From the IMG/VR virus record IMGVR_UViG_3300020154_000003, positions 186,001 through 250,000 of that record: DNA of 64,000 bases; one strand, 5' to 3'. Below the pieces are notes generated by a model that was not told where the DNA came from, searched no databases, and saw only the letters and a program-made list of their open reading frames with translations. Below are positions 1 through 64,000 of the stretch, piece by piece. Every line of letters begins with the position of its first letter. Positions within the stretch are counted from its first letter, which is position 1. The position numbers were made by a program, and so were the translations under genes.

Positions 1-64
1 TCAGTCTTGCTCATCGAGTCCAGTACCTGCTTACCTTTTGGTTTTATTGTTGCCATTTATTTCT

Positions 65-89
65 TATACGTAAACATGAGGAAATTGTT
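65..89 (-). promoter_or_regulatory. Phage promoter AAC-N16-CGTATA
   Basis: Minus strand AAC-AATTTCCTCATGTTTA-CGTATA; one of 21 copies. Confidence 0.75.
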
Positions 90-96
90 CAAATCC

Positions 97-324
97 TTAA
101 TTAAGGATGTCTGCCATTACTTTCTCATATTCCTCATGTTCGCGGTTCAACTCTTCACACAATCTATTTAACTGATCACGGTGTGGAGAATTGCCAGCAG
201 AGAACCTTGATTTTCTAACGGTTACTTCCTCCACAACCTTCAATCCGTTCATCGTATCTAAAATACCAAAGGTTCGATAATTATGTATGGTCACCGACCT
301 AAGGATATATCTTTTATTCACCAT
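97..324 (-). CDS. Paralog family B small protein carrying the C-terminal tag
   Basis: RY...ILD...LNREHEEYEKVMADIL, shared with six other ORFs. Confidence 0.7.
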   Translation of the reverse strand: MVNKRYILRSVTIHNYRTFGILDTMNGLKVVEEVTVRKSRFSAGNSPHRDQLNRLCEELNREHEEYEKVMADILN

Positions 325-559
325 TATAATGAGGCCAACAACCTAATTCCATCAACTCTTTATTATACCACCTATATTCCCTATTCATCTGCTTACACAT
401 AAATTTAATATTTCTATGCCCATCATCTTCATAATTGAATATATTAAAAAATTCTTCCTTATGAATTATTTGATATTGATTATAAGTATCTCTGAGGATG
501 TAACGATGTTTTGAATCAACCATTTCCACATCCACAACATATCTTTCTTCAACTCCCAT
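314..559 (-). CDS. Paralog family B small protein
   Basis: RY...LRDT...MNREYRWYNKELMEL. Confidence 0.65.
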   Translation of the reverse strand: MGVEERYVVDVEMVDSKHRYILRDTYNQYQIIHKEEFFNIFNYEDDGHRNIKFMCKQMNREYRWYNKELMELGCWPHYNGE

Positions 560-1218
560 TCAACAACTACAGATTGACAATAGCACAATTATAAAAAACA
601 TGAGTAGACCTGACAGGCCAGCAAGACCGAGTATCCAAGGATTGGTTTCCTTTTCCAGTTTTTTGCCTTCCATGTTTATCTATCTTGAAGGGATGCAGTC
701 ACAATAAATTTAGAGGCAATCATCTTGCAGCGTTTCAGCTTAACAAAATTGAATGTGGTTATTGTTGTGGTTTCTCCATCGCGATCACTCACTATCCAAG
801 AATCCTTAGTTTTAGTTCTTGTCTTCCAATTATTCTGATGGAGTTTTGTATATCCGTTACCTCTACGATGTTCCTTTTCCTTTTTATCAACATACTTCCT
901 AGCAGCCTTTCCATTTTCAAATAGAAGGTCACCCATTACGTATGAAGCAGAATGCTCGTAATCAGTTTTATAGTTTGAGTGTTGGATGTGTTTGAGAATA
1001 ACAACCATTACTTAAAATTTAGGATCAAATCTTTCGTCAACATAGGTTCGTCTTGCCCTTGCAGCCATGTTACAGCGATCCTGTATCATTTGGTGCAGCT
1101 TCCAAGCATCTTCTTCTGCAAGGTAGATCACTAATGCTGTTTGACCATCCTCTTGGGTAAAGGTCATCTTGATCTTTCCTTGGTTGTAATCGACTGCTTC
1201 TGGATTTAACATGAGCGT

Positions 1219-1944
1219 TTACTTTATATGTTTTTGAAACCATTCATCGGAAGACATGTGTGTAATTTGGAACTTCTCAGGTGCAGTTCTATTTCCTTCC
1301 ATTGCCTTGATGAAGTTGTGATACTTATAGCAGAAGGTAATCACTTCGTCTCGCGTGTATTTTTCTTCTTCCTCAACACGATGGAGAGTAGTTTTATAGT
1401 TGGAATTTAGTTTGACTTCATATCGCCACTTATATCTATGCTCAACCCTATCCTCTGGATTAGGGTGATACACCTTTTCACATTCTACCAATACCTTATC
1501 ACCATTCTTCATCTTACCATCTACAATTGCTTGCATATGTTCAGGTGAGAATTGTTCAGGTAGGACAAGTACCTTCTTTCCCATTCCATTTGGTTCAAAA
1601 GCACCATAGTCTTTATCTTCTTTAGTATGAATTATATCGCCAGTGAAAGGCATCCACCATTTATCACCTGACTCTATATTCTCTGTTTCAGAAATGATAA
1701 TTGGTTTGTAGCATTTACCTTTAGAATCACCATCTGAGTTTATACCTAGGAATGGCTCACAGAGAAATAATCTACCGTCCGATTTCTTAAAAATTAGATA
1801 TTTATTTTCCTCCCAATGTGTTTCAATAAGAAGAAGTTTACCTTCAACAACAGGCACATCCATCGTTACCATTTGAGGTAGTCCATCATTATTATCAGGA
1901 TATGTGATGGTGTGATTTTTAATGTTTCTAACCTTAATTCCCAT
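1219..1944 (-). CDS. Paralog family A hypothetical phage protein
   Basis: GKLLLIE...KPIIISETE.IE.GD.W...KKVLVLPEQFS.E.MQAI.DGK.K.GDKVLVECE. Confidence 0.8.
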   Translation of the reverse strand: MGIKVRNIKNHTITYPDNNDGLPQMVTMDVPVVEGKLLLIETHWEENKYLIFKKSDGRLFLCEPFLGINSDGDSKGKCYKPIIISETENIESGDKWWMPFTGDIIHTKEDKDYGAFEPNGMGKKVLVLPEQFSPEHMQAIVDGKMKNGDKVLVECEKVYHPNPEDRVEHRYKWRYEVKLNSNYKTTLHRVEEEEKYTRDEVITFCYKYHNFIKAMEGNRTAPEKFQITHMSSDEWFQKHIK

Positions 1945-2764
1945 GTCTTCCTTTTATGAAGTTTTTCTTTTTAAATTCTTCCCATGCAGTTTCATCACTA
2001 CGATCTCCAATAATACCAACAAAGGATTTGGGATTGCAGAAGAATGCTACTTTCACCATTTCCTCACCATACATTTGCTCATTATTTTCTGCAAATGCTT
2101 GAAACTTATCTCCAAGGTAATGCAGGCAAGCGGCCTTAACCATTTCCTTATCGGGATGGTTTAAAAGATAGATTCTAAGATCAGCAATTGTGTTGAATTG
2201 ATCAATGGAAACTTTTGTAGCGACAGTGGGGTATAATGTTAGAGGCGACTTAATTGGATATTGATAAACATATCCATTATATTCGTGGCCAGTACATTCG
2301 ATCATCAATTCTTGCTGATCTTTGAGTTTTTCATCAATGATTGCTTGAAGTTGTTCGTTTGAGAAATTTTCAGGGAGTGCTAACACCTTAGCTGACCAGA
2401 CAGTAACTGTAGGAGATTTACGTCTTATATCATCCATCAACCTTCCCATTTGATTATAGTGATCCGCTTCACGTTCATCCGCAACTTGTTTGAGCAAATG
2501 ATTCGATCTTTTGGCATTACCGTATACCACCCAATCACCGACTTCAATCTTTTCTGTTTCGGAAATAATGATTGGTGCAAACCATAATAATGGGTGAGTA
2601 ATATTACCACCAACAAAATCTTTGAAATAGCAGGTCGTTGTATATCCTCGTTGGTCAACCAGCAGAAGTTTTCCATCCGCTACCAGTACTTGTTCATTAG
2701 GAGGTAAAGCCTTTCCATCAGGCGACTCTCTGAGCCTCCTTGTTACTTTAGCTTTGATGTCCAT
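1934..2764 (-). CDS. Paralog family A hypothetical phage protein
   Basis: DGKLLLVD...PIIISETEKIEVGDW...KVLALPENFS.EQLQAI. Confidence 0.8.
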   Translation of the reverse strand: MDIKAKVTRRLRESPDGKALPPNEQVLVADGKLLLVDQRGYTTTCYFKDFVGGNITHPLLWFAPIIISETEKIEVGDWVVYGNAKRSNHLLKQVADEREADHYNQMGRLMDDIRRKSPTVTVWSAKVLALPENFSNEQLQAIIDEKLKDQQELMIECTGHEYNGYVYQYPIKSPLTLYPTVATKVSIDQFNTIADLRIYLLNHPDKEMVKAACLHYLGDKFQAFAENNEQMYGEEMVKVAFFCNPKSFVGIIGDRSDETAWEEFKKKNFIKGRHGN

Positions 2765-3344
2765 GAGGTTTTTTTTTCAAATGTTCCTTATAAAATTTTT
2801 CAATCTTATCATACCACACGCCTTTTACGTAACCGTTTTCATATCCATCAACGTATGCTTGACGAATTAATTCTTTTACTTCGTCCGTGGTGTAAGTTGG
2901 TTCTTCATTATCGATAGGCAGGAATGTGACATGACCTTCAGAATTCAGTTTGACATAATATTGCACAGGAAGATACCAAGATTTATCCTCAACCTCTTCA
3001 CAGGCAACAACTACCTTTTGGTTTGGTGTGTATTCACCATCTTCAATGGCTTGAAGATACTCTGCTGATAAGTGTTCAGGAAGGACAATAACTTTCTTGC
3101 AATGAGTATGATAACCCTTTGAAGTGATTGTCGTTACATCATGTTCGCTTGCAGTTCTTATGCCAAGGGTAGTGTCTTTAATGTTAACCCATGAATCACC
3201 GAGCGTGATCGGTTCTGTTTCGGAGATGATTACGGATTTAACAAAATCTCCACCATCCTCAATAAGAAGGAATACGCCATCAGTCACAAAACACTTTGTT
3301 TTGTACCTTTGGTATTGTCTGGTATTTTTTACTTGAATTGCCAT
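2748..3344 (-). CDS. Paralog family A hypothetical phage protein
   Basis: DGVFLLIE...VIISETEPITLGD.W...KKVIVLPEHLS.EYLQAI. Confidence 0.8.
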   Translation of the reverse strand: MAIQVKNTRQYQRYKTKCFVTDGVFLLIEDGGDFVKSVIISETEPITLGDSWVNIKDTTLGIRTASEHDVTTITSKGYHTHCKKVIVLPEHLSAEYLQAIEDGEYTPNQKVVVACEEVEDKSWYLPVQYYVKLNSEGHVTFLPIDNEEPTYTTDEVKELIRQAYVDGYENGYVKGVWYDKIEKFYKEHLKKKPHGHQS

Positions 3345-3775
3345 ACTTTATCGTGGTACAAAAATAAGATCGTAACCCATCTTAGAGAGGATATTTTTCA
3401 ATCGCTTGATCTTTTCTTTTACTGTAGTATTTTGATCGTCATTAATTACGATTGCTTCATTTACTTCAGAAGTATTTCTAATCGTTCTACGCATTGAATT
3501 GGTGTGTGCATCAATATGATGATCAGCATATGTAAGATCAGGTATCAGCTTATTTAAGCTGTCAGGTGACACATTCGAAAGTAGATGTCTATCGGTAATG
3601 GTCTCATCCAATTGCATAGAGAATTGACCAAGGCAACACATGAACCCTTGCTCATTTAGAAGTCTGGTACACCCATTACCTCTGGCTGTTTCACTGGTGT
3701 TAATAGTTTCTTCTTGCTCCGTGCCACAACGCCAGAATTCCTCAAACAAAAGAAGGGGTTTCAGTTTAGTTTTTT

Positions 3776-4009
3776 TCATACGGGGAAATTTACTACTGAC
3801 CATGCCACGATTGTCTTACCTCCCGTGTAACCTTCCACAGACCAATGGTCTGTCTTAGAAAAGTAATTACCGAAAGCCACATGTTCAGTTTTGGTGTGTT
3901 GTGAAAGAAAGGCCACTAAGAGTCTTGGTGACACTCCGTTTTCTTTGTTCCACACATCATTTTGATCGATTGGTGGTTTCTTTTTATTGGGTGATGTCCA
4001 CTTTATCAT
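3776..4009 (-). CDS. DUF551-like small phage protein
   Basis: W.S...KPP...LLV...W...IVAW pattern. Confidence 0.35.
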   Translation of the reverse strand: MIKWTSPNKKKPPIDQNDVWNKENGVSPRLLVAFLSQHTKTEHVAFGNYFSKTDHWSVEGYTGGKTIVAWSVVNFPV

Positions 4010-4144
4010 GGTCGTTTTTTTTATCTTTGAGGTACTTATATATTTTCTCAGACGTTCGGAATTTAATGTAGGCTATCCACAATACGCCAAAAGCACAAAT
4101 GGTTAGCACTGACAGACCTATGATTTCTCGTATATCCATTTTTC

Positions 4145-4206
4145 TGGTGAAGGGAGAGGGAATCGAACCCCCGATCAAAAACTCTAACCAACTGAGTTAT
4201 CCCTTC
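4145..4206 (-). ncRNA. 62-nt tRNA-like RNA lacking the entire anticodon arm
   Basis: GAAGGGA/TCCCTTC acceptor stem + ACCA, D arm ACTC-AGTTGGTTA-GAGT, 8-nt linker TTTTGATC, T arm GGGGG-TTCGATT-CCCTC. Confidence 0.8.
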
Positions 4207-4212
4207 ATTTTT

Positions 4213-4371
4213 TCAATTTTCCTTGAATGGCTTAACTTTACCAGTTTCGCTATCCACTACGAACTTTCGTTTCATAAACTCTCGGTTAAGATTGGCCTTA
4301 GGGTCATTCCTTAACACCATCGCTTTCTGAGATAGAGACAGTTCTGTGTAATATTTTATAATTTCAGCCAT
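4213..4371 (-). CDS. 52-aa hypothetical protein, not in the ORF track
   Basis: MAEIIKYYTELSLSQKAMVLRND...KPFKEN*; fills the gap upstream of the tRNA-like element. Confidence 0.55.
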   Translation of the reverse strand: MAEIIKYYTELSLSQKAMVLRNDPKANLNREFMKRKFVVDSETGKVKPFKEN

Positions 4372-4619
4372 ATGTTTATTCATTAACAATCAACATTGCA
4401 GGGGAATTGGCAGGTGCCACCCATAGTACAATTTTGACTACGACCAGTTGGGCTTGAAGGATCACCCCAAAACCCTCTTTTCACCAATTGTATAGAGACT
4501 TGAGCCTCAGTAGCCTTTCTGGAGAGTACTCGATATTTATCGTTGTACTTATCGGCTCTCCTTTTGGCCCTTGCTTTACGTTTTGCTATTTTTTCTGCTC
4601 TGGTCATGATTTACAGTAT

Positions 4620-4644
4620 TATACGCAAAATACTATAAATTGTT
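4620..4644 (-). promoter_or_regulatory. Phage promoter AAC-N16-CGTATA
   Basis: Exact spacing; just upstream of ORF 4383..4607. Confidence 0.75.
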
Positions 4645-5330
4645 ATTTTTCAACATGTTCATTCAAAATCTTCAGCAGTTCATCCAGATGTGCTTCTGTC
4701 TCGCGTGTGCCAAACGATGATCTTCTTTTGTGGATGTTGTCAAGGATTTCCATTACTCCCATCCCTCCACGTTCGTTCAGTCTTTTAAGGGTTTGCCCGT
4801 GGTTTTTTTGTGCCCATTCCTCATTCAATAGAGACATCGGGACAGATTTCGGACAGTTCTTATGAAACCTTCGAGACTCAGAATGAATTTCCATTGTGTC
4901 CATATCCTTAATTAAGTTTTACCTCTTCGCATGGTCAGAGAAAACAACTCATCGGTTGCTTTCGTTTGATTGTAAAAGCCACCGTATTTTGTTAAGGTAG
5001 AATAGATGTCGTTCCAAATCCTTTGATCCTTCAAAGTCTTTTTCTTACGTGGATCGTATATAAGTTTTGCCATGAGTTTAATCGCATTCACCTTGACAAA
5101 CTGATTTCAAATACCCACAGCTTGAGCATCGATTTTCTGATTCCCACGCATCCTGCTTGGCTTGTTCACGGTCATTCAATACCCATTCCTCTTTATCTTC
5201 GTCCCATACCATTCCTTCGTAAAAGCCTCCGGGGCCATTACTGGTAAAGAATTCTCTGTTAGTCATCTCACCTCTGGAACGATGATGGTCATCCCATTTG
5301 GTGTCATTTTCATTGTAACCCGGATATTTT

Positions 5331-5618
5331 TTAGCCATGTTGTAAATTTAGATAGGTCATAATTGTTTCATTATATTGTTTAAATTCAGTGTTTAACGCA
5401 CGTATAAGAACACCTCTGTTTCCGTTTTGTTCAAACTCCCATGCTTCATCTGCAGGGATGACAAATTTGTTTGTGTGTGTATCTAATATATCCCAAATTT
5501 GCTCGGTACGTCTATTCTTTTTGTTTCTTATTACGTATCGAGACTGTGTTTTATATCGTCTCAATCCTTTACGTATCAATCTCTGCTTACGATACTCATC
5601 AACAATATCTTCATACAT
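5331..5618 (-). CDS. Paralog family B small protein
   Basis: RYVIR...WDILDTHTNKF...LNTEFKQYNETIMTYL. Confidence 0.7.
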   Translation of the reverse strand: MYEDIVDEYRKQRLIRKGLRRYKTQSRYVIRNKKNRRTEQIWDILDTHTNKFVIPADEAWEFEQNGNRGVLIRALNTEFKQYNETIMTYLNLQHG

Positions 5619-6059
5619 AACTTACATTTGGATGTAGTGCCTCCTGAGAACTTTTTCGTAAGCAACTAACAATTCTTCGTCATTAAACGTATTGAAATCC
5701 AACGTCTGAATCGACTTACCGAAGATTAGAAACTCACGCCACCGCATGAGACCTTTATCAAAACCATTATGTTCTTTTTTAATGTCTTCGATTCGTTGAA
5801 GAATAAGTTGTCTCATATTATTATGGTTTAAAGGTTTTGCAGTTCACAAACATAAATGTCGGATTCAAATAAAGGTCTGAAATCTCTTTTGAATAAATCG
5901 GCAGGTCTATATGGTTTACCATTTACAGGAGCGTCAGGCAATTTCTTGTATTCCTCATCGGTTAAAAGACAAACATTTTCAAATCTAGCTGGCATAGACA
6001 CATTTCTTCCGATAGACTCTTTTTTTCTCCACGTATGGCCTTTATAACTAAACATTTTA

Positions 6060-6365
6060 TTACGCCCTCACCAAAAAATCATACAAATTTATTTCATATG
6101 CAAAATGCTCGTTGCTCAGTGCAACATATAAGTTCTCCAATTCACCACGCTTATGATGTACCCAACCATCTACTTCATGTAAGAGAAATTTATTTTGAAA
6201 ATTATCCCATATGTCATACCATTTCTTTTCATCAGCATATGTGGTATCGTAAAATTTTCTCTCGGTATATTTATAGCGTCTCAGTTCTTGAGGCATGTAC
6301 TGACAAGTTATGACGATTGCCCTAACCTCTTCCAACTTCTCTAATACCTTTTCATAATCATTCAT
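6060..6365 (-). CDS. Paralog family B small protein
   Basis: RYKY...YDIWDNFQNKF...LSNEHFAYEINLYDFL. Confidence 0.7.
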   Translation of the reverse strand: MNDYEKVLEKLEEVRAIVITCQYMPQELRRYKYTERKFYDTTYADEKKWYDIWDNFQNKFLLHEVDGWVHHKRGELENLYVALSNEHFAYEINLYDFLVRA

Positions 6366-6591
6366 CTTTCAGATAATCATGTATTGTTTTTTCGTAATGA
6401 TAGTGTCCATCATTAAGAAACGACATCAAACCACTTATCTTTGATCTATGTCGTTCATGTCCTTCTTCAGCACTCAACACAAATTCTTTTTTAAATCGAT
6501 CCCATACGTCATCCCAATGAATTATACAATCATGTTCGTCATATCCTTGCCTTGACATCCAGACATACCTAACGTATTCAAAGTGGGGCAT
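6358..6591 (-). CDS. Paralog family B small protein
   Basis: RYVW...DDVWDRFKKEF...LNDGHYHYEKTIHDYL. Confidence 0.7.
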   Translation of the reverse strand: MPHFEYVRYVWMSRQGYDEHDCIIHWDDVWDRFKKEFVLSAEEGHERHRSKISGLMSFLNDGHYHYEKTIHDYLKDE

Positions 6592-6801
6592 TCCTAACGG
6601 CTTCCTGCCACTCCATTTCCAAATCCAACACAGTCTCAGCTTTCAAATCTCCACCAACGCTAGAGACCAAACCCATATGGTTTTCATAACCCATAAACCA
6701 CGTTGGAGTTAGGTCACTAACTTGTACTCGCACATAAGAATATTTGCTACCCTCACCTATTGGTTTGAATATCCAATACTGTGTTGTCTTTATAATGTGT
6801 T

Positions 6802-7035
6802 TCATTTTCTTAAGAAATAATAAACGTCAAGATTGTAATACGTATACTCCATCAGGTTGTACTTGGCTGATAGTTGAATTTCTCTGCTTCGATAAATGGG
6901 TCTGTCTTCGAGAATATCCTTAGCAAATCTTTGCCATAACGATAATTGAGTTTTCCTTTTTAAGGATGGACAAGCATCGAAAAATGTTTTGATGTCATCA
7001 AGCACGTCATCGACTGATTGATTTGTGTGTATCAT
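6802..7035 (-). CDS. Hypothetical protein carrying the C-terminal tag
   Basis: Ends EYTYYNLDVYYFLRK. Confidence 0.55.
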   Translation of the reverse strand: MIHTNQSVDDVLDDIKTFFDACPSLKRKTQLSLWQRFAKDILEDRPIYRSREIQLSAKYNLMEYTYYNLDVYYFLRK

Positions 7036-7856
7036 ATTCCAAGCTTTCTCGCAACAACCACATCAACATAATATATGACGGAAGCATAACTATCATCGGA
7101 GCGACCCTTTTCAAGTAGACCTTGCTTAACAAAGAAGTTTGCTACTCTAATTTCATCACTACTCATCAACTTCCTCAGTACAGGCCCATCTGCAAACCTA
7201 CTTAAAAATTCTAATCCTGTCTTGGAAAGGGGAGGAAGATTATCGAATCGACTAGCATGTTGGATGCACAGCCTAACCTTAGCTTCCTCAACAGCTTCAT
7301 CGAATGTGGTGTGCTCTTTTACGTCAAACATTGCTGGCAGACTACCGTGTCCTATTTCGTGGTATTCGTACAGTCCTTCCTCATTCTTTACTATTCTCCC
7401 ACGATAGGTGTCTTTGAAAAACACCTTAGCGATTTTAGGGTCGTTTAGGTCTTTTATCGGCACCTTTACTTTAACAAAATTTTCTGTATACCACATATTC
7501 ATTATGCGTTTTGTCCTATCAGATTTTCGTAAAGAATCATATACCTTCTACGAATAGAAAAGTTCAACTTGTATTTCTTTTCTACCGCAAGCATTTTCTT
7601 AAAATCTGCCAACGTTATCCAGTAGTTGTTATTGCAGAAATTACCACAAAATCCTGCGATCTCATCTTTCACCTCAATGGGTAAATCTTTTCTACCCGAT
7701 GCCTGTTTCAAGCAGCCAACTAAGGTTTGAACATCAGCAGGATAGACTCTATGGTAGCATAGGATGGCGATGTCTCTCAACTTTTTTAGGGATGCTGGTT
7801 TGATTTCCACTTTAGAATATTGGAGATCACGCAGATGTGGTTCCAGTTCGCTTGCC

Positions 7857-8468
7857 TTAACGATTTTTCTTATAACTATCATTATTAACTACGTTTTCTT
7901 CAAACCAACGATTGATTGTATTCTGTCCTAAGATATTACCAATTTGCCATTCTTTCGCAAATTCGACTGCGATAACTTTCATTTCATCAAGCGAGTATAA
8001 TCTTGGCAAACGAATGATTACATGCCCATTCATTAGTTCAACTCCCCAACAACCAACAGCACCGTAACATTCGATCAATAATTTATCACCTTTTCTCACA
8101 TTACCATCTGCGATCATTTGTAAATCTTTGAATGAAAAGTGATCCGGGAGTGCAAGAACCTTAAACCATCCTAAGGACTTCGCTTCTTCAGGAGGAAAGT
8201 TATTATCACATCTTTCAAGACTGCCGTTATTGTAATAAATCCAATCACCTATTTCAATCGGTTCTTTCTCCGAAATGAGTAACGGTTTTAAATATTTACC
8301 AATTCCCTTAATACGACCGTTGGAGGAAGTGAAGGCAACCCTCAAGGTCGAATTAGTTGCGTACCACAATTTAGCTTCTTCTGGTTGACATTCGATTAAA
8401 ACAAGTTTACCCTCTGCCATTGGGCAATTGGGTAGATCAGGTAAGGTAATGGTATGTTTTACTTTCAT
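7857..8468 (-). CDS. Paralog family A hypothetical phage protein
   Basis: EGKLVLIE...KPLLISEKEPIEIGDW...KVLALPDHFS..DLQMI.DG. Confidence 0.8.
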   Translation of the reverse strand: MKVKHTITLPDLPNCPMAEGKLVLIECQPEEAKLWYATNSTLRVAFTSSNGRIKGIGKYLKPLLISEKEPIEIGDWIYYNNGSLERCDNNFPPEEAKSLGWFKVLALPDHFSFKDLQMIADGNVRKGDKLLIECYGAVGCWGVELMNGHVIIRLPRLYSLDEMKVIAVEFAKEWQIGNILGQNTINRWFEENVVNNDSYKKNR

Positions 8469-8722
8469 GCTTGGGCTGCTAGTTGTGCAAATAACCTCTT
8501 GTCTTCGATTCCATAGCCTGTATTATCTCCCAAAAGTTCCAATGCATCTTTACGCATGGTGTTTACATCCGTTGTTTTGAGGACTTCATCGATGTCTTCA
8601 GGAGTCACATAGTCCCGGCCATTAGCAATGGCGATCTTTACAAGGGAATTATCCTTGTGCGCTTCCTGAAGGTGCTTATGATAATCTTCAATAACTGACA
8701 TGATGACTGGTTTTTAGGTTAT

Positions 8723-8747
8723 TATACGTAAAGATAGTGGATTTGTT
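8723..8747 (-). promoter_or_regulatory. Phage promoter AAC-N16-CGTATA
   Basis: Exact spacing; upstream of ORF 8465..8701. Confidence 0.75.
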
Positions 8748-8784
8748 TTAATATGAAAAACTATTACAAACCATGAATAATGCA

Positions 8785-8792
8785 TATATTTG
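8785..8792 (+). promoter_or_regulatory. Bacteroidota primary-sigma -7 element TATATTTG
   Basis: Matches TAnnTTTG, 6 nt before ATG 8799 of a lone plus-strand gene. Confidence 0.5.
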
Positions 8793-8798
8793 TACCTT

Positions 8799-9269
8799 AT
8801 GGATGAAAAACAGGATTTCGACCTAACTTCTGAAGATGTTCGAGAGGCCAGACGCATGGTCGATGAGGCTAGTGCCATCATAACAATTTATCGTCCCAAT
8901 GGTGGCGATATGAGTATTACCGTGGGCAAACCCGCTAAAAAAGTATTGGTACGCTATTTTCACCTGCTGACAGGGATAGAGTACACACGGGTTAAGGAAT
9001 CCTTAATTAACTATGGTACTAACGATTATTATGATGGGAATGAGATCGATGGTATTAAGAAGATATTTTTTAAAAATACGAAAACTAGATTTTATCACAC
9101 AATAAACGATATTAATCTCTATTACAAGAAAATCATATGTTTATCAAGATATGAATTTTTGGTTTACACCTTAAGTGAGGATGAAAACAGAGAACGTGAA
9201 ATGAAGAAAAAGTTTCGGTTGGATTATGTCGCTACTATGAGGGAATTCATTGCTCAACCAAAAAGTTAG
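8799..9269 (+). CDS. Hypothetical protein carrying the C-terminal tag (start moved to ATG 8799)
   Basis: Ends FRLDYVATMREFIAQPKS; the TTG start at 8790 overlaps the promoter. Confidence 0.6.
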   Translation: MDEKQDFDLTSEDVREARRMVDEASAIITIYRPNGGDMSITVGKPAKKVLVRYFHLLTGIEYTRVKESLINYGTNDYYDGNEIDGIKKIFFKNTKTRFYHTINDINLYYKKIICLSRYEFLVYTLSEDENREREMKKKFRLDYVATMREFIAQPKS

Positions 9270-9462
9270 AAATCTCTAACAGATAATACATATGATCAGC
9301 GACCAGCACCCTACTTTCAAGCGGATAATGAGTTTCAGAGATTAATTTGATGTGACTTCTGAATATAGTGTTTAATCGCAATTCAGTAATCACTTCATAA
9401 TTATTACTTAGAAGTTCGAAAACATTATGTGCTATGTTATTATGACAAGTAGGGATTGGCAT
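9247..9462 (-). CDS. Hypothetical protein carrying the C-terminal tag
   Basis: Ends DHMYYLLEISNFLVEQ. Confidence 0.55.
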   Translation of the reverse strand: MPIPTCHNNIAHNVFELLSNNYEVITELRLNTIFRSHIKLISETHYPLESRVLVADHMYYLLEISNFLVEQ

Positions 9463-10097
9463 CAGTTGACAGGATACAAAATCAATGCCCGTGGCTTGGC
9501 CTTAATTTCTTTCCATTCTTCGTCATCCATGCCTGCATCATACGCACTCCATTTGGTGTCATATACTTCACCAGAATAGGTAGTATCAGGAACGTAAACG
9601 GCATCAGGGTCAACGTCAGCCAACGGTGAGTAACCATTACCTTCAGAATCTTTTTGAAGGATGACTTCCATATCATCAGGCAAGTCTTTGATGGCTGCTT
9701 TTAAATCTTTAACGGTCATATTATCCCAAGTAATTTACACGGTACAAAGAGAACAATCAATCCAACAAGTAAGAGTATGCATTGAATGGTAATGTTTTTT
9801 GGTTGTTTGAATATTGGTTGAAGTCCCATGCCTGCTGAACAACCCAATAGAAGTCCTCCAATCAAAAGTAGTATGTAAGCGATGATTTCTGTCATTTGTC
9901 TTCGATGTCAATCCAACCAACCACTGCTCCCAAGCCAGTAAATACTGCAACCGTGTAGATCACTTCTGCTTTTCCAACTGGCTCCCAATTGCAAGTTACT
10001 GCTTTAACGATACACCTTATTTCACCAATGATGGCGAGTATAACGATAAGTATAATAATCAATCTCATTTTATTTTGGGGGGGGGTTAAATTTAAAA

Positions 10098-11090
10098 TTA
10101 CTCAACTAATGACAGTTTAGAATAAATGGGGTTTCTTTTTTCATCGTCTTTTCTTGTGAAGAAATCAAAGTAATGCTCGATTCGCCACTTACCCTTCTTC
10201 ACCTTCGCCAGTACTGCATCTGCATAAGTATCTGTTTTAGTACTTATCTCTTTAATAGGTTCTTCTGCTTCCTCCAACACTTTTTTGTCAGCACATTGCC
10301 AACGCCAAACGTCAAGTGAGATCATTCCTATTTGTTTGAATCCCTCAAACTCAATCTCATATTCCTCATCCTTTTCTCCATCGTAACCATACGGATTGGT
10401 TACAATAATTTCAGTACCGTCATCTTTTAAATGAATACTAACACTCATATTACCCATTTGAGCATATCCCACATTTTGCTTGGCTAGGTATTGCATCAGA
10501 ACGTTGCGACCTAACACGGAATTAATGTCTGGATGACCATATCTATTTTTGGGATTAACGTACAGCTTTTCGGTTTTGAAAAAATTTTGAAAAATCAATT
10601 CACCAGAAGGAACCTCAATCTCAGAGACGAGTTTCTTTTTTCTTTTTAATGATTTTGCTTCACATGATGGTATTTCTTCTGGTTTAATTTGATAGTCGTA
10701 TTTACTAATGTTTTCCCTTACTGCACCTTCATCTCTTAATTTCCAATATGCGGGAGTAGGTATGAGACTTAGTGTGGTTTCATCTTTAATGACAATATAC
10801 ATTGTGGCACCACAATCGAAACACTGTCTTTCCATTCCAGTATAGCCAAGATAATCACCAATCTCATAAGCATCTGTCAATGATCTTTTATAGTGCTCCA
10901 ACATCCTAGTTTTATCTGCTTTGGAATCTTTTTGAGATTTGCCTTTACCTGTGGTGTATTCGCGAACCATTTCTTTAAGATGGTTGACTTCTTGGTCTAT
11001 TCTCTCCCCAACATCATGTACGCGATGACCCTTTAAATCAATTTTGATCGTGCCAGCCTTTATGCCGTTGTTAATGTCTTGGATATTCAT
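10098..11090 (-). CDS. 330-aa hypothetical phage protein
   Basis: Long ORF with CxxC; no family recognised. Confidence 0.7.
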   Translation of the reverse strand: MNIQDINNGIKAGTIKIDLKGHRVHDVGERIDQEVNHLKEMVREYTTGKGKSQKDSKADKTRMLEHYKRSLTDAYEIGDYLGYTGMERQCFDCGATMYIVIKDETTLSLIPTPAYWKLRDEGAVRENISKYDYQIKPEEIPSCEAKSLKRKKKLVSEIEVPSGELIFQNFFKTEKLYVNPKNRYGHPDINSVLGRNVLMQYLAKQNVGYAQMGNMSVSIHLKDDGTEIIVTNPYGYDGEKDEEYEIEFEGFKQIGMISLDVWRWQCADKKVLEEAEEPIKEISTKTDTYADAVLAKVKKGKWRIEHYFDFFTRKDDEKRNPIYSKLSLVE

Positions 11091-11452
11091 GTCTTACGAT
11101 TCAGGAGTGTATTCTTTAAGTGCTATGTGATAGTGTCCACTCTTTTCAGGTACAGGAATTTTAAGAATGGTGTCAACGCCATTCATTCTGTAAGCGAGTA
11201 ATGGCGCTCCAGCACCACCGAAAAAGTTTATCACTCCTGCGATATTTTTAAACCGACCATCTGGTTCAGCACAAGGTATGATTTCAGGCCATGATGTTGA
11301 ACGAGAGGAATTCATTACAACAACAAAATCTTTATCCGGGTATTCGTCCATAGCTAGTTTAAGGAACGATACTGCAGTACTCATAGGGATATTAATCCCC
11401 GCATAAATTTCACCATGATTCAAGATGGCTAATACCAGTTCCTTAATTGTTT

Positions 11453-11656
11453 TCATTTGATTAATTTCGGGAGATTCGGTTTCTTCATCCAAGCAGTAAC
11501 ACTTATCAAATTACCATCACGGTCTTCCCAATAAGGTTTCTTACGTTTGTCTGATGGAACTACATAGTGTGCTATGTCAACATCCGTTTCGAATGCGACA
11601 ACCAGTACATCCAACATTGGTTCTGGTGTCTTGCTTTTATCCGTTATCCACTTCAT
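11453..11656 (-). CDS. DUF551-like small phage protein
   Basis: MKWI...PE...DVLV...W...VTAWMKKP.LP. Confidence 0.55.
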   Translation of the reverse strand: MKWITDKSKTPEPMLDVLVVAFETDVDIAHYVVPSDKRKKPYWEDRDGNLISVTAWMKKPNLPKLIK

Positions 11657-11949
11657 TGACTTCGGCAGTTTGAGGTTGATCTTCGTAATAGCACATCGCG
11701 AAGGGGTTCATTTTGAAATCCTTCACGAATTGATATTGATGCTCAGGTGCAATGGCATCGAGTACCTTTCTGATATGGGGTGTATCGTTGATTAAAAAGC
11801 CACCTGTCATGAACTCCACACCATCTTTTTTAATTAGTGCCAAATGATTCTTCCTATTGATTCGGTTAGCCAACAGGGTTACTTCTTCGTAACCATTGGA
11901 GGTGGGAGTAATATGGAGAATTTTCATGGTTTTAAGGTGTTTTCAATAT

Positions 11950-11974
11950 TATACGCATTTCAATGAAAAATGTT
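11950..11974 (-). promoter_or_regulatory. Phage promoter AAC-N16-CGTATA
   Basis: Exact spacing; upstream of ORF 11637..11927. Confidence 0.75.
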
Positions 11975-12233
11975 ATTCAACTAAGAAATCATATAGATCG
12001 TTGACATAGCAAGCATAATTGTCATTCAACCCCCGCACCTCAGAATAGACATCGCGTTCAGATAGATTCTTTAATTGTCGTAATCTCGAATATTTAAAAT
12101 CATTCTTCTCCTTATCCCACACATCAACCCATTTGTTGCCATTCTGCAAATCTTCTCTGACTTTGGCAGAGTATCGATCTATAGGAAATCGTTTATAAAT
12201 AACGAAGGCTACATGTCTAAATTCCTCTTCCAT
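11973..12233 (-). CDS. Paralog family B small protein
   Basis: RYS...WVDVWDKEKNDF...LNDNYACYVNDLYDFL. Confidence 0.7.
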   Translation of the reverse strand: MEEEFRHVAFVIYKRFPIDRYSAKVREDLQNGNKWVDVWDKEKNDFKYSRLRQLKNLSERDVYSEVRGLNDNYACYVNDLYDFLVE

Positions 12234-12494
12234 TTACCGTGTCAATACATAAAATAACGTATTCACATAATCAGTGAATGCAACATTCATTTGGTGAACC
12301 CTATCCTTCAATATTGGACGCAAAGGCAGGTTTGCGATCTCATCTTCTGTCAAATAAACAGACTGATCAACCCAAGTTTGTCTCACTTTATCATACACGT
12401 CAAGGTAACTGCTACCATCACGATGATCGTAACGTTCTCGTATACAATACCTTTCTAAGGGTATCTCATCGAATATTTGTTCAATAGCATCCAA
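12234..12494 (-). CDS. Paralog family B small protein
   Basis: RYCIR...LDVYDKVRQTW...MNVAFTDYVNTLFYVL. Confidence 0.7.
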   Translation of the reverse strand: MDAIEQIFDEIPLERYCIRERYDHRDGSSYLDVYDKVRQTWVDQSVYLTEDEIANLPLRPILKDRVHQMNVAFTDYVNTLFYVLTR

Positions 12495-12570
12495 TCGAGT
12501 AAAAGTAAAGAAATTTGTTTATTTCACCAAATCCTTAATTAAGTAAAGGTTTTAGGTCGGTCGCAGTCAG

Positions 12571-12578
12571 TATTTATA
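12571..12578 (+). promoter_or_regulatory. Putative late-promoter motif TATTTATA
   Basis: 3 nt before ATG 12582; same geometry at 23822. Confidence 0.45.
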
Positions 12579-12581
12579 GAT

Positions 12582-13070
12582 ATGACAATAGTACTGATTC
12601 AATCCCTCATATTTTTAGCCTACATATCAATGGTTATTATTAGATTCGGGGTACTCCCATCAATTTCTGATTCGTGGTATGAATTGCAACCGAAAAAGCA
12701 ATCATACCTATTCACATTTTTTATTTGGGGATTGGCAGTACCAATGTTTTTCGTTGGTACGTTCTGGTATGCTTTGGCTTGTGGTTTTCTTTGTTTTGTT
12801 GGCGTTGCAACTCAGTTCAAAGAAGGTGGTATGACGAAGGTAGTACACAATTGGGGTGCTGCAGGAGGTATCGGGTTAGCTTTACTCGCGCTCTTAATTG
12901 AAGGATTCGTATTCCCGTTGGCGTTTACTTTGCTAGGTATAGCCTTCGTAGTTAAGAAGAAACTTCCCAACAAAATCTGGTGGATTGAAATTATTGCTTT
13001 TGTGAATATTGAATTGGCCTTAATCATAAGGGCAATCATTGAAGCTATCGATCCGTCAGTACTGCTTTAG
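12582..13070 (+). CDS. Multi-pass membrane protein (PSISDSWY motif)
   Basis: 5-6 hydrophobic segments; lone plus-strand gene. Confidence 0.7.
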   Translation: MTIVLIQSLIFLAYISMVIIRFGVLPSISDSWYELQPKKQSYLFTFFIWGLAVPMFFVGTFWYALACGFLCFVGVATQFKEGGMTKVVHNWGAAGGIGLALLALLIEGFVFPLAFTLLGIAFVVKKKLPNKIWWIEIIAFVNIELALIIRAIIEAIDPSVLL

Positions 13071-13523
13071 TGGTGTAGCAGATAGTAGATCATCGACTTC
13101 ACTAATCACACTCTCCACAGACATCTTATCAAACCATATGTCGTAATTCTTAGAAAACGAACCGGGAGGTGTTTTCAACATCTTTGCAGTATCAGGTATT
13201 TGATAAACGAATGGGTGATGCTTTGTAGCATTTGCTTCCATCGCAAGTTGATCATTGAACCATTGCTTGAACTCTTCCATTTTCATGCAATAGACTCTAT
13301 CCATGTGACGAATTCTTATTTTTCGTTTCATGATTTTATATATGTTTTTTTAAGACTTCTCGGACTTTTTTATGGAAGGTTCTACCTTTTCTGAATGATA
13401 CGGAGTGATTCGGTAGAACACCAAGCATTCCATGCTTGTTTAATACGCTATTCGCAGTATTTAATGCATTTTCCAAATGAACGATCTTCATTGCTAATGC
13501 GTATGATGTGTCGCCACGGTCTA

Positions 13524-14213
13524 TCATGTGGTTTGAGTTTTCATCCAGTCTTTAAAATTTTCATATACGTAATCCCAATCAGGATGTGTGATTTTTTCTC
13601 TCGCAGCATTAAAGGCTTTTTCTGCGATAGATAGTGGAACCATAATTTCTTGGAGAGGAATTATTCTAACCTCGTTACGTGAATTTAGTTTCACAACGAA
13701 ACCATCATATCCTTTCCAGTTATCGGTATCATAATCGCAAAGTACCGAGATACAACCGATGCGTCCATCGTTAGCACATACACCCTCAACCTCAAGCAAC
13801 ATCACGTCCTGATCTTTCATTCGTTCAATCTCCATATCACGGAAATGGTCAAATGAAAAGTTCTCTGGTTTAGCTAGTACTTTTTTCCATCCATACAACA
13901 TGGCGTGAGATACTGAGTTATGGGAATCAATAAGAAAAAATTGATTCTTGGCACCAACACCGTTCATGTTATATACATAATCCCCGATTTGAGGTTGTTC
14001 AGTGTCTGATACGAGCAGTGGCTTTAGAAATTTATTACCGATGTGTACCATGTGGTTTGATCGGATGTCGAAATCACAATTCTCTTTCAAGACTTCAACA
14101 GTCCAATTCACAAACACCAATCTAACATCAACAACATACAATGCTGGTCGTTTAAGGCGACCGTTTCCACGATCACTAGATAATCGAGCCTCCTTGATTT
14201 TTATCTCATTCAT
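13524..14213 (-). CDS. Paralog family A hypothetical phage protein
   Basis: KPLLVSDTEQPQIGDY...WKKVLAKPENFS...VKLNS. Confidence 0.75.
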   Translation of the reverse strand: MNEIKIKEARLSSDRGNGRLKRPALYVVDVRLVFVNWTVEVLKENCDFDIRSNHMVHIGNKFLKPLLVSDTEQPQIGDYVYNMNGVGAKNQFFLIDSHNSVSHAMLYGWKKVLAKPENFSFDHFRDMEIERMKDQDVMLLEVEGVCANDGRIGCISVLCDYDTDNWKGYDGFVVKLNSRNEVRIIPLQEIMVPLSIAEKAFNAAREKITHPDWDYVYENFKDWMKTQTT

Positions 14214-14525
14214 AAATCTTGTTGCCGTTGGTTTTTATGTTTCTGTATAGTCTCAACTAATTTCTTTATCTTATGATCAACATTTAAAGCTTCTGCTATC
14301 TTGTGGGAAACATTCGCATCTATTGCAATTTGTGCATCCTCCAAGTTGTCCCAAAAAGTAGTGAAATCATCATGAACCTTAAACGTTTTATCGCTCATGG
14401 ATTCCCATTTCGGTGATCCTATTGATCTTATGTCCCGGAAGAAATTAATACATTCCTGCTGACGTTTGGTCAGATCATCAACGATAGATATTAAACTTTC
14501 AGTTGTCATTTTAACACGTTTAAAG

Positions 14526-14682
14526 TGGCGAAGGGAGGGACTCGAACCCTCATTCTGTAGATCGGTCTTGCTCGTCTACAGCGTTGGTCTCAGCCTTGGG
14601 CAAGAAATCGTAAGCCTTTACCTCACGACCTATCCATATTGGCCTGATCCACAACTGCGTTTACCAATTTCGCCACCTTGCC
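14526..14682 (-). ncRNA. 157-nt tRNA-like RNA (class II, Leu-type body) with the anticodon arm replaced by an extended structured domain
   Basis: GGCAAGG/CCTT(C)GCC-A acceptor, D arm GCG-AAATTGGTAAA-CGC, ~70-nt insert closed by GTTG/CAAC, variable arm CTGTAGA/TCTACAG, T arm GAGGG-TTCGAGT-CCCTC. Confidence 0.75.
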
Positions 14683-14692
14683 AAAATATCTT

Positions 14693-15052
14693 TTAATTAA
14701 CTGAAATAAATTTCATAACCGCCCTATCATATTCTTTGAAGCCCTCACTGTTTTTAATGCTAACCCATTTCAAATAATCGTCAACTTTTTCAACGTCTTC
14801 TTTTCTTATCACATTCACTGTGATAAGCTTTTTGTGATTCATAAATTTATTCACATCGATAACTCCTTTGATGGTTGCCACATTTAATTTTCTTAATTGT
14901 GGTGTAGTAGCTGTCGTAATCACAAATCCCTTTGGTGGCTTACCTGATTTAACACAATCAATAAGAACCTCATTACTTAGTTTCAATTCTTCTATTGACG
15001 AATATATGATCTTAGGTTTATTCTTTACCTTCTTCGCCATTTCAATTACCAA
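14693..15052 (-). CDS. Hypothetical basic protein carrying the C-terminal tag
   Basis: Ends GFKEYDRAVMKFISVN. Confidence 0.6.
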   Translation of the reverse strand: MVIEMAKKVKNKPKIIYSSIEELKLSNEVLIDCVKSGKPPKGFVITTATTPQLRKLNVATIKGVIDVNKFMNHKKLITVNVIRKEDVEKVDDYLKWVSIKNSEGFKEYDRAVMKFISVN

Positions 15053-16018
15053 TTATTAAAGATGAAACGATATTTTTGATTGGGACTACCTATCTCCGCA
15101 ACTTCATCATTCTTAACGTTCATATAAACGTAATCTCGTCTAGTACCATCCACCGTCACTTCCTTAATGAACGAATGGTTACATTGGGCTTCAATTTGAA
15201 ATTTTTCTTCTTCATTGAAAAATGCTTTGAAGATTTCAAGCACATTACTATTACTTGAAATGTAATTGTCAATATAAATACCTGAAGGTTTCAGCGTATA
15301 GTGATACGCAATAATGCCTTTATAGTGGAACTGGTTAGAGATTAATTCCTGATAACTTCTCGCGCTTTTGTAATCGTTGGGCTTAATACCCCGTATAGGA
15401 AGATATATTGATTCCATACTTATGTGGGTTGTTACCATAACAACCGGCTCATTTATTGTATCAGTCATATAATTCTTTGAGTATGATTTTTCGACAATGA
15501 TTTTTTTCTTCAACGACAATCTCACCTGTCTTTCTATTTTTGAATTCGACTCGCTCTATCACACCACCATCAATAGGGAGTGGTATGATGTTTATCACTT
15601 CATGATCATGGAGAATGATTGTCATTCGAAGGTCTTCCTCAAATGGAAATTCCAACAAGAAATCACCAACATTACCCTTTTCAATTTCCTGACTGCTTTT
15701 AAGCCATTTGAAATTGGGTGTTTTAAGTTTTTGAACTGCAGCCTCCTTCATGAAGTCCAATACTTCATCTGGTATAGTGTGATCGGTCTTCCTGATCTTA
15801 GCCCATGCGTCAATAATGTCTCGTTCTTTCATATTAATATTTTCCTAAACCGACATAATCATCTTCTGGAACGTCAGTATAATCAAATTTGATGGTGATA
15901 GTTTTATTGACTTGATCAACTTCAATTATTTTATCCTCCCATCTATAGACCTCTCCATTTATGGTTGCCAAGCATTCATCCAATTCATTGGTGATTCGCT
16001 TTGCGATGTCTTCGTTTG

Positions 16019-16237
16019 TCATTTGATTAGGAAATTTTCAACTGAATCGCATGGAACTGTCGCAATACTCACAGTATAGAACCCCGAATGTGTGAATGAG
16101 GAAATCTGTGCAAAACATAATCCAGTACGATCATCCTTAAAATATGTGATTCTATCCTTTACTTCTTCGGATGTGCTAACTTCAGCATTGCAACTAATTA
16201 GTGTAATTGAGAGTAGAATTAGAATAATTTTTTTCAT
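16019..16237 (-). CDS. Small lipoprotein
   Basis: MKKIILILLSITLISC signal peptide II with lipobox. Confidence 0.65.
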   Translation of the reverse strand: MKKIILILLSITLISCNAEVSTSEEVKDRITYFKDDRTGLCFAQISSFTHSGFYTVSIATVPCDSVENFLIK

Positions 16238-16481
16238 TTAATTTCGTTAATCATTGCCTTCAATTTTGCTATTTCATCATTCAAAGCAACAATTGTGTTT
16301 GCCGCTAATTGATGGAATTTGGTGTACGCATCGCGCTGTAGTTTGGCTTCAATTTGATAGTAAACCAATCTATCATAAAGCCATTCCCATTCTTTGGCAT
16401 TCTCCAAAAGAGCATTAACATCCTGTCCATCAGGATGATGTTCCTTGATAAAAGAAAGAAATAATGGATTCATATGTGAAT

Positions 16482-16506
16482 TATACGTAAAACGTATAAA
16501 AATGTT
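16482..16506 (-). promoter_or_regulatory. Phage promoter AAC-N16-CGTATA
   Basis: Exact spacing; upstream of ORF 16234..16473. Confidence 0.75.
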
Positions 16507-16885
16507 TTTATTTACATAAAATACGTCTTTTTAACGTTTTTATGCTTTAAAAACACGGAAACCATATTTATTCACATATGGGTCGCTTTCCTCTTGCCAT
16601 TGAAGAGGATCAACGTGCTTGCGGGTTGGCTTGGGCAGGTCTTTAATGTCTTTGACAACACAATAATACTTGTCGTCAACCGCATACACTGCGCGGGTAA
16701 ACCTTCCGGGTTGGTAAGTGTAATCTCTGAGATCACGCATATCCATCCCTAAATGGGTGGCTAACGCCTCTTTGTTACTTTTCATAATCGGTTCAGTTAT
16801 AGGAAGGATCAAATATAGGATAAAATCTGGAAGAACAAATAAAACCCCATATTTTTATGGCTAAACCACCCTACGACTGGCAAGA

Positions 16886-16910
16886 TATACGGTAAATTCG
16901 TAGAATTGTT
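16886..16910 (-). promoter_or_regulatory. Phage promoter AAC-N16-CGTATA heading the left minus block
   Basis: AAC-AATTCTACGAATTTAC-CGTATA. Confidence 0.7.
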
Positions 16911-16956
16911 TTAAAATTTCTTACATGAGTTATCTTTTTTGTCTGAACGGTTATTA

Positions 16957-17064
16957 GTTTATTGTGTTGTACGATTTCACGTTTATTGTGTTGTACGATT
17001 TCACGTTTATTATGCGGAATAAGCTAATTTACGTACAGCAGAATAAGCTAATATCAGTACAATT
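16957..17064. repeat. 24-bp-period direct repeats in the divergent intergenic region
   Basis: GTTTATTGTGTTGTACGATTTCAC x2 (16957-17004) + GTTTATT; GAATAAGCTAAT at 17017 and 17041. Confidence 0.85.
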
Positions 17065-17110
17065 CTTAATTAAGTCGCGAAGAAAAAGTTAAAATATTTT
17101 ATAACTTCGT

Positions 17111-17135
17111 AACCTTTTTAAATAGTTTACGTTAG
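17111..17135 (+). promoter_or_regulatory. Phage promoter, GTAACCTTTT subclass (AAC-N16-CGTT)
   Basis: Heads the plus-strand block. Confidence 0.65.
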
Positions 17136-17161
17136 AATACGTATATTTAAATGTCATCAAA

Positions 17162-18001
17162 ATGAAAGAGATCAAAACTTGGAAGGAATTTTACGGCATC
17201 TTGAACCCAAAGTTTCATGGAAGCTTCAACCAGAAGGTCTACCGTAGACTTTTCTCGTATGCTGTGCGTAATGCCTTCACGGTTTACTCAGATGAGAAGA
17301 ATTACGAGTTTAAAAGAGTTAAAGGAAACTTCGAAACCATTTGTAGAGGTAGCCATTTGACCGATAGTTCGCGTTATACAAAAGTGCCAACTGGCTTTAA
17401 GGCTACACTGCTGCGTTGTATTAGTACTGGCTATGAAGTTCAAATGCCTTGGAAGGGAGGTATCGAAGCAATCAAAGATTCGAAAGGAAACTACAAGGTA
17501 GGTAACTTCACCCACTTCAATTCGATAATCAATTCAGGATTGGAGGATGTTGCATGGTCAGGTCGTAAGGATGATCTCGAAAGAGATTTCTATTACGATA
17601 AGAACTATATCGTGGAAGTAGAGTACAAACATGCAAGAAGCTACGCTCTGAAACTTGTCGTTAAGGATTTCTTATGGTACAAAAAAGGGCAGTTGATCGA
17701 CTTCTACTACCAGCACAAGAAGTTTAATTACCATGATCGTAATCCGTTAGATTTGTTTTACGGTAGCTACGCTCATTCGGTGTATAATGTGGGTAACGAC
17801 TCACTTGCGTGTGACCTGAATAAGGTTACGTTGGAGCAGTTGAAAGCAATCAACGTCTCGCCATACTCTTGTTCTAAACAGCAGTTTGGATGCCAGCGTG
17901 GTTGTACTTCTTACTGCTATGCCGATTCAAGCAACCGTGCGGACGCAGCACGTAAAGCATTCTTAATTAAGGTGTACACTGACCTAGGGCTTGGAAAATA
18001 G
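17162..18001 (+). CDS. 279-aa hypothetical protein, Cys-rich C-terminus
   Basis: First gene of the plus block; no family recognised. Confidence 0.7.
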   Translation: MKEIKTWKEFYGILNPKFHGSFNQKVYRRLFSYAVRNAFTVYSDEKNYEFKRVKGNFETICRGSHLTDSSRYTKVPTGFKATLLRCISTGYEVQMPWKGGIEAIKDSKGNYKVGNFTHFNSIINSGLEDVAWSGRKDDLERDFYYDKNYIVEVEYKHARSYALKLVVKDFLWYKKGQLIDFYYQHKKFNYHDRNPLDLFYGSYAHSVYNVGNDSLACDLNKVTLEQLKAINVSPYSCSKQQFGCQRGCTSYCYADSSNRADAARKAFLIKVYTDLGLGK

Positions 18002-18015
18002 TCCTAGGTTTTTGT

Positions 18016-18040
18016 AACCTTTTCATATATGTTACGTTAT
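18016..18040 (+). promoter_or_regulatory. Phage promoter, GTAACCTTTT subclass
   Basis: AAC-N16-CGTTAT; implies the next ORF starts at ATG 18062 rather than 18029. Confidence 0.65.
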
Positions 18041-18311
18041 TATCATTATAACAACAAAATCATGACACTCAATAGCTTACTCCACATACCAAAGACAGAC
18101 CTGAAAGCTAATGTCATCACAGGGTCGTTTGCTACTGTGGTTCTCTCATACTTCAAAGACAAGGGCGTAGAGGTGGTTAGCATCACTCCTGACGCATCCA
18201 AAACCTTTGACACCTTGGTGGTTATCTACAATGGTAAACGCAAGAAATTGAAGATCAATCGTGATGTCAGCGCATATAAAATTGGCAAGCGTATTGGTTG
18301 TGAAACTAAAT

Positions 18312-18336
18312 AACATATTCGAACTTTTTACGTATA
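18312..18336 (+). promoter_or_regulatory. Phage promoter AAC-N16-CGTATA
   Basis: 7 nt before ATG 18344. Confidence 0.75.
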
Positions 18337-18777
18337 AATATATATGAAAATCAAGGTATTTAGGTTCCTAATTAAAAACAAAAGTGTACTTGCAATCATC
18401 TATATAACATTGCTGGTTGCTCTGTGCCCGATACTGCATTTCGTAACAACCGCGAATTCGACAATAGGGTTTTATCTTTTCGGTTTCATGTTATCCCTCG
18501 TTTTGGTTCTGGCATGGCATATGACAATATTGTTTCCTGATCGTAGCAACCCTCATTTTTTTTAACCTTATGGCACGTACAACACGCGAGTTTAAAGGGA
18601 AAGAATACCCTGATAAATCCAAAAAGAAGCCTAAAGACAGAAAATGGTTCGGATGGCCTGAGGATTCATACGCTAGATTGGGTGGCCGCAATGGGAAAAA
18701 GAGAAGCTATGGTCACTTCAGTTCAATGGGTTCCCCCCGTACTGGTTCGAATTACAAGGTAATGAAAAACAAACCGA

Positions 18778-19143
18778 TTGACGATAATGAGTGATCACAT
18801 TATGAAGAAGCCTTGCAAGCATTGTCCCTACAGGAACGATGTTAAACCCTTTCTGACACCAGAGCGGGGTGAGGAACTTGCATATCTTGCTCAGAACCGT
18901 TACAACTCATTTCCCTGCCATAAAACCACTGTATTCGATGAAAATAGCGAAGAAGGCGGTATGATGGCGACCAGTGATTCTAAAACTTGTGCTGGTTTTG
19001 TTACCTTGCAATGCAACGAAGGCATGAGCATACCCAAGGGGTTCGAACCAGCTTTTGAAATCGTCTATACTGATGCTTGCGAAATGTCACAAGCCTATAG
19101 TGAGGAATATCGGGATGAAGCCCTCAATCCACAACATTCTTGA
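18778..19143 (+). CDS. DUF6283-like Cys/His metal-binding protein
   Basis: PCKHCPYR...FPCHK...CAG motif set. Confidence 0.5.
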   Translation: MTIMSDHIMKKPCKHCPYRNDVKPFLTPERGEELAYLAQNRYNSFPCHKTTVFDENSEEGGMMATSDSKTCAGFVTLQCNEGMSIPKGFEPAFEIVYTDACEMSQAYSEEYRDEALNPQHS

Positions 19144-19157
19144 ATTGTTTACGTATA
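19133..19157 (+). promoter_or_regulatory. Phage promoter AAC-N16-CGTATA
   Basis: Upstream of ORF 19181. Confidence 0.75.
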
Positions 19158-20051
19158 AGTAATTACAAACGCAAGAAACCATGAAAGATTTATTTTATTC
19201 TCACCACGAAGGCATCCTTTTTTACATTGGTGGTTATGAAGATACCACCAACGTTAAGACGATGATCTCCATCCTGCAGAATAATTACAACTTCTTCGAG
19301 AAGCTTGCTAAGGTGAAAGAAATTCACACTGACGTTATCACCAAATCCAGTAGGTACAAGAACATGCGAGTTTATTGGGCTGTAACTTCCGAGAGACCTA
19401 TAGACGCATTCGTGATAGGTGCGAATGATTCTTCAGATAATCTGAAAAAATGGACGATGCGTAAATGGTTGGAGAATTAAAGTATGCACAGCGAGAAGTT
19501 TTTATGGAGAAAAAATAATCCTTACGGTTTAAGTAAACCTGAGGCTGAACACATTGAACATTTCATGCAAAGGATGTTGGAAAGATTCAATATCATCATT
19601 TCCATAGGTGAATACTACGCCATCATAAACGACATCCAAAACAATAAGGCGAGACATATCTACAGCACCAATTCCTCAAATGGTATTTTTTCAATCAACT
19701 TGCATGGTCAAGAGGTTTGGGTCATGTATGGTGGGGTATCTGATGACATACCTGCTCGATTGAAAACTGCAATAAGACCACACGATCAATTTATCCTGCC
19801 TGATGCTTTATCCCACGTCTATAATCAAACGAGTTTTAGTAAGGCTGTTTATGAAGTTATTGAACAATTCAAACAACTCTCAGAGCAGATCGATCTAAAT
19901 GATAAGAAAATATTTTTTATGACCAGTAAAGCACATCCAGTACTCAAGAAAGGTGCTTTGATGTATAAGCAATACGGAGAGAATTGTGACAAACTACATT
20001 TTTATTCGATGGCTATCCGACATTTAATTCGAGAAAATCAAGTAAAAGTGT

Positions 20052-20076
20052 AACCTTTTACTGCTGGTTCCGTATT
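20052..20076 (+). promoter_or_regulatory. Phage promoter, GTAACCTTTT subclass
   Basis: AAC-N16-CGTATT upstream of ORF 20098. Confidence 0.65.
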
Positions 20077-21544
20077 AATACATATAAACAAACAGTCATG
20101 GATTACACGGATTACAAAAAAGAAACAGCATCAAAGAATGCTACCGCCATCTGCGATTTGCTAAATTCTAGTGGTGCCTATCCGATGGAAACAGGTAAGG
20201 CCATCACGAATGAACATCGCTATCTTCAATCAGAGTTCTGGAACGTGGTTGAAGGGTTCATCCAAGAATCGGCTGTCAGACATGCTGCAGGATATTACGA
20301 TGATCGCAATTCATATGCAGTAAAAATGGCTGCAAAGATTGCTCCCCTCCTTGATCAATTCAGACAAGAAATCGCAAACGAAAGAAGTAAATAATTATGA
20401 AAAAGCCAGTAAGTATAGCATTGGAATTTCTTGCACAGAGAAATCCGTTCGATGTGTCTCAAGCAGAATGGGTAATTATGCTCATGGACTTTACAGACAT
20501 TCATGGTGAGGATGCTCTCATTGCTTTGGCAGGATTTTACATCTACGCCATTAAAGAGATGGGAGAGAAAAGCACCCATGCGATTAAATCTACTTTCATG
20601 CATGACGTGATGGGTAGGAAAGATCGTTTCATGTGCCCTCGCTCATCAGCTTACGGAGAAATTTTTCGTACAGAATTTAACCTTGCAGCATAACCATGAA
20701 AATCGAGAAATTTAATTGTGGCGACAGTTTCCGGGCCAAGTACTTCAAAGGTCTGGTCACCGTGAAAAGTGTTCTTGACAAGGACAACATACTCAAAGTC
20801 GAAATCGATCCTCAGGAAAAGGGCCGCTTTACTTGGGAAGAAGATTGGGATTTGCAACACACCATTTGGGGATTCGAACGTGGAGATTATAATCTTTATA
20901 AGCCAGCACCCGTGAAAAGCGAATTTGATTCTGCTCTTGACGAATACGTTAAGTATCATATCGATGAAGCTTGGAGAGATGAAAAAGAGCAAAAGGCTTT
21001 AAAAGCCAGTGACGGTACTGTCTCGTATCTTGACGTGTTAAGGCAAAACGTGATGAATGCTGCCGTTAAAGAAAGTATCCCGCTCCTTAACTTAGATTAA
21101 TTCCAATGGACGAATTAGTTAATTTCAACTTTGAAGTGATTGTCAATCTTTCAAACGGAGAAAATGCTGCTTGCGGTGCAATGTCATTTAAGCAGGTAAG
21201 GCGAGTGATGGACTCAGTACAAGAGTTCAAATCATCCAAGGGGATAAGCATTGTAAATGCAGAAATATACCCACAAACGGCTAAAGGTCGCCATCAAATG
21301 GAAAAAGATTTCGCGATCATGAACGCATCAGGAAACATCAATCACTATTCTTTTAAAGAGAAAGTCCCAACACAGACCGTTGAAATATGATTTCTAAATT
21401 GCGCTACTACGACTATATTGCATTTCTTGTCGGCATATCACTTGCTGTCTTTACACAATATTTCTTCAAATTACCGGGAATGTTCATATGGGCGTTTGTC
21501 TTGATTGAAGTTGTAATTTACTTAAGATTAAGACCATTATCGTA

Positions 21545-21569
21545 AACATTGTCAGAAATTTTACGTATA
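21545..21569 (+). promoter_or_regulatory. Phage promoter AAC-N16-CGTATA
   Basis: Exact spacing; drives a unit with no real ORF. Confidence 0.7.
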
Positions 21570-21574
21570 TTTAA

Positions 21575-21695
21575 GTCCTAAGTATTTCTTATTTGTAGAA
21601 ATCATTTTATTAAATCTAATGTTACAGCCATGAAAAAGTAATTGATTTAAGTTGTTGAACGAAAACCCCGAATTATGTTTGGGGTTTTTTCGTTT
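21575..21695 (+). ncRNA. Candidate ~120-nt small RNA containing an MKK minigene
   Basis: Own promoter and an intrinsic terminator AACGAAAACCCCGAA/TTTGGGGTTTTTTCGTT; no ORF longer than a few codons. Confidence 0.45.
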
Positions 21696-21701
21696 ATATG
21701 T

Positions 21702-21726
21702 AACCTTTTACTGCCGCATCCGTTTA
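21702..21726 (+). promoter_or_regulatory. Phage promoter, GTAACCTTTT subclass
   Basis: GTAACCTTTTACTGC is identical to the 20050 copy; AAC-N16-CGTTTA. Confidence 0.65.
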
Positions 21727-22252
21727 ATAAATTAAGGTCAAAAAGCAAGTAAACATCAAAATTTCCTCATATTAATGCCCAACACAATGAATAAGATAGA
21801 AAAATTTTTAGGAGAGAAGTTAGAGAAATTCATCCTATCCTTATTTGGGTCATCGAAAAATCGAGTACAATCCAAATATATCCCTGAATTAGGGGATAGA
21901 GTTCGTTTTGTTGGTACTCATTATAAGTATGGAGAATCTGCATATTACGGCTTTGAAGGGGTTGTAGATCAGGTAGGTGATGACTATATTTCCATCAATT
22001 CAGGTACTGGCATACTGGTTTGCAGCTTTCTAAAGAGCAGACACACTCGCTTCCAACGTGTTGAGGATCAGGTTCGTGGTTAGTTTTCCCCAAAGTGTTG
22101 ATTGAATTCCACTTTAAATAGTATAAACCTGTCAAAAAAGCGTGATTTTACCATAAAATAGGAACTTTTCAAGATTGGCACGAGTTTGAATAATAGTAAC
22201 GTAAAACAAGGACTTAAAACCAAACTTTTACAAAACCTTTAAAGCCCAATTT

Positions 22253-22789
22253 ATGAAAACTAACGCAAATCCGAAAAACGTAATCAAAGCCGTTGAAACA
22301 GTTTCAAAGAACATCTATGGTGGAAACGTAATCTTCAGGCGGTATCCTGAGAAATTGACCAAGAACGTGATTCGCTTCACCTTGAAGACAAAGGATGCCA
22401 ATAAACCCGGATCGATGGTCACCAAAGAAGGGTTGAAGCAACCCAAGGCCAACTGGCAGGTGCATGAGGACGTGATGAAGGAGTTATTCAAACTCGAACC
22501 CAAGCCAAACATCTACGTGGACACCACATATGGTCGCCAGTACAACGAAAACTTCTCCACGACCGAAGTTTCTGAGGCAGTTCGCGAAGAAAATACTGAA
22601 GAAACTGAGGCTGCGGAAGAATCTTCCCAAAAATCCGAAACTCTTACACGTAAAGAGAAAACCCCCCGAAACGCTCGTAAAGTTGCGAAGGTAACTAAGA
22701 AGCAGCAAAAAATGGAGTTTTCCAAGTTCGTTAAAGCCCTGAAATATGTCTTCGATCACAAAGAACTTCTTGACGAAGTGGAGGCATAG
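22253..22789 (+). CDS. Hypothetical protein with an acidic then basic low-complexity tail
   Basis: E/T/S-rich linker followed by a K/R-rich segment. Confidence 0.65.
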   Translation: MKTNANPKNVIKAVETVSKNIYGGNVIFRRYPEKLTKNVIRFTLKTKDANKPGSMVTKEGLKQPKANWQVHEDVMKELFKLEPKPNIYVDTTYGRQYNENFSTTEVSEAVREENTEETEAAEESSQKSETLTRKEKTPRNARKVAKVTKKQQKMEFSKFVKALKYVFDHKELLDEVEA

Positions 22790-22816
22790 CAACTATAAAA
22801 GCATTTTCTGCAATCT

Positions 22817-22849
22817 AACCCTTGATATTACCTATCAAGGGTTTTTTTT
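22817..22849 (+). terminator. Rho-independent terminator
   Basis: AACCCTTGATA/TATCAAGGGTT + T run. Confidence 0.85.
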
Positions 22850-23270
22850 GGTCTATATCGATTAACCCTTTACATTTGTTAATGTCAAACAGCAGCAGTA
22901 TATTTACCACTGTATTTACCACTTAATAACCTATATTTTTTATGACAAAAACTAGTAACAGCAAAGGGGCTTCGGGCAACTGCAATGAACAAGAATTCGA
23001 TTTACTCTGCAATTATGGAGTGGTCGTGGCATCCAGATCAATTGTAGTTGAAAATGACGAGAGGGACAAGTATAGATACTCCCTATACAAAGTTCTCGAA
23101 CCATTCCCAACATTCGATGAGTATGTTAGGGGTGAAGAGTTTGACGAAGGTGAATTGATTGTGAATTGTAGGACGATGGATGAAATTCTTTTCGCTCAAA
23201 ACAAATATAAAATACAAGTAAACTCTCCCATATTGGTATAGGTGAAAGAAACAAGTTCACAAATCAAAAC

Positions 23271-23302
23271 ACCTCTTATCTAGCCCAATAAGAGGTTTTT
23301 TT
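23271..23302 (+). terminator. Rho-independent terminator
   Basis: ACCTCTTAT/ATAAGAGGT + T run. Confidence 0.8.
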
Positions 23303-23317
23303 ATGCGCTGTTATTAA

Positions 23318-23346
23318 AACAATTTTGAAAAGTATACGTATATTTG
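23318..23346 (+). promoter_or_regulatory. Phage promoter AAC-N16-CGTATA overlapping a TATATTTG -7 element
   Basis: Directly upstream of the ~440-nt structured RNA. Confidence 0.75.
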
Positions 23347-23349
23347 TGC

Positions 23350-23797
23350 ATAGGCTGCTAAAACAGCATAGATAGAATCCCGGAGGGATTGCTGGACGGT
23401 TGATCGGTTAGTTTAGATAGGATTTTAAAACATGCCTCCCGAATGAGGCAGAAGCGGGTGACAACCCCGCACGATCAGAGTAAAACATATGTTCTAATAG
23501 AAGGATGCCTGACTTTCATCAGGAGGTATCGGGTGAACCAATTCCCGGTTATGTTGAAATAAAGACCGATAGTACGAATCCGGGTGCAAAGTCCTGATAA
23601 ACGGCATAGCGAGTGTTGTAAACAGGCAGGCGGGAATCTCGCTTACATACCCGTTGGGATGGCTCCCGTTGACAAGCTGCAGGCATGTTAGTGAGTCAAT
23701 GACACAAAATGGGTTAGAGGTGACAGTTGATGGAACCTTAAAGTTGGTGGGAGTCCAACATTAAAGCCATCGGGGAGTAATCTTCGGTGGCTTTTTT
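23350..23797 (+). ncRNA. Candidate ~440-nt highly structured ncRNA
   Basis: No ORF of 60 aa or more, raised GC, many hairpins (AATCCC/GGGATT, TGCCTC/GAGGCA, GCGGG/CCCGC, CCTGA/TCAGG, GTTGG/CCAAC), own promoter and terminator. Confidence 0.7.
23763..23797 (+). terminator. Rho-independent terminator
   Basis: AAAGCCATCGGGGA-GTAA-TCTTCGGTGGCTTT + T run. Confidence 0.8.
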
Positions 23798-23832
23798 AAA
23801 TACAAATTTCCACACTTAACCTATTTATAGTC

Positions 23833-23925
23833 ATGAAAAGATTTATCTGGACTCTTATTGTCATTGTGATGGTACTGGCTACAGTTGCTGCTTGCAGCCC
23901 GCACACTTGCCCTACATATCATTAA
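23833..23925 (+). CDS. 30-aa micro-lipoprotein, not in the ORF track
   Basis: MKRFIWTLIVIVMVLATVAA|CSPHTCPTYH*; lipobox VAAC; preceded by TATTTATA. Confidence 0.65.
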   Translation: MKRFIWTLIVIVMVLATVAACSPHTCPTYH

Positions 23926-24078
23926 TTAGCTGATTGCCCACGGTGGTAAAACAGTTACGAACCCGTTCAACTCAGTTGTAGCGGGTTTTGCCATTTTATA
24001 ACATCCTTAATTTACTGTTAACTATTTTTTACAAAATCAGCGATCCTGATAAATATACCTAACGTTATTGCCAACTAA

Positions 24079-24103
24079 AACAATTTCCTTAACTTTGCGT
24101 ATA
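24079..24103 (+). promoter_or_regulatory. Phage promoter AAC-N16-CGTATA
   Basis: Upstream of membrane ORF 24135. Confidence 0.75.
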
Positions 24104-24444
24104 AGTTAACAAGTTCACGAAACAAAAAAATAAAATGGGTTTCCTCTTAATTTTAGGTATTTTCATCCTCATGATCCTCTGGAATGCATTTTCATGGGGA
24201 GTCGTATTCTTCAATTTTTACAATTGGTTCATCTTCCCTGTATTTGGTTTCGGTATGATGCCAGAAATTGTGTTGAGTCAAGCTATCGGTATTATGTTGG
24301 TAATTGGTCTTTTCAAAAATCATGATGTCGGTACATTAAAGGAAGAGTTCTATGCGAATGATTTCATTAGCAGAATGCTTCTAGGACTTGCCTCACCTTG
24401 GCTAACGTTGTGTATAGGATGGCTCGTAAAAAATACTTTGCTTT

Positions 24445-24588
24445 GAGTGAAGTGGGTGTGTGAAGACGGTGAGTTTTCACGCCCCTTAAAAGTGAGGTGA
24501 GCGAGTTGAGGAAAGGTGATTCGCTATATGCGAAGGGTTGCGATACTACCTTAGAACCAAGTAACACAGTGCTCCCTCAGCTTCATTC
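24445..24588 (+). ncRNA. Candidate ~145-nt structured intergenic RNA
   Basis: Closing stem GAGTGAAGT/GCTTCATTC enclosing GTGTGAAGAC/GTTTTCACGC and GCGAGTT/GATTCGC hairpins. Confidence 0.5.
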
Positions 24589-25213
24589 AACTACAAAAAA
24601 ATATCAACCATGAAAAAATACGTAGTAGTAAGTCTCGATCAAAACCCATACGATTATTCGTTCAATACGCCAGTACTGGCTTTGATCGAACTCGATGAGA
24701 AAGGTGAACGTATTAATGATGGAGATTTCCCAATACTCTATGGAGAGCAGGCCAGTAAACTTGTTGCTGGCAATGTCGTAGATGAAAGTCGCATCAAATT
24801 AGAATGGACATCAAAAAAATCTAAACACCTTTGTGTCAACGATAAGGTTGTCTTTGGTAAACATAAACATTGTGTTGGAACTGTATCAAAGATTGTGGAG
24901 CAAGATGAAGACCTTGACGCATTCTGGACAGACGAATTTCATCTTACAGACTGTCACATTCCTGCACACGAAATTTTTGTGAACGAAGCAATAGAAAAAG
25001 AAAAAATAATTAAAAGGAAGGATTTAGAGTGTCGCCCTTGGTTGGTAGCCACCATATCTTGTCCTTGTTGCGGAAGATTTTAAGTAAACATATTTTTAAC
25101 TTTTAAACCCCCTTTAAAATGCCACGTAGTTCAAAATTAGGTCTGCAAACAGTAGGTATCATGATGGTTGTTTTTGCTGCAATTGCAGGTTTCATTCATT
25201 TGTTCATGTTATA

Positions 25214-25780
25214 ATGATATTGGAATATAAAGCGCAGAAGCATCAAGGTATTAATCCGGGTGGTGATTGTGGGCCTTGCTGTCTTGCGGGAATTACTGGC
25301 CTACCAGTACGAGAAATTTACGACAAATACCTCAGACGTATCGATGGCACTTCATATGATTGCATCATTGAAGCTTTATGGAAGCTAAGATTCGCAGGTA
25401 TCGTTCAATACCACCATACCGAATTACCAATAAGACGTAAACGGGACGATCATCAATACCAGACTTTTGGCAATCCTTCATGGGAAGGGTTTCGAGATTG
25501 GGCCGAGCATGTTGATGGGCTTATCCGTCAAGGTTATGTGGGTATTGCTGAGGTACATCAGGACGGTAATGCAATGGGTGATCGCAAGCACCAATGGCAC
25601 ACCAATCATTGGGTCTTAATTAAGGGAATTGATTATGACAAGCAAGCTGGTGGTAAGGAACTGATCGTTCATATATCTTGTCCAACCTACGGTGAATACT
25701 CGAAGCCAGTAATGGAGTTCCTTATGAACTATGGAGGGTATAATGCTATTTGGGTCTACATGCCAAAGAAAGATAAATAA
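25214..25780 (+). CDS. Peptidase C39-like (papain-fold) protein
   Basis: Q...GDCGPCCLA and HWVLIKG motifs. Confidence 0.65.
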   Translation: MILEYKAQKHQGINPGGDCGPCCLAGITGLPVREIYDKYLRRIDGTSYDCIIEALWKLRFAGIVQYHHTELPIRRKRDDHQYQTFGNPSWEGFRDWAEHVDGLIRQGYVGIAEVHQDGNAMGDRKHQWHTNHWVLIKGIDYDKQAGGKELIVHISCPTYGEYSKPVMEFLMNYGGYNAIWVYMPKKDK

Positions 25781-25794
25781 TTCATCTTTTACGC

Positions 25795-25820
25795 AACCTT
25801 ATTGACCCATATTGCGTATA
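25795..25820 (+). promoter_or_regulatory. Phage promoter AAC-N17-CGTATA
   Basis: 17-nt spacer variant upstream of ORF 25845. Confidence 0.6.
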
Positions 25821-26702
25821 ATAACATAGTTAAACAATACAACTATGATTAACGAAATGGAAGCAGTACAGAATTCAATATACGGATGGCCAATCATCAT
25901 AATGGTGCTCATCGCATTCGTACTTAATTTCATCATCGCCCGGAAACTCACGATAGTTCTGATCAATCAGGGCTTTCTGAATCATAAGAGCACAAACCCG
26001 AAGGACATCGATACGTTTGAGAAGTGCGTTCTTGCTTGGTTTATACCCATAGTTGGTCTTGCTTCAATTTTCATGCTTTTGTTAACCCATTGTGTTATCC
26101 GCACTTTCAAGAGCACTCGTAAGAGACTATTCCTTAAACACGTCTAAGCATGGACACACCCGAAAAAGCCTTTAAACTCAAATCTATCTTGGACTTAGGT
26201 AGCATGACCAAGGAAGAATTAATAACCTACATTGACAGCCTTCACAACACCGTCCTGAATTATCAGTTGGTTATTGATCAGGTGGTCGCAAAAAATGTGA
26301 ATGTGAAAAGATGAGTGCAGACCAATTAACAATGTTCAGTATGGTGGCCATCATGGTCATGCTGTACATCTGCGAGAAGTTCTACGAAATCAAGCTAGAC
26401 CCTGAATTTCCTCCCGCATTGATAAAGATCAAGAATACGATCTTGAATTTTATCATAATTTTCATCACCTTTGTTCTTATATCCAAAGCACTATGAAACG
26501 GAAACTCGATAAAAGCGAAAGAACAGCCATATTGATTGCTGTTCTTTCTGCATTAGTATTGATCTCCATCATGGTGTTTACATAAATAGTACTGGCAGCG
26601 TCCACGATCTCACCAGACGCATTTTAAGCCGTTTCGCACACCAGTACTAGCAGAACAATGTTCCCTCGCATATCATCGAATTAGCACATTGTAATGCATT
26701 GT

Positions 26703-26872
26703 GGATGATGACAGGACTCGAACCTGCATCGGAAGTCGATTGCCTCTATCCCGAACCTAAGTGTTTTTATTACCTTACTAAATTAAGGGAGCATTGAATG
26801 CGATCAGCTTAATCGAGAAGGATTGTGGTGTCAGTCCACGGGTAGCGGATAACCCATTTCGCCACATCATCC
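26703..26872 (-). ncRNA. 170-nt tRNA-like RNA with the anticodon loop replaced by a four-hairpin domain
   Basis: GGATGATG/CATCATCC acceptor, D arm GCG-AAATGGGTTATC-CGC, CCCG/CGGG stem enclosing ~85 nt, variable arm GAGG/CTTC, T arm GCAGG-TTCGAGT-CCTGT. Confidence 0.75.
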
Positions 26873-26881
26873 ATGACAATT

Positions 26882-27421
26882 TTATAGAACAGTTTTGTCC
26901 AAGTAATACATGAAGATTTTTGAGACTGGATTTGATGTCTCGTATTTATTTTCTCTTAAAACTTTAACCGCCTTATCCGATGGTCTGAAATCGTAGAAGT
27001 CCTTCGATCTATCTTTACCTTCAAATATAAACTCCTTATAGAAATCGCTGAAACTTTTAATCTCTGTTTCTTTGATCACTTTAACCTGAGGTTTGGATGT
27101 CTTTTCCTCTTCATCTTCGTCATCAGTCTTTTTAACTGCAACTGCCTTGTTAGTCTTAATTAAGAAATCATCTTCCCACGATTCGAATAATGTGGATTCA
27201 GCGACAACTTCAAGAGTAACCTTTCCAGAATTCTTAGGACAATTTTTCAGTGCTGGCACCTTAACCTTGCATTTACCAGAATCGCTCACAGTGCCTTTAA
27301 ACAAATAGCAAATACCATCGAAGTCTAATATCAACCTAACAAAAGTATCGTCCATAGAGGCTCCTTCGACCTCTACGTTACATTTAAATACCTTTTCCTT
27401 ATCTGTGTAAAAAACTTCCAT
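26882..27421 (-). CDS. Hypothetical protein, possibly virion-associated
   Basis: Beta-rich N-terminus, preceded by the late-type motif GTATTTATG; last gene of the structural cassette. Confidence 0.5.
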   Translation of the reverse strand: MEVFYTDKEKVFKCNVEVEGASMDDTFVRLILDFDGICYLFKGTVSDSGKCKVKVPALKNCPKNSGKVTLEVVAESTLFESWEDDFLIKTNKAVAVKKTDDEDEEEKTSKPQVKVIKETEIKSFSDFYKEFIFEGKDRSKDFYDFRPSDKAVKVLRENKYETSNPVSKIFMYYLDKTVL

Positions 27422-27444
27422 ACTGCTATTGTCATAAATACTAT

Positions 27445-27816
27445 TTATTTGGCCAATTTTATATTGATACGTGGTTTATTCTTTGTTTCAATAATTTCCA
27501 CCTCAATATTGTCAATTGACACGTTTATGTCTTTAAACTTCTTCGACTTCTTAAGAACAACGCCATCTTTCTCGCACGTCACAGTAACAATCTTTACTTT
27601 TTTCTGTTCAGGTTGCCTGTAAATCTTGTTTGTTGATACTCCACCACCAACGCCAATGCCAGCATAATAATCAGGTACTGGTTTAGGTTGAACATTTGGT
27701 GCTGGACTATCATTAATGACAATCTCAACCTGCCATCCATTGAGAACCATGTTCAACGGTTTCGATCCAGCATAGATACCTTGCAACGCTATACTCAAAG
27801 GATCGATCTTAATCAT
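27445..27816 (-). CDS. Hypothetical protein in the structural cassette
   Basis: IDPLSIALQG N-terminus and Gly-rich linker. Confidence 0.5.
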   Translation of the reverse strand: MIKIDPLSIALQGIYAGSKPLNMVLNGWQVEIVINDSPAPNVQPKPVPDYYAGIGVGGGVSTNKIYRQPEQKKVKIVTVTCEKDGVVLKKSKKFKDINVSIDNIEVEIIETKNKPRINIKLAK

Positions 27817-27818
27817 AA

Positions 27819-28361
27819 TTAATTTCTTTGTATGGTGACTTCATCACCATTCTTTATGATACTTTGATCGATGTCAGTATCCACATATCTCTTAAGTGGA
27901 TTAACCACCAAAGGTTTAGCTGGATTCAAACCATGAATCTTATGTAATTCATTTAATTGTATGGACTGCTCATTACTTAAACCACTACCAGCTTGTATTA
28001 ACTGTGTAAGTGAAGAGAAACCTTGACGAATTGCAACGGTATAATTACCAACAGTACCCAAGAATAATTCTATTGATGTATTCTCTGCAAATAAATTACC
28101 GTTGATGGTTAGCGTATGATTTTTTTCTTCAGGTTTTATTCTCCAGCCAGCAACATTGTTTAAGAAATAAAAGTCACCAGCAAAGCTACCACCACCCAAA
28201 GGGTCACCACCAAAGGTTCTGAAAGCAGGCTCCCATTGAGGATTTGTAAGTATCCATTCTTTCCATCTCGAATAAATTTCTTTTGCAGTAATAGTTACAT
28301 CAAATCCTTCATCTGAAATCGTTATTGTCTTTTCTCCACCATTTATCGTAACTGTCGCCAT
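27819..28361 (-). CDS. Putative virion structural protein
   Basis: TAKEIYSRWKEW...FL.N..GW domain resembling the N-terminus of 30737..32383. Confidence 0.55.
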   Translation of the reverse strand: MATVTINGGEKTITISDEGFDVTITAKEIYSRWKEWILTNPQWEPAFRTFGGDPLGGGSFAGDFYFLNNVAGWRIKPEEKNHTLTINGNLFAENTSIELFLGTVGNYTVAIRQGFSSLTQLIQAGSGLSNEQSIQLNELHKIHGLNPAKPLVVNPLKRYVDTDIDQSIIKNGDEVTIQRN

Positions 28362-28364
28362 ATC

Positions 28365-29876
28365 TTATGGATTTAAATATTGTCTATCAATAATTTGTTG
28401 TATCGGTAATGTTGCATCATTCGTAGTTGAATATGCTTTTATTCTTTGTATCTGATATGCGAGTGCTAAAATACTAATATCAACTGACACTCCTGCACCA
28501 GTTGAGAATACGAATGTTCCAGTCGTTACGTTCTCTTGTCCTGCAATTTCAGTTGTAGTTCCAGAGTTATATACTCTAACCTCACTAGGATTCACCAAAC
28601 CTGTTAATGTTATTTGAACGTTCGCATTGACTGTAGTTGAAGCACCAGCACCATTTCTTACTGACGGAGTGCTACCACCATTGGTAATATTAAGTGTGAC
28701 TGCACCACCAGAATTGTTGTATATTGCCTCATTACCAGTACTTCCATTAGAACCAGCATAACCAACAAATACGTTGCCTGAAAAAGTGTATGTGCCCGGA
28801 GTTGTGATTTGTATTGCATGACCAGTACCGGGACTAGTAAAGGTGGTACTCGTAATCAAGTTAGGAGCATTTGATAATAACGCAGCCGTTCCTGTTTGAC
28901 CTGCCACAGTACATTCAGTAATTGTTGCACCAGCCTGTGTGATTAAACCAGTAGAAGAAATATTACAGGATGTTAATGTTACTGCTGACGTTAACGTGAT
29001 AGCGCGAAGATTAGATAGTGTCATTGAGACTGCATCGAAATCACCCGCAGTGCCTGTAACTATGATGTCGCCTTTAATAGTGTTATTGGCTGAACGAATC
29101 ACACCAGATGCCCAATCTATATTTGTACTTGCGTTTTGAAGATCAATTGTTATTCCCATGAATGTCGTTGAAACAAGTGGCTGATCTGCGAATACTAATA
29201 CGAAGTTACTTTGATTGAAAATTAATGACGATGCTGACCCTAACGTAAGTCTGGCATAGCAATAATAGATTGCGGAGTTAACAATCAATACACCATATTT
29301 ATTTGCAGCAAGATTATCTGCAGTTGTAAAATCAGACCAAGCACCTGCTGTACCTGTCAATAATAACCCACCAGTGGTATAGTCTATTGCATCAAGGATC
29401 ATGTTGGCAACGTTACCACCAACTGTTGGAATTGTTAGCACAGGGCCAACATATCTAACAGCAGCTTCATCCAGTCCAGTACCACCAACTTCTTCTGGAG
29501 TTCTTGAAATATCTATCCATACTCTCATCCAACCACCAGTTGCGGGAATTGACGATAATGGTACTAGGTGTTGATCATAATTGGTTACAGCACTATTACT
29601 TGCAATCCTTATTTTCATGGCAGTTACCACAGAATAGTGAGTAACCCATACCCATGCTGCAATGTGAACATTATCTGCTGAAAGGTTGTTTGATGTGGCA
29701 TCATCTATTAAGTATCCACCATCCGTAACGTTGGAGGTACGTCTACCTAATGATTGAGCACCTTGAATGAAAATATCAGTATTGGCTGCAGCCCCCGGCC
29801 CACCACCTATAGAAACGGTGACTAGCGTTCCTTCAAGATCGTGTATTCGAGTAAGTTGAGATGTAACTGTAGCCAT
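28365..29876 (-). CDS. Putative virion structural or tail-associated protein with a beta-helix-like region
   Basis: T/G/S/N-rich, 503 aa, ends DRQYLNP. Confidence 0.6.
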   Translation of the reverse strand: MATVTSQLTRIHDLEGTLVTVSIGGGPGAAANTDIFIQGAQSLGRRTSNVTDGGYLIDDATSNNLSADNVHIAAWVWVTHYSVVTAMKIRIASNSAVTNYDQHLVPLSSIPATGGWMRVWIDISRTPEEVGGTGLDEAAVRYVGPVLTIPTVGGNVANMILDAIDYTTGGLLLTGTAGAWSDFTTADNLAANKYGVLIVNSAIYYCYARLTLGSASSLIFNQSNFVLVFADQPLVSTTFMGITIDLQNASTNIDWASGVIRSANNTIKGDIIVTGTAGDFDAVSMTLSNLRAITLTSAVTLTSCNISSTGLITQAGATITECTVAGQTGTAALLSNAPNLITSTTFTSPGTGHAIQITTPGTYTFSGNVFVGYAGSNGSTGNEAIYNNSGGAVTLNITNGGSTPSVRNGAGASTTVNANVQITLTGLVNPSEVRVYNSGTTTEIAGQENVTTGTFVFSTGAGVSVDISILALAYQIQRIKAYSTTNDATLPIQQIIDRQYLNP

Positions 29877-29926
29877 AACTGATTAGTATTCATGTTTACT
29901 GAAGGGTCTTTAAACATTTTTTATCA

Positions 29927-29967
29927 AAAAAATGGAGTATCTATACCAACTGTATAGATACACCATT
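29927..29967 (-). terminator. Terminator-like hairpin
   Basis: AATGG.GTATCTATAC/GTATAGATAC.CCATT followed by a T run on the minus strand. Confidence 0.6.
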
Positions 29968-29989
29968 CAAATTTTACACAATTAAATTT

Positions 29990-30487
29990 TTATTCAAATG
30001 TTTCACCAAAAATACTTACATTGACTGACTGAAATGAGCCAGCTTCTCCATAACCATTTTCTTGGCATACAAGTTTAACACGAAAATTTGAACCTAATTT
30101 TCCTTGTTGACGTGAAATTTTTGCAATGGTGTTACCTGCAACATACATATCATCATCGATACCAGCATTATCAGTACTAATATCAGGTTGTAATAAAATA
30201 ATTCTAGTATCTCCATTACCCGGAGTATTGAAATTATTAAATTGATATGCAATAGGGAACCACTTAGTTCCTATTTGAGATTCAACTACTATAGTAATTC
30301 CGAAAGTGTTTGCCACATTGCTACTTCTACTATCAGGTACGATATTCGCATACTCGGTAATTAGTCTCAATGATGGTATTGAGTTACTGTTGTTGATGAT
30401 ATTACTAGTCCAGATGTTAAAAACACCGTTACCAGTAATTGCTTCATTTGTCACTAATAAATTGTCTGCTAGACTGATTTGTGCCAT
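29990..30487 (-). CDS. Putative structural beta-sandwich protein
   Basis: N/S/I-rich beta pattern within the structural cassette. Confidence 0.45.
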   Translation of the reverse strand: MAQISLADNLLVTNEAITGNGVFNIWTSNIINNSNSIPSLRLITEYANIVPDSRSSNVANTFGITIVVESQIGTKWFPIAYQFNNFNTPGNGDTRIILLQPDISTDNAGIDDDMYVAGNTIAKISRQQGKLGSNFRVKLVCQENGYGEAGSFQSVNVSIFGETFE

Positions 30488-30534
30488 GTTTTGTTTCCCT
30501 TGTTTGTTTTTGTTGTTTAAGTTATTTGTTTATT

Positions 30535-30732
30535 TTAGTTGTTTAATTCCCATGCTTCATCAATTCTTAATTCTTCGGGTAGTTCTGTTTGACCGCCATT
30601 ATCAGGATTGTATAAAGACCATTGATTACAGTTGATACATTTGTTGACACAACTATTCTCATATGGATGTGAAATACCATAAAAAGTATCATTCAATTCA
30701 GTGCAACCGCTATATGGACAATATCCCTTCAT
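30535..30732 (-). CDS. Small Cys-rich (Zn-ribbon-like) protein
   Basis: CPYSGC...CINC. Confidence 0.45.
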   Translation of the reverse strand: MKGYCPYSGCTELNDTFYGISHPYENSCVNKCINCNQWSLYNPDNGGQTELPEELRIDEAWELNN

Positions 30733-30736
30733 TTAA

Positions 30737-32383
30737 TTAAGGGTTTTGATAGTTACGTTCAAGAGCAGCAACCAATGAAACACTGTTAGTAGTACTTCTT
30801 GCAATTGTACCAGTAGCTTTTACATACTGACCAGTTGTCAAACCAATACCTACAACAGTCACATCAGCATCCGTAGCTGCAGTTCTACCACCTTGCTCGT
30901 TAGCATCATAATTGAAAGATAATTGAATGCTGTTCTGACCTGAAATATCACCAGTCATTGGATTACCATCATTGTCTTCAACTAACACTGCGCCAGATTC
31001 ATTAAAATCATTTCCAGCACCCGGAAGAGTGGTAAAATAAACCCAATATTTAGCACTAGCATCAGCAACCAAGTTAGCACCAAAGTTAAGAGTTAATACC
31101 GCAACGAATGGATATGTTCTTAATGTTCCGGTATTATCCGTAAACTGAATTCTGTTAGTATCTGCAGACTGGAATCCTTCAATTAATACACCACTACCAC
31201 CACCGTTAGGGTTAGTTGGGAGTGCGCTACCGCAAACCAACGTATCACCTACAAATCTTAATAATTCGTCTGTTGTCTTACCAATAACTGAATTTGTGGT
31301 TGAATCGATGTCAGTGTCTTGACGCAATTGATATTGCACCTTTTCATAAATTTCTTCCGCAGTTGCAGAGACAGGAACTGCTCTGTATAATGTGAATGAT
31401 TGATTACTCACAGCACTTGCGAAAGTTGTAGTTATTACAACTGTTGTTGCTCCCGGAGTACCACTTATATTATAAGTACCAGCATTTGCCCCTTCATGGA
31501 TAATTAACGTTCCACCAATGTAATCAGAACCAGCTATTCCACCTTCTGCACTTGTCAACGTAGTACCGCCTGCAGTAGTTGAACCATCAACTCCTGAATG
31601 AGTGCCTACATCTATTACGATACCAAAATTTCTATCTGTTGTTGAATCAATATCTTTAGTGAATGGCTGATCGAAATATTTAATGGTTATTTCACTATAT
31701 GGTGTATCACCAGATATAGTGCTATCATCTTCACTAATTTTCAAATCAGTACTTGTGTTTAACGCGAAGGCAAACACTTTAGGTGCTAAGAGATCAGTTG
31801 CACCAATTGAATTCAATGAAGACTGAGAGTAGACCTGACCTTGTTCACGCAAGAAGACCTGAAATGTTGACGATCTATTATAACCATCACCATAGTTTGC
31901 ATCACCATTAGGGTCATCAATGATTTGAACAACTTCGTTAACGGCACCTAAATAAACAAAATCAGTAGCACCATTGCCTTGGTTATAATAAACTTGGTCA
32001 TCTCCTTCTACTGTACCGATAGTTCTAATCCCTGCAAAATGCTTAATTACGTTGCCTGAGGTATTTCTTACAAGAAATCCACCATCACGAATGAGTTGAA
32101 TTGCGCCAGCATCTAGTAACTCCCAACCATTAACAAATTCGAAGAATTCGTCCGTGATAGGGTTCATCGGGAAGTCAAAGGCAGCTAAATTTTTGGTTTG
32201 AGGGTCATTACGCCATTCTTCCTTTAAGAAAGAGTAAAGGGCTTTAATGGTAAGACCGTCACTGGATAAATCACCAGTTTCGTTTAATTTAATGGTCTTA
32301 TTTGTTGTATTAATATAGACTTCGGTAGAGCCATTGTCAACCGAACCATCTGCCAGTAAATCTGGATCAATAATTTTTGCCAT
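30737..32383 (-). CDS. Putative virion structural or tail-associated protein
   Basis: 548 aa, T/G/D-rich, MAKIIDPD...ERNYQNP; late-type motif upstream. Confidence 0.65.
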   Translation of the reverse strand: MAKIIDPDLLADGSVDNGSTEVYINTTNKTIKLNETGDLSSDGLTIKALYSFLKEEWRNDPQTKNLAAFDFPMNPITDEFFEFVNGWELLDAGAIQLIRDGGFLVRNTSGNVIKHFAGIRTIGTVEGDDQVYYNQGNGATDFVYLGAVNEVVQIIDDPNGDANYGDGYNRSSTFQVFLREQGQVYSQSSLNSIGATDLLAPKVFAFALNTSTDLKISEDDSTISGDTPYSEITIKYFDQPFTKDIDSTTDRNFGIVIDVGTHSGVDGSTTAGGTTLTSAEGGIAGSDYIGGTLIIHEGANAGTYNISGTPGATTVVITTTFASAVSNQSFTLYRAVPVSATAEEIYEKVQYQLRQDTDIDSTTNSVIGKTTDELLRFVGDTLVCGSALPTNPNGGGSGVLIEGFQSADTNRIQFTDNTGTLRTYPFVAVLTLNFGANLVADASAKYWVYFTTLPGAGNDFNESGAVLVEDNDGNPMTGDISGQNSIQLSFNYDANEQGGRTAATDADVTVVGIGLTTGQYVKATGTIARSTTNSVSLVAALERNYQNP

Positions 32384-32547
32384 AAAGATGGGAAATTGTT
32401 ATTTATAATGAGATTGCTAATTTGTATGTACAACTAATGTACTATACACAAAATAAATACAAGATTTTTGTCCAAAAAATACCCACCTAAGGCAAAATCC
32501 CCACTTTTTTTCAAAAATATCATAAATTTATATAATATTTTATAAAT

Positions 32548-32841
32548 TTAATGCTCGTAGTCGTTGTCGTAGGTCACATTAACCTTTTTACGTGGAGGTG
32601 CCCCATGATCTTCCATGCAATGAACTGAGATACCGCCTATCTTACGAATAACGTCCAATGCTTGCTCACAGCCCGGATTTAGCGTCCATTGGCGCACCAA
32701 TTCCATCTGATAATGTTGTAGCATCGTAATATAATCCCCTACAGTTCTATTTACACCATCAGTTCTATCGGTTCCTAGCGAATCTTGATACTCCCGCTCA
32801 CCGTCAAGGAGCCTGTAAACCTCTTCTCTATTCATTTTCAT
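32548..32841 (-). CDS. Helical protein, possibly MazG/NTP-pyrophosphatase-like
   Basis: EREYQD...IRKIGGI.V..ME pattern; weak. Confidence 0.3.
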   Translation of the reverse strand: MKMNREEVYRLLDGEREYQDSLGTDRTDGVNRTVGDYITMLQHYQMELVRQWTLNPGCEQALDVIRKIGGISVHCMEDHGAPPRKKVNVTYDNDYEH

Positions 32842-33636
32842 ATACTTATCTTTAAAGATGTACCTTTTTTATTTTTTTTAAATTTTTACAACGTCACCCC
32901 CTAAGTGTTTTCCCTTAGAGATTCGAACGATATTTTTATTAGTTTGTCCTTTTTAAAATTTTTCCACGTAAATGAATCAACGTATAGCGTAGATACTTCT
33001 GCTTCCATCGTAATAGTATTACCATACAAAGTTCTGAGATCGTTCACATATTTGGAAACTACTGGCGATTGATAAAACTTCACAACATCTTCAATCAAAT
33101 CCTTGGCAAACGTCTCTGCCTTACGTTTTGTTTCAATTATATCTTTACTTTTTGAAAATCTTTTCAACTTACCCCGATCATATAATCGTCTCGTTATTCC
33201 GAACGCAAGTGTGTAGATGAATGATGTTTCTCTTTGTATTTCAAAACTTGTATGTGCATTAATTACATGTCTTAATAACTCTTCAAGCATCACTGTCATT
33301 ATGAATTTATCGCCTTCTTCCAGACCATTCAGCACACCCGTACCAATCCATTTCGGAATAGCTGCATTTATCTTAACTTCAGTCCACACTTCCTTGCTTC
33401 TCTTCCTCTCCTTTTCGATAATGATTGATTGAATCAGATCATATGTCACTTCATCTAAAAGTTCGTCAAGTCGATCAGGATCGAACTTCAACTCTTTTCT
33501 TTTCTCTCTCATCTACAGACAATTGGTTTCTTTGCTCCATCGCAATTTCTACAGTCTGTGATGATCACACCTTTTGTACTCTTAGGTTGATACTTACCAC
33601 AGTTGCAGTACTTTTTGATGATGATTCCTTTACCTC

Positions 33637-33999
33637 TCAAAACTTAATTACTTTGACTTTAAGTTTATGTTTTCTCGCCAGATCAATCATGTGACCAGTA
33701 CCTGAACTTATTCCATCCCAAAAACAAACACATCCTCCATCGGGTGCTGCATACATTGCCATCTCTTCATTGCGAATATAACCAGCCCTAAGTCCATATT
33801 TTCCCCAATCGGCAGGCATCCGCTTAATTAAGTAACCACGTTCCTCAGCATACCTCTCTCCAAGCTTATCTGCACCACGGGCTGTACCAGACACGATCTC
33901 GATCTCATCCTCAATTTTGGATAAATAATAATCTAACCTTTCTTTAAGAAAGCCATAATTATTAAAACCTCTGGAGCCAGCAACAATTAATTTGAACAT
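33637..33999 (-). CDS. SLOG superfamily (YspA-like/DUF2493) protein
   Basis: IVAGSRGF, IVSGTARGAD, AGYIRNEEM, FWDG.S.GT. Confidence 0.85.
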   Translation of the reverse strand: MFKLIVAGSRGFNNYGFLKERLDYYLSKIEDEIEIVSGTARGADKLGERYAEERGYLIKRMPADWGKYGLRAGYIRNEEMAMYAAPDGGCVCFWDGISSGTGHMIDLARKHKLKVKVIKF

Positions 34000-34007
34000 A
34001 ATTAATC

Positions 34008-34502
34008 TTAACTCCTGAAAGCTTCCCTTTCTTCTTCTTCAAAATTTGATCTTACTGTGGTTATGATTTCACCCAACCAATTGGTTCCTTGCCAAGTATT
34101 GCGATCTAACGCACGGCTATCGCTTTCACGTAATCCAATACCCCAAATCTTATCTTCAGGAGAAGCTTCAACTAACGTTGTTCCTCTGGTGAGCATTAAT
34201 CCATCATAGAGATCACTGTCTTGTGAGAACTTTGCATAATTGGCATCGTAAACAAATTTTCTACACCATTTCTCCCACAAATCTTTGTTGAAGTTCTTCA
34301 CTTCCCGACCAAATTGTTTCTGATCTTTTGGTTTTTTTGTGGCCATAATTTTGGCTGCAGTTTCAAAATCATTGAATAGCAATGCTTTCTTAACCATCAT
34401 GTATTGCTCACAGCAGTTATATTCAACACCATCTATAATGAATTTAGATGGACACCATTGACTGAAAATGCCTCCCCAAAAAAATGTGAATTTTTCTTTC
34501 AT
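34008..34502 (-). CDS. ybiA: NADAR family (YbiA-like) N-glycosidase / ADP-ribosyl hydrolase
   Basis: FSQW, EQYMM.KKA.LF.D, KF.Q, LVEASP.D.IWGIG, W.G.N.LG. Confidence 0.9.
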   Translation of the reverse strand: MKEKFTFFWGGIFSQWCPSKFIIDGVEYNCCEQYMMVKKALLFNDFETAAKIMATKKPKDQKQFGREVKNFNKDLWEKWCRKFVYDANYAKFSQDSDLYDGLMLTRGTTLVEASPEDKIWGIGLRESDSRALDRNTWQGTNWLGEIITTVRSNFEEEEREAFRS

Positions 34503-34749
34503 ATATTATTTACTTATAATTTTAAAGCGTCAACTAATTTTAATATTGATTTCCATTTCTCCGGGGTATTGTACTCACAAACAATCATCTTGGTTGGGGT
34601 GTGGTATTCAATACAATAGGTGCAATCTGCATTCTTATAAGCATGAATACCTATCAAATCACTTTGTTTAATGGCAACGTGTAATGTATCGTCAAGATAT
34701 ATCTTAATGTAATTGTTATGTATCTTGACTTCGTATTTTATTTCGCCAT

Positions 34750-36015
34750 TCATTTTACAATTCTCCAGAAGAATCCACCAGTCTTGCTTAGTCTGCCAGC
34801 ACAGCAGTTTGAAATACTGCTTGCTCTACAGCCAGAAGCTTTAGAAGCTTCGCGAAGATTATCGAATTCATTGATCAAGTTCCAGTTCAAATCATATTGT
34901 TTAATGATCTGGATAGGTTGAATCTTTTGAGCGATCTCGCCATCCTGCTTGTACCGCCATGCGAATCCACCAACTTTCTTAAGTTTACCTTCGCAACATG
35001 CTACTATGCTTGTTCTGATGATACCTAGTTCAGCGACAACATCTTTGATTGATGTCCATTCCTTCATGAACTCACCGTTAAGTTTATATTGAAGAACGGG
35101 GATGTGATTTGTTTTCCGTTTGGCAACCTCAGGTTTAATTAATGATTGAATCTCCAATGGATATGTAGTATCCGTCATTTCCAACCACTGATAACCACCT
35201 GCTGTTTTTTGGGTTCCTTTAATGCAGCCATAGATGCCTTCCTTATCTACACCAATTTCTTTTTCGATGACGTATAGACGTTCCCATTCTCTAATGAATT
35301 TACCGTCCAACCCATACTGAAGAAACGTTTTGATGGGCTGTATTTTCATCGGGTAATTATCTGTTTTGTACCTCCACTGATAATTCCATGCACTGTGATG
35401 TTTGTTGGTTAAACAAGCACTGATCATGCTGCCGTTTGTTTTTCCGTAATGACTTGATGCTTCAACGATGCTATCCCATTCTCTTACGAAATCACCATTG
35501 AGTTTGTATTGAAGGATCGGTTTGAAACCTTTGTTGGTGTTATCATAAGGTTCGATTGTGAGGGGAGTTTTATATGGTTCAATGGTGTCATGGTTTTCGA
35601 CTTCATCCACCGTCTTATATTTCCACTTAAAACCTACGGCAGTTTTTGACTTACCATTAACACAAGCATTCAAAGATGATGGATGAATGTTGTAATGACG
35701 AGCGGGTAAATTAATTGAATCCCATTCCTTAATCAAGTTATCTTGTAGATCGTACTGTTCGACAACTCGTTTAACTGTTTCACCATAACGCCACTGGAAA
35801 CCTCCAACGCTCTTTGCCTTTTTACGGCAACACTTAATGAGTAAATTATAATCTAATTTTAAATCTCTGGAAGCCTGTGCGATACTTTCCCACTCTTTAA
35901 TGAAGTTGCCTTCGAAATCGTATTGAAGTATTGTGTTTTTATGTCGTCCTGATCTTTCTTTACTGTGTCTCAGTTTTTCTTCTTCAGTCCAAGTTCCTCT
36001 ACCTGCTTGTTTCAT
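34750..36015 (-). CDS. Protein with six tandem NUMOD1-like DNA-binding repeats and no nuclease domain
   Basis: 6x QY.L.G.F(I/V)(K/R)EW.S...C...K..GG(F/Y).W.Y. Confidence 0.8.
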   Translation of the reverse strand: MKQAGRGTWTEEEKLRHSKERSGRHKNTILQYDFEGNFIKEWESIAQASRDLKLDYNLLIKCCRKKAKSVGGFQWRYGETVKRVVEQYDLQDNLIKEWDSINLPARHYNIHPSSLNACVNGKSKTAVGFKWKYKTVDEVENHDTIEPYKTPLTIEPYDNTNKGFKPILQYKLNGDFVREWDSIVEASSHYGKTNGSMISACLTNKHHSAWNYQWRYKTDNYPMKIQPIKTFLQYGLDGKFIREWERLYVIEKEIGVDKEGIYGCIKGTQKTAGGYQWLEMTDTTYPLEIQSLIKPEVAKRKTNHIPVLQYKLNGEFMKEWTSIKDVVAELGIIRTSIVACCEGKLKKVGGFAWRYKQDGEIAQKIQPIQIIKQYDLNWNLINEFDNLREASKASGCRASSISNCCAGRLSKTGGFFWRIVK

Positions 36016-36489
36016 CTATTCTATGTTAGTTATGTTTTTAATAATAAAATCCGTTACCTTGAAATGTCTATGGAAATCTTCGGGTGCTAAAAAAATAGCA
36101 ATCGTATTCTCATCATAAGGGTGTGGTGTGAAAAATATTGTGTAGTGTTCGTCAGGAGGGAGTTCACCGCGCCTTGCTTCTATAGATAATGGAGTATAGA
36201 AATACTCGTATTCTTTACCAACAATAAATTTCTCAGTTTGTTTAAATGAGTATATTTCATGAATGCAGACACATATATCTTCTGCATATTCTATATCGAA
36301 ATCCACTTAGCAAAAATACATCATTTCTTGAATAATGCAAACTTTTCAAGAAAAGATGAAAAAAATTATTTTTTCTGGAGAGGGCAAAAATCCGGGTATT
36401 TCCTTAATTTATAATGGAGAAAACGGTCGCTATCGAAGCAGCTAACAATAGACCACCCAAAACGTCTCAGAATTGGATTTAAAAGGAGT

Positions 36490-37002
36490 TTAATTAGCGA
36501 TCTGTGCTGTTTCATACAACATCTTATGTTCGCTGAAATGCTTCCCTACGCCCCTCCAAAGGTCAGATATATTCTCAGGAAGACACTTTAATTCTTTGGC
36601 TAGTACTCGTGAGGTTTTTATCCCTTTCATCGAATAGATGTAAAAAGATTGCCTTTTAGTGAATCTGGCGTTCGGTCGTTTCTTCCCACCTCGAAGTTTT
36701 TTCAACTCCATGTTTTCTTGGTGGGTAACCCATTTGAGATTCCATGCGGCATTATTGGTCACATCGTTATCTCCGTGATCGACAAAAGGTTTGTTTTCTG
36801 GATTATCTACAAAGACGCTGGCAACCAGTACGTGAACACGTCTGCGTTTTCTGCCGATATTTACACTCAGATACCCACTCTTAATGAATGGGGTGAGTTT
36901 CATGATATAATCTTTACTTCTTACTCTTCCTTGGTTGGAAACAAAATAGGTGGTGTTTTCAAATCCTAATATGGAAGAAGGTATTAGCTTCCAAATCTCC
37001 AT
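36490..37002 (-). CDS. NUMOD4-HNH homing endonuclease
   Basis: EIWK.I...Y.VSN.GRVRS; VHVLVA..F...VDH.D....NN...NL.W....EN. Confidence 0.85.
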   Translation of the reverse strand: MEIWKLIPSSILGFENTTYFVSNQGRVRSKDYIMKLTPFIKSGYLSVNIGRKRRRVHVLVASVFVDNPENKPFVDHGDNDVTNNAAWNLKWVTHQENMELKKLRGGKKRPNARFTKRQSFYIYSMKGIKTSRVLAKELKCLPENISDLWRGVGKHFSEHKMLYETAQIAN

Positions 37003-37634
37003 CAGTCTTTCTTTTCCTTATTGGCGTTTATTCTGTTTTGAATTTCCCTGAATACCAAATTTGATCTTTCTTCAAGGTCGTCCAAATCAACAGGTTCAAT
37101 GATTCTATTAACCCATTGATCTTTATCCAGACCATCAATGTTTACAAAGTTATCTGCTTTGAGATGCCTAACGATTAAACGTGAATGGGTGATTATCATC
37201 ACACCGAGACATTTCTCATTTTTAATTAGATTTCTCAACGTTTTGTTGAGATAGTGAACAAGACCCATCACGGTTTCCTCACCCATCCCGATCTCAGGTT
37301 CATCTATGACTATATAGCGATCTCCACAATTTTTGATCAAAGCTTTTATCTTACCAATAGTCTCAATAGATGTCGGAGACCAATCAACGTCACGCATGAT
37401 GCCACTTAATGCACCGAAGTCTGGACGCGATTCAGTTCTTTGTTGCATACTGGTTTGAGCCACGATATTTTTTGTTTCATCGCGTTTGAGTTTTGCAGCA
37501 ATTCTTGGCCCTAAGATTTTCCGAATCATACTCTTACCAGCACCATTGGAGCCAGTAAGAACTGTGATCTTATAAGGTTCGATGTTTTCTGCAATCTCGA
37601 TGAGATCATCAACATGATCGATGACATTCTTCAT
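37002..37634 (-). CDS. ABC/AAA-type ATPase
   Basis: Walker A GSNGAGKS, Walker B IVIDEPE, H-loop ITHS. Confidence 0.8.
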   Translation of the reverse strand: MKNVIDHVDDLIEIAENIEPYKITVLTGSNGAGKSMIRKILGPRIAAKLKRDETKNIVAQTSMQQRTESRPDFGALSGIMRDVDWSPTSIETIGKIKALIKNCGDRYIVIDEPEIGMGEETVMGLVHYLNKTLRNLIKNEKCLGVMIITHSRLIVRHLKADNFVNIDGLDKDQWVNRIIEPVDLDDLEERSNLVFREIQNRINANKEKKD

Positions 37635-38104
37635 AACAGTTCAAATGCTTTTTCAATCCCAACTCGTACAGCATCGTAGTAATTTTCATAGGATTGAATA
37701 ATCCCTATGCGCTCCCACTTACCTACAACATTATCATAGTTCCAACGCCATAGGGCCACTCTGTTGGTTCCAACCGCATCACTGTGACCTATATCAATTT
37801 TGATTTTATGAGTTTCCCGAAACCAATCAATAAGTTGTTGGTACATGGGCACTTCAAGAAGATGGTAAGCAAACTTATGTAATTCCGTTTCAGTGTCGTG
37901 GACATCCAAATTAGTGTCAGGATTAACACCCTCAATGAATAGATATGGTTCAGTTTCACCATACCTCCCATTTTCGTTCAATCGCCCACTTCCAAAAACA
38001 TAATAATTAGCAATACAATAGTCCTGAAAACCAGATTCTTTAGCTTTTTCAGCTAGTTCTTCAGGAACCAAAAGGTCAGCAATTGAAAACTTTCGTCCAT
38101 TCAT
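37631..38104 (-). CDS. Hypothetical phage protein, paralog of 59443..60084
   Basis: LV..ELA...KE.GF...P.YQQ.IDWFRE...GIEKA. Confidence 0.55.
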   Translation of the reverse strand: MNGRKFSIADLLVPEELAEKAKESGFQDYCIANYYVFGSGRLNENGRYGETEPYLFIEGVNPDTNLDVHDTETELHKFAYHLLEVPMYQQLIDWFRETHKIKIDIGHSDAVGTNRVALWRWNYDNVVGKWERIGIIQSYENYYDAVRVGIEKAFELL

Positions 38105-38111
38105 ACCTTTT

Positions 38112-38136
38112 TATACGTAAAAAACGTACAAAAGTT
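38112..38136 (-). promoter_or_regulatory. Phage promoter AAC-N16-CGTATA
   Basis: 7 nt before ATG 38104. Confidence 0.75.
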
Positions 38137-38550
38137 ATTTTTTTATAGATACTATTTTGTAGGTGCGGAATAACAAAGGGTGAGTTTCCAAAGCTTTATT
38201 GATTGCCGCTCTAGCAGCTATTTCGCTATGGAAACGTCTGGCTCTATTATAGTCCAAAGTACGTGGTGGGTCACCAGCAGTACCTTCAGTTAACCAGCAA
38301 TTATCATCACCCACTGTCACTACAAATCTAGGCTTGACGTTTTCAGTAGGTGCTGGTATGATTTCAGGCTTACGTAAAAGATTAACCAGCGATGGATTTT
38401 TATTGAACAATTCAACTATTGCTTCCCAATCTTCACGCTTAACTATGACATGTTCATACGATAAACCAACTTCTCTTCCTAACGAAACATGTCTTTCAAG
38501 AAAATTGTGCCCAACAATTATTTTTTCTCTTCTATCCATCGCCGCATTAT

Positions 38551-39444
38551 TTATTCTTCCCAATCAATACCGGGGCAGTTGTCCTTCTTCAATGCTTTCA
38601 GTACTTCCCACAAAGTTGCAATTCCATTCCCCAACCATACGAAAGGAGATACAGTGGTTCTCAATGCACCACCAATCTTGGCTCTGCGCTCTTCGCAAGG
38701 GATGCAGTATTTTGCATATTTACATATCAGCATTATTATAAGCCTAATAATACCATAAAGAATTAGAAGTGCAGCACTAATGATGACGCAGGCCACGAGA
38801 ATAAGTAACGTCCATTTACCTATAATCAACCAATTCAGTGTGATCAACCAACTAACTAACAAATATAAAAGATATAGAACACCAATACCGATGGCAGCTA
38901 GAATGAATTTTGCTGATTTTTTTATCCACATCGTGGTATTTGCAATTCGCTTAGTTCTGCTTACTTCTCGCTCTTTAGCCAACTCTTTTTCCCTTTCGTT
39001 TTGGGCCACCAGTTTTTGATAGTATTTTAATTGAACTGTTTGGGTCGTTTCATAATCCAAATTGTACCAAAGTGATCTGTATTTCTTACCACCTTTAAAA
39101 TCTTTTGTATGCATTGCAAAAAGTCTTCTCAGGAACTCAGTATCCTTTCCATCAGCAATGTCTTTTTGAACTTTCAATCGCATTTGATCTACCCATTCAC
39201 GATGCTTGCGATCACAATAGTCGTTATACATATCAAACGGTATTGAAAGTTGCTTTCCAATTGATATAAGTAAGTTCTTTACACCAACGAAAATTGCGAA
39301 CGGAGTCACAATAATGACATTAAGAACTGATAACCAGAAATATGGACACATATTCCTAAATTCATAATATTCGTAACCCCAAATCCACCTCATCAGCTTT
39401 ACGTGCCACGAATTCTTTTTTAATACAAATACATCTTTAATCAT
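38551..39444 (-). CDS. Membrane protein, paralog of 49578..50138
   Basis: W...WI.G...N.CPYFW motif plus TM helices. Confidence 0.6.
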   Translation of the reverse strand: MIKDVFVLKKNSWHVKLMRWIWGYEYYEFRNMCPYFWLSVLNVIIVTPFAIFVGVKNLLISIGKQLSIPFDMYNDYCDRKHREWVDQMRLKVQKDIADGKDTEFLRRLFAMHTKDFKGGKKYRSLWYNLDYETTQTVQLKYYQKLVAQNEREKELAKEREVSRTKRIANTTMWIKKSAKFILAAIGIGVLYLLYLLVSWLITLNWLIIGKWTLLILVACVIISAALLILYGIIRLIIMLICKYAKYCIPCEERRAKIGGALRTTVSPFVWLGNGIATLWEVLKALKKDNCPGIDWEE

Positions 39445-40275
39445 CTTGAATATTGTTTATTGTTCAAATTTAGCTTTTAATCTTAGATATTCCAAACGTT
39501 CTCGTTCTTCAAATTCTTTTTTTCTATCTTCTTCGATTTTTACTCGCTTAAAGTACTCGTCATCCGTTTCAGGTCTTTTTCTCGCAACAATTATGTAAAA
39601 CGTGTAGTATGTCCTTTCCGTATCGTCACAACTGAACGGCACCGCGCTAGTTTCCTCTCGCCACGTAAAATTTAGAACTCGATCAGTTTTGAGCAATACT
39701 TTACATTCGAGAAAATCGCCCCATGTAATATCACACTTATAACCTTCATTATGCTTTATTGCAAACTCTAGTGTGTCTTCAACAGTTCTACGTGGTTCCA
39801 TGATTTTATTGATCAAAAGACATTTTACTCAATTCCTCCAAAGTATAACCTTTATACTTTTCAACGGTTGGTATGAGGACTTGTTTTATCCATTCAGGAT
39901 GTGTGGTATCAATTTCAAAACTATCGCAGGCACCAAAGAATGAAGCAATAAAGCCAGCATGTCGAATTATTAACCAAGGTTTATCCTTGTATGGTCTACT
40001 TATTCTTCGCGTATCGCCTCTCATAGATATTTTTTCTGCAACTCCAAACCTTTGGCGTTCAACCCATAGCACCAGTACTCGTCATAATGGCCACCATCTT
40101 TCTTTTCAGTTAATTCAGCATCCTTGAATATTCTGATTTCTTTATCCCATTTCGCAATGAATGCATCATCACTTGATCGACCAGACCACCTATTTTTATG
40201 AGTTTCCTTTGCAGCTAATGCCTTCAAAAAAGCGATCTCACGGTCGGTTAAATTATACGTTATTTCCATAATATT

Positions 40276-42369
40276 TTAGAGGCCACTACCGTTTCTTATC
40301 GCAGCTTCCTTAAGAAGTTGATTCAACATAATATTTTGTTTATTCAACACATCCACATTAACAACATCAGTGACACCCTCATGACAACCAGTTGCATTAT
40401 TGACATGTATTCTTATTTTGGCTATCTCATGTTTAATTCTAGGATCATTTTTCTTCAAAGATGAATTAGAAATATATACTAAATGATTGATTTTAGTTGA
40501 TATTTCGCTTCTTAATTTTCTAGCTTTTTCCGCAGGACTTATGTTATCGTCAACATTTTCATTTGATAGTAATGGCATTTGAGTAATTTCAAACTTAGGT
40601 TTGGATTCTAGTTTAGCTTTTTCAATTTCAATCAAAATATGTCTAGTTTGATCAATTGACATACCTAATCGGGAAGCACACATCCCAATAACATTCTCCG
40701 TAACATTTTCGTCATTATTTGTTGATATGCCATTTTCTGTAAAACTTATGCCATGAACTGAAATATCACTGTAATTTAATAACGGTAATGGTTGAGTCCC
40801 CTCAAATTCTGTATCAGAACTAATCATTTTATCAAATTCTTCTTCTCCGATCAAATGCTTCATATTAAATGTAATGTCTCTGGCAAGTCGTGTAAGTGGA
40901 GCATAATCAAACATGAAAAAATAAGCTAGATCATATATACGTGTACCTTTACTATCAACTAAATTGACGTTGGGGTTTCGTACACATCTACCAGAAACTT
41001 GACTAAAAAATAATGGTGTTGTTTTTGCACTCAAATACACAATACATCGTATTCTTGGTATATCAACGCCCTCACTAATCATATTCACTGAAATCAACCA
41101 TTTCTTATTTGATTTCTTAAATTCTTGAATTTTTTGATGAGAATCTTCATTTTCTGTATTAGAAACTATTAATGATGCATCTGCAGAAGGCAATGAATTG
41201 TAAAGATTAGTCGCATATTCAATTTTATCACAAACAACCAAAATTGCTGCGTTAGGCATATATTTCCTTACTTCATTTACCTTATTATTAGCTTCATGAA
41301 GTATTGTCTTAATTGCATTAGTTAGATGGTTTGACGATATATTGAGTAATGCACCATATTTACGTGAATCTTCAATAGAATCACTTAATATTTCTTGTTT
41401 GATACCACCAATTTCAAAATCTCTCAAATGGAAAAATTGGATTGGACAACATACATTATCACGTACTGCTTGAGCATACGAATATGAATAATCAGTAACT
41501 AATTCCTCCACTAAAGATTCACCAACAAGTTTGGTCACATACTTTACGTTAGGTATTGGATTTCTATCCGATCTGTATGGTGTACCAGTTAAATTCAATA
41601 TAAATTTCACATATTTGCTTAATTCTCTTATCGCATCCCCCCACGATTTATTATCCCCTAAATGGTGTACTTCATCACAAATTAGCAACACTTTCATATT
41701 TGCGTTCTTTATGATGTTAATAATAAACTCAAGATTATTTTGTTGGCTTAAGGTTGCATATGTTAATGAGATGCCTTGATAGTATTTATCTGTGGCATAT
41801 GCGATATTGCTCCAATCATTTCTGAATTTGTATTTCTCATTTAATACAATTCCTCCTTTTCTAAAGGTCTCTTCCCAATTATGTTTAATACTTATTGTTG
41901 GAGATATTGCAATAACTTGAAATTCTTCTCTTGAAACAAATAATTTTGCACTTTCAAATCCTGCACGGGTTTTACCCCCTCCAACGCTTGCATGTAAGAG
42001 AAATGCATTCCAATCTGGATTGGGAGAAAAATGATTATTCAAATACCGATTAAAAGGCAGACTATAAAAATCTTGTTGCCACGGACGCAATCCTTCAATT
42101 ATCTCTGGTTGAATTAATGTCTGCTCTTCTCTTATTTTCGGTATTCTTTTCTTCATTTCTAATTGATTAAAACTATATTTATTGCCTTTTTTTAAATTAC
42201 ATGGTTCACAAAGTGCTTGTCCGTTTACTAAGGTTGTTTCACCCCCTTTACTATAGGGCATGATATGATCGCTATGCCATCCATCTTCAAGAGGATTTCC
42301 GCAACGCTTACATTTTCCTTTCGCATCAATATATAGCTGCTGTTGTTGTCGTTTGGAAAAAAATCTCAT
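40276..42369 (-). CDS. HNH endonuclease fused to an SF2 (ResIII/DEAD-like) helicase
   Basis: CKRC...DHIMPYSKGG.T...N.QALCEPCN; GGGKT, DEVHH, TGTP, EGVDIP, QVSGRCVR. Confidence 0.85.
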   Translation of the reverse strand: MRFFSKRQQQQLYIDAKGKCKRCGNPLEDGWHSDHIMPYSKGGETTLVNGQALCEPCNLKKGNKYSFNQLEMKKRIPKIREEQTLIQPEIIEGLRPWQQDFYSLPFNRYLNNHFSPNPDWNAFLLHASVGGGKTRAGFESAKLFVSREEFQVIAISPTISIKHNWEETFRKGGIVLNEKYKFRNDWSNIAYATDKYYQGISLTYATLSQQNNLEFIINIIKNANMKVLLICDEVHHLGDNKSWGDAIRELSKYVKFILNLTGTPYRSDRNPIPNVKYVTKLVGESLVEELVTDYSYSYAQAVRDNVCCPIQFFHLRDFEIGGIKQEILSDSIEDSRKYGALLNISSNHLTNAIKTILHEANNKVNEVRKYMPNAAILVVCDKIEYATNLYNSLPSADASLIVSNTENEDSHQKIQEFKKSNKKWLISVNMISEGVDIPRIRCIVYLSAKTTPLFFSQVSGRCVRNPNVNLVDSKGTRIYDLAYFFMFDYAPLTRLARDITFNMKHLIGEEEFDKMISSDTEFEGTQPLPLLNYSDISVHGISFTENGISTNNDENVTENVIGMCASRLGMSIDQTRHILIEIEKAKLESKPKFEITQMPLLSNENVDDNISPAEKARKLRSEISTKINHLVYISNSSLKKNDPRIKHEIAKIRIHVNNATGCHEGVTDVVNVDVLNKQNIMLNQLLKEAAIRNGSGL

Positions 42370-42382
42370 CTAGTAAATAAAA

Positions 42383-42416
42383 ATACCCCACAACCAAAAA
42401 TTGTGGGGTTTAAAAA
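42383..42416 (-). terminator. Terminator-like hairpin between the ParB-like gene and the HNH-helicase
   Basis: CCCCACAA/TTGTGGGG followed by TATTTT on the minus strand. Confidence 0.55.
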
Positions 42417-43313
42417 TTATGAAAAAATAAAATGTTTATCTATTCTGGAACTACTCATTAATGACGACTGCCGTATAATTTTATCTGGAGTATTAAAATA
42501 TGTGTTATATGCTTTTATTATACAATCAACTAATACAGTAGGACTTGAACGCTTATCTTTTGTCTTGCTTAACTCTGCTACCAATAAGTTTCGACAAACC
42601 AAAACCATTCCATCGGCCTCCTTGCCAGTAAATAAACCTTTCCAAAATTCATTTTCGGCACGATCCCTATATATGCTGTGCATACGAGTATATAGCATCA
42701 TCCCGCCTATAAGTGATGGGCCAATAATCCTGAATGGCTCCCAATATTCTATTGATATTTTGTTTAATTCATCAGCATCTTCTTTCATTGATGCATAAAG
42801 TTTATATATGTCATCGGAACTAAGTCTATAAGCAACTAATGCACCGTCAACTTTTCTTGATTTTTGGTTTTCTGTACGACTGCGTAGTCTTGCATAAAAA
42901 GCGATTAGTGGTGCAATTCGTCTTCCATATGGAACTTGTTTTATATCAAACATGTCGCCTACAGTTCTTTTCGCTCCTATATCAATTGTGGTAAACACAT
43001 CCATAGGTAAACCCGTAACCACTAAAAAAGGTAAAGTTACGTTGGCTTCAATTAATGCAGTTAATCTGTGTTGTCCATCAAGTAATTTTCCTGACGTTAG
43101 TGAACCCGATATGCTGATTGTTTGACCATTCAGAGATTGAAAATTATTGTTTCTCATCAATTCAGCATATGTTTGAACATGATGAGGTTTGAGATTTCTA
43201 TTCATATCGTTTCTCGATAATAAATTATCAGCCAATTCAGGGGTGATGTTAATTATCTGAGAATTAATAGATGGCTTAGTTTGAGGTAAAGAATTAATTG
43301 TTAATGTATTCAT
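42417..43313 (-). CDS. ParB/Srx-like N-terminal domain protein
   Basis: ITPELA..LL.RN..NR.L....V..YA..M...LLDGQHRL.ALI...D.G..RT. Confidence 0.75.
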   Translation of the reverse strand: MNTLTINSLPQTKPSINSQIINITPELADNLLSRNDMNRNLKPHHVQTYAELMRNNNFQSLNGQTISISGSLTSGKLLDGQHRLTALIEANVTLPFLVVTGLPMDVFTTIDIGAKRTVGDMFDIKQVPYGRRIAPLIAFYARLRSRTENQKSRKVDGALVAYRLSSDDIYKLYASMKEDADELNKISIEYWEPFRIIGPSLIGGMMLYTRMHSIYRDRAENEFWKGLFTGKEADGMVLVCRNLLVAELSKTKDKRSSPTVLVDCIIKAYNTYFNTPDKIIRQSSLMSSSRIDKHFIFS

Positions 43314-43430
43314 TTGTTTATTATTTTATTTGAAAATATTGAGGTATTGCAATAATACGGTTTATGATGAAATTATCAAACTTTTTTTTATATATTATAA
43401 ATAATTTCAAACTTCAGATGGGATGAGATA

Positions 43431-43673
43431 TTACTTATCACCTATTTTCATTTTCAAGAAATCCTTTATTGATGAATTATAGTCTTTATAAGGAAGGGTT
43501 TCTCTTTCAAATATGATTAGTGGCGCACTACTCCCATCCTTTGGCATCAAAAATTCTTTCATGCGCCAACCTTCTTTGCTGTGAGTATCTAATGCGCATT
43601 TAATGGCCACTTTATACGGATCATACGCAATAGATAGTTCAACAACTTTATATTCGTACCTTTGTTCGTGCAT
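43431..43673 (-). CDS. DUF4177-like protein carrying the C-terminal tag
   Basis: YEYKVV...L...SKEGWR...IFERE, then PYKDYNSSIKDFL. Confidence 0.6.
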   Translation of the reverse strand: MHEQRYEYKVVELSIAYDPYKVAIKCALDTHSKEGWRMKEFLMPKDGSSAPLIIFERETLPYKDYNSSIKDFLKMKIGDK

Positions 43674-44513
43674 GATCAGTCTCTTTTTTTATAAAAACAC
43701 CACAATCCAAGGATGGGTAGGTATTTGACTTTTTTGTACTTCCTATATTTAGCAACCTGAGGATCATCAAACTGGCACAGCATCCATCCTGCCCAAATCT
43801 GCTGGTTAAACGTGAACTTCATTTTTCTTAGCTTTCTCTTGTTTATTTAGCGGAAGAATTTTACTGGATGGTTTCGGCAAGCCACCTAATTCGATAATTG
43901 TCGAATTACTTAATTTAGACAAGAAATACCATAAGGTCGCTTCATAGTAATCGTAGGTTTTGGAAGCGAGTTCTGGCCATCTTTCAACTGCCCAACGATG
44001 ATCTTTTGTGTAGTAGCCGTGCTTCCAACAATTGTGAGGACTGATAGATGAAATTAAATCCATAGTGTAATGCTCTATTCCCCATTGCTTAAATAATGGC
44101 GCAACGTTATTGGTGATGATGCTAAGAACATCATACTTTGTTTGAGGCTGATAATCATCTGCTTCAAGGCATTTGATCAAGTCGCCCCACACATCATCAG
44201 TGCGCTTGTACCAATGTTTGGAATAAAGGGCTACGTGTTTTAAATTCATTTTGATAATGCTTGTGTTACTGCAATTCTTCTATTGTTATCGTAGGTATTC
44301 GCACCATCCACATAACCAGCATCAAAACCAGTGCGGTACATGTCAAGGAGGCCAGCCATGATGGCTAATTTACGATGGGACTTAGAGGCTAGAGCATTTT
44401 GGGAGGAACTGAACGGTTTGAACGTTTCATCCATCTGGTCGGATAGGGCAATGATGCGTTCAGCTTTTTCAGCCAAAACTTCATCTGTGGGTTGATTCTC
44501 CATATTTGTATAT

Positions 44514-44538
44514 TATACGTAATACTTAAGAATTTGTT
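44514..44538 (-). promoter_or_regulatory. Phage promoter AAC-N16-CGTATA
   Basis: Upstream of ORF 44246..44503. Confidence 0.75.
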
Positions 44539-44926
44539 AAACTATTTTTTTAGCATTTTCCTTAAAATCATAATGGAAAATCTTGCAATCCGGGTTCAAT
44601 TTGCTGAAATCCGGGTAAAAAGTGTCACCCATGTCATCGTTATCGATTTTAGAGATGTGAAGTTCAGTAAACAAAGGAGCGTATTTTTCATAAGTCTTTT
44701 TCCCTCCAATACACCAATCCACGTCATCCCGATATGTGCCTCTTTGATCAAGGATGACAGTACGGTTCTTTAATGGTGGTAATGAATGAAATGTATTGTA
44801 ACCTGCGAGTAGTACTTGACCCTCTGTAAGTTTTTTGAAGTGCTTCAGGTCATCTGAACATCGCCAAGGCAACGTATTATCTTTTCCGATGATACCACGG
44901 TTATTAACTGCAATGATTGCTTTCAT
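44537..44926 (-). CDS. folA: Dihydrofolate reductase
   Basis: IIAV...IIG..N.LPW...DL.HFK.LT...G..TF.SLPPL.NR, IGG, GDTFYP. Confidence 0.9.
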   Translation of the reverse strand: MKAIIAVNNRGIIGKDNTLPWRCSDDLKHFKKLTEGQVLLAGYNTFHSLPPLKNRTVILDQRGTYRDDVDWCIGGKKTYEKYAPLFTELHISKIDNDDMGDTFYPDFSKLNPDCKIFHYDFKENAKKIV

Positions 44927-45183
44927 ATTTTATTTGTGGGTAAAAATTTATATTTTGCTATTATTAAAAGAAAGAACATGTTCATAATATAGTTGGCGAT
45001 TAGTGGTAAGTCACCCATATCCCAAACATAAATTAACATAAAAACTTCTCCGAGGAACCAATATATCAAATACCATTTTGATACGCCAGTTGCATGTTTT
45101 TCTCTGTAAGATTTTAATGCCTGTGGTATTGCGCAAATAGCGAAGAAAGCCGAACCTAACCAACCAAATACTTCGATGTCCAT
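44923..45183 (-). CDS. SemiSWEET / PQ-loop transporter
   Basis: GW.G..FAIC.IPQA.KSY...A.GVS; three TM helices; PLIANY. Confidence 0.8.
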   Translation of the reverse strand: MDIEVFGWLGSAFFAICAIPQALKSYREKHATGVSKWYLIYWFLGEVFMLIYVWDMGDLPLIANYIMNMFFLLIIAKYKFLPTNKI

Positions 45184-46351
45184 ATTATTCTAACCGACCT
45201 CTCCTTATTGCAAACACATCATCTCTATCCTTGCTTCTGATGATGTCATGGCTAGGGACTGTTTTATATTTTTCTTTTATACCCTTGAGGTAACTCTTAT
45301 AGTCGCTTGACTGCACCTCCACATACTCACCACCTTCATCCTTATGAACAATACCATGAAAAAAGATACTGGAATCTTTACTCGGATCAGAATCCCAACA
45401 AACACTACTCCCCTTCTCAAACATTTTCATTCGTAATTAACTATATAATAATGCGTAACTTTCTCTGTTAATCGCTTAATTAATTCATCTTTTTCTTCGC
45501 CAGTACATGTAAACCAGTTTACTGGTTGATTATAATAATCAACACCATCATTGAGAAGTCTGGCGTTAATTCTTATGAATCCTAACCCCCATCCGTCCCA
45601 CGCTAATATTGAAAATCCACCTTTATACATAACTCACATTTTACAGTAAATTTAAGTCAGCCAATATTTTCTGAGTTTGTTTTGGCATCCAAATCCATAT
45701 CCAATGCTGCCCGTTTTCATCAATACGAGTTGCTGCAGCCCAATTCCATTTCACATAAACAATCTTATACTGTTCTTTGGTTACTGGTATTGGCCTTTTT
45801 AAATCTATCGCGGATTTCATCGATTTTATTGTTGATTTGGTCGTTAATGTCTTTCCTAAATTTCTCTAAAGATTCAACGAATAAATCATGATCCGAAGGT
45901 TGTTGGAATGACTCTTCTTTTATTTCTATTGCATAGTCTTCAGCCTCTTCATCAAACACAATTTCACCCATGACTTCCATACCAGTATTTACCATTCCTG
46001 CTTTAATGACTTTTTTCCACTGATCAATCAATACTAGTAAACTCGTATGAGTTTTGATATATGACTTTCCTGTTTCGTGATCACCATTAACGCCAACTAT
46101 AGAAACTCTATCCGTTTCGTAAACAAACACTATCTCACTCAGTTTTTTCTTGTGAGTGCATTGCGATCTTGGAGATGTTGGATAAGGCATTATATCTATT
46201 GAACTATCTGCATCCATTGGAGTTTCCAACACCTCCCACACTTTAACTTTTGACGGACAACCAGTATAATAGACAGGCATACCTCCGATCACAATATCGA
46301 CTGGCTTTGTCTCAATGCGTCCCTTTAAAAACTCTCCTGTCTTTCTGTAGT

Positions 46352-47134
46352 TCATAATGAAACTGTCTTACTTTCCCCAAATGCAGCTTTTTTCATTCTT
46401 GGGTTGTCCGAACTGAAAATGAAAGTTTTCTTATCTACAAACGTGACTTTCACATCCATTTCGTTACCAATACTATTTTTGTGGAGTTCCCTTAACCAGA
46501 AGACTAGGAAAGTCAATTCTGCTGAATGCGAAGCAAGCATGTTATTATAATGCTCATCCGACTCTTTGCTTAGTTTCTTTCCTTCTTCAGAGGTTTCCAA
46601 CCATTCATCAAACCATTCTATTTCGTCATCAGTCTGTGGGAATACAGTGGAATCATTACTTGAAAGTCTTTCAAAGAATATTTCTTTTTCTGTTTTCTCA
46701 GGCTTAATGAGTAAGAAGTTCAGTACTGAAGTCCAATCAGGAAATTCTTCACTCCCAAAATGAATGTGCTTCCCTTCAAATTCTTCAACACCATTTACTT
46801 TCCGATCATCAATGAGGTAATCACCTTTAAGCAATCCTTTATTGTGTGAAAGGATTAACTTTTTCATACAAACTTCATCTCCGAATTGATGTTCTATCCA
46901 AACACGCTTTTCTTTCCATGCATATGGATTTGACCAAGGAGCAGTTGATAAAAAGTAAATCTCATATAACCCTGAATCGAACAATCTGTTAACCGCAGCA
47001 ATGGCTCCGGGTATTTGTGGTAGGTTTTGAAATAATCCTTCAACTCTTTTCTCACTGTCGGTTTTATTTGCAGCCACTAAATCATAGTCAGCGAGTACGC
47101 CATCCATGTCTATGTAAACAATGGGTTTTTTCAT
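46352..47134 (-). CDS. 5'(3')-deoxyribonucleotidase (HAD, NT5C family) with a C-terminal extension
   Basis: YIDMDGVLAD, LSTAPW, EKR.W, GDYLIDDR. Confidence 0.9.
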   Translation of the reverse strand: MKKPIVYIDMDGVLADYDLVAANKTDSEKRVEGLFQNLPQIPGAIAAVNRLFDSGLYEIYFLSTAPWSNPYAWKEKRVWIEHQFGDEVCMKKLILSHNKGLLKGDYLIDDRKVNGVEEFEGKHIHFGSEEFPDWTSVLNFLLIKPEKTEKEIFFERLSSNDSTVFPQTDDEIEWFDEWLETSEEGKKLSKESDEHYNNMLASHSAELTFLVFWLRELHKNSIGNEMDVKVTFVDKKTFIFSSDNPRMKKAAFGESKTVSL

Positions 47135-47356
47135 TTCTTTCTTTTAGCTTGTATGATTGAGCGGACTTTTTTGCTTGAGAAGATGTGCTTCTTAAAATCA
47201 TCGATGGTGATTTTATTCTCTGCGATCATTAAATCGGCAAACTCATTGAACTGTTTGAGAGAATAATTTTTCCTCTCAACCAATTCCTGAAGTTCAATGA
47301 TCTGTCTTTTATGGTAGTTAACCCTTTTTTGATATGTTGATACCGCCTTTGACTGA

Positions 47357-48373
47357 TTACTTTTTGCTGTCATAATGTTTGTTAATAATTTTGAAACTAC
47401 CTCTGCTATGCTTCACTACAACACCTTCAAACGGTTTTCCGTTTATTTTATTGATGCCAATTGAATATTTTTCAACAAGTTCACGGGTGAGAATGACATT
47501 TTCTTCGATCATGTCAGCAATCGGTAAGCCAAGTTCTTTAGCCACATTTACAAAGTAGTATTTATGACCTTTTTCAGCATATTCACGTTCATCCACCAAA
47601 TATGTGGCAAACATGGCCCAACCTTTTGGAAGCTTTGAATGCGGATTATTCTCATTAGCCTGAATACCTTCACCATAGCTTTCGCCCCGGATGCATAAAG
47701 ATACATTATTCTCTTTGCAAAATGCAACAAGTTTGTTCTTTAAATCATATCTTTCAATATGAGCGGTGTAATTATTCGAGAATATTTCATGTAATTCTAA
47801 AGAACGGCCCAATACTGAAAATTTATCATCCGTCAATTGGTACAAGTATGACGATGACTGACCATCCACTTTTAATTGAATATCAACAAGTTCACCATAT
47901 GGTAATTTATTCACCATATTCTCGAAACGCTCTTCATCGGTTTTAGGAACACCATATGGCAGTCCACCCTTCGCATTAAGTTCTTGAGGTACTGGTGGTT
48001 CGTAATGGGTAACGCCCAACAAACCAGAAACATCGTCACCTATATTGAATTTAGGTAAGTGTTCTCTCACATTCTCAGGAAGAATATCAAAAGGCACAAT
48101 AATACCTTCAGACCACATGTTTCTTAGCTTAACGGCTTTGATGCGCTTTGGCGAATATTTTCTATAATCTTCAGTCCACGGTTCAACAGGCAACAACGAG
48201 TCAGGTCTAATGTAGACTACTGTATCGCCTTCTTTATATAAACCTAGTTGAGTGATGCATTGAAAACCTAGAATTTTTACTAACTCAAGTCTGTCTGCCT
48301 CAGGGTGTTTGGTAATCGAATCGATTTTTTCGATTGTAGCATCTTTATTTTTGCTACCTTCTTGTATTTGCAT
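47357..48373 (-). CDS. RNA ligase, DRB0094 family (Rnl2-like)
   Basis: N-terminal HPEADRLE OB-like domain, KTDEER, motif I KVDG, RGE, EGVV, FKII. Confidence 0.85.
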   Translation of the reverse strand: MQIQEGSKNKDATIEKIDSITKHPEADRLELVKILGFQCITQLGLYKEGDTVVYIRPDSLLPVEPWTEDYRKYSPKRIKAVKLRNMWSEGIIVPFDILPENVREHLPKFNIGDDVSGLLGVTHYEPPVPQELNAKGGLPYGVPKTDEERFENMVNKLPYGELVDIQLKVDGQSSSYLYQLTDDKFSVLGRSLELHEIFSNNYTAHIERYDLKNKLVAFCKENNVSLCIRGESYGEGIQANENNPHSKLPKGWAMFATYLVDEREYAEKGHKYYFVNVAKELGLPIADMIEENVILTRELVEKYSIGINKINGKPFEGVVVKHSRGSFKIINKHYDSKK

Positions 48374-48422
48374 TTCTTGAATAATTTAAACTATTCAGCA
48401 AATCTAAGAGTTTTAGTATAAA

Positions 48423-49274
48423 TTACAAATTATTATCTGCAAGACCGATTAAATACTTTTCCTGCTTCATTAATTCTTCCATTATTTTCTCATCGAATTG
48501 AGCAAGATACAGCGTCTTGGCTGCGATCAATTGTTCGACAGTCAAACCCTTGGCTCCACGAAAATCAGCCTTATAAAGGCTTGCATTTGTGAAATCAGCC
48601 CCCATCAGGTAAGTGTTACTAAGATTGGCCTCCATTAGAAATGCTCCCCGGAAACTTGTCTTAATTAAGAATGCGTTTGAAAAATCAGCCTTGATTAGAA
48701 AAGTATTCTCGAAATTGGCTGCATTGGCATAGGCTCCTTTTAAACTCGCTTGATTCATATTTGAATCAGCGAAATTTGTTTGGTTTAATCTGGTGGAATC
48801 CAGTACTGTCTCAATAAAGGATGACTTTATGAGAGTCCCGGAATTAATGTTTGAATTAGTTAAATTAATATGACTTAAATTAACGTTGGGTAAATAAATA
48901 TTAACAAGATCGATCTCGTAAATCTTATGACGATTTAATCTTTTGATATTACCGACAGTTCGAAATGCAGATTCTTCCGACTTCCAAGTTCTGAAGTCAT
49001 CGATCTCATCTCGATACATCCTTATCTCTTTTCGTTTTTCACCATTTTGATTTAACCAAAACAGCAGAATACCAATGATGGCAATATCGAAGATCATTCC
49101 ATGCGCTTCGACTAGGACTTGCTCGTAAAATTTTATAAAGTTTGCAGTGTAGAAGGGAAGACTGAGAAGGATAACAACAGTAACAACAAATATAAATACA
49201 ACGAACGTTGTAATTAACGGTTTTTCAATGATACGACTAATTTTTTTTAGTAGTTTTTTTGCCTTTACCCTCAT
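48423..49274 (-). CDS. Membrane-anchored pentapeptide-repeat protein
   Basis: Two TM helices followed by A(N/D)(L/F)xx repeats. Confidence 0.85.
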   Translation of the reverse strand: MRVKAKKLLKKISRIIEKPLITTFVVFIFVVTVVILLSLPFYTANFIKFYEQVLVEAHGMIFDIAIIGILLFWLNQNGEKRKEIRMYRDEIDDFRTWKSEESAFRTVGNIKRLNRHKIYEIDLVNIYLPNVNLSHINLTNSNINSGTLIKSSFIETVLDSTRLNQTNFADSNMNQASLKGAYANAANFENTFLIKADFSNAFLIKTSFRGAFLMEANLSNTYLMGADFTNASLYKADFRGAKGLTVEQLIAAKTLYLAQFDEKIMEELMKQEKYLIGLADNNL

Positions 49275-49577
49275 ACATATTAAATACCGTCAGGCAAATA
49301 AACTTTTAACTACTACTTTGTAGTTTAGCCCAAGCAGTGCTCTTTCCTGTATTTGAGGATCAATAAAATTGAAAAATATTTCTTTGTAGAATAGTCCGTA
49401 AAGCCAAGTCAGATGGATGGTGATAAGAACATCATATTCACTATCAGGATCATCCCATTTGTCTTCAACAATTACTTTTTTTACGTGTGGACTTATACCG
49501 TAGACGAAATTTTGAACATCATCCTTTGTTGCCAGCTTTGAAAAATACATTAATAACCAGAGGGTATTAAGATAAAA

Positions 49578-50138
49578 TTATTCCGATTCAAGGGTTTTTG
49601 TTTTCCAAACTATTTTGGTACAATATTTACTTCTGATATTATCTATCATAAGTCTTAATTGACTTGGGCCTTGTGGGATTGATTGAGCATTCTTAAATTT
49701 TTTCTTAAATTTTCTTTCCCTAAGTTCGTCATGAATATATGAATACCCACCTAAGATCAATACAATACACACTAAAGCACCAACTATAGTAAGTATTCCA
49801 CACACTAGTGATATTAAAATTAACCATCCACCTAAGTTCCAACCATGTATCACTTCGGCACTCCATATTTCCTCCATGATGCTACCACCAAATCCGGCAG
49901 TTAAAATCAGCCCAATATAGATAAGTAAGCTGATTACAATTTTGGCGTAAAGGGGCCGCTTTGATCTTCCATCGGTAAGATAATTATTTTGAATTTCAGA
50001 AGGAATTACCAACGGAAATAATAATATTGCTGCTAACAATTGCCAGAAGAATGGACAGAAATTGTCAGGCAATTCGCCATAAATGAATTTGTGGTATCTG
50101 GCGAACCAGTTGGTATCATTAAGTTCAATATTTTTCAT
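49578..50138 (-). CDS. Membrane protein, paralog of 38551..39444
   Basis: WF...FIYG..P.NFCPFFW plus TM helices. Confidence 0.6.
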   Translation of the reverse strand: MKNIELNDTNWFARYHKFIYGELPDNFCPFFWQLLAAILLFPLVIPSEIQNNYLTDGRSKRPLYAKIVISLLIYIGLILTAGFGGSIMEEIWSAEVIHGWNLGGWLILISLVCGILTIVGALVCIVLILGGYSYIHDELRERKFKKKFKNAQSIPQGPSQLRLMIDNIRSKYCTKIVWKTKTLESE

Positions 50139-50139
50139 A

Positions 50140-50913
50140 CTATTTAATAAGTGGTGTTATGACTTGTTTAACAAATATATCCATATCATCGTAATTCGCC
50201 AAATTAATTGTATCTCTTGTTGTGTGACAATTATACAAAATACTGAAATCCAGTTTACCCTTGGCATCCAGTGGCAGAGGGTTAAGTACCAGAGAATCAA
50301 TACCATTCCTTCTTAAAATTACTCCATCATGGAACGGTACTCTGGTGGTGTAAGTATTTGGAAATATGGACATAATTTTTTTATAAAGATTGCTGTCCGG
50401 GTAAGGTTCTGTAAAGAAATTCAATCCACCTACGGCAGTCAATTCAAGATTCACCACATACTCAATCTCACCAAAATGGCCTTCCTTGATCTTATCCGAA
50501 ACTCTTTGGGAACCCACACCCCCAAACTCTTCGCCATCGGTGATAGCCACATTCAGTTCAGGGTTCAAAATTTTGGCAGCAATGGCATTGATCACGGACG
50601 CACTGTTATCATTACAATTATCAACTTTGTGATTGGCCACATCATGGTGAGCCATTACCATTTTATTGCCAGTACCATGCAAATAAATGTTAAACAGATG
50701 AGTTGTGGTTTTTTCAGGTGAGACAGGGTATCGATTTGGCATTTCCCAAACATCTAATTCGTAGTCCAAATGTAGATCAGCCAAAAGATGACGAAGAAAT
50801 ACGATTCGTGGTGTTGTCTCAGTCGCATCCCCGTTGTCGAAGAAAGTTCCCTTATTTCTAACCGCACAAAACGCAGGTAGTATTTCGCTGAATGGAATTA
50901 TGTGGTTATTCAT
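50140..50913 (-). CDS. M28-family Zn-dependent peptidase
   Basis: AHHD, NDNSASV, DGEEFG..GS, NLE, late CH...D. Confidence 0.75.
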   Translation of the reverse strand: MNNHIIPFSEILPAFCAVRNKGTFFDNGDATETTPRIVFLRHLLADLHLDYELDVWEMPNRYPVSPEKTTTHLFNIYLHGTGNKMVMAHHDVANHKVDNCNDNSASVINAIAAKILNPELNVAITDGEEFGGVGSQRVSDKIKEGHFGEIEYVVNLELTAVGGLNFFTEPYPDSNLYKKIMSIFPNTYTTRVPFHDGVILRRNGIDSLVLNPLPLDAKGKLDFSILYNCHTTRDTINLANYDDMDIFVKQVITPLIK

Positions 50914-51719
50914 AATGGATTATTATTTTCTCTGATAAATATTTTACGTTACCGTCATCGTTCAGTTCAACAAAGCATTTCTTATCGTACTTCAATTGTT
51001 CTGGCTTAATTTCTTCATAGTAGGTGTGATGATCAACTGGATACCCACCACTCTTAACAACTCTACGACCAATTTCCACATACCCAATCTGCTCGTGGTT
51101 GGCAACTACTCGTTTTATAGTATCGGGTCGGGCCTCACCATAGTCACCATTGTAATAGATGACCTCTTTGCGGGCCGTGTCGTATGCCAGCCCTTCCCTC
51201 CAATTCGAATCATCCGAGATAAGGTAAATCCTATCTTTGGATTCGATTATCGATACTTCAAGTTTTTTCATGGGAAAGTGTATGCTGCTCTTACCCCTAC
51301 CGAATTAATGGCTACTGCCATTGCACCCGATATGGAAGATGGTTTACGTGTCAAATTATTGATGATAAATGTGTCGTGTTTAAATGGATTGTAAGTTACG
51401 TTTGCAGGAAGTAAACATTTTTCGCTTTCTTCTCCACCCTTCGCAGTAACACCCATAGCACCATGCAAACAAATTTTACCTTTCATATAGGCATGGACGT
51501 TTCGCTGCTTGGTCATTCGTGCTCTATTCTGTCCAGCTTTATTAACAAAGAATTTCACGTTGCGTAACATGAGGCAAGTTGCATGTGCAACAACCACACG
51601 ATTCTGACGTATGGAGTAAATCCTGCCCTTCCGAGTAAGACAACGATATACCTCAACCTCTGATTTGAAGTCGATTGTCCTTCCCTTAAATTGAGTTATC
51701 TCATTTCCAAGTCCTTGTA

Positions 51720-52034
51720 TCATAATTCATTTTGCGGATATAGCAGAGTCTGCAATTCTTTGAGATATTGATCTCTTTCATTATCCTCACTACTTCGAAC
51801 AACTCTCAAATCTCGTATTTTTATTGCAATTAAATCACCTTTCTTCCCTAGAGGTATTTTATTACCACGCTCATCTTTCAAGAGACGATCAACTTCGTCT
51901 GCAAGTCTTTCACACACCGCAACGTATCCATCACTGTCTGAATGGGTGACAGAGTGTAAACGATATGTCTCACTAGGAATACGATGACGATTATACGCCT
52001 GATCTAGTATCGATTTTGGGACTACTTTCATCAT
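51720..52034 (-). CDS. Hypothetical protein carrying the C-terminal tag
   Basis: Ends ERDQYLKELQTLLYPQNEL. Confidence 0.55.
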   Translation of the reverse strand: MMKVVPKSILDQAYNRHRIPSETYRLHSVTHSDSDGYVAVCERLADEVDRLLKDERGNKIPLGKKGDLIAIKIRDLRVVRSSEDNERDQYLKELQTLLYPQNEL

Positions 52035-53402
52035 ATCATTTCGTATTTAATAACCAACAGATTCCATTATATGCCAAAATAATGATACCTAGTACCAACA
52101 CAATATAACTGACAAGGGCAACTATCATTTTACAGAAAACAATGATAGCTTCAATATTGGTTTTAAACTCCTTCCTGAGGCTGAAGCAAAGTCGGTCGCC
52201 TTCAGAATGAGATACAAAGGTACTGGCACTCACTTCAAGGTCTCTCCTACCACGGTCATCGAAATCAATGACCATAATAAATTTATCGGATGCAGTATAT
52301 TTTCCAATTTCAACCGAAGTAATTTTTTTGAAAATCTTACCACAACAACGCTCGTCCAATGAATCATTCCCAATCATATCATAACCCCAAAACAATCCCT
52401 GAAAGAATAAAAATCCCAAGAGGAAGATGGTTATACCACGCAAAATTTTTCGAGTTTTCATACTTAGCGATATTGAAGGTTTCTAATATTAAAATCAATT
52501 ACAGGGTTTCCAGTTTCATCCAATGCCAGTCGGTATCTTGATCGAACCATTTCGCACATATTTACCTCAGGCATTTTCATTATAACTCTAAGAGATGCCT
52601 GAACGAATGAATCTCTAATTGCCTCAGCAAAAAACTTGTTGGAAATATTTATTTCCTCATCTGTCGCTTGCACGGCAAAGTTCAAAGCTTCCTCATATTC
52701 AGATATGATCATACCCGTGTTGAAGCCTCTCAGCCCATATCTGTTCACAAATCGATCTGCATTACACCAAACATAAACAGCATTTGGTTTCTCTCTTAAC
52801 AAATATACAAAGGTTGAATCTATGACCATTCTCTTATGGCCTATGAGACCTTTTTCAGTACCATGACCCAACATAACGATAAAATCATGCTCCTTTATAG
52901 ACTGCTTTAAATGCGATTTAGAGCATGGTTCATTTATGACGGTAGCACCATTCAAATCCTTGTATATTTCACGTAGGAAATCAGTCGTATGATCCTTTGG
53001 ATGTATTACCAATATTTTCATCTCATTACTGCTTGCAGCTTTGAAACGTGATCATTTTCAACCAACCACCGCTTGGCCTCATCCAGAATGAATTGAAAAT
53101 CGTCAGGTCTGCCAACTTCTCCAAGGCTTTCCTTCATTTCAGGGGATAGGGTTGCAAGCAACTTCTCCCGCACTTGCATGACATTATAAGCGGGGGTGAT
53201 TACCTCCCCATCTTCCAGTACTGCTGCTACCCAATGGCCATAAGGCTCTGGATAGATGACCAGTAGCGGCTTTTTGTCAAGTTTTATGTGTTGAAAATAG
53301 TCGGTTGGGAGGTTCCTGAAGTCATAATGACTGTACGGGACATCAAGGATGTCGCATATTTTGAGCACAATATCAGTAATTTCAGGACTCTTCATGCTCA
53401 AA

Positions 53403-53427
53403 TATACGTTAAAAGTCTGAAAATGTT
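53403..53427 (-). promoter_or_regulatory. Phage promoter AAC-N16-CGTATA
   Basis: Exact spacing; upstream of ORF 53018. Confidence 0.75.
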
Positions 53428-53851
53428 ATGTTTTACGAATCGATAGTCAAATCCACTACGGATTCAAGAATGATTTCGTGCTCATTTTCCTTATACCTTT
53501 CCTTAATTAAGCGACTGCGAACGTTGTTGAAACTGGCATCTTTCGGGGCATAAATGAAGGCGTACTCAGAACCACGATCCGGGGTTCCTTGGGCATATTT
53601 AATATAATCGTATTTGAGTAACCTCGCTTTAATATCTTCTTCTTTCAGGAAGGAATTGATATTACTATTATATTCAACTGAGGCAGGGTCGGAATCTAAA
53701 AAAACAACCTCCCTTACGCCAAATATTGTTAATTTTCCAAAGTCTTCTTTACTATGTGGATTTAATGGCAGACATGCAATTGTATCGCCAACAAATCCAA
53801 CAAATTCATAAATATTCCATTCGGTAGTGTTGCCGTGAAAACGTAATCGTC

Positions 53852-54298
53852 TCATAAATCTTCAATTTCGCGTAGGTATTTTTGGCGTTCTTCGTGCCAT
53901 TTCTTAAACTCTTTTTTTATCATCAAATACAATAGCGATGCTAAGTAATCGTCAAAAGCTTCTAATGTGTTACCTGCTTTATCGAAAGAAACGCCCAAAC
54001 GTTTTGACTTCCAAAGATGCATCACGAAGACTCGGATTTCTTTCTTTTTATTTGGGACACTATCACTTATTTGTCTTTCGAATTTACAAACGTAATACGT
54101 TGTCCTCTTTTCTAAGTCGATACCGTCTTCAACAACAACACCACCATTAACAAGTGCGGAGCCTATTTTAGTATCTATCCGAATTTCACCTTTCCTAAAG
54201 ACTTGGAGATAGTAAATATCATTACGGTTAATAAGACGAGCACCTGATATTACTCGTAATAATACTTCTTTAACCGTATAGGTATCTACTTTTCCCAT
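53852..54298 (-). CDS. Hypothetical protein with a truncated C-terminal tag
   Basis: Ends ERQKYLREIEDL. Confidence 0.55.
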   Translation of the reverse strand: MGKVDTYTVKEVLLRVISGARLINRNDIYYLQVFRKGEIRIDTKIGSALVNGGVVVEDGIDLEKRTTYYVCKFERQISDSVPNKKKEIRVFVMHLWKSKRLGVSFDKAGNTLEAFDDYLASLLYLMIKKEFKKWHEERQKYLREIEDL

Positions 54299-54706
54299 TC
54301 GTTAGGGAAATTATCAGCATCAATAATTGGTTTGTTGAATGCCTCGCTAATAAGTTTATGTGTTGACATAACATCCTCCAAAGAATCAAACTCGTAAAAA
54401 TTTTCTTTGGTAGAATAACCATCCAGCACACCATTGGTATAGTAGCATTCAGTGACGTAAAATGTTCTTGAGTCGTGTTCCTTGTGAAATTTCGTGAACA
54501 CTCTATAATTCCAATGGGTCTTAGGAAAACTCATACTGCTTTAGGTTTTATTTCGTATCCAGCCTTATCCAATTCTTCAAAAATATCAGCAACCATTTGC
54601 TGTGCTTCCTCAGGAGTTAACACTGAATGCATTGAAGTTTTTTCTTTATTCCATCTCATCACCCAAATGGCTTCGAGTAATGCTTCTTCTACCTCGTCTG
54701 GTTTAT

Positions 54707-55507
54707 TCATGATTTTAAAGCCTCTTTTTGTAACCTTTGTGATAATGCAGCATAGAATGTTTTAGGATTAATCTCGCTGAGTCCACCCATTTGTGCATCG
54801 TTAATTTCAACTACAACCCAACCACCGGAAACTTTTTCTGCAATATCGATCACATAAAAGTTAGAATATTTGCGAACCAAACTGCTCATCTTAGCTGCAA
54901 ATTGGTAACCTTCCAAACCTATTTCCCGTTCAGTCTCTTTAGCCATAGTCCAATAATAACCATAGGCAAGTAGTTTACCTTTATAGAAATAAAATCTATA
55001 TTCGTTTGTGAATGGCAATCCATTGTTCCCGATCTCATAAGTTACCAATGGCTCATACTTCCTAAACACTACACCTTGCGGAGCAATGAGTGAATCCTCA
55101 TTAAGTGCAAGCATGATCTCAATAGCACGTTGCTTGTTTTCAGCAAACATCAATCTATTCCACTCATGCTTCCGGGAATTAGTGCGACCCTTAACTACGA
55201 ATTGTGTCCCATCATCTGGCAAGTCTTGTGCCCTGAACCAAGTTTTGAAAGTATACTCAGACAAGGCTTCGTACCAATCAAAATTAGCAATCCAGTTGTA
55301 CTGACTGAAACTATTAACCAACTTAGAATCGTTATTGAGCAAATCAATTTCCAGTTCCTTATAAAATGGAAGTGTTGAGTATCTACCAAACACCAGAGAC
55401 TTCGCAGGAACTTCACTCCGATATTCATATACATCAAAGTATCGCTTTGCAATTTCGAATTCTTCTTCGGTGTTATAATCCTTGCGGAAAAGTAGTACTG
55501 GCTTCAT
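54707..55507 (-). CDS. ATP-grasp domain protein (DUF4343/R2K-like)
   Basis: FVVKG..NS.K, NEYRFYF, FYVIDIA....G.W.VVEIND.Q.GG. Confidence 0.75.
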   Translation of the reverse strand: MKPVLLFRKDYNTEEEFEIAKRYFDVYEYRSEVPAKSLVFGRYSTLPFYKELEIDLLNNDSKLVNSFSQYNWIANFDWYEALSEYTFKTWFRAQDLPDDGTQFVVKGRTNSRKHEWNRLMFAENKQRAIEIMLALNEDSLIAPQGVVFRKYEPLVTYEIGNNGLPFTNEYRFYFYKGKLLAYGYYWTMAKETEREIGLEGYQFAAKMSSLVRKYSNFYVIDIAEKVSGGWVVVEINDAQMGGLSEINPKTFYAALSQRLQKEALKS

Positions 55508-55869
55508 TCACTTAAAAATTTTTGTATTTTATCATCATATCTTCGTTCTTCCTCGAACGCAACAATTTCATCAAAACTCATGAAGCTGTAAAGAATCTTT
55601 AATTGCTTTACCTTATTGTAAAGACCAATTTCAGTTTCATCTATATCAACAACCAATTGATTTTGACCCAATAACAAATAGACAATTTCCTCACCCTTTC
55701 TCACGGTGAAAGCAACGTACTCTAATTTAGGATGCTTTCCACCGCCCCACAAATAATCATCCTTTTGTGCAAATTGTGTTAGATTCTTATTGACGTACCA
55801 CTCGTACCCTTCTTCATTAACGAAGTATGGCTTCTCACCATTTTCCCAAGGGTAGAAAAGAAGATTCAT
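55504..55869 (-). CDS. Hypothetical protein carrying the C-terminal tag
   Basis: Ends EERRYDDKIQKFLSE. Confidence 0.6.
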   Translation of the reverse strand: MNLLFYPWENGEKPYFVNEEGYEWYVNKNLTQFAQKDDYLWGGGKHPKLEYVAFTVRKGEEIVYLLLGQNQLVVDIDETEIGLYNKVKQLKILYSFMSFDEIVAFEEERRYDDKIQKFLSE

Positions 55870-57097
55870 ACGACATTCTGTTTGAGTTCGTCAGAACCAT
55901 TTAAAATATTGTCTATATCCACAAAAAGGTTTGATGAAACTTGAATCAAACCAAGTACGGTGAACATATTGTTTTCTAACAGATACGGCATCGTAGTTTC
56001 CTTTTGATTTGTCTCTGGATTTGGCATGACCTTACCTTCTTTGGTGGCTACCATAAAAGTGACAGTTTTCTTAGTTTTATCAATAGAACTAAAGAAAATA
56101 TCAAAATTATTATTAGGTAATGTCAGTTTATAGTAATGCTTCATGTTCTGTCAATGCTTTTTTAAATTCTTTGTCATTTCCATTCCAGAATTCTCTCATG
56201 AATTCAGGTGAAAATAATCTTAGGAAAACGGCCAGTATCGCAGCACCTGAGTCTACCCCATAGATGTCGATAGCCGCATTCAACTCCAATTGATTTTCTT
56301 TGCTTAAATATCTTCTAGTATCTTTAGATGCTCTGTATAGTTTGTAACTATTCCACATATTTCTTAATAAGTTTTAGCTGTTCCAGTAATCCGTGGTCGC
56401 TTTCTTTTTAAGAGTGGTTTCTCATAATTAGCAATTTCGGATAATTCATTGAATTTCTTAGCAGCAGATTCAATCAATCTATTTTTTTCGGTTTCATCAC
56501 AGGATTCAGGAAGCACGATAATGACATCTGAATCACTATTTTTAATGGCATTACCTAAACCATTCAATGAAACAATATTAATCGATGGCTTCATTTTCCT
56601 TTTTACTCCAGTACTTTAGGAAGCCTTTCAACATACCCATCCTTACAAGGAAGAATAGCCCATACTCCCATGTTGCTGCACCGATCAAGAAAGTGAGTGC
56701 ATCGACCAATTGTTCGTTCAATAAGAACTTAATAAAAATCAACACGCCAATTATAAAAATTGGTACTCTGAATAATAATTCAGTTAGTTTGAAGTTTTTC
56801 ATTTTTATTCGCTCGGTTTTTACCTAGATGATACCCATCACAAAAAAGACATTTATAGTTACTGAACCACACACCATGCTTTTCAGACATTTTTTTAGCA
56901 GCCTTTGTCGCACTAGCCTTCGTATTATACATCACTTTGGCCTGACCATTTTCCCTATAGTGGCTCCGCTTATGGAACAACCCCAAAACATGTCCTTTCA
57001 AGAGATTTCTTACGAATCTCGTAAATGGGCCTTGATCCTTTAGTGCCAATATGATGTTCTTAACTTTCATCCGATGCCAAGATATGAATAATTTACA

Positions 57098-58522
57098 TTA
57101 TTCACAAAATATTTCTTTGAACCCCAAAATAGTTTCATCCAAAATCACATCTTTTTCATAAATGGGACGTTTTAACTTCAAACGTTCGAGCGTTCTGCAT
57201 CGAGACAGTGCAACATATGTTTGGCCGCTCGTAAAGGCACCACCAGCACCCATATCAATGAGTACATCATCATAAGTCTGACCTTGACTTTTGTGTATTG
57301 TTATCGCCCATGCGAGACGTATCGGATACTGTTCAAATGAACCAACAATATACTTTTCAAGCTTTTCAGTACCGGGAATTGGGTCGCCATTCTCGTCCTT
57401 CTGAACTATCTTTCGATACTTAATTTTGTCCCATTTCTCCTTTTCCAGCGTGAGCATTTTTTCTCTGCACTCAACAGTAATCGAATTCTTATCAAGCTTT
57501 CTAACGATAGCAACGTCACCATTCACGAATTTGCGCATACTATCATTCTTGATCATTATCAGTTTAGCCCCTTCCTTAAGGACAAGAATGCGTTCAGTTG
57601 GATACGACTTCTCATCAAAATCACCAGTTATTCTTCCCTCATATGAATAAGGCATAGTATCTAACTTATTCAAAAAGAAGTCATTTATTTCTTTGGCTTT
57701 TGAATTTGTTGAACAAAGCACAATAGTCCCATTTTCTCGCAATCCCTTTACATTGGTCACTAACCGCTTATTCAGTTTGGCTAATGTCGCTCGAAGGTTT
57801 TTTTTCTCTCTGATATTATTAAGAATACTGATGAATTCAGGATCGGTTTGCCTGTGAATTTTTTCAAGGCTAATTAAGGGAAGGCGCAGTCCTTTAAATA
57901 CATTAGCATGGAAGAAATATGGACTTTGGTAGTAATTGTTATACAGTGCTGTTAATTCAGTTTCCAGTACTGGAGGAAGTTGATGCAGGTCACCGATAAA
58001 GATCATTTGAACGCCTCCAAACGGTGCGTCATTATTACGATGTATCTGCAAGGATTTGTCGATGGCATCAATTAAGTCTGCACGACACATTGATATTTCA
58101 TCTATAACGATGGTGTTGACAGTTCTTAGAATAGGGAGTAATAATTCTTGTACTCTAATCCTATTCAAACTAATAAAGCCGACAGGGAAATGAAAAAAGG
58201 AGTGAATCGTTTGACCTTCAACATTGATTGCTGCAAGTCCTGTGAAAGACAATACTGCAACATTTTTCTGCGTGATTGATCTGAAATACTTCAGCAATGT
58301 GGACTTACCAGTTCCTGCCTTACCTGTGATAAAGGTCGATTGATTATTATGTTCAAGAATATTAACGGCTCGAACAAACTCTTCAGTTTTTTTTATCTTG
58401 ATGATGTCCTTACCAAGGACTAAGGAAATTTCTTCGTCAATAGCAGCATCTTCAGAAAAGAAGTTATTTATTTCTGCCAAGTAAGCTTTCTTCTCCTGCT
58501 CCTTATTTCCTAATTTGCTCAT
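57098..58522 (-). CDS. PIF1/RecD-like SF1B DNA helicase
   Basis: TGKAGTGKS, DEISM, GDLHQLPPV, HRQ, AWAITIHKSQGQT, YVALSR. Confidence 0.9.
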   Translation of the reverse strand: MSKLGNKEQEKKAYLAEINNFFSEDAAIDEEISLVLGKDIIKIKKTEEFVRAVNILEHNNQSTFITGKAGTGKSTLLKYFRSITQKNVAVLSFTGLAAINVEGQTIHSFFHFPVGFISLNRIRVQELLLPILRTVNTIVIDEISMCRADLIDAIDKSLQIHRNNDAPFGGVQMIFIGDLHQLPPVLETELTALYNNYYQSPYFFHANVFKGLRLPLISLEKIHRQTDPEFISILNNIREKKNLRATLAKLNKRLVTNVKGLRENGTIVLCSTNSKAKEINDFFLNKLDTMPYSYEGRITGDFDEKSYPTERILVLKEGAKLIMIKNDSMRKFVNGDVAIVRKLDKNSITVECREKMLTLEKEKWDKIKYRKIVQKDENGDPIPGTEKLEKYIVGSFEQYPIRLAWAITIHKSQGQTYDDVLIDMGAGGAFTSGQTYVALSRCRTLERLKLKRPIYEKDVILDETILGFKEIFCE

Positions 58523-59442
58523 TTCTTGTTTTCCAATTTTTTATTAATGGATGTTAAGAATAGAATGATCAGAGATAGACAAATAATAAGAACTATTTCA
58601 ATCCCCAAGAAGTGGTTAAGTAGTACTAATGCCAATACGAATAATATATATGACCAGTTCATGTTTTATTGTTTATAGTCATCATCCCCTTCGACAGCCT
58701 TGGGCCAAAGGTTTTCAGATATTTCCAAGATTTTATCAGATTGGTCTATAAGATTTTTAGCCCAATTGATAAATGTTTCTTTGCTTATGCCACTAATATC
58801 GCCATCGTGATTGACAATATACTCACCAATCCTTCTCGTGGTTGATGCACTTTGATTCAACCTAAACGCTTTGTCATATATCTCTCGTTGACTATACTCA
58901 ACTGTTACTCTTTTCTTTGCCATCTTGGATTGAATTAACTATTGTGTGTGCTTCCAGTAAATGCTGATCTATATCTTTGAGATTTTCTTGACATACACGG
59001 AATTCTTTCACAAAAATCTCATTAAAAGCTTCATCCTCAAAGGGCATATTGAATGACTCGTGGTGCGACAACATTGAAACCAAATTCATGAAAGGAGATA
59101 ATTTATTTCTTAACCTTTCAATAGGATCGTTTTCTGTTGGAGTTAAAATCTCTTGAAGAACAGGTTTAAGTTCAGCAAATATTTTGGCACCAATTTGATC
59201 TCCTTCGTCTGGCGTAATTACCTTAGAATTCCTCCACAAGGCATTAGATATTATTTCAATCCAATACTCATCATCTCTAATTAGTTGCGCTCTACTTATC
59301 ATTCCACTTGTTATTTTTCCTTCGATTCTTATTTCTGTTCTCTAATTTAAGTTTTGTCATTTTCAACTGATATTCCCAAAACTTAACACCATATTCATCT
59401 TTTTTGATTTGTGCTTGACGGATGTATTCGGGATATGTTACT

Positions 59443-60084
59443 TCAATTTTCTTTTTTAGATTCTTCGAGTCCTGCATTGAATGGATTTCCTAATTTTGTT
59501 ACAATAATTTGCATTTGTTCCATAGTCAAATCTCTGAAACTCCATTCACCCAATTCATTGGAGAATGGCTTGATGCGAGTCAACATCTCATTCATTGAGA
59601 TACTATAGGCTTTCGCTAACTTATCACATGAATTATTCATACACAGAGGATCAAGTTTCATCAGTCCCATATGTAATGCTGCTTCGAGTGCTTGGTGTCG
59701 TGTTGGAAATTCACCATTGTCGCCATACCAACCAGTACCATCTGTAATGTGGGTAGGGACTTTCTCACGACCATTCTCAGTGTCTATTTCCGTATATTTC
59801 CATTCTTCCTTAGGAAGATACCACAACACCTGCCAATTCCAATTAATACCATCAACATACATTTCAGGCATCAATGGTAGAAACATCCCCTTACCTTCGA
59901 GAAAGGCTATTGCATCATCCTGAGTGGGTCTAAATAAAACCTCATCGTCCGTTTCATCACCAACCCAATCATTGGATTCCGTAACCGTACCGTCAGTACG
60001 AATTAAGAAAGCATTTTCTGTAGGTTTATCGAAACCACGCTTTTGTAATAATTTAGCTACTTCTAACCCTACTAATTTGCTCAT
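59443..60084 (-). CDS. Hypothetical phage protein, paralog of 37631..38104
   Basis: LV..EVAKLL...GF...RPTQ..AI.FL...ALEAAL. Confidence 0.55.
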   Translation of the reverse strand: MSKLVGLEVAKLLQKRGFDKPTENAFLIRTDGTVTESNDWVGDETDDEVLFRPTQDDAIAFLEGKGMFLPLMPEMYVDGINWNWQVLWYLPKEEWKYTEIDTENGREKVPTHITDGTGWYGDNGEFPTRHQALEAALHMGLMKLDPLCMNNSCDKLAKAYSISMNEMLTRIKPFSNELGEWSFRDLTMEQMQIIVTKLGNPFNAGLEESKKEN

Positions 60085-60457
60085 AATGTTTATTTAATAT
60101 TCTTTGTAAATGTAGCGTTTCTCCTTCAACAATTTCACCATCCTTCGAAATTTGTTTGATTAAATTTACGGGATGATTTTCCAACGTGTTTAAAATCGAT
60201 AAATTATAGAATTCATCATCACCTAAACCAACTGGAAATATTTTTACGCCATGTATGTCATCCTTCAAAACAAGATCACCATCAAAATCAAGAAAACAGG
60301 ATTCATAGACCAGTCCGTCATATAGTACTGGTTTGGTTGAATCTTGGAATTGAACAATTTCAATATCCACCCTAGGCTCGATGATTTGTGGTTTTAAATT
60401 TTTCTTGAATTTGCTGACTATTTCTTTTAATAAAGCTGACACGACTTTCACGGCGAT

Positions 60458-60667
60458 TTATGTTTCACTTACAAAATTAATTACTTCAGATATATAAGCT
60501 TGATAGAGTTCCAGACGAACAATATAAAGATGTTCCATCCTCAATGACTCTTTCAATCTTTTGTATTTTGGAACATTCATACAATCATCACATTCCAACC
60601 CATCAGCAACAATTCCAAATTCGCTAGGACGTTTCCCACAAATGAAACATTCACAATTTATTTCCAC
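60458..60667 (-). CDS. Small CxxC/CxxC Zn-finger protein carrying the C-terminal tag
   Basis: CFIC...CDDC; ends LYQAYISEVINFVSET. Confidence 0.55.
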   Translation of the reverse strand: MEINCECFICGKRPSEFGIVADGLECDDCMNVPKYKRLKESLRMEHLYIVRLELYQAYISEVINFVSET

Positions 60668-62008
60668 AGAACGTGAGCATTTAACATTTTCATGACTTCA
60701 TCATAAGGCATGTTGAGTATGCTGTTAAAGTACGCCTGATCACTCAAATCCACATCCAACTCCAGAAAATTCATCACGTCATTCAAATGTTCATTTCTAT
60801 CCCACTTCTTAAAATCGATTTTAAGCAATTGAGCCTCGTATGCTGCTCTTTTCGCAATAAACATCTCTTTTATTTCTTCATTCATCTCTACACTTCAAAT
60901 CCCTTTATGAAAATCACCACTCCCACAAATATAAGTGAAAAATAGAACCTATGCTTGAACATAGGTTTGTTACGGTGAAGATAGATTTTTGGCCTAAATT
61001 TGAATTTAGGTGCCAGATAAATTCGAATCGACATCTCTTAGAGTTTACCGATACAGTCCGGGCAATTCAAGTAACCGTCCAGTACATCGACTGGATTCTG
61101 GTTGCAACATGCACACATAATCAAGATCGGTTGTTGAACTTTTGCCTTTGGAGAAACCTTGTTATCCTTGGGCTTCATGGTTTGAGTCTTCATTTTAATA
61201 TTGCTTTAGCACTATCAAGTTTTTCAATGGCTAGTTTTTCGAGTTCTTCCCTTGACATACTCTTAATTTTTTCAAGATTCGGGTCAAGTTCCATATTCAA
61301 ATCAGCAGTAGCTTTAAGAATTTCAGCACGAAGGAATTTTGTAATGTCAGCAGGGAGTGCCTTTGCATTTGCATCGGTAGTGACAAACTCTCCAACAGCA
61401 CCGCCTGCGATGATCAAAAGCATATCTTTTTTTGCGGGAGTTGCAATGTAAGCAAGCCAGAAAAATATAAACATAGGAGTGGAGTACCACAGCCATTTAC
61501 GCATAATTCTGAGATTTTCTTTATCTTCGTCAGTTTCATCTTTAGAAGTAATAGTACCATCGTAGGTCGTTTTCGTGTTTGCAGAAAATTTATAGCAAAC
61601 AAAAATAAGGAACGATACAGCAAAAATGATAGTTGTAAGAACGCACATCCATCCGAAGAAGGTGCTCAGGTTATCGACAATTGAAAACAAGTAGAAAATT
61701 AGATACCAATTCATAATGATTTTTATTTAGATTTTTTTCTTTTTTTAGGTTGATTATAAGGTTGCTTCAAAAACGACACTAATTCGGCATGATTCAGTTT
61801 TCCTGAACTGATGTCGAAATAGATTTTTCGCAATGTGTCAACTCTTGGGTTATTGATGTTCACTACATCATCAAGCACTTTATCCAGAACTTTCATCGCA
61901 TCCACCTTAACGGAGCGAGAAACCTTCCTAGACACAGGTTTTTGTGCGATAATTTCCTCGTGTTTCTGTGGTTTTGCGGGTATGTTGAATAAGTTAAACA
62001 TATTCAAA

Positions 62009-62033
62009 TATACGCAAACCAGAGGAAAATGTT
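62009..62033 (-). promoter_or_regulatory. Phage promoter AAC-N16-CGTATA
   Basis: Exact spacing; upstream of ORF 61723. Confidence 0.75.
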
Positions 62034-62289
62034 ACAAAAAAGGCTACTTTTTTATCATCCTGAATTAAGGATGGAGGTAGTAAACAAGGGTGTTAAAGAC
62101 AAGAAATGCAGCACCGAATGCTACTAGTATTGAAACCACTATTGAAATTTTTAACGCCCTTGCCCTTGCTTTATTTTTTGCGATCTCCTTCCTCACGTTT
62201 CTTTTCAATAAATTGGTATAATAAGATGAACAGGATAAGAGTGACATAAAAGCTAATGAATAGGTTTATAAACATTCTTATAAATAGTA

Positions 62290-63597
62290 AAAGTTTTAGG
62301 CAAGTGCATCGACCATTTGGGTTCGCAGCAATGGTCTTGCCTAAAACATAACTGAGAGTTTCTCAGTTTTTCTTTAAATAGTAACCCACGCCTTAATAGT
62401 ATAGGTTCGGTTCTTACTCTGTTCGAGCACTGAGTTTTTCAGAACCTACGACTGTTTGTACATCTGCCAGTACGACCCACAGACAAATTACTGGCATCAT
62501 GGTATTCCAATGGCTCTCACGTTCGCCAATCCTCTCTTCCCTCTCTTTTGCTTGGCCATCATGACGATGGTTTTCATTCTGACAAGGATCAAGGTCGCTA
62601 CAATACTTACGGGTTTGTAGGGCATATTGCAAGCCCCTTGCAACACGACCGAGTTTTTTTAGAGATAGATAGAAATGCTTACTTATGTGTTCAAGTTCGG
62701 CATCCCCGTGTGGCAGCTTTGCAATCCGTACTTCACGATGAATGAGACCGTGGAGCAAAGTTTTCTCTTTAAGTCGCTAACCATGCGACAGCCAGTCTTA
62801 TTTTCAATGTCACGATCTAAAGGATGTTTAACAGTCGATCTTAATGGGTATTTCAAGGTTCCTGACTTCATCCACTACTACGAACCCTTTTTCGTAACCA
62901 TGACATTCAAAAAAACAGCAACTACACAGAAGGTTTTTTAATGTTGTTTCACTCAATCAGCAGCTATACAACTGTGTAGTCCCTTACGTTATCCCCCTTA
63001 TCATCAGTGTGGCCACACGGATTTACGGTTGGTTCCCATATCAGTTTACCGTTCAAAAATCATTATGTTGTGATCAGCCATCGAGTACTTTTATCCACCA
63101 ACGCCACTCTATGTATTGGCGCACAACTTTGGCTGGCTATGGTCACCATCTTAAAATCACAACATTAAATAACATGTGGTCAGGGATTATGGCATCTCGC
63201 TTGCAGTGCCAAACTTGCGGATAATCCTCCCCTCCACAATGAGATAATAAATTGACGAATGATCGAGATTTATATAGCCGCGAAGTAGAACAACGCTCTC
63301 TTTCTGTGCTGCGCATTTATCGCCAATTTAAAATAAAAAATTAAGTCTCATCACTACAGTTGTAATGAGATTGTCGTAACTTCCTCTTACTTTCTTCAGA
63401 GCGAGATTTAATATGATCAGAGCGTACTCGCGAAGGAGCGACACATTTAAGCGTTCTAAGACCAGTACCGAAGTACCGACCCAATGAGTAATCACATTAC
63501 GAAACCAACTTTACCAACTTACTGTACGCATACACAGGTGTCATTACTCTGTTTACCAATGTGTGTCGGTGAGCCTCTGCAGCGAGACCCTTGGCTT
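62290..63597 (-). ncRNA. Candidate giant (~1.3 kb) structured ncRNA in a GOLLD/ROOL-like context
   Basis: No credible ORF, raised GC, more than ten 7-12 bp nested helices; downstream of a promoter, tRNA-like element and boxA; ends in a 12-bp stem + TTTT. Confidence 0.7.
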
Positions 63598-63608
63598 AAT
63601 TTCTATTT

Positions 63609-63620
63609 TTTCAAAGAACA
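63609..63620 (-). promoter_or_regulatory. rrn-type boxA antitermination element
   Basis: TGTTCTTTGAAA on the minus strand, matching the GTTCTTTGAAA boxA of rRNA leaders. Confidence 0.55.
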
Positions 63621-63729
63621 ATGAGGTGCAGGAAGGTCGGTTATGCCTCCTTTTTCCAATACGTACATTTAAACGTTCATCCTGCAAACCTTGCAGTAAC
63701 CACACCTCCAACCCTATAGGAGTTGTTTG

Positions 63730-63819
63730 TAGGGGTGAGAGGATTCGAACCTCCACTCTTCGGGGCTTCAGTAATGCAACCACAGCCCCGATGTTTTATC
63801 CAGTTAAACTACCTCCCCT
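63730..63819 (-). ncRNA. 90-nt tRNA-like RNA with an extended anticodon arm
   Basis: AGGGGAGG/CACCCCT-A acceptor (imperfect), D arm GTTT-AACTGGATA-AAAC, 8-bp stem TCGGGGCT/AGCCCCGA capped by 16 nt, T arm GGAGG-TTCGAAT-CCTCT. Confidence 0.75.
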
Positions 63820-63834
63820 GTAATCATATGCAAT

Positions 63835-63859
63835 TATACGGAGAATAATGTGAATTGTT
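63835..63859 (-). promoter_or_regulatory. Phage promoter AAC-N16-CGTATA driving the tRNA-like + giant RNA unit
   Basis: Exact spacing; 15 nt upstream of the tRNA-like 5' end. Confidence 0.75.
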
Positions 63860-64000
63860 CACACTATTCAATCTTTTTTCGACAAAATTCTTTATTCGCT
63901 TTTTTCTTTTTGTCAGGGACAACCATAGGTTTGGGCATGATATTAGTTTCACGACTAATTTTTTTAGCCATCTTAAGTCTGTCCAAATTCGTTATGGTTT

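What the first reader, a model, noticed from the sequence alone, without database searches (positions are those of the whole stretch)
23350..23797. ~440-nt ornate RNA with dual promoter, own terminator and mutually exclusive pairings
Seen: an ORF-free, GC-richer unit with an upstream terminator, overlapping AAC/CGTATA and TATATTTG promoters, and a downstream terminator. Nested helices include TGATCG 23401/CGATCA 23472, TATCGG/CCGATA, CGGGT/ACCCG and GCGAG/CTCGC. AACATGCCT (23429) can pair perfectly with AGGCATGTT (23681), competing with the local TGCCTC/GAGGCA hairpin. I cannot match it to RNase P, tmRNA, 6S or SRP. Inference: a novel large phage ncRNA, possibly a switch or a multimer-forming RNA.
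Basis: partly seen in the sequence, partly recalled or inferred. Interest (0 to 1): 0.78.

Follow-up and report, generated by a model that had tools for sequence, protein, structure and literature searches.

The report
New large structured RNA, soil jumbo phage
A 366-kb soil phage makes a roughly 450-base folded RNA that codes for no protein, matches no catalogued RNA family, keeps its fold in three diverged phage lineages and appears in many soil RNA datasets; what it does is unknown.

Summary
The unit at 23350-23797 is real. It is a separately transcribed, non-coding, structured RNA of about 448 nt on the + strand.

- **Promoter and ends:** It has one promoter of a class used 41 times in this phage, with predicted +1 at A23350. 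A 14-bp intrinsic terminator closes it.
- **Coding:** All six frames are closed in all three lineages.
- **Expression:** In three independent soil metatranscriptomes, contigs cover only the RNA, not its flanks.
- **Conservation:** In a close relative the RNA differs by about 1.5% while flanking genes differ by 8-12%.
- **Homologues:** Two diverged homologues were reached through the upstream 99-aa gene. They preserve the helices through many two-sided compensatory changes and helix-sized insertions. This includes an intramolecular loop-loop (kissing) pairing, AGCGA:UCGCU, which becomes CGCGA:UCGCG.
- **Known families:** No Rfam family matches, even at E<=10. The phage carries no SmpB, Ro60, reverse transcriptase or TnpB partner gene.

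The "dual promoter" is one promoter. Two of the four named helices are not conserved. The 9-bp "mutually exclusive" pairing is at chance level and is absent from both homologues. No conserved antiterminator exists.

Best reading: a new family of large, stable, trans-acting phage RNA, in the same general category as GOLLD and ROOL. Its function is unknown.

The parts
23271..23303 (+). Intrinsic terminator of the upstream 99-aa gene (hairpin 23271-23296 plus T run). It insulates the RNA unit from upstream transcription.
   Evidence: Found by the terminator scan. Identical in L063. Lineage M has a different hairpin plus T run at the equivalent place.
23318..23344 (+). Single promoter of the phage-wide class AAC-N16-CGTATAWW: AAC 23318-23320, CGTATA 23337-23342, -10 hexamer TATATT 23339-23344.
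   Evidence: 41 sites in the genome against about 8 expected, spacing 16 in 36 of 41. ACGTATATTT is invariant in W, L and M.
23350..23797 (+). The ncRNA, about 448 nt. Predicted +1 is A23350. In 9 genes with this promoter class the ATG starts exactly 5 nt after the hexamer, so the A of that ATG is the 6th base after it, the same offset as A23350 (leaderless mRNAs). The 3' end lies in the U tract after the terminator.
   Evidence: Metatranscriptome contigs cover 23365-23711, 23395-23589 and 23395-23584. The G:U pairs in covarying helices fit only the + strand.
23354..23390 (+). Two variable 5' hairpins: H1 23354-23357/23364-23367 and H2 23376-23381/23385-23390.
   Evidence: Both hairpins are kept in L063 with different sequence, and H2 has 2 two-sided changes. 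Microvariants in relatives (deletion at 23389, 23394 G>T) fall here.
23397..23568 (+). Domain I, closed by Pa 23397-23401/23564-23568 stacked on Pb 23402-23406/23472-23476. Pb encloses hairpins Pc 23434-23449 and Pd 23454-23470. Px 23484-23489/23550-23555 encloses a small conserved UCUAAURGAAGGA element, Pe 23508-23523 and Pf 23528-23549.
   Evidence: Independent MFE folds of W and L give the same topology. Two-sided changes occur in Pa, Pc, Px, Pe and Pf. Pa also covaries in M (UAGUU/GACUA), but the rest of M's domain I could not be aligned with confidence.
23589..23601 (+). Invariant linker AAGUCCUGAUAAA at the start of domain II, with no covariation-supported pairing.
   Evidence: Invariant in W, L and M. 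No partner that could be tested by covariation.
23601..23655 (+). Two adjacent hairpins whose loops pair with each other. Pg' is 23601-23607/23613-23619 with loop AGCGA 23608-23612. Pk is 23629-23634/23650-23655 with a loop holding UCGCU 23639-23643.
   Evidence: Two-sided changes: 2 in Pg', 2 in Pk, 1 in the loop-loop pairing (A:U becomes C:G in M). 98.9% of cells are paired against 32-48% when partners are slid (direct reading). The variant 23616 T>C in relatives turns a G:U into G:C in Pg'.
23656..23700 (+). Ph 23656-23659/23664-23667, a stem of variable length that is 20 nt longer in L. Pi 23668-23673/23695-23700 encloses a 21-nt loop with invariant CAGGCAUGU (23680-23688).
   Evidence: The closing pair of Pi is C:G in W, U:G in L and G:C in M.
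23712..23762 (+). Variable 3' region. A hairpin (GAGGU/ACCUU, 23717-23739) is shared by W and M. L has a larger insert here.
   Evidence: The metatranscriptome contig of X16 ends at 23711, where population variation begins.
23763..23799 (+). Intrinsic terminator of the RNA: a 14-bp hairpin 23763-23776/23781-23794, followed by a U tract.
   Evidence: About -19.6 kcal/mol, and kept in L063 with 2 two-sided and 2 one-sided changes. Pairing probability is 1.0.
23833..23993 (+). Neighbouring unit, possibly reached by read-through. It is a 30-aa ORF with a lipobox (23833-23925), followed by a nearly invariant two-hairpin 3' element ending in a terminator (23926-23993). No promoter of the phage class lies between the RNA terminator and this ORF.
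   Evidence: No RNA-run contig covers it.

Best explanation
This is a stand-alone gene for a stable, highly structured non-coding RNA of about 448 nt. The two diverged homologues are 536 nt and at least 494 nt. It belongs to a small clade of soil jumbo phages.

Transcription starts from one standard phage promoter, with +1 at about A23350, and stops at a strong intrinsic terminator (23763-23797).

The RNA has four parts:
- two variable 5' hairpins;
- domain I (23397-23568), closed by a long-range helix;
- domain II (23589-23711), the most conserved part, in which two neighbouring hairpins are locked together by a loop-loop pairing and a further hairpin displays an invariant loop;
- a variable 3' region.

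Inferred, not shown: it acts in trans through its folded shape. The shape would serve as a scaffold presenting invariant segments with no covariation-supported pairing (AAGUCCUGAUAAA and the loop CAGGCAUGU) to a protein or RNA partner during infection. It would not act as a cis switch. This places it in the same general category as the phage-associated large RNAs GOLLD and ROOL.
For: Non-coding:
- ORFs are at most 45-46 aa, every frame has at least 4 stops in all three lineages, and indel lengths (1, 2, 20, 20, 42...) are not multiples of three.

Own transcription unit:
- A terminator lies upstream, a promoter of a 41-member class precedes it, and a terminator follows it.

Expressed and abundant:
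- 18 runs listed as RNA (not counting those flagged 'probably DNA') from 11 studies hold 16-42% of the RNA's sampled words.
- Eight of these runs were also listed for the surrounding 2.5 kb, and there they hold only 5-7%.
- Contigs from three independent metatranscriptomes lie wholly inside the RNA, with zero depth on the flanks laid in the same call.

Selected:
- In a close relative (run X24) the RNA has 4 substitutions and 2 one-base deletions in 332 nt. Flanking genes show 8-12% differences.

Structure conserved:
- L063 has 69% identity over aligned columns plus helix-sized insertions. 13 of 93 alifold pairs have two-sided changes.
- Direct reading of 16 helices in W, L and M is.
- In the domain II core, 98.9% of cells are paired, with 5 two-sided pairs, against 32-48% and 0-1 for slid controls.
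- MFE z-scores are -2.9 and -5.3.

Strand:
- Many G:U pairs occur in covarying helices, and they would be C-A mismatches on the other strand.

Not a known family:
- Rfam gives nothing at gathering score or at E<=10 for W or L.
- ARAGORN finds no tmRNA.

Not a switch:
- There is no conserved antiterminator.
Against: - Only three lineages are known, and the third (M) is cut off by a contig end. Its domain I could not be aligned with confidence.
- Transcript ends and strand were not measured. Only assembled contigs, which carry no direction, could be laid.
- No partner, target or phenotype is known.
- Complements of the conserved unpaired segments are not enriched in the phage genome.
- No promoter of the phage class separates the RNA from the 30-aa ORF downstream, so a leader role is not excluded.
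- The trans-acting scaffold mechanism rests on analogy, not on a test.
Confidence: 0.55

Rival explanations
1. It is a long cis-regulatory leader (riboswitch or attenuator) that controls read-through from the RNA promoter into the 30-aa lipoprotein-like ORF at 23833-23925. The 23763-23797 hairpin would be the expression platform.
For: - Same strand as the ORF.
- No promoter of the phage class lies between the terminator and the ORF. The next one is at about 24077-24110.
- The RNA, the small ORF and the 103-aa membrane protein gene keep their order in L063.
- Prematurely terminated leaders are often abundant in transcriptomes; this point rests on general knowledge and was not tested here.
Against: - There is no conserved alternative partner for either terminator strand. 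The best partners lie at non-homologous columns in W and L and are weaker than the roughly -19.6 kcal/mol hairpin, which forms with probability 1.0.
- No aptamer family matches.
- 450-540 nt with two ornate domains is far larger than known leaders for a 30-codon ORF.
- No RNA-run contig covers the well-conserved ORF and 3' element.
Confidence: 0.12
2. It is a conformational switch or self-associating (multimeric) RNA. Alternative long-range pairings or palindromic loops would drive the change of state.
For: - A perfect 9-bp complement, 23429-23437 with 23681-23689, exists in W.
- The conserved Pi loop holds the palindrome CUGCAG in W and L.
- GOLLD, ROOL and OLE form homo-oligomers (PMC12286853, abstract seen).
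Against: - The 9-bp pairing appears in 19% of shuffles and is broken in L and M, while the competing local hairpin is compensated.
- CUGCAG is CUUCAG in M.
- The one supported loop-loop pairing is explained as an intramolecular contact between adjacent hairpins.
Confidence: 0.12
3. It is a very divergent member of a known RNA class (tmRNA, RNase P RNA, 6S, SRP, group I or II intron, GOLLD or ROOL) that the models miss.
For: - The size fits tmRNA or RNase P RNA.
- The phage has 54 tRNA genes.
- AAAGUCC and CGCUUA resemble the RNase P CR-I and CR-V motifs. This resemblance was recalled from memory and is a lead only.
Against: - No hit at E<=10 to any of 4227 families in two homologues.
- ARAGORN finds no tmRNA.
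- The 3' end is a terminator hairpin, not an acceptor stem.
- There is no conserved tag ORF.
- The RNase P-like motifs are only about 50 nt apart, and the CUCGCU strand is taken by the covarying loop-loop pairing.
- It is not inserted in a gene.
Confidence: 0.04
4. It is not a functional RNA: a spacer that happens to be GC-rich, or a decayed or very short coding gene.
For: None beyond the small number of homologues.
Against: - Compensatory changes in many helices.
- Far lower divergence than the flanking genes in a close relative.
- Presence in RNA libraries where the flanks are absent.
- Closed frames in all lineages.
Confidence: 0.02

Closest known systems
ROOL RNA (Rfam RF03087)
   Same: A large, multi-domain, stand-alone ncRNA carried by phages or prophages. 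It is abundant, has no known protein partner, and its function is unknown.
   Different: - No covariance-model similarity.
- Smaller here: 448-536 nt, against about 580 nt for ROOL by my recollection.
- ROOL genes usually lie near tRNA genes (recalled, not checked). This RNA is about 19 kb from the nearest tRNA-like gene and about 85 kb from the tRNA cluster.
- Oligomeric state was not tested.
GOLLD RNA (Rfam RF01998)
   Same: A phage-borne, ornate RNA with variable peripheral stems around conserved cores.
   Different: - No model match.
- About half the size.
- A different core architecture.
- No tRNA adjacency.
- Known only from three soil phage lineages.
phi29 pRNA (packaging RNA)
   Same: A phage-encoded RNA with its own promoter that acts in trans and uses loop-loop pairings.
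   Different: - pRNA is about 120-174 nt, and its loop-loop pairs are intermolecular, forming a ring on the portal (recalled from memory).
- Here the loop-loop pairing joins adjacent hairpins of one molecule.
- There is no sequence or model similarity.
- No link to packaging genes is visible.
Riboswitch leaders with an intramolecular kissing loop (such as the lysine riboswitch)
   Same: Two hairpins held together by a loop-loop contact, and an intrinsic terminator at the 3' end upstream of an ORF.
   Different: - No aptamer model matches.
- No conserved antiterminator.
- Two to three times larger.
- The downstream ORF has only 30 codons.

Membership tests
Any Rfam 15 family (4227 models) | A covariance-model score at or above the gathering threshold, or at least a consistent weak hit in two homologues | tested here: not met
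   Nothing in the region at gathering score. At E<=10 there are only unrelated weak hits, and they differ between W and L063.
tmRNA | A tRNA-like domain formed by the 5' and 3' ends (acceptor stem, T arm) | tested here: not met
   ARAGORN finds no tmRNA in the window or the genome. The 3' end is a terminator hairpin. A T-arm-like hairpin at 23742-23758 is not kept in L or M.
tmRNA | A conserved tag reading frame. SmpB is its protein partner. | tested here: not met
   No conserved ORF, and all frames are closed. The phage has no SmpB gene, although a host copy could serve.
RNase P RNA | A P4 pseudoknot helix formed between the CR-I and CR-V motifs, plus a specificity domain | tested here: not met
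   No RNase P model hit. The AAAGUCC and CUCGCUUA motifs are about 50 nt apart. The latter strand pairs with the AGCGA loop, and that pairing covaries.
6S RNA / SRP RNA | A rod with a central bubble (6S), or the domain IV motif (SRP) | tested here: not met
   No model hit. The fold is multi-branched, not rod-like.
GOLLD / ROOL | A match to the family's consensus sequence and structure | tested here: not met
   No hit at E<=10 in W or L.
GOLLD / ROOL | Homo-oligomeric RNA-only assembly | not testable with these tools
   Needs a native gel, SEC-MALS or cryo-EM.
Group I / group II intron | Inserted in a host gene with flanking exons, plus the catalytic core (P7 or domain V) | tested here: not met
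   It lies between a terminator and its own promoter on one side and a terminator on the other. No intron model hit.
Riboswitch / transcription-attenuating leader | Lies upstream of an ORF on the same strand, with no promoter in between | tested here: inconclusive
   The ORF at 23833-23925 follows, and no promoter of the phage class intervenes. Other promoter types cannot be excluded.
Riboswitch / transcription-attenuating leader | A terminator that competes with a conserved antiterminator | tested here: not met
   The best alternative partners are at non-homologous positions in W and L and are weaker than the hairpin.
Y RNA / retron ncRNA / omega-RNA | The partner protein gene is present: Ro60 (TROVE), reverse transcriptase, or TnpB/IscB | tested here: not met
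   No TROVE, RVT_1 or TnpB-type domain in the 366-kb genome, with the control genomes positive.

The most novel reading that the evidence does not exclude
This would be a previously undescribed class of large ornate phage RNA, the dominant stable transcript of a widespread clade of soil jumbo phages. It would act on its own fold, as an RNA-only assembly, a ribozyme, or a decoy that captures a host factor or defence component. Its activity would differ from that of any catalogued RNA.
Probability: 0.25. Interest if true: 0.85.

Novelty: new variant of a known kind. Interest (0 to 1): 0.7.

Why it matters
Few large structured RNAs without a known function exist (GOLLD, ROOL, OLE, raiA). Each has repaid study, most recently by turning out to form RNA-only assemblies (PMC12286853).

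This one is a new sequence family with a well-defined gene: promoter, predicted +1 and terminator. It has a compact conserved core of about 125 nt with a covarying kissing-loop. It is also unusually visible in soil metatranscriptomes from 11 studies.

That gives three things:
- a tractable target for structure determination;
- a marker for a soil jumbo-phage clade that is missing from GenBank phages and nearly missing from IMG/VR;
- a way to ask what giant phages use abundant non-coding RNA for.

Tried and rejected
Homologue searches that found nothing:
- BLAST of the three RNAs against 50,697 GenBank phages gave no match.
- Exact-pattern scans gave only chance hits, checked with nhmmer. These covered viral contigs, metagenome contigs and genome contigs.
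- My first patterns included bases that later proved variable, so the single metagenome scan was partly wasted.
- Two hits in jumbo-sized contigs (L089, L091) were AT-rich coding sequence.
- Neighbour proteins have no IMG/VR relatives.
- Relatives of a 503-aa structural protein lack the RNA by BLAST and by covariance model.
- Remote homologues of the 99-aa protein (P0008, P0010-P0017) sit in contigs without the RNA.
- Model R1 finds nothing real in 5 individually searched bacterial genomes or in 302 genomes sampled from two phyla, centred on a Prevotellaceae and a Sphingosinicella genome. The one 20.5-bit hit lies in AT-rich sequence that reads as an open frame by eye and has none of the family's invariant motifs.
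- There is no second copy in the phage.

Interpretations rejected:
- tmRNA, RNase P RNA, 6S, SRP, introns, and Y RNA, retron or omega-RNA (see the membership test).
- An antisense role against phage genes. Complements of the conserved loops are at chance frequency.
- A Bacteroidota-type TAnnTTTG reading of the promoter.
- AACCTAT as a second promoter class: 11 sites against about 14.5 expected.
- The alifold nested helix AGCGAG/CUCGCU. It is replaced by hairpins Pg' and Pk with a loop-loop contact.

Literature:
- Full-text searches for the invariant motifs found nothing relevant.
- The 2023 IMG/VR survey of viral structured RNAs screened by comparative genomics (abstract and outline only). I infer that a family seen in only one IMG/VR record would not have passed it.

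Full report
**Setting.** The window is bases 186001-250000 of a 366,038-bp IMG/VR virus record, judged complete by CheckV. The best DNA holder is a soil metagenome. It is a jumbo phage with 54 tRNA genes and no tmRNA. The finding lies among short + strand ORFs of unknown function. None of the ten ORFs tested within about 3.5 kb has a Pfam family. One, the 103-aa membrane protein, weakly matches a PHROG 'membrane protein' family.

**The observation.** All the named strings are at the stated coordinates.
- The region has no ORF longer than 45 aa. Every one of the six frames carries at least 4 stops, both here and in the two homologues found later.
- GC is 46.7% against 38% in the flanks.
- A terminator (23271-23296 plus T7) precedes the unit.
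- A 14-bp hairpin (23763-23794, about -19.6 kcal/mol) with a U tract closes it.
- The + strand folds better than shuffles, with z = -2.9.

**The promoter is single, not dual.** CGTATA and TATATTTG overlap because they are one -10 region.
- The motif AAC-N16-CGTATAWW occurs 41 times in the genome against about 8 expected. The spacer is exactly 16 nt in 36 of 41 sites.
- ACGTATATTT is invariant in all three lineages. The final G of 'TTTG' is not: lineage M has TATATTTA.

**It is an RNA that accumulates.**
- A word index of public runs lists 18 runs as RNA (not counting those flagged 'probably DNA') from 11 studies that hold 16-42% of the sampled words of 23340-23800.
- Eight of these runs were also listed for the surrounding 2.5 kb, and there they hold only 5-7%.
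- I laid four runs on 22700-24500. The three true RNA libraries each gave one contig lying wholly inside the RNA (23365-23711, 23395-23589, 23395-23584), at least 98% identical, with zero depth on both flanks. The flanks served as the silent-stretch control.
- The contigs end at sites that vary in the population, not necessarily at RNA ends.
- The fourth run, which is probably DNA, holds a close relative. Its flanking genes differ at 8-12% of positions, while the RNA has 4 substitutions and 2 one-base deletions in 332 nt.
- Those changes fall in peripheral hairpin H2, in junctions, or, for 23616 T>C, convert a G:U pair to G:C.

**Homologues.** DNA searches of GenBank phages and exact-pattern scans of viral, metagenome and genome collections found only chance matches. 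The protein route worked.
- The upstream 99-aa protein has a 65%-identical relative on Logan soil contigs. These carry a syntenic 536-nt version of the RNA (lineage L).
- An exhaustive profile search with that protein led to a contig of an NCBI assembly, GCA_040384045.1. It holds a third, much more diverged version (lineage M), cut off by the contig end.
- Other remote homologues of the protein sit in contigs without the RNA.

**Structure.** W and L share 69% identity over aligned columns. L has three helix-sized insertions of 20, 20 and 42 nt. RNAalifold finds 13 of 93 pairs with two-sided changes. The L RNA folds with z = -5.3. Reading each helix in each lineage, with independent folds of the segments, gives the following picture.
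- Two variable 5' hairpins.
- Domain I, closed by Pa (CGGUU/GACCG in W, CCGUU/AACGG in L, UAGUU/GACUA in M) and stacked on Pb. Hairpins Pc and Pd lie inside Pb.
- A junction helix Px (ACAUA/UAUGU in W, ACCUA/UAGGU in L) that holds Pe and Pf.
- Domain II, the best-conserved part.

In domain II, hairpin Pg' closes the loop AGCGA, and hairpin Pk closes a loop containing UCGCU. Both stems covary, and so does the loop-loop pairing: in M it is CGCGA:UCGCG. The alifold 'nested' AGCGAG/CUCGCU helix is therefore better read as a kissing contact between adjacent hairpins.

On the three-way alignment of this core, 98.9% of cells are paired and 5 pairs have two-sided changes. When partners are slid by 1-3 columns, the figures are 32-48% and 0-1. 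Pi closes with C:G in W, U:G in L and G:C in M, and displays an invariant CAGGCAUGU. The linker AAGUCCUGAUAAA is also invariant. The many G:U pairs fix the strand as +. I could not align M's domain I with confidence beyond Pa and a few motifs.

- TGATCG/CGATCA is Pb. It is invariant in W and L, so it is consistent with the fold but untested by covariation.
- GCGAG/CTCGC is the kissing contact.
- TATCGG/CCGATA and CGGGT/ACCCG are not kept in L. Their strands belong to Pf, Pa and Pk.
- The 9-bp AACATGCCT/AGGCATGTT complement occurs in 19% of shuffles. In L the 5' side changes with no compensation, and in M no equivalent exists. The local hairpin is compensated.
- Neither terminator strand has a conserved alternative partner.

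**What it is not.**
- No Rfam 15 family matches W or L, even at E<=10.
- ARAGORN finds no tmRNA.
- The phage has no SmpB, Ro60, reverse transcriptase or TnpB-type gene.
- A covariance model of the domain II core recovers the three members at 128-138 bits. It finds nothing in the rest of the phage, in 16 other viral records, in 5 individually searched bacterial genomes or in 302 genomes sampled from two phyla.
- Full-text searches for the invariant motifs found no paper.

**Mechanism.**
- Shown: a discrete, non-coding, structurally constrained gene whose product is present in RNA libraries where neighbouring genes are not.
- Inferred: it acts in trans as a stable folded RNA that presents its invariant segments, for which no covariation-supported pairing was found, to a partner.
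- I found no enrichment of complementary sites in the phage genome, so a protein or host target is more likely than a phage mRNA.
- The main rival is a cis-acting leader for the 30-aa lipobox ORF that follows, because no promoter of the phage class intervenes. The lack of an antiterminator, the size, and the absence of RNA contigs over that ORF speak against it.
- Multimer formation, known for GOLLD, ROOL and OLE (PMC12286853), is untested.

**Verdict.** This is a real and new RNA family in the known category of large phage-borne structured RNAs. It is currently known from three soil lineages, and its function is open.

Noticed in passing
whole genome; in the window at + 18312, 21545, 23318, 25795 and - 4644, 8747, 11974, 16506, 38136, 43639, 44538, 53427, 62033, 63859: A phage-wide promoter class, AAC-N16-CGTATAWW. 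There are 41 sites against about 8 expected, with a rigid 16-nt spacer. In 9 cases the ATG starts exactly 5 nt after the -10 hexamer, which implies leaderless mRNAs. It resembles a sigma-70 -10 element rather than the Bacteroidota TAnnTTTG motif.
   Followed up: partly
genome 89-126 kb (outside the window); anticodon CTA at genome 123540-123613 and 125586-125659: 54 tRNA genes, including two with anticodon CTA (amber suppressors). These could point to TAG read-through or recoding in part of the genome.
   Followed up: no
window 4148-4206 (-) and 63730-63818 (-): Two tRNA-like genes that default ARAGORN misses. The first lacks the anticodon arm in the Rfam alignment, and ARAGORN with introns allowed instead proposes a 997-nt intron. 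The second has a 13-22-nt insertion in the anticodon loop, and a promoter of the phage class starts at 63859 just upstream of it.
   Followed up: partly
window 23833-23993 (+): A 30-aa ORF with a lipobox (...LATVAAC...; VATLASC in L063) and a conserved C-terminal CSP.TCPTY. It is followed by a 3' element that is almost invariant between lineages and folds into two hairpins, the second a terminator (z = -3.5).
   Followed up: partly
window 24135-24446 (+): A 103-aa protein that looks like a three-pass membrane protein. It is 94% identical between lineages W and L, while the 99-aa protein upstream of the RNA is only 65% identical. It has a weak phrog_2169 'membrane protein' match and no other relatives among 5.8 billion proteins.
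   Followed up: partly
window 19143-20049 against L063: About 900 nt, holding ORFs 19181-19480 and 19484-20053, are present here but absent from the otherwise collinear L063 contig.
   Followed up: no
window 23979-24077: A 97-nt stretch between the small ORF's terminator and the next promoter is missing in lineage L. In the relative in run X24 it is replaced by 17 nt.
   Followed up: no
P0014 (709 aa) and P0018 (1160 aa): Residues 49-83 of the 99-aa upstream protein (the segment EPFPTFDEYV.GEEFDEG) recur as 4-7 repeats in large unrelated proteins. This suggests a repeat module.
   Followed up: no

What the first reader, a model, noticed from the sequence alone, without database searches (positions are those of the whole stretch)
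62290..63859. rRNA-operon-like unit: promoter, tRNA-like leader, boxA, then a ~1.3-kb ornate non-coding RNA
Seen: in a genome with almost no intergenic space, about 1.4 kb has no credible ORF and is packed with nested helices. These include 62293-62304/62336-62347 (12 bp), 62402-62408/62442-62448, 62465-62472/62489-62496, 62627-62633/62637-62643, 62806-62812/62901-62907, 62921-62929/62972-62980, 63065-63074/63156-63165 and 63184-63190/63221-63227. C-A mismatches on the plus strand become G-U pairs on the minus strand, agreeing with the promoter direction. A boxA (TGTTCTTTGAAA) precedes it, as expected for a long untranslated RNA that needs Nus antitermination. Established: GOLLD (~800 nt) and ROOL (~600 nt) are giant phage-associated RNAs often found next to tRNAs. 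Inference: an unusually large member of such a class or a new giant RNA; it could also be several RNAs in tandem.
Basis: partly seen in the sequence, partly recalled or inferred. Interest (0 to 1): 0.9.

Follow-up and report, generated by a model that had tools for sequence, protein, structure and literature searches.

The report
Phage stable-RNA island replacing tRNA cluster
A 1.5-kb stretch of a 366-kb jumbo phage is non-coding and conserved; it lies where related phages keep their tRNA genes and looks like a string of separate folded RNA modules, at least one of them an undescribed RNA family, rather than one proven giant RNA.

Summary
Window 62290-63859 has no conserved ORF, and substitutions show no codon periodicity (p~0.75, against p<0.001 in the flanking small ORFs). 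All eight listed helices are perfect. A 10/12 sigma-70-like promoter, a non-canonical tRNA-like element and TGTTCTTTGAAA lie on the minus strand. No Rfam 15 family other than tRNA matches, so GOLLD, ROOL, OLE, introns and rRNA are not found.

Three close relatives from Logan assemblies keep the tract. Across 24 local helices, 21 changes keep the pair (7 compensatory) and 2 break it; slid controls give 19-25 breaks.

The slot is a tRNA cluster in more distant jumbo phages. Module D (window 62906-63067) is a three-way junction found in 7 lineages: 95% of cells paired, 14 of 18 pairs with compensatory changes.

The parts are separable:
- D stands alone among tRNAs elsewhere.
- Module E lies 7.4 kb from D in another phage.
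- The tRNA-like element is deleted in one relative.
- Every well-supported helix spans 270 nt or less.

Best reading: a stable-RNA operon derived from a tRNA cluster, like T4's tRNA-rnaC-rnaD unit, built from new modules. A single giant RNA is not excluded (~0.2). Function is unknown and there is no expression data.

The parts
63864..63971 (-). Upstream 35-aa ORF (MAKKISRETN...). This is context: it marks the 5' border of the RNA slot.
   Evidence: Substitutions fall on codon position 3. DNA homologs sit directly upstream of the tRNA clusters of L206 and L216.
63833..63861 (-). Sigma-70-like promoter, TGAACA-17 nt-TATAAT.
   Evidence: 10 of 12 consensus matches. Kept in L197; the -10 is TATATT in L198. 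This is a consensus match only and has not been shown to fire.
63730..63818 (-). Non-canonical 89-nt tRNA-like element. The anticodon arm is expanded (8-bp stem plus a 16-nt apical part), the acceptor stem has mismatches, and no CCA is encoded.
   Evidence: Rfam tRNA 44.3 bits against a cut-off of 29; ARAGORN finds none. Homologs with still longer anticodon arms lie inside the tRNA clusters of L206 (11135-11232) and L216 (9625-9736). Deleted in L198.
63621..63729 (-). Hairpin-rich spacer between the tRNA-like element and the leader motif. It is lost together with the tRNA-like element in L198.
   Evidence: Alignment A1 shows a deletion in L198 that matches about window 63622-63824.
63609..63620 (-). 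boxA-like leader TGTTCTTTGAAA, followed by an A-rich run.
   Evidence: GTTCTTTGAAA is kept directly after the promoter in L198 despite the deletion. A similar leader, GTTCTTAAAAATATTGAAAAAA, follows a promoter-like site at the start of the 1.43-kb non-coding tract of L229. The motif alone occurs at chance frequency in the window. Its likeness to rrn boxA rests on my own knowledge.
63327..63611 (-). Domain A (~285 nt). Closing helix 63336-63345/63595-63604; a hypervariable apical stem-loop; a terminator-like hairpin at 63346-63370 followed by a U-run.
   Evidence: two one-sided changes in the closing helix keep pairing, as do the changes in hairpin H1 (two), the helix beside the variable stem-loop (two) and the terminator-like hairpin (one); the 4-bp helix has one compensatory change. 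One search shows one further change, T.T to T-A, just outside the scored closing helix. Terminator-like site. Alignment-fold z = -4.1 on the minus strand against -0.2 on the plus strand.
63249..63329 (-). Domain B1, closed by a 10-bp helix.
   Evidence: C-G to U-A compensatory change plus G.U to G-C in L197 and L198.
63175..63238 (-).
   Evidence: Nearly invariant in the close relatives. The 24-nt 5' part and the 3' part recur in L231 upstream of tRNA-Tyr. There the closing helix changes from TGTGG/CCACA to TGAGG/CCTCA.
63065..63165 (-). Domain C, closed by a 10-bp helix, with a hypervariable tip.
   Evidence: An A-to-G change gives U.G on the minus strand only. In L231 three tRNA or tRNA-like genes fill the space between B2 and D.
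62906..63067 (-). Module D, a three-way-junction RNA. Layout: P1 - AACUGAUAUGGGAAC - variable hairpin P2 - GGAUAACGUAAGGG - P3 (62920-62929/62972-62981) - P1' - U7.
   Evidence: Covariance model R1 scores 148 bits here. Nine sequences from 7 lineages: 95% of cells paired, 14 of 18 pairs with compensatory changes against 2-7 in slid controls, and 0 of 500 shuffles reach the covariation score. L229 and L231 were not in the training set. No Rfam match even at E<=10.
62800..62909 (-). Its 83-nt core is conserved in sequence.
   Evidence: Three substitutions among the close relatives. A homolog lies at L229 4422-4340(-), nhmmer E=1e-13, 7.4 kb from that phage's D and between small ORFs. The fold is not resolved: 2 compensatory pairs and several breaks.
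62370..62799 (-).
   Evidence: Compensatory changes in F.hp2 (CACG/CGTG to CATG/CATG), G.hp1 (U-A to C-G) and H.hp2 (U-A to A-U through an A.A intermediate). The two outer pairs of 62402-62408/62442-62448 break in L197. No homolog was found outside the close relatives.
62280..62368 (-). 3' end. Hairpin 62350-62368, then the compound hairpin 62293-62347 (12-bp outer and 7-bp inner stem), then a U-rich tail.
   Evidence: One G-C to A-U compensatory change in each stem. Alignment-fold z = -3.5. The next gene, a 60-aa membrane-type ORF at 62065-62247(-), shows codon-periodic substitutions.

Best explanation
The tract is a stable-RNA operon in the slot that related jumbo phages use for their tRNA gene cluster.

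Proposed mechanism:
1. Transcription starts at the sigma-70-like promoter (63833-63861) and runs on the minus strand.
2. It reads through a degenerate tRNA-like gene and a boxA-like leader.
3. It continues through about ten independently folded modules of 65-285 nt, each closed by its own helix. Two of them end in terminator-like hairpins.
4. It stops at the compound hairpin 62293-62347.
5. The primary transcript is then probably cut into several stable small RNAs by the host enzymes that process tRNA precursors, as in the phage T4 tRNA-rnaD-rnaC unit.
6. The boxA-like leader may let the polymerase read through the internal terminator-like hairpins.

Module D is an old jumbo-phage RNA with a conserved three-way junction. 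It most likely acts in trans by binding a conserved protein or RNA partner linked to tRNA metabolism or tRNA-directed defence. The other modules are gains specific to this lineage or fast-evolving.

Shown: the tract is non-coding and under purifying selection; there are local helices with compensatory changes; the strand is the window's minus strand; the slot is homologous to tRNA clusters; D, E, B2 and the tRNA-like element are modular.

Inferred: transcription, antitermination, processing and any function.
For: Non-coding and conserved:
- No codon periodicity, frame-breaking indels, ORFs not kept in relatives.
- 88-90% identity to L197 including the hypervariable tips, against 55-61% at third codon positions of rIIA, rIIB and the 174-aa gene.

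Structure and strand:
- 24 local helices: 14 one-sided and 7 compensatory changes keep the pair, 2 break it. Slid controls give 0 compensatory and 19-25 breaks. Read as antisense, 8 break.
- MFE is -362 kcal/mol on the minus strand against -321 on the plus strand.
- Transitions that give G.U on the minus strand number 15, against 5 on the plus strand.
- Alignment-fold z-scores are more negative on the minus strand and positive in the flanking genes.

The slot is a tRNA cluster elsewhere:
- The upstream 35-aa ORF is followed by tRNAs, the tRNA-like homolog and D in L206 and L216.
- L231 has B2, tRNA-Tyr, two tRNA-likes, D, and then the same downstream genes as the window.

Modularity:
- D is autonomous among tRNAs in 5 other lineages.
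- E is 7.4 kb from D in L229.
- The tRNA-like element is deleted in L198.
- Hypervariable replacements sit at hairpin tips.
- There are terminator-like hairpins after domain A and after D.

Precedent: T4 carries two stable RNAs of unknown function at the end of its tRNA cluster.
Against: - There is no expression data of any kind. The promoter, leader and terminators are consensus-level calls.
- One promoter, one strong terminal terminator and strict collinearity in three relatives also fit a single long RNA.
- Two inter-domain helices carry a compensatory change: L001 8308-8315/8514-8521 (span 213 nt) and 8826-8832/9125-9131 (span 305 nt).
- For most modules only three closely related sequences exist. 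I chose the 24 helices by eye, so the 21:2 count is biased upward.
- No processing sites can be shown.
- L229 also has a >1.4-kb non-coding tract with a similar leader and terminator. This may mean the long form itself is the selected unit.
Confidence: 0.6

Rival explanations
1. One giant multi-domain RNA of ~1.3-1.5 kb works as a single particle. It would be a new class larger than GOLLD or ROOL, kept intact by boxA-type antitermination, with D as one of its cores.
For: - A single promoter and a single strong terminal hairpin.
- Collinear conservation over the whole length in L197 and L198.
- A conserved leader right after the promoter in L198 and in L229, whose D also lies inside a 1.43-kb ORF-free tract with a terminator.
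- Two candidate inter-domain helices with compensatory changes.
- A long-range closing helix for the 285-nt domain A.
Against: - D, E and B2 occur apart from each other in other phages.
- In L231, L206 and L216, D is a free-standing last element after tRNAs.
- Every well-supported helix spans 270 nt or less.
- There are internal terminator-like hairpins.
- Outside D, the bodies of the window tract and the L229 tract share no detectable sequence.
- When G.U pairs are allowed, long-range helices appear at chance-like numbers.
Confidence: 0.2
2. The tract is a long cis-acting leader or attenuator that controls the downstream genes (the 60-aa membrane ORF, the 94-aa and 174-aa genes), with the modules acting as riboregulators.
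For: - It has the same orientation as the downstream genes.
- D carries a P1 stem followed by a U-run in all lineages, like an expression platform, and it directly precedes an ORF in L206, L216 and L231.
Against: - In L209, D is followed by ~480 nt of non-coding DNA and a tRNA. In the window it is followed by more RNA modules.
- A compound terminator separates the tract from the next ORF.
- 1.3 kb is far beyond known leaders.
Confidence: 0.07
3. The tract is a DNA-level element (replication origin, packaging or recombination site), or decayed tRNA or gene remnants without RNA function.
For: - It is an AT-rich genome, with many inverted repeats everywhere.
- The neighbourhood is a recombination mosaic: the 73- and 76-aa genes are 99% identical to L197, while rIIA is 79% identical.
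Against: - Compensatory changes and the strand-specific excess of G.U over A.C argue for selection on a transcript.
- Blocks are far more conserved than synonymous sites.
- There are no direct repeats or iterons.
- No tRNA remnants appear beyond the one hit at E<=10.
Confidence: 0.06

Closest known systems
Phage T4 tRNA cluster with the stable RNAs rnaC (species 1) and rnaD (species 2)
   Same: - Small stable structured RNAs of unknown function lie in the same transcription-unit-like block as phage tRNA genes, at the end of the cluster (T4 annotation).
- The phage has a T4-like gene set nearby: rIIA, rIIB, an Rnl1-type RNA ligase and a Dda helicase.
- In L206, L216 and L231, D is likewise the last element after the tRNAs.
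   Different: - There is no sequence or structure homology: model R1 does not hit T4 rnaC or rnaD.
- In the window the canonical tRNAs are gone (ARAGORN finds 0 in 64 kb).
- About 1.3 kb of novel modules fills the slot, against 260 nt in T4.
GOLLD and ROOL (giant ornate RNAs of phages and prophages, often next to tRNAs)
   Same: Large, structured, non-coding, phage-borne, linked to tRNA genes, and of unknown function.
   Different: - No match to the Rfam models even at E<=10.
- No evidence for a global fold with long-range closing helices.
- The parts occur separately in other genomes.
Bacterial rRNA operon leader with boxA and Nus-factor antitermination
   Same: A strong promoter, a tRNA-type gene, a boxA-like motif close to the consensus of Gram-positive rrn leaders (my own knowledge), and a long untranslated structured transcript with internal terminator-like hairpins.
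   Different: - No rRNA is present: no SSU or LSU hits, and similarity to E. coli 16S and 23S is at chance level.
- boxA function is untested and the motif frequency is at chance.
- The host is unknown.
tRNA-like structures that do not decode (for example mascRNA, or the tRNA-like domain of YrlA)
   Same: The first element keeps the acceptor, D and T arms and a GGTTCGAATCC T-loop, but lacks a normal 7-nt anticodon loop. A second element of the window (4148-4206) lacks the anticodon arm altogether.
   Different: No Rfam match to those families above chance, and no Ro/Rsr-type partner is seen nearby.

Membership tests
GOLLD (RF01998) / ROOL (RF03087) / OLE / HEARO / raiA and other large Rfam ncRNAs | A match to the family covariance model (sequence plus structure). 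| tested here: not met
   cmscan of the whole window at gathering scores, and of 61900-64000 at E<=10, returns only tRNA and chance-level small hits. The same holds for relatives L197, L206 and L216.
Group I / group II introns | A catalytic core matched by the Rfam intron models. | tested here: not met
   No Intron_gpI, Intron_gpII or group-II-D1D4 hits at E<=10.
rRNA operon | Presence of 16S, 23S or 5S rRNA or recognisable fragments of them. | tested here: not met
   No SSU, LSU or 5S hits. The best local match to E. coli 23S is a 13-mer (blastn E=0.32; shuffle p~0.015 before correction for 14 tests).
rRNA operon | A boxA antitermination element downstream of the promoter. | tested here: inconclusive
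   TGTTCTTTGAAA lies at 63609-63620(-). It is kept after the promoter in L198, and a similar leader is present in L229. The motif frequency in the window equals chance. The consensus comes from memory, and Nus dependence is not testable here.
tRNA (for the first element, 63730-63818) | The Rfam tRNA model scores above the gathering cut-off. | tested here: met
   44.3 bits against a cut-off of 29.
tRNA (for the first element, 63730-63818) | A canonical cloverleaf with a 5-bp anticodon stem, a 7-nt loop and a fully paired acceptor stem, accepted by a tRNA gene finder. | tested here: not met
   ARAGORN finds no tRNA in the window. In the CM alignment, 22 nt take the place of the 7-nt loop and two acceptor pairs are non-standard. 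No CCA is encoded.
T4 rnaC / rnaD stable RNAs | Homology to the T4 RNAs. | tested here: not met
   Model R1, run with filters off on the T4 locus, gives nothing at rnaC or rnaD. Only module D was tested in this way.
Module D family (defined here; jumbo-phage three-way-junction RNA) | P1, P2 and P3 helices around the junction strands GAUAWKGGAAC and GGAUAAMGUAAGRG, with a U-run after P1'. | tested here: met
   The window copy scores 148 bits. The family has 95% of cells paired and 14 of 18 pairs with compensatory changes over 7 lineages, two of which were found independently of the model's training set.
Single giant structured RNA (generic) | Conserved long-range helices that tie distant domains into one fold. 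| tested here: inconclusive
   Only two candidate helices (spans 213 and 305 nt) have one compensatory change each, among hundreds of chance-level G.U-tolerant helices. Three near-identical sequences are too few.

The most novel reading that the evidence does not exclude
The whole 1.3-1.5-kb transcript is one functional giant RNA, the largest phage non-coding RNA class so far. It would be transcribed under boxA-type antitermination and built by adding lineage-specific domains around an old three-way-junction core (D) shared by jumbo phages of 325-371 kb. A parallel giant form would exist in L229.
Probability: 0.2. Interest if true: 0.85.

Novelty: new variant of a known kind. Interest (0 to 1): 0.62.

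Why it matters
Phage tRNA clusters are usually read as codon-usage or anti-defence tRNA supplies. Here one lineage of uncultured jumbo phages has kept the slot, its promoter and its leader, but has filled it with conserved structured RNAs that are not tRNAs.

- Module D gives a well-supported RNA family absent from Rfam 15. My motif scan found no true copy in one genome for each of 185,579 bacterial and archaeal species.
- The family is shared by jumbo phages from several environments and is always tied to tRNA-type genes.
- It offers a testable handle on the old question of what stable RNAs such as T4 rnaC and rnaD do.
- It may bear on whether phages use tRNA-processing pathways to make decoy or scaffold RNAs.
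- If the long form proves to be one molecule, it would extend the size range of ornate bacterial and phage RNAs.

Tried and rejected
- **Rfam.** The whole window at gathering scores and the region at E<=10 gave nothing but tRNA.
- **GenBank phages.** blastn in distant mode with the 2-kb region gave no match.
- **Stop-codon recoding.** All three stop codons are scattered in every frame.
- **Hidden or decayed genes.** No Pfam or PHROG hits for the six longest ORF pieces, and no periodicity.
- **Synteny through the RNA ligase.** 160 loci from viral and metagenome contigs held no homolog of the tract.
- **T-arm pattern scan.** It returned ordinary tRNA-Pro genes.
- **Small-ORF DNA pattern.** It found only the window's own contig.
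- **Motif scan of 185,579 genomes.** Four chance hits, three in coding DNA and one just upstream of an ORF.
- **The L210/213/214/215/217 group.** A chance match in GC-rich coding DNA.
- **A longer P2 gap in the motif pattern.** No hits.
- **Weak model hit in L049/L050.** It lacks the junction motifs.
- **Homology to rRNA.** Prompted by ACCTTGAAATACC in E and by a 25-nt 23S match in L209. Not significant for any module of the window.
- **T4 rnaC/rnaD homology.** None.
- **Whole-length alifold and long-range helix search.** Not informative with three close sequences.
- **Host inference from the ligase.** Uninformative.
- **Literature.** Two searches found no description of such a locus. One search for the boxA sequence was useless.
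Full report
**Origin and coordinates.** The window is part of a 366,038-bp contig, IMGVR_UViG_3300020154_000003, which is the same as Ga0196965_1000004. It has no close relative among GenBank phages. Locus L001 holds the reverse complement of the window end plus 7.7 kb beyond it; window position = 71715 minus L001 position.

The neighbourhood is T4-like. It holds rIIA- and rIIB-type genes, an Rnl1-type RNA ligase 650 nt upstream of the tract, a second RNA ligase and a Dda helicase.

**Check of the observation.**
- All eight helices are perfect.
- Stops of all three kinds fill all six frames.
- The longest ORFs (114, 88 and 86 aa) match no Pfam or PHROG family.
- The promoter TGAACA-17-TATAAT (63861-63833, minus strand) matches 10 of 12 consensus positions.
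- Rfam finds only a tRNA hit at 63730-63818(-), 44.3 bits. Twenty-two nt stand in place of the 7-nt anticodon loop and two acceptor pairs are non-standard. ARAGORN rejects it.
- TGTTCTTTGAAA lies at 63609-63620(-).

Three points weaken the sequence-only argument:
- Perfect local helices of 7 bp or more number 16, against 7.9+-2.7 in shuffles but 12+-3 in other tiles of this AT-rich window.
- Single-sequence fold z-scores are mostly near zero.
- The 11-mer GTTCTTTGAAA occurs as often as chance predicts.

**Close relatives.** A search with the downstream 174-aa protein found an 89%-identical protein on Logan contigs. L197 to L200 have the same gene order and the same ~2-kb gene-free gap.

The alignment shows long invariant blocks. 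These are broken by short segments that are wholly replaced and differ in length, and they sit at hairpin tips. Further results:
- Substitutions show no codon periodicity (p~0.75), while the two flanking small ORFs do (p<0.001). Indels break every frame.
- Identity to L197 is 88-90% including the replaced tips. Third codon positions are 55-61% identical in rIIA, rIIB and the 174-aa gene, and 77-79% in the ligase and the 94-aa gene. The neighbourhood is a recombination mosaic, so this comparison is only indicative.
- In 24 local helices, 14 one-sided changes and 7 double changes keep the pair and 2 break it. With partners slid by 1-2 columns there are no double changes and 19-25 breaks. Read as the other strand, 8 break. 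I picked these helices by eye, which inflates the contrast.
- Independent support for the strand comes from three sources. Transitions giving G.U number 15 on the minus strand against 5 on the plus strand, in helices defined symmetrically for both strands. MFE is -362 against -321 kcal/mol. Alignment-fold z-scores average about -1.6 on the minus strand and about -0.6 on the plus strand, and are positive in the flanking genes.

The tract is therefore a conserved, structured, non-coding RNA locus read from the minus strand. No expression data exist.

**What the slot is in other phages.** L198 lacks the tRNA-like element and the next ~110 nt but keeps the promoter and GTTCTTTGAAA. The 35-aa ORF just upstream of the promoter has DNA-level homologs in L206 (a 164-kb Logan contig) and L216 (a 363-kb IMG/VR contig).

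In both, that ORF is followed by a tRNA cluster. The cluster holds:
- a tRNA(CUA);
- a homolog of the window's tRNA-like element with an even longer anticodon arm (98 and 112 nt);
- further tRNAs;
- at the end, a piece with weak similarity to the middle of the window tract.

**Module D.** That weak similarity gave the pattern GATAWKGGAAC-N(25-55)-GGATAAMGTAAG. Together with a relaxed second pattern, it found true copies only in jumbo-phage contigs:
- L209/L211;
- L212 (353 kb);
- L216 (363 kb);
- L229 (326 kb);
- L231 (372 kb).

The other hits are chance matches, mostly inside coding DNA, including all four from one genome for each of 185,579 species.

The element is a three-way junction. P1, P2 and P3 covary, while the joining strands are nearly invariant. 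A U-run follows P1' in every lineage. Over nine sequences from seven lineages:
- 95% of cells are paired;
- 14 of 18 pairs have compensatory changes, against 2-7 in slid controls;
- no shuffle out of 500 reaches the covariation score;
- L229 and L231 were found without the model and then scored 52 and 97 bits.

No Rfam family matches it, even at E<=10 on the full-size L216 copy.

**One RNA or several.** Five lines of evidence favour several RNAs:
- In L206, L216 and L231, D is a free-standing last element after tRNAs. In L209 it lies between tRNAs.
- L231 is a syntenic intermediate. It has a B2 homolog whose closing helix changes from TGTGG/CCACA to TGAGG/CCTCA, then tRNA-Tyr, two insertion-bearing tRNA-likes and D. 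The same membrane ORFs and 94-aa gene as in the window follow. So domain C stands where L231 has tRNAs, and E to I are additions after D.
- The 83-nt core of E recurs in L229 (nhmmer E=1e-13), 7.4 kb from that phage's D and between two small ORFs.
- Every helix with good comparative support spans 270 nt or less. Terminator-like hairpins with U-runs follow domain A and D.
- T4 gives a precedent: rnaD and rnaC directly follow its tRNAs.

Three lines of evidence favour one long RNA:
- There is a single promoter and a single strong terminal hairpin.
- The tract is strictly collinear in the close relatives.
- L229 also has a 1.43-kb ORF-free tract containing D. It starts with a promoter-like site and a leader (GTTCTTAAAAATATTGAAAAAA) much like that of L198 (GTTCTTTGAAAGATTGAAAAAA), and it ends in a strong terminator.

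Two inter-domain helices carry one compensatory change each, but they sit among chance-level numbers of such helices. I put the array reading at about 0.6 and the single giant RNA at about 0.2.

**Mechanism proposed.**
- Shown: a conserved non-coding structured locus on the minus strand, in the tRNA-cluster slot, built from separable modules.
- Inferred: transcription from the sigma-70-like promoter; read-through of internal hairpins helped by the boxA-like leader; cutting of the precursor by host tRNA-processing nucleases into stable RNAs; and trans action of D on a conserved partner.
- The constant link with tRNA-type genes, the odd tRNA-likes in these phages and the nearby RNA-repair ligases make tRNA metabolism or tRNA-directed host defence the most likely field of action. 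This is a guess.

**Comparison with known families.**
- The tract is not GOLLD, ROOL, OLE, an intron or rRNA.
- D is not homologous to T4 rnaC or rnaD.
- It resembles the T4 tRNA and stable-RNA unit in layout and an rrn leader in its 5' organisation.
- D, and probably E and B2, are RNA motifs that I could not find described (Rfam 15).

**Verdict.** 'rRNA-operon-like' holds only for the promoter-tRNA-boxA layout. The lasting result is a new, well-supported jumbo-phage RNA family inside a tRNA-cluster slot that has been turned into an island of novel structured RNAs.

Noticed in passing
window 4148-4206 (-): A 59-nt tRNA-like element with acceptor, D and T arms but no anticodon arm (3 nt in its place), plus an encoded CCA. 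Rfam tRNA scores 45.4 bits; ARAGORN rejects it. It lies between small ORFs.
   Followed up: partly
window ~23305-23800 (+): A candidate second non-coding RNA. It sits in an 893-nt gap without any ATG-started ORF of 50 aa or more. There is a promoter-like TTGAAA...TATATT and terminator hairpins at both ends; the ~450 nt between them looks richer in G+C than its surroundings (by eye, not measured). Fold z = -2.5. No Rfam hit.
   Followed up: partly
L209 (IMGVR_UViG_3300031240_000008), reverse strand, ~230 nt upstream of its module D: A 25-nt perfect match to E. coli 23S rRNA positions 1912-1936 (AACTATAACGGTCCTAAGGTAGCGA), inside a phage tRNA cluster. This is a known target region for homing endonucleases. 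Neighbouring sequence also has GCACGAAT and GGCGTAA, as 23S does.
   Followed up: partly
L206 10929-11003; L216 9976-10048 (-): Related jumbo phages carry a tRNA with a CUA anticodon (amber-suppressor type; ARAGORN calls it 'Pyl') as the first gene of the cluster. No such tRNA is in the window.
   Followed up: no
L206 11135-11232; L216 9625-9736 (-); L209 6140-6251 (-); L212 3214-3393; L231 ~845-1100 (-): Many tRNA-type genes of these phages carry insertions of 15-110 nt, mostly in the anticodon arm. The inserts are too short for group I introns. RNA ligase genes lie near the cluster in the window (Rnl1-type) and about 6 kb away in L206.
   Followed up: no
L212 ~4730-4770: A minihelix-like element with only an acceptor stem and T arm, ending in CCA (GTGGAATTGAAAAAGGTTCAACTCCTTACTTCACCAC). 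ARAGORN finds no tRNA anywhere in the locus.
   Followed up: no
L206 11290-11460 and L216 (aligned): Two further conserved non-coding elements are shared by L206 and L216 between their tRNAs: GGGAAAGGTAGCATAGTATKAATGCGCCATACCGT, and a hairpin AGGTATGGAGAGGYTYGTGTGRAACTCCRARCCTTCCCG. Neither occurs in the window.
   Followed up: no
L001 236-1066 (beyond the window end): A gene with a GmrSD N-terminal domain (type IV restriction-like) lies upstream of rIIA in the same phage.
   Followed up: no
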